Shown: positions 1 to 19,372 of the stretch, piece by piece
How the letters are laid out: the number at the start of each line of letters is the position of its first letter
Position numbering within the stretch: position 1 is the first letter of the stretch
DNA from: Promethearchaeota archaeon
Lineage (GTDB): Archaea; Asgardarchaeota; Lokiarchaeia; Sigyniarchaeales; SOKP01
DNA length: 19,372 nt
NCBI GenBank assembly: GCA_048941015.1
Contig: JBHLNZ010000057.1
Span: 1-19,372, forward strand
Reading direction: 5' to 3'
Notes under the pieces: generated by a model
What the model saw: only the letters and a program-made list of their open reading frames with translations
The model's database searches: none
What the model was told of the DNA's origin: nothing
Made by a program: the position numbers and the translations under genes

Positions 1-645
1 GAATTTTGGATGGCTGAAATGGAAGCAGCATGGATGAGGCTTGATGAGATCACTGAAGTTGCTAAAGATGAAATTAGATTCATAATAAAGAAAGTTTTAG
101 AACAGAATAAGAAAGAGCTTGAAATTTTAGAGAGAGAGATTAAGATACTAGAATATTACTCAAAAGTGGAATACCCTACAATAAAGTATGCGGAAGCTTT
201 AGAGATTCTTAATAAAAAATATAGTATGGATATTCCTTGGGGAAAAGATCTAAGAACTAATGAAGAAGCAAAAATTGCAGAACATTTTAATGCTCCTGTT
301 GTTGTAACTCATTATCCGACAGAAATTATGGGTTTTTATAAACCACCTAGTAAAGAAAATCCAAAAGAAGCATTATGTTTTGATATGTTAGCTCCGGAAG
401 GCTATTGTGAAATAATCGGGGGCTCGGAGAGAAGTTTGTTAGTTGATGATATGAAAGATAGATTACAAAAGGATGGTGAAGACACAAGTAATTACAACTG
501 GTATTTTGATTTAAGACGTTATGGAAGTGTACCTCATTCAGGTTACGGAGTAGGAGTAGAGAGAGTTGTTTCTTGGATCTGTGGTATAGATAATATAAAA
601 GATGCTATTCCATTCCCCAGAACTATGGTGAGAAAGGCTCCCTAA
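1..645 (+). CDS. asnS: Asparagine--tRNA ligase, 5'-truncated by the window edge (C-terminal catalytic part)
   Basis: The frame is open from base 1 (GAA TTT TGG ATG = EFWM), so the ATG at 10 is internal. Class II motif 2 tail EFWMAEMEAAW, DMLAPEGYCEIIGGSER and motif 3 WYFDLRRYGSVPHSGYGVGVER...IPFPRT match archaeal AsnRS rather than AspRS. Confidence 0.9.
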   Translation, partial: EFWMAEMEAAWMRLDEITEVAKDEIRFIIKKVLEQNKKELEILEREIKILEYYSKVEYPTIKYAEALEILNKKYSMDIPWGKDLRTNEEAKIAEHFNAPVVVTHYPTEIMGFYKPPSKENPKEALCFDMLAPEGYCEIIGGSERSLLVDDMKDRLQKDGEDTSNYNWYFDLRRYGSVPHSGYGVGVERVVSWICGIDNIKDAIPFPRTMVRKAP

Positions 646-711
646 TAAATATTTTAGAATATCTATAAAAAAGTTTCATAGGTTATTCTTAATGATTATT
701 CTGATTTAGTC

Positions 712-722
712 AAACTTTTTAG
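712..722 (+). promoter_or_regulatory. Candidate BRE/TATA element for gatA-gatB
   Basis: AAACTTTTTAG lies about 63 nt upstream of the gatA ATG and resembles the AAACTTTATATAA element upstream of the ECF operon. The AT-rich background limits certainty. Confidence 0.35.
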
Positions 723-784
723 ATGTATATCATTATTATCGATGAATAAATATTCTAAATTCTTCAAAAAGTAACTCTAATATC

Positions 785-2263
785 ATGGAACTCTATAAAT
801 ACATGGGCTATGAATTAATTGAAAAGATAAGAAATAAGGAAGTTAAAGTACAGGATATAATTCAAGAGATATTTAGAAGAATTGATGAAACTGAAAATCA
901 GATTCATTCCTTTGCCACTCTTTCAAGAGATAAAGCTCACAAGAAAGCTAAGTTATATGATGAGAGATTAAAACAAGGAAAGAAAGTTGGAAGGATTTAT
1001 GGTTTACCATTAGCAAATAAGGATTTAATTTGTATTAAAGATTTTCCAACTACTTGCTGTTCCAAAATATTAGAAGGCTTTAAACCACCTTATGATGCTT
1101 CTGTCATCCAGCGGCTAGAAAATGAAGGAATTATTCATATTGGAAATACTAATATGGACGAGTTTGCTATGGGAAGCTCCACAGAAACAAGTTGTTATGG
1201 ACCTACATATAATCCTTGGGATACGTCTCGTGTTCCTGGGGGATCAAGTGGAGGAGCAGCATCTTCTATAGCAATAGGCCAGACAATTTTCGCTCTTGGG
1301 AGTGATACAGGGGGTAGTATCAGATGCCCTGCTTCTTTCTGTGGAGTGGTAGGATTGAAACCAACTTATGGTAGAGTTTCACGATATGGATTAATTGCTT
1401 TTGCGAATTCACTAGATCAGATCGGTACAATTACTAAATGTGTTTATGATGCCGCATTAATGCTTGAAATTATTGCAGGTAAAGATCCACTTGATTCAAC
1501 TTCAGTTAATATTAAAGTAGATCACTATACAGAAGAACTTCAGAAACCTATTGAAAAGAAATTAATTGGAATCCCTCAAGAATTTTTTGGAGATGGGATT
1601 AATAATCAAGTAAAAAATACTGTAAATAAAACGATTAAAAGATTAGAAAGTTTAGGAACTGAATCTGTGGAAATAACGATACCTCATTTAGAATTTACAG
1701 TTCCGACATACTATTTGATTTGTATGAGCGAAGCAAGCTCAAATTTGGCAAGATATGATGGTTTGAGATACGGAAAAATGAGTAGTGATGCTTCAGGTGA
1801 TATTTATGATGTATTTAGCAGAACTAGAATTAGGAAATTTGGAGCGGAAGTAAGAAGAAGAATATTTTTAGGGACTTATGCTTTATCTGCTGGTTATTAT
1901 GATATGTATTATATAAAGTCTCTAAAAGTTAGGAATTTAATAAAGAAGGATTTTGAAGAAGCTTATAAAAAGTGTGATTTTATTGTCAGTCCAACAATGC
2001 CTACAACAGCCTTTAAGGTTGGAGAAAAAGTCGATGATCCGCTAAAGATGTATATGGATGATATCTTAACTTGTCCCATAAACCTTGCTGGTCTACCAGC
2101 AATTTCAATTCCCTGCGGTCATGATAGCAATGATTTACCTATTGGCTTCCAAATTATAGGTAATTATTTCGATGAAAAAGGGATTCTTAATGTTGCTTAT
2201 CAATTGGAACAGGAGCTAAATATATTTAGGAAGATTCCTAATGTAATGAAAGGAGATAAGTAA
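785..2263 (+). CDS. gatA: Asp/Glu-tRNA amidotransferase subunit A (amidase signature glutaminase)
   Basis: NKDLI (catalytic Lys), NMDEFAMGSSTE, PGGSSGG, GSDTGGSIR, plus the GatA-typical EASSNLARYDGLRYG and FGAEVRRRIFLGTYALSAGYY. The stop overlaps the gatB start (TAATG). Confidence 0.95.
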   Translation: MELYKYMGYELIEKIRNKEVKVQDIIQEIFRRIDETENQIHSFATLSRDKAHKKAKLYDERLKQGKKVGRIYGLPLANKDLICIKDFPTTCCSKILEGFKPPYDASVIQRLENEGIIHIGNTNMDEFAMGSSTETSCYGPTYNPWDTSRVPGGSSGGAASSIAIGQTIFALGSDTGGSIRCPASFCGVVGLKPTYGRVSRYGLIAFANSLDQIGTITKCVYDAALMLEIIAGKDPLDSTSVNIKVDHYTEELQKPIEKKLIGIPQEFFGDGINNQVKNTVNKTIKRLESLGTESVEITIPHLEFTVPTYYLICMSEASSNLARYDGLRYGKMSSDASGDIYDVFSRTRIRKFGAEVRRRIFLGTYALSAGYYDMYYIKSLKVRNLIKKDFEEAYKKCDFIVSPTMPTTAFKVGEKVDDPLKMYMDDILTCPINLAGLPAISIPCGHDSNDLPIGFQIIGNYFDEKGILNVAYQLEQELNIFRKIPNVMKGDK

Positions 2264-3735
2264 TGTTAAATAATAATGAAAATAGTGTAATCATCGGATT
2301 GGAAGTCCATATTCAATTGACAAACTTAAACACAAAATTGTTCTGTAGTTGTAATAGTGATTACCGTGGCGCTGAACCAAACAGCCATGTTTGTCCTATC
2401 TGTATAGGTTTACCGGGATCACTCCCAAGTATAAATAAAATAGCTATTGAATTCGCAACTAGACTAGCTTTAGCATTAGAATGCAATATAAATGAGAAAT
2501 TTTGGTTCTTTAGGAAGAATTATTTTTATGTAGACTTACCCAAAGGATTTCAGATAAGTCAGTATAACAAAGCAGGAGGTAGGGCTTTTGCTGATGGTGG
2601 AAAAATAACAATTAGATTAAATAATCACAAAAGAGATATTATTTTGAATAGAATTCATTTGGAGGAGGACCCAGCACGATTAGTTCATCAAGGAAGTATT
2701 GCAACTTCACCCTACACTCTTGTAGACTATAATAGATCGGGAATTTGTTTAATTGAAATAGTAACTGAACCAGTTTTAAGTTCACCGGAAGAAGCGAGAG
2801 AATTTCTTAAACAATTAAAATCAATCGTCCAATACACAGGAATTTCAGATTTAGATTTACAAGGGTCGGTGAGAGTTGATGCAAATATCTCTATTAAAGG
2901 ACATGAGCGAAGTGAAGTAAAGAATATAAATAGTTTTCGAGAAGTTGAAAGAGCCTTAATGCATGAAATTATCAGACAAAAGAATCTGTTAAAAAGAGGA
3001 AAAACATTAACCCAAGAAACTAGGCATTGGGATGATAAAAGAAGAATAACAATTTCCTTAAGAGCTAAAGAATTTGAAGAAGATTATCGCTATTTTCCCG
3101 AACAAGATCTAACACCTATAGAAATAGGATATGATTTCATAAAAAAAGTCAAAAACGAACTTCCAGAAATGCCAAATGAAAGAGCTTTAAGATTTCAGAG
3201 AGAATACTTATTATCTGAATTTGATTCTGAGAATTTGGTTTTAGATAAAGATATTGCTGACTTTTACGAACAGGGTGTAAACTCTGATCCTTCATTTGGA
3301 CCTGAAGAATTTAAACAATATTGTAACTGGTTGATGAACAATATCTCTGGTTGGTTAAATGAGAACAATATTCATATTACTGAAACTAAATTAAAACCTC
3401 ATCAAATAGTAAATCTTATTCAGTACATAAATAAAGGAGAAATTACTAATAAAATCGCTAAAACCTTTATCGATGACATGATGAAGGGAAAAGAAATTGG
3501 AAGGATCATCAGAAGCAAGGGAAAGAAAAGAATCTCAGATACTGAGATTTTAACAATTTATTCTAAGGAAGCAGTTGATGAAAATCCCCGAATTCTAGAG
3601 GATTGTTATAAAAATCCAAAAGCGATAGAAGCTTTAATTGGAAAAGTAATGGCAAAAACGCAAGGACAAGCAGACCCATCAATTACGAGAGAAATTATTC
3701 TTGATTTGTTAAGAGAAAAGGGAATTGTATATTAA
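2263..3735 (+). CDS. gatB: Asp/Glu-tRNA amidotransferase subunit B
   Basis: IGLEVHIQL, KLFCSC..CPICIGLPG Zn site, RKNYFYVDLPKGFQISQY, IHLEED, DYNRSG..LIEIVTEP, EVKNINSF, DYRYFPE and a C-terminal YqeY-like LIGKVMAKTQGQADP. AGGAG SD upstream. At 490 aa it has no GatE-type insertion. Confidence 0.95.
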   Translation: MLNNNENSVIIGLEVHIQLTNLNTKLFCSCNSDYRGAEPNSHVCPICIGLPGSLPSINKIAIEFATRLALALECNINEKFWFFRKNYFYVDLPKGFQISQYNKAGGRAFADGGKITIRLNNHKRDIILNRIHLEEDPARLVHQGSIATSPYTLVDYNRSGICLIEIVTEPVLSSPEEAREFLKQLKSIVQYTGISDLDLQGSVRVDANISIKGHERSEVKNINSFREVERALMHEIIRQKNLLKRGKTLTQETRHWDDKRRITISLRAKEFEEDYRYFPEQDLTPIEIGYDFIKKVKNELPEMPNERALRFQREYLLSEFDSENLVLDKDIADFYEQGVNSDPSFGPEEFKQYCNWLMNNISGWLNENNIHITETKLKPHQIVNLIQYINKGEITNKIAKTFIDDMMKGKEIGRIIRSKGKKRISDTEILTIYSKEAVDENPRILEDCYKNPKAIEALIGKVMAKTQGQADPSITREIILDLLREKGIVY

Positions 3736-3758
3736 AAAGGAGAAAAAATAAAAAAGTA

Positions 3759-4109
3759 CTATAACATTTTCCTTAAGGCTTCTGCAGCAGCAGAAAGCTT
3801 CAAATTAATTATACCTAGTTTAGCATCTGGAGTTGCAATTATACATAAAATATTACCTTCTATCTCAGAAAATAATATTCTTCCTTTCTGGCTCTCAATT
3901 ATTGCGCTAATAAACATGCCTTGTTCTAATTCTTTTGTTGCTCTTTGAGATGCTTTTAAAATAAGGGTGACCATTGCAGCAACGGCTTCAGGATCTACCC
4001 AACCGGGTAAAGCACTGCCCCGAATTAATCCAAACTTTTCAATAATTGCTGCTCCATGTACGCCTTTGATAGATTTCAAGCTTTCCAGGATGTCGGATAT
4101 TTCACTCAT
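3759..4109 (-). CDS. Roadblock/LC7 (MglB-like) domain protein
   Basis: 116 aa with the Roadblock pattern: L..L..IKGVHGAAII...GLI..S, AVAAMV, EL..G......IE...GRIL, LCIIA..DAKLG.I.L. An A-run at 3734-3755 gives a U-rich terminator on the minus strand. Confidence 0.9.
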   Translation of the reverse strand: MSEISDILESLKSIKGVHGAAIIEKFGLIRGSALPGWVDPEAVAAMVTLILKASQRATKELEQGMFISAIIESQKGRILFSEIEGNILCIIATPDAKLGIINLKLSAAAEALRKML

Positions 4110-4134
4110 TTAACTCATTTTGATTTATGTATAT

Positions 4135-4157
4135 TAGATTATTAGAAAAATAATCTA
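4135..4157. repeat. Perfect 9-bp inverted repeat TAGATTATT-n5-AATAATCTA upstream of the Roadblock gene
   Basis: Read directly: arms at 4135-4143 and 4149-4157. Function is unknown. Confidence 0.5.
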
Positions 4158-4247
4158 GTTATAGATATTTAAGATTTAATATTATTTAAGTAAATAATTT
4201 TTTAAGTTGTTTTAAAAGATATTATTAAAAAAAAGAAAGAATTATAG

Positions 4248-5285
4248 TTATAACTTAATAATTTTTCCCCATTTATCAAGTCCAACTGCTATTAGTGTAA
4301 TAATAACTGTCATAATGATAAATATTAGGAAATCCTTTTCCAAACCAATAATATCAGCAATCAAGAATTCAAGAACAATGGCAATTACATAGATTAAAAA
4401 AGGGTTTTTGCCATAACTATCAAGTATAAAGATTGGTTTTTTTACAACCTTATCAATTCCAATAAAAACAAATGATAATAAGATCGAAGTTCCAAGACTA
4501 ATCAAAATATAGGTTAGTGTTACCTGGCGTTTATTAGCATACCATTCCGGTATAAGAGTTAGTAAAATACCTCCTAAAAATGCTATTATTCCAACAAGGG
4601 CATATATTTGGTATTTCTTATTTTCTGATTTTTCTTTATCCATAAAAAAAAGTTCTCCTAAACATGTTGCATAAATCATTATCACAGAAAATCCGAATAT
4701 AGTCCCTAATATCCCCCCATGAACAGATGCTATAGCGTATTCTCTCCAACCTCCAAATAATAACATCAATTGATAAAATATTAACAAAGCTGATGCTAAA
4801 ATTGCTCTTATCTTAGGACTAACAAATAGAAACGGAATTGCAATTAATCCTACCAAGCCAAGGGAAGGTAATACATCCCAAATAACAATTACCATCCCAT
4901 CCACCGTTTTCACAATGGCTTGTTGATCGATAAGAATTACAAGGTAACCAAGTAAAAGTATGACACCATACCGTATAATCATATGTCTTACTGCTTTGCC
5001 AGTCCCATCTCTCTCTTTACGGTGAAAGAAAGATAAGGGCATAAGAAAGCCCATAATGAATATAAAAGCCGGAGCACCTACATCATAAAAGTTCATATAT
5101 TCAACTGTTCTTTGAGGTTCAGGATGTTCAAGAAAGAATCTCGCAGCTTCTCTAATAAAGGCTGGGAGAAACTCTGTAATCACAAGTAGTATCATGATAA
5201 AACCTCTTGCATGATCAATCCAATAATAACGTTTTCCTCGAGTAATATCAATCTCAACTGATGATGAATTATCAATCTCGTTCAT
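4248..5285 (-). CDS. Polytopic membrane acyltransferase, heparan-alpha-glucosaminide N-acetyltransferase-like (HGSNAT/DUF1624-type)
   Basis: N-terminal R...IDHARG..M motif, a His in the first loop (FLEH), D...PAFIFIMG, about 10-11 TM helices and a C-terminal YGKNPFLIY. Confidence 0.7.
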   Translation of the reverse strand: MNEIDNSSSVEIDITRGKRYYWIDHARGFIMILLVITEFLPAFIREAARFFLEHPEPQRTVEYMNFYDVGAPAFIFIMGFLMPLSFFHRKERDGTGKAVRHMIIRYGVILLLGYLVILIDQQAIVKTVDGMVIVIWDVLPSLGLVGLIAIPFLFVSPKIRAILASALLIFYQLMLLFGGWREYAIASVHGGILGTIFGFSVIMIYATCLGELFFMDKEKSENKKYQIYALVGIIAFLGGILLTLIPEWYANKRQVTLTYILISLGTSILLSFVFIGIDKVVKKPIFILDSYGKNPFLIYVIAIVLEFLIADIIGLEKDFLIFIIMTVIITLIAVGLDKWGKIIKL

Positions 5286-5416
5286 GTCAAATCAATTTTT
5301 AGTTTTAATATAAAATTTAATTATCTAAAATGATATATTAGATATTTACGGTGTTATAGTATTTAAGTATAAAAATTTTTAAATTTTATATATCTCTAAA
5401 AAAAGTTGCGGAATTA

Positions 5417-6562
5417 ATGGTTAATATAATTTATCGGAACTACCAAAATGGCGATGAAGAACAATTAGCGGATCTCTATAATAAAGCATTTCAGATGAAT
5501 GGTCCCGGTTATCTTAGGACAAAGGAAAATCTTAACTGGCGATACATCCAATATCCAGGCTTTGAGTCCGGAATGATCCAAATTGCTGAAGATATTGATA
5601 ATAAAAAGATTGTTGGAGCAGTTTATGTTAATCCAGTAGAAAAAGTAAGATTAAATGGTGAGGTCTGTTTAATCGGTAGTATTAATGATGTAGCATGTCA
5701 TCCAAGGTATATTAGAAAAGGTATTGCTAGTAATTTAATGAAAATGGCAATGGAATATATGAAAAAAAAAAAATGTGATATCTCATTATTAACAGCTGAT
5801 TATCATGGTTTTCCAAGAACTAAAATTTATTCTAGATTTGGATATATTGATATTGATAGAGCTTTCATGTTCATAAATTTCCCAAATATTTTTCAATTAA
5901 TTAAGGATATTCCTGGACTTTTATCATTAATTCCTTCACTTTTTATAATTTCTTATATCCCACGAATATTAACTAGAGTTTTAACTAAATTCAATTCTCA
6001 AATTAAGAAATTTTCATACAAAATTAGATATAATATAGAACATACAGAGTATGCTAAATCTTCTAAAGAGATAATGAGGAAATATTATACAGGAGTTCCT
6101 ATTTATAATATTAGGAAGATTAAATGGGCAAGGATAAATGTACCGGGAAAAAAGCAAAAACCAACATATGTTACAATCCAGAAAGATCAGGAAATCATTG
6201 GTGGGGCAAAAATAACACAAATCGACATATACGCAATAAAATTCGGAATAAAGATAAGATTTGGATTAATTCATGAAATTTTTTTAGATAAATCGAGATT
6301 CACTTCAGAAAAGAATCTGAAGTATGGATATCATTATCTTATTGATAAAGTTTTGAAGGCAGCAACCCAAAGAGGTATTGCAGGATTACTATTTATTACA
6401 AGTTCGATTGATCTTTATTTGATAAAAGCCTTAACATCTATGCTTTTTATAAAATTAAAGGGAGCAAGTGTGATGGCAAAAATTTTTAATGAAAAATTTA
6501 AGGAAATTAAATTAAATAAACCTATATATATTCCAACTTATATATCGCTTTCTATTCCTTAG
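5417..6562 (+). CDS. GNAT family N-acetyltransferase (two-domain, 381 aa)
   Basis: N-terminal IYRNY..GD..QL..LYN.AF, acetyl-CoA motif A INDVACHPRYIRKGIASNLM and IYSRFGY. The C-terminal half looks like a second degenerate GNAT-like domain. Confidence 0.8.
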   Translation: MVNIIYRNYQNGDEEQLADLYNKAFQMNGPGYLRTKENLNWRYIQYPGFESGMIQIAEDIDNKKIVGAVYVNPVEKVRLNGEVCLIGSINDVACHPRYIRKGIASNLMKMAMEYMKKKKCDISLLTADYHGFPRTKIYSRFGYIDIDRAFMFINFPNIFQLIKDIPGLLSLIPSLFIISYIPRILTRVLTKFNSQIKKFSYKIRYNIEHTEYAKSSKEIMRKYYTGVPIYNIRKIKWARINVPGKKQKPTYVTIQKDQEIIGGAKITQIDIYAIKFGIKIRFGLIHEIFLDKSRFTSEKNLKYGYHYLIDKVLKAATQRGIAGLLFITSSIDLYLIKALTSMLFIKLKGASVMAKIFNEKFKEIKLNKPIYIPTYISLSIP

Positions 6563-6587
6563 AATCGCTTAAAATAATTAATTTGAA

Positions 6588-8108
6588 TTAGATTGGAGTA
6601 AACGCTGCTATTTCTTGTAGCTCTTTGTTTTTTAAAAAATCGTTCGTTGGTAATTTTTTTATTAATTTTCCTTCATCTAAAATGATGACTTCCTTAGAAT
6701 ATCGTTCAATAACATAAGGATTGTGGGTGACTATAATTATAGTATGACCATTGTCATTTAAATCTTGTAAAATTTTCATAAATTCTTTAATCATCAGAAA
6801 ATCTTGTCCAGTAGTAGGCTCATCAATTATTAAGATTTCTGGTTTCAATACTAAAACTGAAGCTAAAGCTAATCTCTGACGAATACCTTTACTCAAATAA
6901 AAAGTTGATTCATAAGTCTCTTCGAATTTTTTTAGATCTAGTAATTCTGATATTTCATTATAGCGGATTTCTATCTCTTCCTTAGGAAATTTGAGATTAT
7001 GTAATCCAAATTCAATCTCTTCTTTTATGGTATTTTTAAAAAGTTGATGATCGGGATTTTGATAACAAAATCCAATAGTTTGAGCAATTTTACTAATTTT
7101 ATACTCAATTATAGACAGAGATTTAAATTTTATATCGCCAACTTGAGGTTTTAATAAACCATTAAAGTGTTTTATTAGGGTTGTTTTACCTGATCCATTT
7201 TTACCAATAATTGCTATAAAATCTCCAGAATTTATATTAAAACTTATATTTTTAAGTGCTTGAGTTTGATTTGGATATGTAAAACTTAAATTAGAGATTT
7301 TTAAGATTGGTTCCTTCTTTATAACTATGTTTCTTTCAGTTCGGGCCAATTCTTCATGAGCTTTCAAAGGGTTAAAAATTCCTGACTTATTAACTAGATT
7401 TTCATTGGAAAGTAATTCCGAGGTTATCCCGTCAAATATAACCATTCCAGATTCTAGAAGTACTACTCTATCGCAAAATTTAAGAATCTTATCAGTTTCA
7501 TGACTTACTAATATTATCGTTAGGTTGAATTCATTTCTAATTTTTTCCAGTAACTCAAAAACTTCCAATTTTCCATAAGGATCTAAGTCAGAAGTTGGTT
7601 CGTCTAAGATGAGAATTTCAGGACGCATCGCCATGATTGAGGCAATGGCAACTCTCTGTTTTTGACCTCCAGATAATTCATCAGGGGACTTTTGTTGAAA
7701 TCCTTTTAAACCAACAAGATTTAGAGCCCAATTAATTCTTTCTTTAATTTCAATTCTATTAAGATTTAATGTTTCTAATCCAATAGCAATCTCATCTTCC
7801 ACAGTCATCATTATAAATTGCGTTTCAGGATCTTGAAATACTAACCCGACTTTTGAACCAAGATCAGCCATTTTTTGAGTGCGAGTATTCATGTTTAATA
7901 CATTTACTACCCCTTTAATCCACCCTCGTGTTTTTAAGGGTATAAGACCATTGATGCATGAACAAAGAGTTGATTTACCAGCTCCAGTTGGCCCCATAAT
8001 TCCAACAAATTCATTGCGATTGATTTTTAAGTTAATTGAATTTAGAACTAGATCCTTAGATGCCTTATATTTCCAAAAGAAATCTTTAAATTCAATTACA
8101 GTTGACAT
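6588..8108 (-). CDS. ECF transporter fused ATPase (A-A', two ABC domains)
   Basis: NBD1: GPTGAGKS, FQDPETQF, LSGGQKQR, LILDEPT, VSH. NBD2: GKNGSGKT, YQNPDHQ, LSKGIRQR, LIIDEPT, VTH. It follows the EcfT gene by 6 nt. Confidence 0.93.
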   Translation of the reverse strand: MSTVIEFKDFFWKYKASKDLVLNSINLKINRNEFVGIMGPTGAGKSTLCSCINGLIPLKTRGWIKGVVNVLNMNTRTQKMADLGSKVGLVFQDPETQFIMMTVEDEIAIGLETLNLNRIEIKERINWALNLVGLKGFQQKSPDELSGGQKQRVAIASIMAMRPEILILDEPTSDLDPYGKLEVFELLEKIRNEFNLTIILVSHETDKILKFCDRVVLLESGMVIFDGITSELLSNENLVNKSGIFNPLKAHEELARTERNIVIKKEPILKISNLSFTYPNQTQALKNISFNINSGDFIAIIGKNGSGKTTLIKHFNGLLKPQVGDIKFKSLSIIEYKISKIAQTIGFCYQNPDHQLFKNTIKEEIEFGLHNLKFPKEEIEIRYNEISELLDLKKFEETYESTFYLSKGIRQRLALASVLVLKPEILIIDEPTTGQDFLMIKEFMKILQDLNDNGHTIIIVTHNPYVIERYSKEVIILDEGKLIKKLPTNDFLKNKELQEIAAFTPI

Positions 8109-8114
8109 TTTCTA

Positions 8115-8927
8115 TCACATAAAGATTCCGATAATTAAAGAAACGATACTTTGATTAATTAAAAGTAAATAAACAGAAAATGCAAGGAATAAAAATAATA
8201 GAAAAATTATAAAGTAATCTTTTTTCTTAAAAGGAAATGATTGATAAATAGTTCTTTTCTTGGAACTTAAAGGGATACCCCTTGATTCAATTGATGCTGC
8301 TATATCCTCTGTTTTTTTAAACATTAAAACAATTAAAGCAACGAATATAGATATAAAATTTTTAATTTTCTTTGGAATAGATATTCGTTCAAATTCGACA
8401 CCACGAGTCATCATAGCTTCTTTTACCATTGAATATTCTTGCTGAAACATAGCTAATCCTCGAAAAGTTAGACTCACCATTAAGCATACTGAAAAGGGTA
8501 TTTTTATTGAACGTAATCCATGAATTAAATCTCGATCAGATATAGAAATAAAAAAGAATAGCATTAAGAAAAACATTATAATTATCCTTAAAGATATACG
8601 TGCTGCATAAAATAGAGTAGTTTCTGTTATTAAAATATGCCAAATCCACTTATCCTTAATTAATGTAAGCGTAATCTCAAAGAATGTAATTGATCCTTCC
8701 CTTTCTGATAAAAGACACCATACTATAAATATTGAAACATTAACAGATAAGAAAGCAATTATTATTTTTCGAAAATTCTTTGAAAATAATGGGACTTTTG
8801 TTGCAAATATTAATATTATAACAAGGAATAACATTATAATAATATCAAAAACATCATTCATAAGGAAAGTAATAATAGATAAAACAAAGACTAAAGATAT
8901 TTTAGTGATAGGGTGTATTTTAGCCAT
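8115..8927 (-). CDS. ecfT: ECF transporter transmembrane T component (EcfT/CbiQ family)
   Basis: N-terminal HP.TK, TM helices, L..GLRSIKIP and the two coupling-helix X-R-G motifs AMMTRG and SIESRG. Confidence 0.9.
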   Translation of the reverse strand: MAKIHPITKISLVFVLSIITFLMNDVFDIIIMLFLVIILIFATKVPLFSKNFRKIIIAFLSVNVSIFIVWCLLSEREGSITFFEITLTLIKDKWIWHILITETTLFYAARISLRIIIMFFLMLFFFISISDRDLIHGLRSIKIPFSVCLMVSLTFRGLAMFQQEYSMVKEAMMTRGVEFERISIPKKIKNFISIFVALIVLMFKKTEDIAASIESRGIPLSSKKRTIYQSFPFKKKDYFIIFLLFLFLAFSVYLLLINQSIVSLIIGIFM

Positions 8928-8947
8928 AATATTCGTTGAAGGAATAT

Positions 8948-8959
8948 AAGAAAAAAAAG
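8948..8959 (-). terminator. Oligo-T tract between the S and T genes (possible partial terminator)
   Basis: The minus strand reads CTTTTTTTTCTT about 40 nt after the S-component stop. Confidence 0.3.
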
Positions 8960-8997
8960 TTTTAGATAAAGTTGAGATTTAATTCACCCCAAAATTA

Positions 8998-9750
8998 TTA
9001 CGAAAACCAATTCTCGACAAAAACCGATGTTTGCTTAATTTTACCTGTTAAAGTGACCATTAATGGAGTAGCTATTGCTGATAAAACAATTAAATCACCA
9101 GCAAACCATCCAATTACGCCGATCCAGAAGCTTTCAGGAGGAGCAATTCCAATAAATACTAAACCTGAAATTCCAAACAATGCAGAAACTATAGCAGCAC
9201 CAAATATTCCAAAAACTACAAATAATAGCCAAGATTTCGAGGGATTAATAATATACATCCCAATTAAGAGTACTATAGCTATAATAAAAGTAATTAACCA
9301 TAGTACCTCTAATCCCGCTATTGCTGTAGCGATTGCAGCGATTATTAGATCAATTATTAATACCCCTAGGATAATATATAATTCATTTTTTCTTTTCAAA
9401 TCTGCTCCAATATCCACATCTGCTTTAAATAGTCTAAATGCTAATAATGGAACTAAACCTTCAAATAAGTCAGCTAAAGACCAATAAAAACTCCATGCGC
9501 CAAAACCACTTACAAATCCAAGTATAACACATGAAAAATACCCAGCTAAGCAGCCCCACATTCCTAACCATAAACTTAAGGGGACATAAATTGCTGCTGC
9601 TAAATATAAACCTGAAACACCGGGAAATGGCGCAACTGGAGCCGCAATTACTGCATATATAGCTAAAATTGCAGCAACTCCAGTAGCAAGAGCAGTAACA
9701 ACGATGTGACGCCATGTAACGCCCACTTTTACTTCTTCCATTTCACTCAT
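8998..9750 (-). CDS. Putative ECF substrate-specific (S) component, substrate unknown
   Basis: Highly hydrophobic 250-aa protein and first gene of the S-T-AA' operon. It has an S-component-like ..LWLG.WG.LAGY....I.G pattern and a C-terminal GWFAGD. GGTG SD upstream. Confidence 0.75.
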   Translation of the reverse strand: MSEMEEVKVGVTWRHIVVTALATGVAAILAIYAVIAAPVAPFPGVSGLYLAAAIYVPLSLWLGMWGCLAGYFSCVILGFVSGFGAWSFYWSLADLFEGLVPLLAFRLFKADVDIGADLKRKNELYIILGVLIIDLIIAAIATAIAGLEVLWLITFIIAIVLLIGMYIINPSKSWLLFVVFGIFGAAIVSALFGISGLVFIGIAPPESFWIGVIGWFAGDLIVLSAIATPLMVTLTGKIKQTSVFVENWFS

Positions 9751-9826
9751 TTATAATACACCAAAAACTTAATTCTCATAGTTTTGAAAATTTTCTTTAG
9801 ATTGCATGTAAAAATTAAATGTGTTC

Positions 9827-9839
9827 TTATATAAAGTTT
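9827..9839 (-). promoter_or_regulatory. BRE/TATA promoter element of the ECF operon
   Basis: The minus strand reads AAACTTTATATAA, a near-consensus archaeal BRE+TATA, about 77 nt upstream of the S-component ATG. Confidence 0.55.
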
Positions 9840-9959
9840 AATAGTAATTTGATTAACAATATATTATCCTAATTCTTTCTTCTCAAAATAAGAGTATAAA
9901 AGTTAATAATGGGATATTAATTATTGAAAAATATTAATGGATAGATATAGTGAATCATC

Positions 9960-11402
9960 ATGGAAAGAATGTATACTAATTGGATTAAAAATAATCAAGA
10001 TATATTAATAGATCTTAGTGATAAAATCTGGGGATTTGCTGAGCTTTCATTGGAAGAGTATAAATCATCTGAATTATTAATCAAAACTTTAAAAGAGTAT
10101 GGATTTTCTGTCGAAAGTGGAGTTGCTGATATGCCAACCGCTTTCTATGGAAGTTATGGAGAAGGAACTCCAGTAATAGCAATCCTCGGAGAATACGACG
10201 CTTTACCAGGTTTAAGCCAAGCCTCTAAACCTATTAGAAAAATATTAAAAGAAGGAGCTCCGGGGCATGGATGTGGTCATAATTTATTAGGAGTAGGATC
10301 ACTTGGAGCTACTTTAGCTGTTAAAAGTGCAATAGATAATGGAGATGCTAAAGGAACAATTAGATATTATGGATGTCCTGCAGAAGAATCATTTAATGCT
10401 AAAGGTTATATGATTAAGTCAGGGGTATTCAATGACGTTGATATTGCTATGACTTGGCATCCTAGTTTTTTGAATATGTTAAATTTAATGTCTGCACTAG
10501 CAATGAATTCTGTTATTTTCAAATTCTATGGTCGAACTGCTCATGCTGCTGGTGATCCACAAAATGGTCGTAGTGCTTTAGATGCGGTTGAATTAATGAA
10601 TGTGGGAGCAAATTATATGCGTGAACATATAATTAGTGATGCAAGGCTTCATTACATAATTACGAATGGTGGACAAGCTCCTAATGTAGTTCCTGCTGAA
10701 GCAGAAGTACATTATTTTGTACGTGCTCCAGAACGTCATCAAGTTGAAGAAATCTACAATCGCTTAATTAATATCGCTAAAGGTGCAGAATTAATGACTG
10801 AAACTAAAATGGAAATAGATTTTTTAAGCGGAACATATAATACAATGTATAATAATATTGTGGATGAAGTACTCTCAGATTCAATGAAGCAAGTTGGACC
10901 TCCAAAATTTAATCGCGAGGATATGGAATTCGCTAAAAAACTAAGAGAATCATTACCTCCTAATTCAATGGAGGGGTATTATCGGTTAATACCTCCTGAC
11001 ATGTTAGAGATGGCTATGGCAATTTTAAGTCAACCTCTCAATAAAATTATTGTACCTCCAATAGGCAAAGGTAAATCTATGCCTGGTTCTACTGACGTAG
11101 CTGATGTATCTTGGAAGGTTCCTCTTGGAGAATTTACAACAGCTTGCCAAATAATGGGATCTCCAGGGCACTCATGGCAAAATGTAGCGACATCGGGCAT
11201 GAGTATTGGACATAAGGGCATGTTAAATGCAGCAAAAATATTAACTATAGCCACATTGAAATTCATGAATAATCTTGAACTAATTAAAAAAGCCAAAGAA
11301 GAACATGAAAAAGTTCATAAAGAAAAGCAATATAAATCTCCATTTCCTGAAGGTTTAAAACCCCCTTTTCATAGAATTAAAAGGAGAATGATATTAAATT
11401 AA
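9960..11402 (+). CDS. M20 family amidohydrolase, AbgB-like (p-aminobenzoyl-glutamate hydrolase subunit B-like)
   Basis: GEYDALPG, GHGCGHNLLG, GCPAEE, WHP, F.GRTAHAA..P..GRSALDAVELMN.G.NY.REH, GSTDVADVSW..P and GHSWQ. Followed by a T-rich tract at 11419-11445. Confidence 0.85.
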   Translation: MERMYTNWIKNNQDILIDLSDKIWGFAELSLEEYKSSELLIKTLKEYGFSVESGVADMPTAFYGSYGEGTPVIAILGEYDALPGLSQASKPIRKILKEGAPGHGCGHNLLGVGSLGATLAVKSAIDNGDAKGTIRYYGCPAEESFNAKGYMIKSGVFNDVDIAMTWHPSFLNMLNLMSALAMNSVIFKFYGRTAHAAGDPQNGRSALDAVELMNVGANYMREHIISDARLHYIITNGGQAPNVVPAEAEVHYFVRAPERHQVEEIYNRLINIAKGAELMTETKMEIDFLSGTYNTMYNNIVDEVLSDSMKQVGPPKFNREDMEFAKKLRESLPPNSMEGYYRLIPPDMLEMAMAILSQPLNKIIVPPIGKGKSMPGSTDVADVSWKVPLGEFTTACQIMGSPGHSWQNVATSGMSIGHKGMLNAAKILTIATLKFMNNLELIKKAKEEHEKVHKEKQYKSPFPEGLKPPFHRIKRRMILN

Positions 11403-11540
11403 TTCTATATCCGGAAATTCTTCTTTTTATTTTTTCTAATTTTCAATTAAAAATCCTATATTAAAAATTGGACTCTTTAAGAAATTTATAGTTCACTCCA
11501 TTTTTCTTATTAGGTTTTATAAAAAAGAAAGTGATAAATT

Positions 11541-11819
11541 ATGAGTAAAGTGACAAAATGGCAATATAATGATATTTTCGAGCCAAGAAGAGAAAAGCTG
11601 ATTAATATGCTTTTATGTGAAATTATCTTTCTCAAATCTCAACTTAAACAATCAAAATCTAAAAATCAAGAATATTATCTTAATACTGCTTTAATTAAAT
11701 TAGAATTTGTGCTAAAAGATTTAAAAAATAGTGAGAAAGATATTTCTGACATGGAATTTGATAGAATCATTAAAGTAGTATACGAAGTGTTCAAAGAAAT
11801 TGTCATTAATATTGAATAA
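11541..11819 (+). CDS. Hypothetical small helical protein (92 aa)
   Basis: ATG preceded by a GTGAT SD. It fills an otherwise empty intergenic gap and has an amphipathic helical pattern. No family recognised. Confidence 0.65.
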   Translation: MSKVTKWQYNDIFEPRREKLINMLLCEIIFLKSQLKQSKSKNQEYYLNTALIKLEFVLKDLKNSEKDISDMEFDRIIKVVYEVFKEIVINIE

Positions 11820-11890
11820 TATTTAATTTTAAGAATATAATTCTTATTTCTAATAAAATTTGAAAAAAAATAAAGAATAAAGAATTATTT

Positions 11891-12838
11891 TTACATAAGA
11901 CCTAATACTTCACTCGCAACTGCTTGTATTGTCTCCTTTTGAGGAAGTCCCTTTAATAGTTCAGACTTTGCACGTTCAACTAATTCTTGTGGTGTAAAGG
12001 GTCTTCCATTATTATCAATTCTATTAACAGTATGCCAACCACGATACACCCATACTTTATCTCCTGCTGCTCGGAAAACTTCTCCCGACACCCTTCTCGC
12101 ATTATCAGACGCCAAATATACGATTAAAGGAGCGAAATGTGCTGGATCGAAAACATCGAAACCAGATGTGTCTTTTTTCTGCATTATTCCTGCAGTTTGG
12201 GGAGTAGCATCAACAGTTAACCTTGTACGAGCCATTGGAACAACACAATTAACTGTAGCGTATTTTTTCAATTCTTCTGATACTATTAAAGTAAAGGCAG
12301 CAATACCTGCTTTTGCTGCTCCGTAATTAGACTGTCCAACATTTCCTAATAACCCTGCATCAGAAGCAGTATTAATAATTCTACCAAATACTTTTAATTT
12401 AGGATCAGCTTTACCTCTTTCTCTAAAATAAGCAGCAGCGTGTCGTGTCATATTAAAAGTTCCTTTTAAATGTACTCCAATAACAGCATCAAATTCTGCC
12501 TCAGTCATATTGAAAATCATTCTATCACGTAAAATACCTGCATTATTAACAACAATGTCTAACTTTCCAAACTCTGATATAGCTTGGTCAATCATTGCCT
12601 TCGCTTTATTGAAATCAGTAACGCTATCGTAATTCCCTACAGCTTTAACTCCTAATTTTTTACATTCTTCTGCAACCTCATCAGCAACTTTAGTTTCTGC
12701 TCCAGTTCCATCAAATCCAGCTCCTAAATCATTTATTACTAGATTACATCCCTCTTTTGCCATGGCTAGGGCTTCTTCTCGCCCCAATCCACGACCTGCG
12801 CCAGTAATTATGGCGACTTTTCCATCTAACATTCCCAT
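11891..12838 (-). CDS. Short-chain dehydrogenase/reductase, similar to the MFE-2/HSD17B4-type (R)-3-hydroxyacyl-CoA dehydrogenase domain
   Basis: TGAGRGLG, VINDLG, NNAGILRD, V..VHLKGTF and the catalytic GQSNYGAAK (YxxxK). GTGAT SD. Confidence 0.88.
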   Translation of the reverse strand: MGMLDGKVAIITGAGRGLGREEALAMAKEGCNLVINDLGAGFDGTGAETKVADEVAEECKKLGVKAVGNYDSVTDFNKAKAMIDQAISEFGKLDIVVNNAGILRDRMIFNMTEAEFDAVIGVHLKGTFNMTRHAAAYFRERGKADPKLKVFGRIINTASDAGLLGNVGQSNYGAAKAGIAAFTLIVSEELKKYATVNCVVPMARTRLTVDATPQTAGIMQKKDTSGFDVFDPAHFAPLIVYLASDNARRVSGEVFRAAGDKVWVYRGWHTVNRIDNNGRPFTPQELVERAKSELLKGLPQKETIQAVASEVLGLM

Positions 12839-12979
12839 ATTGAATAATCACTTTTTTCTTTTTTTTTTAAACTTATCATTTTAAATAGAGATAATTAAAA
12901 ACGATTTTTAAAGTTAAAAAATTTTTATAATTTATTGTTTTCTTAGAATTATATTTTAATTTTTAAATTTTAGAAAAAA

Positions 12980-13477
12980 ATGATAATAATAACTCATCTT
13001 TTAGCCGGAATTCTTATCCAAGTTTTGTGTTTCAAATTTTTTAGTTTTCCAATTAATTTTTTATTAACAATTCTTTTTGCGTTTCTTTCCCATTTTATTC
13101 TTGATGCTTTTGTTAATATAACATACCATACTCCCGATCCTCAGAAGGAAAGTAAATTTTGGCTTTCTTGGCGAATATTCGACTATACTGGGACTGCAGT
13201 AATAGCAATTATCTTTTTTTTCCCATATGTTTTAGGAATGCTATTTGCCAATATGATGGATATTGTAGATTGGGTAATAATGAGACCGATTTATAGAAAA
13301 AAAGTAGGTCAGGAAGAGTTTGATTGGAATAAAAATTTTATATTCCATGAATTAATTGCAAAATTCAGAGATAAATTACTTTTTTGGCTTCCAAACTGGA
13401 GATTTAAGAAGTATGGAATTATACCAGAATTGATTATTATTACAGGCTTTTTAATACTTATAATAATCTTAATATAA
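12980..13477 (+). CDS. Membrane protein with conserved His/Asp residues (putative metal-dependent hydrolase), paralog 1
   Basis: TH...SHFILD...YH...NxxDxxDW...FH motifs and several TM helices. Collinear with 14007..14507. TATA-like AAAATTTTTATAA at about 12918-12930. Confidence 0.75.
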   Translation: MIIITHLLAGILIQVLCFKFFSFPINFLLTILFAFLSHFILDAFVNITYHTPDPQKESKFWLSWRIFDYTGTAVIAIIFFFPYVLGMLFANMMDIVDWVIMRPIYRKKVGQEEFDWNKNFIFHELIAKFRDKLLFWLPNWRFKKYGIIPELIIITGFLILIIILI

Positions 13478-13527
13478 ATTCTAGTTTTATATAAAATTAA
13501 TTATAGTAGAAAATTTTTTCATTTTAG

Positions 13528-13665
13528 TTGCAGATATTTATAACCCTGAATAAACAACAAATAAAAGAAATCGCTTCATGGGTTAAAGAAAGTGTTGATT
13601 CGGATATTACTCAAACCACTGAAATTTACTTGATTGAGGCATTTAAACCAGAATTTAAGATATAG
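13528..13665 (+). other. Unannotated 45-codon ORF or gene remnant (TTG start; MQIFITLNKQQIKEIASWVKESVDSDITQTTEIYLIEAFKPEFKI)
   Basis: Translated by hand. The composition is protein-like and more GC-rich than the flanking spacers. A palindromic TTTTATATAAAA lies at 13485-13496 upstream, and the stop abuts a GGAGGTGA SD. Confidence 0.35.
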
Positions 13666-13727
13666 GAGGTGAAAAGAGAGTTTTAAACAGAAAATGGAAA
13701 AATGCAGATGAACAGTTAAAAAGGCTT

Positions 13728-13949
13728 TTGATTGGTTTTATACTTTTAGCAACTTCTATTCTATTATTTACTCTGGGAATTTATCTCACTGTAATTCCTC
13801 AAGACATTATATATGATTATTATCATGGATACATCCCAAAATTTATGGGCGGTGCCATATATTCATGTTTTTTTGCTATTTTATTTCTGGTTGGTTCATT
13901 CTATCTATTTTATGTATATCATAAAAAAAGAGGGGAGGTGAAAAAATAA
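13728..13949 (+). CDS. Small two-TM membrane protein; the true start may lie upstream near 13680
   Basis: Two hydrophobic helices and a basic C-tail. The frame is open back to a TAA at 13656-13658, with a perfect GGAGGTGA SD at 13665-13672. Confidence 0.55.
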   Translation: MIGFILLATSILLFTLGIYLTVIPQDIIYDYYHGYIPKFMGGAIYSCFFAILFLVGSFYLFYVYHKKRGEVKK

Positions 13950-14006
13950 AAGTAACTAACCTGAGAAAAATTTCTATTATAAATTAAATTAAAGAAGGAA
14001 AAATTT

Positions 14007-14507
14007 TTGGAGAGCATTACTCATAATTTAACGGCAGTTATTATTCAAATAACCTGCTTTAAAGTGTTTTCATTTCCATTGAATTTTATTTTAACCATAA
14101 TTTTTGCATTTCTTTCTCATTTTATATCAGATGCTTTATCTAAAATAACCTATCATACCCCAGAACCACATAAAGAAGACAAATTTTGGGTTAGCTGGCA
14201 TATAATTCTTTTATCTCTCTCAATATTTAGTTTTATTATCTTTATTATACCCTTTTGGTTAGCGATATTATTTGTTAATCTGCCAGACATTATTGATTGG
14301 TTTATACTTAGACCTATTAATAATAGAAAAAATAAAGAAAGTTCCGAATTGATATGGAGAAAAAATTATTTATTTCATCCTATAGCTGATTGGATTCGAA
14401 AGAATGGTTTTTTTTGGCTCCCAGAATGGACTTACAAAAAGGCAAGTATCTCAGTTGAAATTTCTATTATTATAATTTTATCTATTGTTATTTTTATAAT
14501 ATTATAG
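14007..14507 (+). CDS. Membrane protein with conserved His/Asp residues (putative metal-dependent hydrolase), paralog 2
   Basis: TTG start aligned with the Met of paralog 1. Shares TH, CFK.FSFP.NF, FAFLSHFI.DA, ITYHTP, KFW.SW, N..DI.DW, RPI, FH and FWLP.W. Confidence 0.75.
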   Translation: MESITHNLTAVIIQITCFKVFSFPLNFILTIIFAFLSHFISDALSKITYHTPEPHKEDKFWVSWHIILLSLSIFSFIIFIIPFWLAILFVNLPDIIDWFILRPINNRKNKESSELIWRKNYLFHPIADWIRKNGFFWLPEWTYKKASISVEISIIIILSIVIFIIL

Positions 14508-14606
14508 AAATTTAACGGTTAAATTAATTATTTCTTTTAAAGAAACTAATAACTCTACCGAAATTTTTAATTATTGTATTAATGAAACTTTTTGATTTCT
14601 ATATGG

Positions 14607-15731
14607 CTAATGATGTTTACCTTTTAATTCCAATTTACGATCCAAAATTTTAACGTATAAATCATCCATAGTTTCAACTAAATCAATCTCTTTGTCTTTT
14701 TTTATGAGATTAATTGCGTTTTCAGGGCAAGTTGGGACACAATTACCACAACCGATACATTTCTTTTTGTTAACCTTGGAAATATCATTAACTAGTTTTA
14801 TAGCCTCCATTTGACAACGGCCTACACATGTACCACAACCAGAACATAATTCTGAATCAACTTCTGCATAATAATTAGCAGAAAAAAATTGTACTGGTCT
14901 AGGAAAAGTCTTTGTACCAGTTAATACAGGGCAACAACATCCGCAGCAACTACAAATAAAGTCAGGTCTAAGTGCATTTCCTGCTTGGAGTACTAAACCG
15001 TCATCTTCATTTTTACGCTGTATCTCGAGAGCTTCCTCTCTTGAGATTTCGCGTCCCCATCCATTATTAATATACATTTGAGCCATTTCACCAAAACCCA
15101 TACAAACTTCACGTCGATCTGTTGCCTTACAAGGTTGTCCGAAAAGATCCATAGCTTGACGACAAATGCAATTTGTTACCATAAATGGATCTTGTGCATT
15201 TTCAATAATAATCTTAAGATCGTCATATGTAGCAATATGATGTTCAGGAGAGATACTTTTTTCGACCGGAATCGTCCGAAACTGTGAAATTTTAGTACCA
15301 AATACTTCTAATCCAAATCCTTCAATAAGATATTGATATATTTTTTTTGTAGTATCAATATCAAGTCTATTTACTTGAAATTCATGAATTCCAATTATGA
15401 ACTGTGCGTTACTAAAATATTTTTTTTCACCTTCTATTTTATGATGTATTAAACCTTTTTTTGCCATGTTATCTAAATGAGTCTCTAATTCTTTAAAGTC
15501 AACACCTGTATCTTTAAGTCGTTCATAAATCACCTCTAAGGGTTCTAATTGCTTAGACCAAGAGAATCTTAAGCTAGTAGCTATTTTAGCCTCTTCTGGA
15601 GTAAAAAGATCTTTCAAAATGTCTATTTCTATACCCGATTTAGTTGATGGAAATCCAATGGGAAAAGAATCAAGGTGTTCTCTCAATTCATTATATACAA
15701 TTGATTCATCTAATAGCATTATTTTAACCAA
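14607..15731 (-). CDS. Multi-iron-sulfur protein with a C-terminal 2x[4Fe-4S] ferredoxin domain (start may be the ATG at 15719)
   Basis: CSGCGTCVGRCQ and CIGCGNCVPTCP, extra Cys clusters CICRQ..C..EVC and ICSCCGCCCP, and an N-terminal FTPEEA...LD.MAKKGLI winged-helix-like segment. Confidence 0.85.
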   Translation of the reverse strand: MVKIMLLDESIVYNELREHLDSFPIGFPSTKSGIEIDILKDLFTPEEAKIATSLRFSWSKQLEPLEVIYERLKDTGVDFKELETHLDNMAKKGLIHHKIEGEKKYFSNAQFIIGIHEFQVNRLDIDTTKKIYQYLIEGFGLEVFGTKISQFRTIPVEKSISPEHHIATYDDLKIIIENAQDPFMVTNCICRQAMDLFGQPCKATDRREVCMGFGEMAQMYINNGWGREISREEALEIQRKNEDDGLVLQAGNALRPDFICSCCGCCCPVLTGTKTFPRPVQFFSANYYAEVDSELCSGCGTCVGRCQMEAIKLVNDISKVNKKKCIGCGNCVPTCPENAINLIKKDKEIDLVETMDDLYVKILDRKLELKGKHH

Positions 15732-15801
15732 TTATTATAATTTAGATTTCACAAAATTTTAGTATTGGTTACTAAGGATAATTTTTATTTATTTGTTATG
15801 G

Positions 15802-16218
15802 CTATATATTCTCTCCTAAAAAATGACTGTTAAAAATGCTAAATCTTTTAAAATAGAATAGATGACTCTTACATTGACAATCTGAAGAGCCAAAATTTTT
15901 TATATAATCATCAGCGTTGACAAATATCTCTTGAGCTATAATGCATTCATAAGGATGTTGTGAAGGAATAAGATATAATTTTTTTATTATAGAATTAGAA
16001 TTAGCTAAAAAATAATCTATATGCCAATGGAGCTTTTTATTATTAGAATTTCGTAAATGTCTTCTAACTCTATTAATTAGAGTTGCAGAACCAGAAATTC
16101 CCATTGCTGAACCTACATATAAATAGTAACCTTTAGAAAAGAAAATTTTGCCTAAGGAGCCAATCTGAATTTTAGAATTTTCTTTTAAGAAAATAACTAT
16201 ATTATAAGTTCCTTTCAT
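15802..16218 (-). CDS. GIY-YIG (Uri superfamily) nuclease, DUF123 type
   Basis: KGTY..., IG.LG, GYYLYVGSA, R..RH, K.HWHIDY, EC and FGSSDCQCKSHLFY. The start is reassigned from TTG 16227 to ATG 16218, which overlaps the upstream TGA (ATGA). Confidence 0.88.
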   Translation of the reverse strand: MKGTYNIVIFLKENSKIQIGSLGKIFFSKGYYLYVGSAMGISGSATLINRVRRHLRNSNNKKLHWHIDYFLANSNSIIKKLYLIPSQHPYECIIAQEIFVNADDYIKNFGSSDCQCKSHLFYFKRFSIFNSHFLGENI

Positions 16219-16394
16219 TTTCGGCAATTCTTTTTATGATCTTGGTAACAACTTTCACAGAAAAGTTTACCACATTTTCTGCATTGTATAGCACAATTAT
16301 CGCATATAGCATTATCACATCCGCCAGAGCACTCATATAACACATCGTTTGGATTTTCTCCACAGCTCTCGCAAATTATTTCTCGATTACTCAT
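16215..16394 (-). CDS. Unannotated 59-aa Cys-rich zinc-finger microprotein
   Basis: Hand translation: MSNREIICESCGENPNDVLYECSGGCDNAICDNCAIQCRKCGKLFCESCYQDHKKNCRK*. It has 11 Cys and 1 His in paired knuckles, an ATG start and an ATGA overlap with the DUF123 gene. It is shorter than any ORF in the supplied track. Confidence 0.88.
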   Translation of the reverse strand: MSNREIICESCGENPNDVLYECSGGCDNAICDNCAIQCRKCGKLFCESCYQDHKKNCRK

Positions 16395-16496
16395 TTAAAC
16401 CACATCATAAAGATTATTTATAGTAAAAATAATTAAGCAATTAAAAATAATAAAAATCGTTATTATTACTTAAATAAACTTCTAAAGGTAGTATCA

Positions 16497-17639
16497 ATGA
16501 GTGAGCTATTTTTTTCAGAGAGGGATTTCTCATTACAATTTGAAATAAGAGAGTTTCTCAATAAAGAATTAGGACCTTTAGGCACTAAAATTGGAAAAGA
16601 AAATAAGGTGTCTATTTCTTTAATGAAAGAGATGGGAAAAAGGGGATTAACTGGTCCTCTAATTCCAGAAAGTTATAATGGAACGAATTTTGGACTTATA
16701 ACCCATTGTATGATTACAGAAGAAATTTCAAGACATAATGTAGCCGCTTCTGTTACCCGTACCCCATGTATATTAGATGGTTATCTTCTTAATAAATATG
16801 GAAATAAAGAGCAAAAAGACATTTACTTAAAAAATATTGCTATAGGAGAGAAATTATGTAGTATTTGTGTAACTGAAGAAGAAGCTGGTTCAAATGTAGC
16901 AGGGATAAAGACTTATGCGATAAAAGAAGGAAATAATTATATTATAAATGGCTCAAAAAAATATATAACAAATGCAGGAATTGCAGATTATTATTTTATT
17001 TGGTGTATCACAAATAAAGAGATTAATCCTCGGAATGGAATGAGTGTATTTTTAGTTGAGAAAGATACTCCTGGTTTAGAAGTAGAAAATCCCTATAATC
17101 TTATGGGAATACAAGGGATTCATAATGGGATTATTCATCTTAATAATGTGAAAGTCCCGAAAGAAAACCTAATCGGATTAGAAGGAGTTGGTTTCCAAAG
17201 TTTGATGGATACATTCAATATTGAAAGGATGACTTTGAGTGCGGAATGTAATGGAATATCAATTGCAGCTCTGGAACAATCTAAAGATTATGCGAAAAAA
17301 AGAGTTCAATTTAACAAACTAATATCTAAATTTCAAATAATAAAATTAAAAATTGCTGAAATGGCAACTAAACTTCAAGCTGCTCGACTATTAACATATA
17401 GTGCAGCAAAGCTAGCAGAAATGAACAAAAATGTGACAAAAGAAGCTTCTATGGCAAAAGCATTCGCAGCGAAAACGGCAGTTGATATTGCATTAGAAGC
17501 AGTCCAAATTCATGGTGGTGAAGGTTATACTGATAACTATCCGATTGAACGATATTTAAGAGATGCTAAATTCTTTCAAATTGGGGGAGGAACCACAGAG
17601 ATACAAAATTTAGTCATTGCCAGAGAAGAATTAAAATGA
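16497..17639 (+). CDS. Acyl-CoA dehydrogenase
   Basis: VTEEEAGSN, INGSKKYITNA, VPKENLIG.EG.GF, R.QF...I..FQ, AVQIHGGEGY, IERYLRDAK and QIGGGTTEIQ. Confidence 0.95.
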   Translation: MSELFFSERDFSLQFEIREFLNKELGPLGTKIGKENKVSISLMKEMGKRGLTGPLIPESYNGTNFGLITHCMITEEISRHNVAASVTRTPCILDGYLLNKYGNKEQKDIYLKNIAIGEKLCSICVTEEEAGSNVAGIKTYAIKEGNNYIINGSKKYITNAGIADYYFIWCITNKEINPRNGMSVFLVEKDTPGLEVENPYNLMGIQGIHNGIIHLNNVKVPKENLIGLEGVGFQSLMDTFNIERMTLSAECNGISIAALEQSKDYAKKRVQFNKLISKFQIIKLKIAEMATKLQAARLLTYSAAKLAEMNKNVTKEASMAKAFAAKTAVDIALEAVQIHGGEGYTDNYPIERYLRDAKFFQIGGGTTEIQNLVIAREELK

Positions 17640-17708
17640 AAAGAAAAAAGAATTCAAATTTATACTAAAGTATATTAAAGTAATATTAAAAAATTATTTG
17701 GGATTTAT

Positions 17709-18572
17709 TTAATATTCATAAAATCCCTTCTTCGTTTTCCGCCCTAACATGTTATTGCGTACCATTTCATTTATTAATGGACTAGGTTTATATTTATCAC
17801 CAAATTCCTTACTTAAATATTGTCCGATGTGGTAATAGATATCAAGACCTACTAAGTCAGAAAGTTCCAATGGGCCCATAGGAAAGTTAAAAGCTAATTT
17901 ACAGGCTGTATCAATATCTTTAGTGCTTGCGATACCTTCTTCCTTCATCTTAATCGCTTCATTACACATTACATAGATTAATCTAGAGGTGACAAATCCA
18001 GGTGAATCATTAACAAGCACGACGGTTTTACCTAATTCTTCCGAAAATTCTTTAGCAATTTTAATAATTTTTTCAGATGTCTCTTTTCCTTTAATTAATT
18101 CGATTAGTTTCATAACAGGAGCGGGATTAAAAAAATGAATTCCAATTATTCTATCTTTGGTTTTTGATTTTGATGCTATGGAGGTTATACTCAAAGATGA
18201 TGTATTAGACGCTAAGATGACAGTTCTATCACATATAGAATCAAGTTCAGAAAACAATTTCTGTTTTAATTCCATATCTTCAAAGACAGCTTCTATTACA
18301 ATTTGCACATTTTTTGTAGCATCATTGAGATTGTTAATTAGATTTATTCTATTGAGGATTTTGAATGCTTCTTCTTTTGATAATTTTCCTTTAGCAATAA
18401 AAAATCGTTCTAAATTATTTTCAATCGAATTTTTTGAGTTATTTAAAATTTCCTCATTAATATCTACTAAATTTACATTATATCCATGAGTAGCGGCTAA
18501 TTGTGCGATTCCAGATCCCATTATTCCAGCTCCAATTACACATATGTTTTCAATATCCATTTTGAATATCAC
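17709..18572 (-). CDS. 3-hydroxyacyl-CoA (3-hydroxybutyryl-CoA-like) dehydrogenase; the start may be the ATG at 18560
   Basis: VIGAGIMGSGIA, VIEAVFE, LASNTSSLSI, GIHFFNPAPVMKLIE, PGFV..R, PMGPLEL.DLVGLD and LGRKTKKGFYEY. It overlaps the upstream stop (GTGA). Confidence 0.93.
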   Translation of the reverse strand: MIFKMDIENICVIGAGIMGSGIAQLAATHGYNVNLVDINEEILNNSKNSIENNLERFFIAKGKLSKEEAFKILNRINLINNLNDATKNVQIVIEAVFEDMELKQKLFSELDSICDRTVILASNTSSLSITSIASKSKTKDRIIGIHFFNPAPVMKLIELIKGKETSEKIIKIAKEFSEELGKTVVLVNDSPGFVTSRLIYVMCNEAIKMKEEGIASTKDIDTACKLAFNFPMGPLELSDLVGLDIYYHIGQYLSKEFGDKYKPSPLINEMVRNNMLGRKTKKGFYEY

Positions 18573-19366
18573 TTTTTCCTAAATTGATTAAAATCAGGTT
18601 TTCTTTTTTCTAAAAAGGCATTTTTACCTTCTACAGCTTCTTCTGTTCCATAATAAAGAGAAAGTCCTCCCACTCCTAATTGAGTAATTCCTGTTACCCC
18701 ATCTGTTTCGGCTAAAAATGCATATTTCAACATTTTAAGAGCATTTGGACTTTTCTCCAATAACTCTTGGCACCATTGATTCACTTCATCATCTAACTTA
18801 TCATAAGGAACTACTGCATTCACAAGTCCCATATCTAAAGCTTGTTTTGCTGTATATCGTCTACATAAGTACCAAATTTCTTTTGCTCGTTTAATACCTA
18901 CCGCACGCATTAAATCTCCTGTTCCATAACCAGGATCAAAAGAGCCTACACGAGGACCTGCTTGTCCAAGTTGAGCATGCTCAGCAGCAATGCTAAGATC
19001 ACAATTAACATGCCATACGTGACCACCCCCAATCGCATAACCATTTACTCTAGCAATTACGGGTTTCGGCAGAGTACGAATAAGAAATGTTACTCGCTGC
19101 CAACCTACTTCTAAAGGGAGCATATATTCACCTTTGTAGCCTCCTTTCTCACGTGTTGTCTGATCACCACCAGTACAAAAAGCCTTTTCTCCTGCACCAG
19201 TAAAAACCACTACACCAATTTCGGGATCCATGCATTGATTAAAAGCATCTATCAATTCATGGACTGTATGTTGAGTACATGCATTATAACGCTCAGGTCT
19301 GTTAATTGTTATACGTGCAATTCTATCTTTTTTTTCAAAAATAATCTCTTCATAATCCATTTTCAT
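18569..19366 (-). CDS. Crotonase of the MenB/BadI clade (2-ketocyclohexanecarboxyl-CoA hydrolase-like or DHNA-CoA synthase-like)
   Basis: ITINRPE.YNA, AFCTGGDQ, GYAIGGGH, GQAGPRVGSFDPGYGT, EIWYLCRRY and LYYGTEEAVEG..AFLEKRKPDF. Confidence 0.85.
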   Translation of the reverse strand: MKMDYEEIIFEKKDRIARITINRPERYNACTQHTVHELIDAFNQCMDPEIGVVVFTGAGEKAFCTGGDQTTREKGGYKGEYMLPLEVGWQRVTFLIRTLPKPVIARVNGYAIGGGHVWHVNCDLSIAAEHAQLGQAGPRVGSFDPGYGTGDLMRAVGIKRAKEIWYLCRRYTAKQALDMGLVNAVVPYDKLDDEVNQWCQELLEKSPNALKMLKYAFLAETDGVTGITQLGVGGLSLYYGTEEAVEGKNAFLEKRKPDFNQFRKK

Positions 19367-19372
19367 AAACTC

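Follow-up and report, generated by a model that had tools for sequence, protein, structure and literature searches.

A conserved cysteine-rich microprotein gene abutting a DUF123 family GIY-YIG nuclease gene in Asgard archaea

The contig examined here was analysed as a single window of 19,372 nucleotides with a G+C content of 31%. On its minus strand lie two short genes that share four nucleotides. The second of these encodes a member of the DUF123 (COG1833) family of GIY-YIG nucleases, and the first encodes a protein of only 59 residues. The features of the locus, in window coordinates, are the following.

15802..16218, minus strand: DUF123/COG1833 GIY-YIG nuclease-family gene, 138 aa, second cistron (Pfam PF01986)
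16215..16394, minus strand: microprotein gene, 59 aa, first cistron (open reading frame read from the sequence, together with conservation, dN/dS and an AF2 model)
16215..16218, minus strand: ATGA stop/start overlap, presumed translational coupling junction (sequence and 45 related loci)
16395..16496, no strand: divergent intergenic region of 102 nt between the microprotein gene and an acyl-CoA dehydrogenase gene, probable shared promoter region

The microprotein frame begins with the ATG at 16394 and, after 59 codons, ends with the TGA at 16217-16215, which overlaps the DUF123 ATG (16218-16216) as ATGA. This ATG is the start conserved as M-K-G-[ST]-Y across all relatives. Twelve residues of the microprotein, 11 cysteines and one histidine, are putative metal ligands: C8, C11, C22, C26, C31, C34, C38, C41, C46, C49, H53 and C57. 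A preliminary description of this DNA had reported a 59-aa frame with 12 ligands in a particular spacing, a four-nucleotide overlap with the following gene and a DUF123 GIY-YIG identity for that gene. All of this holds: the frame and the ligand spacing match the sequence exactly, ATGA is read at 16218-16215, and PF01986 (DUF123) matches the downstream frame at E 2.7e-29, its score of 102 bits exceeding the cut-off of 25 and the match spanning positions 3-95 of a 95-position profile. The further assertion that annotation had missed the small gene is only partly correct. It is missing from the local track of open reading frames, but its orthologues carry the NCBI label "hypothetical protein" in metagenome-assembled genomes (MAGs) named Candidatus Heimdallarchaeota and Candidatus Hodarchaeota, and an identical protein is present in public collections. 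The microprotein is therefore unnamed rather than truly hidden. Upstream of it, the 102-nt divergent region probably contains the promoter. A TATA-like A/T-rich stretch, TTTTTACTATAAA, lies at about 16417-16429 on the minus strand, and its distance to the ATG is unchanged in loci L001-L007; such a stretch is a weak signal in a genome of 31% G+C.

The microprotein frame is a real gene under purifying selection. A six-frame search with the peptide produced uninterrupted matches, 47-88% identical, in 32 of the 36 other genomes of the same genus; altogether, the microprotein was detected in 36 of the 41 genomes of the genus. Across the Heimdallarchaeia family to which the genus belongs, a profile search located it in 98 of the 134 other genomes. 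In an alignment of 30 sequences, C8, C11, C22, C26, C31, C34, C38, C41 and C46 are invariant, while C49, H53 and C57 are retained in at least 90% of the sequences, and ligand conservation in a broader alignment of 24 sequences agrees with this pattern. In one orthologue (L017) the cysteine at a ligand position is replaced by histidine, which is still a metal ligand. The dN/dS ratios (Nei-Gojobori) over 43 close pairs fall between 0.02 and 0.35, the exception being one pair with 0.61, a value derived from four differences. Cysteines make up 11 of the 59 residues, as opposed to 1.4% in the window's 18 other open reading frames (binomial P ~7e-10). Conservation, dN/dS and cysteine enrichment rule out a chance frame or a wrong reading frame. 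Retention of both the frame and its cysteine pattern in relatives had been put forward in advance as a check on the gene, and both are indeed kept across these 98 of 134 family genomes. The reported ligand spacing, though right for this genome, is not typical in one respect: the second pair is CxxC in nearly all relatives, and the CxxxC seen here results from a one-residue insertion common to the closest relatives only.

Beyond the Heimdallarchaeia family, the profile search gave only weak, doubtful matches to the microprotein, and the family appears to be confined, as far as searched, to this single family of archaea. Among 1.84 billion representative sequences, the profile search returned about 20 small relatives along with weak matches to repetitive cysteine-rich long proteins. 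One 308-aa member of a cluster (P0069) proved to be an unrelated, mis-clustered protein and not a longer form of the microprotein. Our literature search found no description of the microprotein family or of its coupling to DUF123.

The microprotein has no match to any NCBIfam model, and neither has the DUF123 protein; likewise, no Pfam model matches the microprotein above its cut-off. The sub-threshold Pfam matches are FYVE (PF01363; E 0.0097, 16.4 bits against 27.8, residues 37-54 only), an ANCHR-like B-box (PF22586; E 0.027, 15 bits against 27), Siva (PF05458; E 0.046, 13.9 bits against 26.2), zf-B_box (PF00643; E 0.078, 13.6 bits against 24.1) and zf-RING_5 (E 0.25), and on these scores the protein is not a member of the FYVE, B-box or Siva families. 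FYVE domains bind PI3P through the basic motif R-[RK]-H-H-C-R, and this motif is absent both from the 59-aa sequence and from the consensus of each of the two family alignments. When the family profile was searched against PDB sequences, the first match was B-box1 of MID1 (2ffw; E 0.0064, profile positions 3-36), followed by the RING domains of RNF4 and HOIP. The nearest Atlas cluster, which possibly is the microprotein's own family, bears the automatic name 'putative B box-type' (score 0.93).

The AF2 model built with the family alignment (pLDDT 80.8, pTM 0.56) contains short hairpins, and its residues 47-56 form a C-terminal helix. Fold comparison of this model retrieved cross-brace zinc fingers only, with FYVE first and then the Slp4/RIM fingers, AN1, PHD, RING, HIT and C1. 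The FYVE match is a weak one, with VIA Z scores of 4.3-4.9, which lie in the uncertain range, and an rmsd of 3.1-4.4 over 51-55 residues; Foldseek assigns FYVE matches a probability of 0.84-0.99, yet E-values above 0.1 (0.15-0.3). The preliminary description had noted a likeness to eukaryotic treble-clef modules without an exact counterpart, and had proposed Foldseek as a check. The likeness is borne out, FYVE, B-box, RING and AN1 being the nearest and none of them fitting at the family level; the fold check itself gave a divided answer, since cross-brace fingers came out on top but with weak scores and without family membership. The fold of the microprotein is thus predicted, on weak scores, to be that of a FYVE/B-box-like cross-brace zinc finger. 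We assign the protein to a family of its own, inside the cross-brace (binuclear treble-clef) class but outside FYVE, B-box and RING. It has six ligand pairs and these have four.

The comparison with known cross-brace fingers (FYVE, B-box type 1, RING, PHD, AN1, HIT/MYND) reveals both the common ground and the differences. They have interleaved CxxC pairs and a small β-hairpin core, with a C-terminal helix that bears the last ligands, and the same arrangement is predicted for the microprotein. The H-x3-C ending of the microprotein is known from MYND and HIT as well. However, these fingers have eight ligands, whereas the microprotein has twelve, which would provide for a third site. Moreover, they are domains, while the microprotein is a free-standing archaeal protein of 57-59 residues.

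Free-standing proteins of similar size and composition are the C(P)XCG microproteins of Haloferax volcanii and Halobacterium, such as HVO_2753, HVO_0758 and Brz, which are shorter than 70 residues, consist almost wholly of CxxC motifs and are often unannotated or unnamed. With 59 residues and five CxxC/CxxxC pairs plus H-x3-C, the microprotein falls into this class, defined by a length of at most 70 residues and at least two CxxC-type motifs, but the class is a descriptive one and not a homologous family. Its first ligand pair even reads C-x-x-C-G. There is, however, no detectable sequence relationship between the two. The haloarchaeal proteins have one or two zinc-ribbon-like sites and the protein described here, from another phylum, has six pairs and a predicted cross-brace fold; the HVO_2753 structure (6YDH) does occur in the fold list of the microprotein, but low, at rank 38. 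Brz resembles the present case in gene position, as it directly adjoins, on the upstream side, a gene under its regulation (PMC2253796).

The downstream gene is an orthodox member of COG1833, a predicted nuclease of about 140 residues. COG1833 proteins are about 150 residues long, mainly archaeal, belong to the GIY-YIG superfamily, possess a C-terminal His/Cys cluster and are functionally uncharacterised; they group with UvrC and not with Slx1 (PMC1564403). In Methanococcales they are fused to endonuclease III, and from this fusion Dunin-Horkawicz et al. proposed a role in base-excision or other repair (PMC1564403). In our 32-row alignment of microprotein-DUF123 pairs, the Y...Y-x-G-S motif, R108/R111, E149, and C150, C172, C174 and H177 are invariant or nearly so, which covers both the GIY-YIG core and the C-terminal cluster. 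A PDB sequence search with the DUF123 protein gave no match. The gene is widespread: one search, covering 24 genomes from other families of the class and four from genus g1, found it in 22 of these 28, and within the Heimdallarchaeia family 113 of the 135 genomes have it, nearly always as a single copy, and it was also found in the controls M. jannaschii, H. volcanii and M. acetivorans. Longer DUF123 homologues carry an SfsA nuclease domain or an HhH-GPD glycosylase (endonuclease III) domain in the same chain. A fused microprotein-DUF123 protein was found neither among these longer homologues nor among the 1.84 billion representatives. Stand-alone COG1833 proteins have been described without mention of a coupled upstream zinc microprotein (Dunin-Horkawicz et al. 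2006, PMC1564403).

At every locus examined in genus g1, the microprotein frame lies directly 5′ of DUF123. Comparison of the coordinates from two whole-genome searches, one for each protein, extended this adjacency to 83 genomes of four genera, namely g1 (37 genomes), g28 (44 genomes), g23 (one genome, G081) and g25 (one genome, G083). The junction was typed at 45 loci. In 39 of them the stop codon abuts the ATG, in six the two overlap as ATGA, and none has a spacer; the abutting stops are TAA in 35 cases, TAG in three and TGA in one. The tight coupling claimed for this one genome recurs in the linked clade, all 45 typed junctions abutting or overlapping, and DUF123 there lacks a separate intergenic region. 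Such geometry is consistent with termination-reinitiation, by which the nuclease would be translated in the wake of the microprotein.

The pair is flanked across the genus by a divergent acyl-CoA dehydrogenase gene and a convergent gene for a 166-aa membrane protein. Given these conserved flanks, the adjacency is inherited and the 83 genomes cannot be counted as independent. The linkage may have arisen only once, in a conserved syntenic block; a quick DUF123 tree, poorly resolved for so short a protein, is compatible with a single origin. Neither gene is present in 11 genomes from g1 and g28, among them several that are 94-99% complete. We do not take this co-absence as evidence of a module: neighbouring genes are expected to be lost together, and in three genomes of genus g1 (G011, G013 and G029) the orthologous flanking genes are missing along with the pair.

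Outside the linked genera, the two genes lead separate lives. In g20, g21 (five genomes), g22, g24 and g29 each is on a contig of its own and the 1.5 kb around the microprotein gene contain no DUF123, and g27 (G091) has the two in the reverse order, with DUF123 upstream and 1.2 kb between them. The microprotein gene of these unlinked genera is monocistronic, and DUF123 has an A/T-rich upstream region of its own. In genus g18, DUF123 is present in four of five genomes and the microprotein in none of the five. Inside the linked genera, G135 (100% complete) and G080 have DUF123 without the microprotein. G077 (98% complete) has the microprotein without DUF123. The microprotein frame is also intact in two linked genomes in which DUF123 is broken, by an in-frame TAG in G095 and by a frameshift in G105. 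Some of these mismatches in presence could be due to incomplete genomes, and the broken genes could be MAG errors. In 22 genomes of six other families, we found no microprotein-like frame upstream of DUF123. The search for homologues lacking a DUF123 link, suggested beforehand as a test of the linkage, therefore has a mixed outcome: the genes are linked in four genera, but unlinked in g20, g21, g22, g24 and g29 and 1.2 kb from each other in g27.

How can a flawless junction in one clade be reconciled with independent genes in its sister genera? Our leading explanation, to which we give about even chances, is a clade-specific co-expression, possibly a facultative partnership, and not an obligate two-component nuclease. 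According to this explanation, the microprotein would be a small zinc-scaffold protein whose six ligand pairs, packed into 57-59 residues, form a cross-brace finger with a third metal site. Its family would be older than the link to DUF123 and would not depend on DUF123. In the ancestor of four genera, including that of the present genome, the two genes would have come to abut each other, and the bicistronic expression of the microprotein and DUF123 would have been retained since. Transcription would start within the 102-nt divergent intergenic region, and ribosomes finishing the microprotein frame would restart at the overlapping or abutting DUF123 ATG, so that both proteins would be made together through termination-reinitiation. 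As to the role of the microprotein, its fold suggests a general protein- or nucleic-acid-binding adaptor.

Several observations sit uneasily with co-expression and nothing more. The junction is tight in 45 of 45 loci although the proteins are merely 45-65% identical, as would be expected were a fixed ratio of the two important, and the products of such gene pairs often interact. GIY-YIG nucleases are also known to recruit zinc modules, the RING domain of Slx1 and the C-terminal Cys/His cluster of COG1833 being two examples (PMC1564403). Furthermore, the two domains may pack against each other in a model of a read-through product. Since the stop codon is followed by an in-frame ATG in most relatives, it was possible to translate 32 natural loci through the junction, with TAA read as Gly, and to use them as a paired alignment for folding a 188-residue chain. 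The resulting fusion model (57 + 130 residues) has a mean pLDDT of 85.9 and a pTM of 0.74, somewhat above that of one confident 130-residue domain, but its one-residue linker forces proximity.

What emerges is a new, predicted family of zinc microproteins that is co-expressed with DUF123 in the linked clade. DUF123/COG1833 is among the most widespread archaeal nuclease families without a known function, and a co-expressed partner provides an experimental entry to it. The microprotein itself represents a compact, eukaryote-like cross-brace module with an extra metal site, encoded by a gene of its own in Asgard archaea of the Heimdall/Hod type, and bears both on the early existence of cross-brace modules outside eukaryotes and on the number of functional microproteins still labelled "hypothetical". 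We see it as a cross-brace microprotein that has a putative third metal site and is probably translated together with a GIY-YIG nuclease, to which its functional link is unproven; one event in an ancestor could account for the perfect junction across 83 genomes, which by itself is no proof of a functional module. The more ambitious proposal, that the ancient COG1833 repair nuclease gained a separate FYVE/RING-like subunit with three zinc ions, translated along with it, bound to it and either guiding or curbing its cleavage, strikes us as rather unlikely. If true, it would mean a split-gene counterpart of the eukaryotic Slx1 design in the archaeal lineage nearest to eukaryotes and would open, for the first time, a way to the function of a DUF family and of a microprotein family still lacking a name.

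The two-gene nuclease/zinc-finger module of the preliminary description is thus upheld as regards the coupling and the conservation of the gene, and weakened by the unlinked sister genera, the solitary DUF123 genes and the lack of any fusion; we hold it plausible, while leaning against it. Put in its strongest form, and with the same leaning on our part, the microprotein would be a dedicated accessory subunit that binds DUF123 and serves as a zinc-finger arm for DNA, a substrate, a partner or the control of dimerisation. The pair would then be the split counterpart of Slx1, the eukaryotic nuclease in which a GIY-YIG domain is followed by a RING-type zinc domain at the C terminus (PMC1564403), and in the unlinked genera the microprotein would do the same job in trans. 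The tight junction in 45 of 45 loci, the adjacency in 83 genomes and the absence of a separate intergenic region for DUF123 in the linked clade all speak for such a subunit, as do the joint loss in 11 genomes of g1 and g28 (several 94-99% complete), the fusion pTM of 0.74, obtained with a one-residue linker, and the fact that most genomes of the family with the microprotein also carry DUF123. The microprotein, moreover, is placed in the same cross-brace fold class as RING, and Slx1 likewise brings together a GIY-YIG nuclease and a cross-brace zinc module. Other observations speak against it. The linkage possibly has a single origin in a syntenic block, which makes the 83 genomes non-independent, and joint loss is what one expects of neighbours, the flanks having also gone in G011, G013 and G029. 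At least six genera keep the genes apart; g18 and every other family searched have DUF123 but no microprotein, and G077 has the microprotein but no DUF123. No fused form exists among the 1.84 billion representatives or the longer DUF123 homologues. The parallel with Slx1 is likewise limited: Slx1 is one chain, whereas here there are two genes with the zinc module first and a nuclease of the COG1833/DUF123 lineage, which is separate from Slx1 (PMC1564403). By its lineage and in the lack of a single-chain zinc and GIY-YIG form, the system is not of the Slx1 type, and Slx1 is absent from both the sequence and the fold matches of the microprotein.

Two other ways of explaining the junction can effectively be rejected. 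That the microprotein is an inhibitor in a toxin-antitoxin-like pair, neutralising a harmful nuclease and hence having to be made first, was also raised at the outset, and the small gene in first position, the four-nucleotide overlap and the small sizes of both proteins do resemble type II toxin-antitoxin operons. Yet pairs of this type are obligate and typically mobile and patchy, whereas here each gene is found without the other, DUF123 lacks such a partner in most lineages, and the locus is chromosomal and syntenic, not mobile. DUF123/COG1833 is, besides, a near-universal, single-copy archaeal gene (22 of 28 and 113 of 135 genomes), and its fusions to endonuclease III or SfsA elsewhere make it look like a housekeeping repair protein (PMC1564403). 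We consider such a pair highly improbable, and think even less of a purely regulatory upstream frame, in which the act of translation alone would matter for DUF123 and the peptide would have no function. Stop/start coupling does tie the translation of DUF123 to the upstream frame, but the amino acids of the peptide are under strong purifying selection (dN/dS 0.02-0.35), its 12 ligands are invariant or nearly so, its predicted fold is confident, and other genera keep it as a stand-alone gene. A different kind of doubt bears on the metal alone and can be combined with any role of the protein. Judged by the ligand spacing, both the identity and the stoichiometry of the metal point to three zinc ions, which the microprotein probably binds. 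It might instead hold fewer zinc ions or iron, or use its cysteines for redox chemistry, and haloarchaeal microproteins counsel some care here: published work indicates that zinc predictions for C(P)XCG proteins are usually, though not always, right (PMC11241148, PMC6562870, PMC10716476), and according to PMC11241148 not all of the predicted zinc fingers bind zinc. We nevertheless find such an alternative improbable. The spacing of the six pairs fits interleaved fingers of the B-box, FYVE, MYND and HIT kind, not the ferredoxin-type CxxCxxCxxxC. In addition, a 69-aa relative from another family of the order (L058, also P0021) has one extra CxxC-x3-CxxC unit and thereby 16 ligands, a pattern suggestive of metal sites being appended in modular fashion.

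Fusions of DUF123, the GIY-YIG nuclease family, to other domains point to a role of this family in DNA repair. Among the collected proteins P0049-P0061, several bacterial and metagenomic ones join DUF123 to an SfsA nuclease (PF03749 and PF17746), and one Methanothermococcus protein joins it to an HhH-GPD glycosylase.

Some DUF123 genes appear to be interrupted. In locus L142 (G095:C22) the DUF123 reading frame is broken by an in-frame TAG around codon 79, and in locus L139 (G105:C66) it shifts close to codon 87; the upstream microprotein ORF is intact in both loci. These interruptions could be either real decay or MAG errors. At locus L141 (G100:C8), DUF123 ends early, around residue 103, and no microprotein ORF is left in the region upstream; L141 is a decayed locus within genus g28, which is otherwise linked. 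In genus g27, DUF123, a 276-aa gene, the microprotein gene and a short-chain dehydrogenase gene follow one another in that order on one strand (locus L110, G091:C153). DUF123 and the microprotein gene share a neighbourhood, but their order is the reverse of that in the linked clade, a possible sign of local rearrangement.

Where the microprotein gene stands alone in genera g22, g24 and g20, it is convergent with a gene for a JAB1/MPN-domain protein of 316-345 aa, and the two stop codons are 4-80 nt apart.

JAB1/MPN-domain genes beside the microprotein gene
L104:527-1477
L106:564-1514, PF01398 match, E 1.3e-14
L108:432-1469
L114:526-1491
(also L105:1692-2819)

The placement of a RING/B-box-like finger next to a eukaryote-type deubiquitinase-like gene may be a matter of chance, but it is seen repeatedly, in three genera.

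The predicted zinc module also occurs in enlarged and duplicated forms. A 69-aa relative in genome G055, from another family of the same order (L058:1533-1739, - strand), has one CxxC-x3-CxxC unit more than the microprotein and therefore 16 potential ligands, making four metal sites possible. Its gene lies about 208 kb from DUF123, and the two are unlinked. Protein P0021 is a second representative of this type. Divergent second copies of the module are present in genomes of genus g28.

Second copies of the predicted zinc module
L117, G107:C1, about 2135263-2135460
L115, G148:C6
L118, G126:C9

Since the L117 copy is close to the C-terminal end of a frame of about 200 aa, the module is also a domain in longer proteins.

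Two other genes of the window deserve mention.

14607-15731, - strand, protein of 374 aa carrying a 2x[4Fe-4S] ferredoxin domain in its C-terminal part
3759-4109, - strand, 116-aa Roadblock/LC7-domain protein (PF03259, E 9.4e-10)

DUF123 is followed on its own strand, after a gap of 70 nt that contains no evident T-run, by the ferredoxin-domain gene. Because the ferredoxin-domain gene is missing from the corresponding position in all of the other related loci searched (35 of 35), it is an insertion specific to this genome. The Roadblock/LC7 gene is of a common Asgard 'eukaryotic signature' type.
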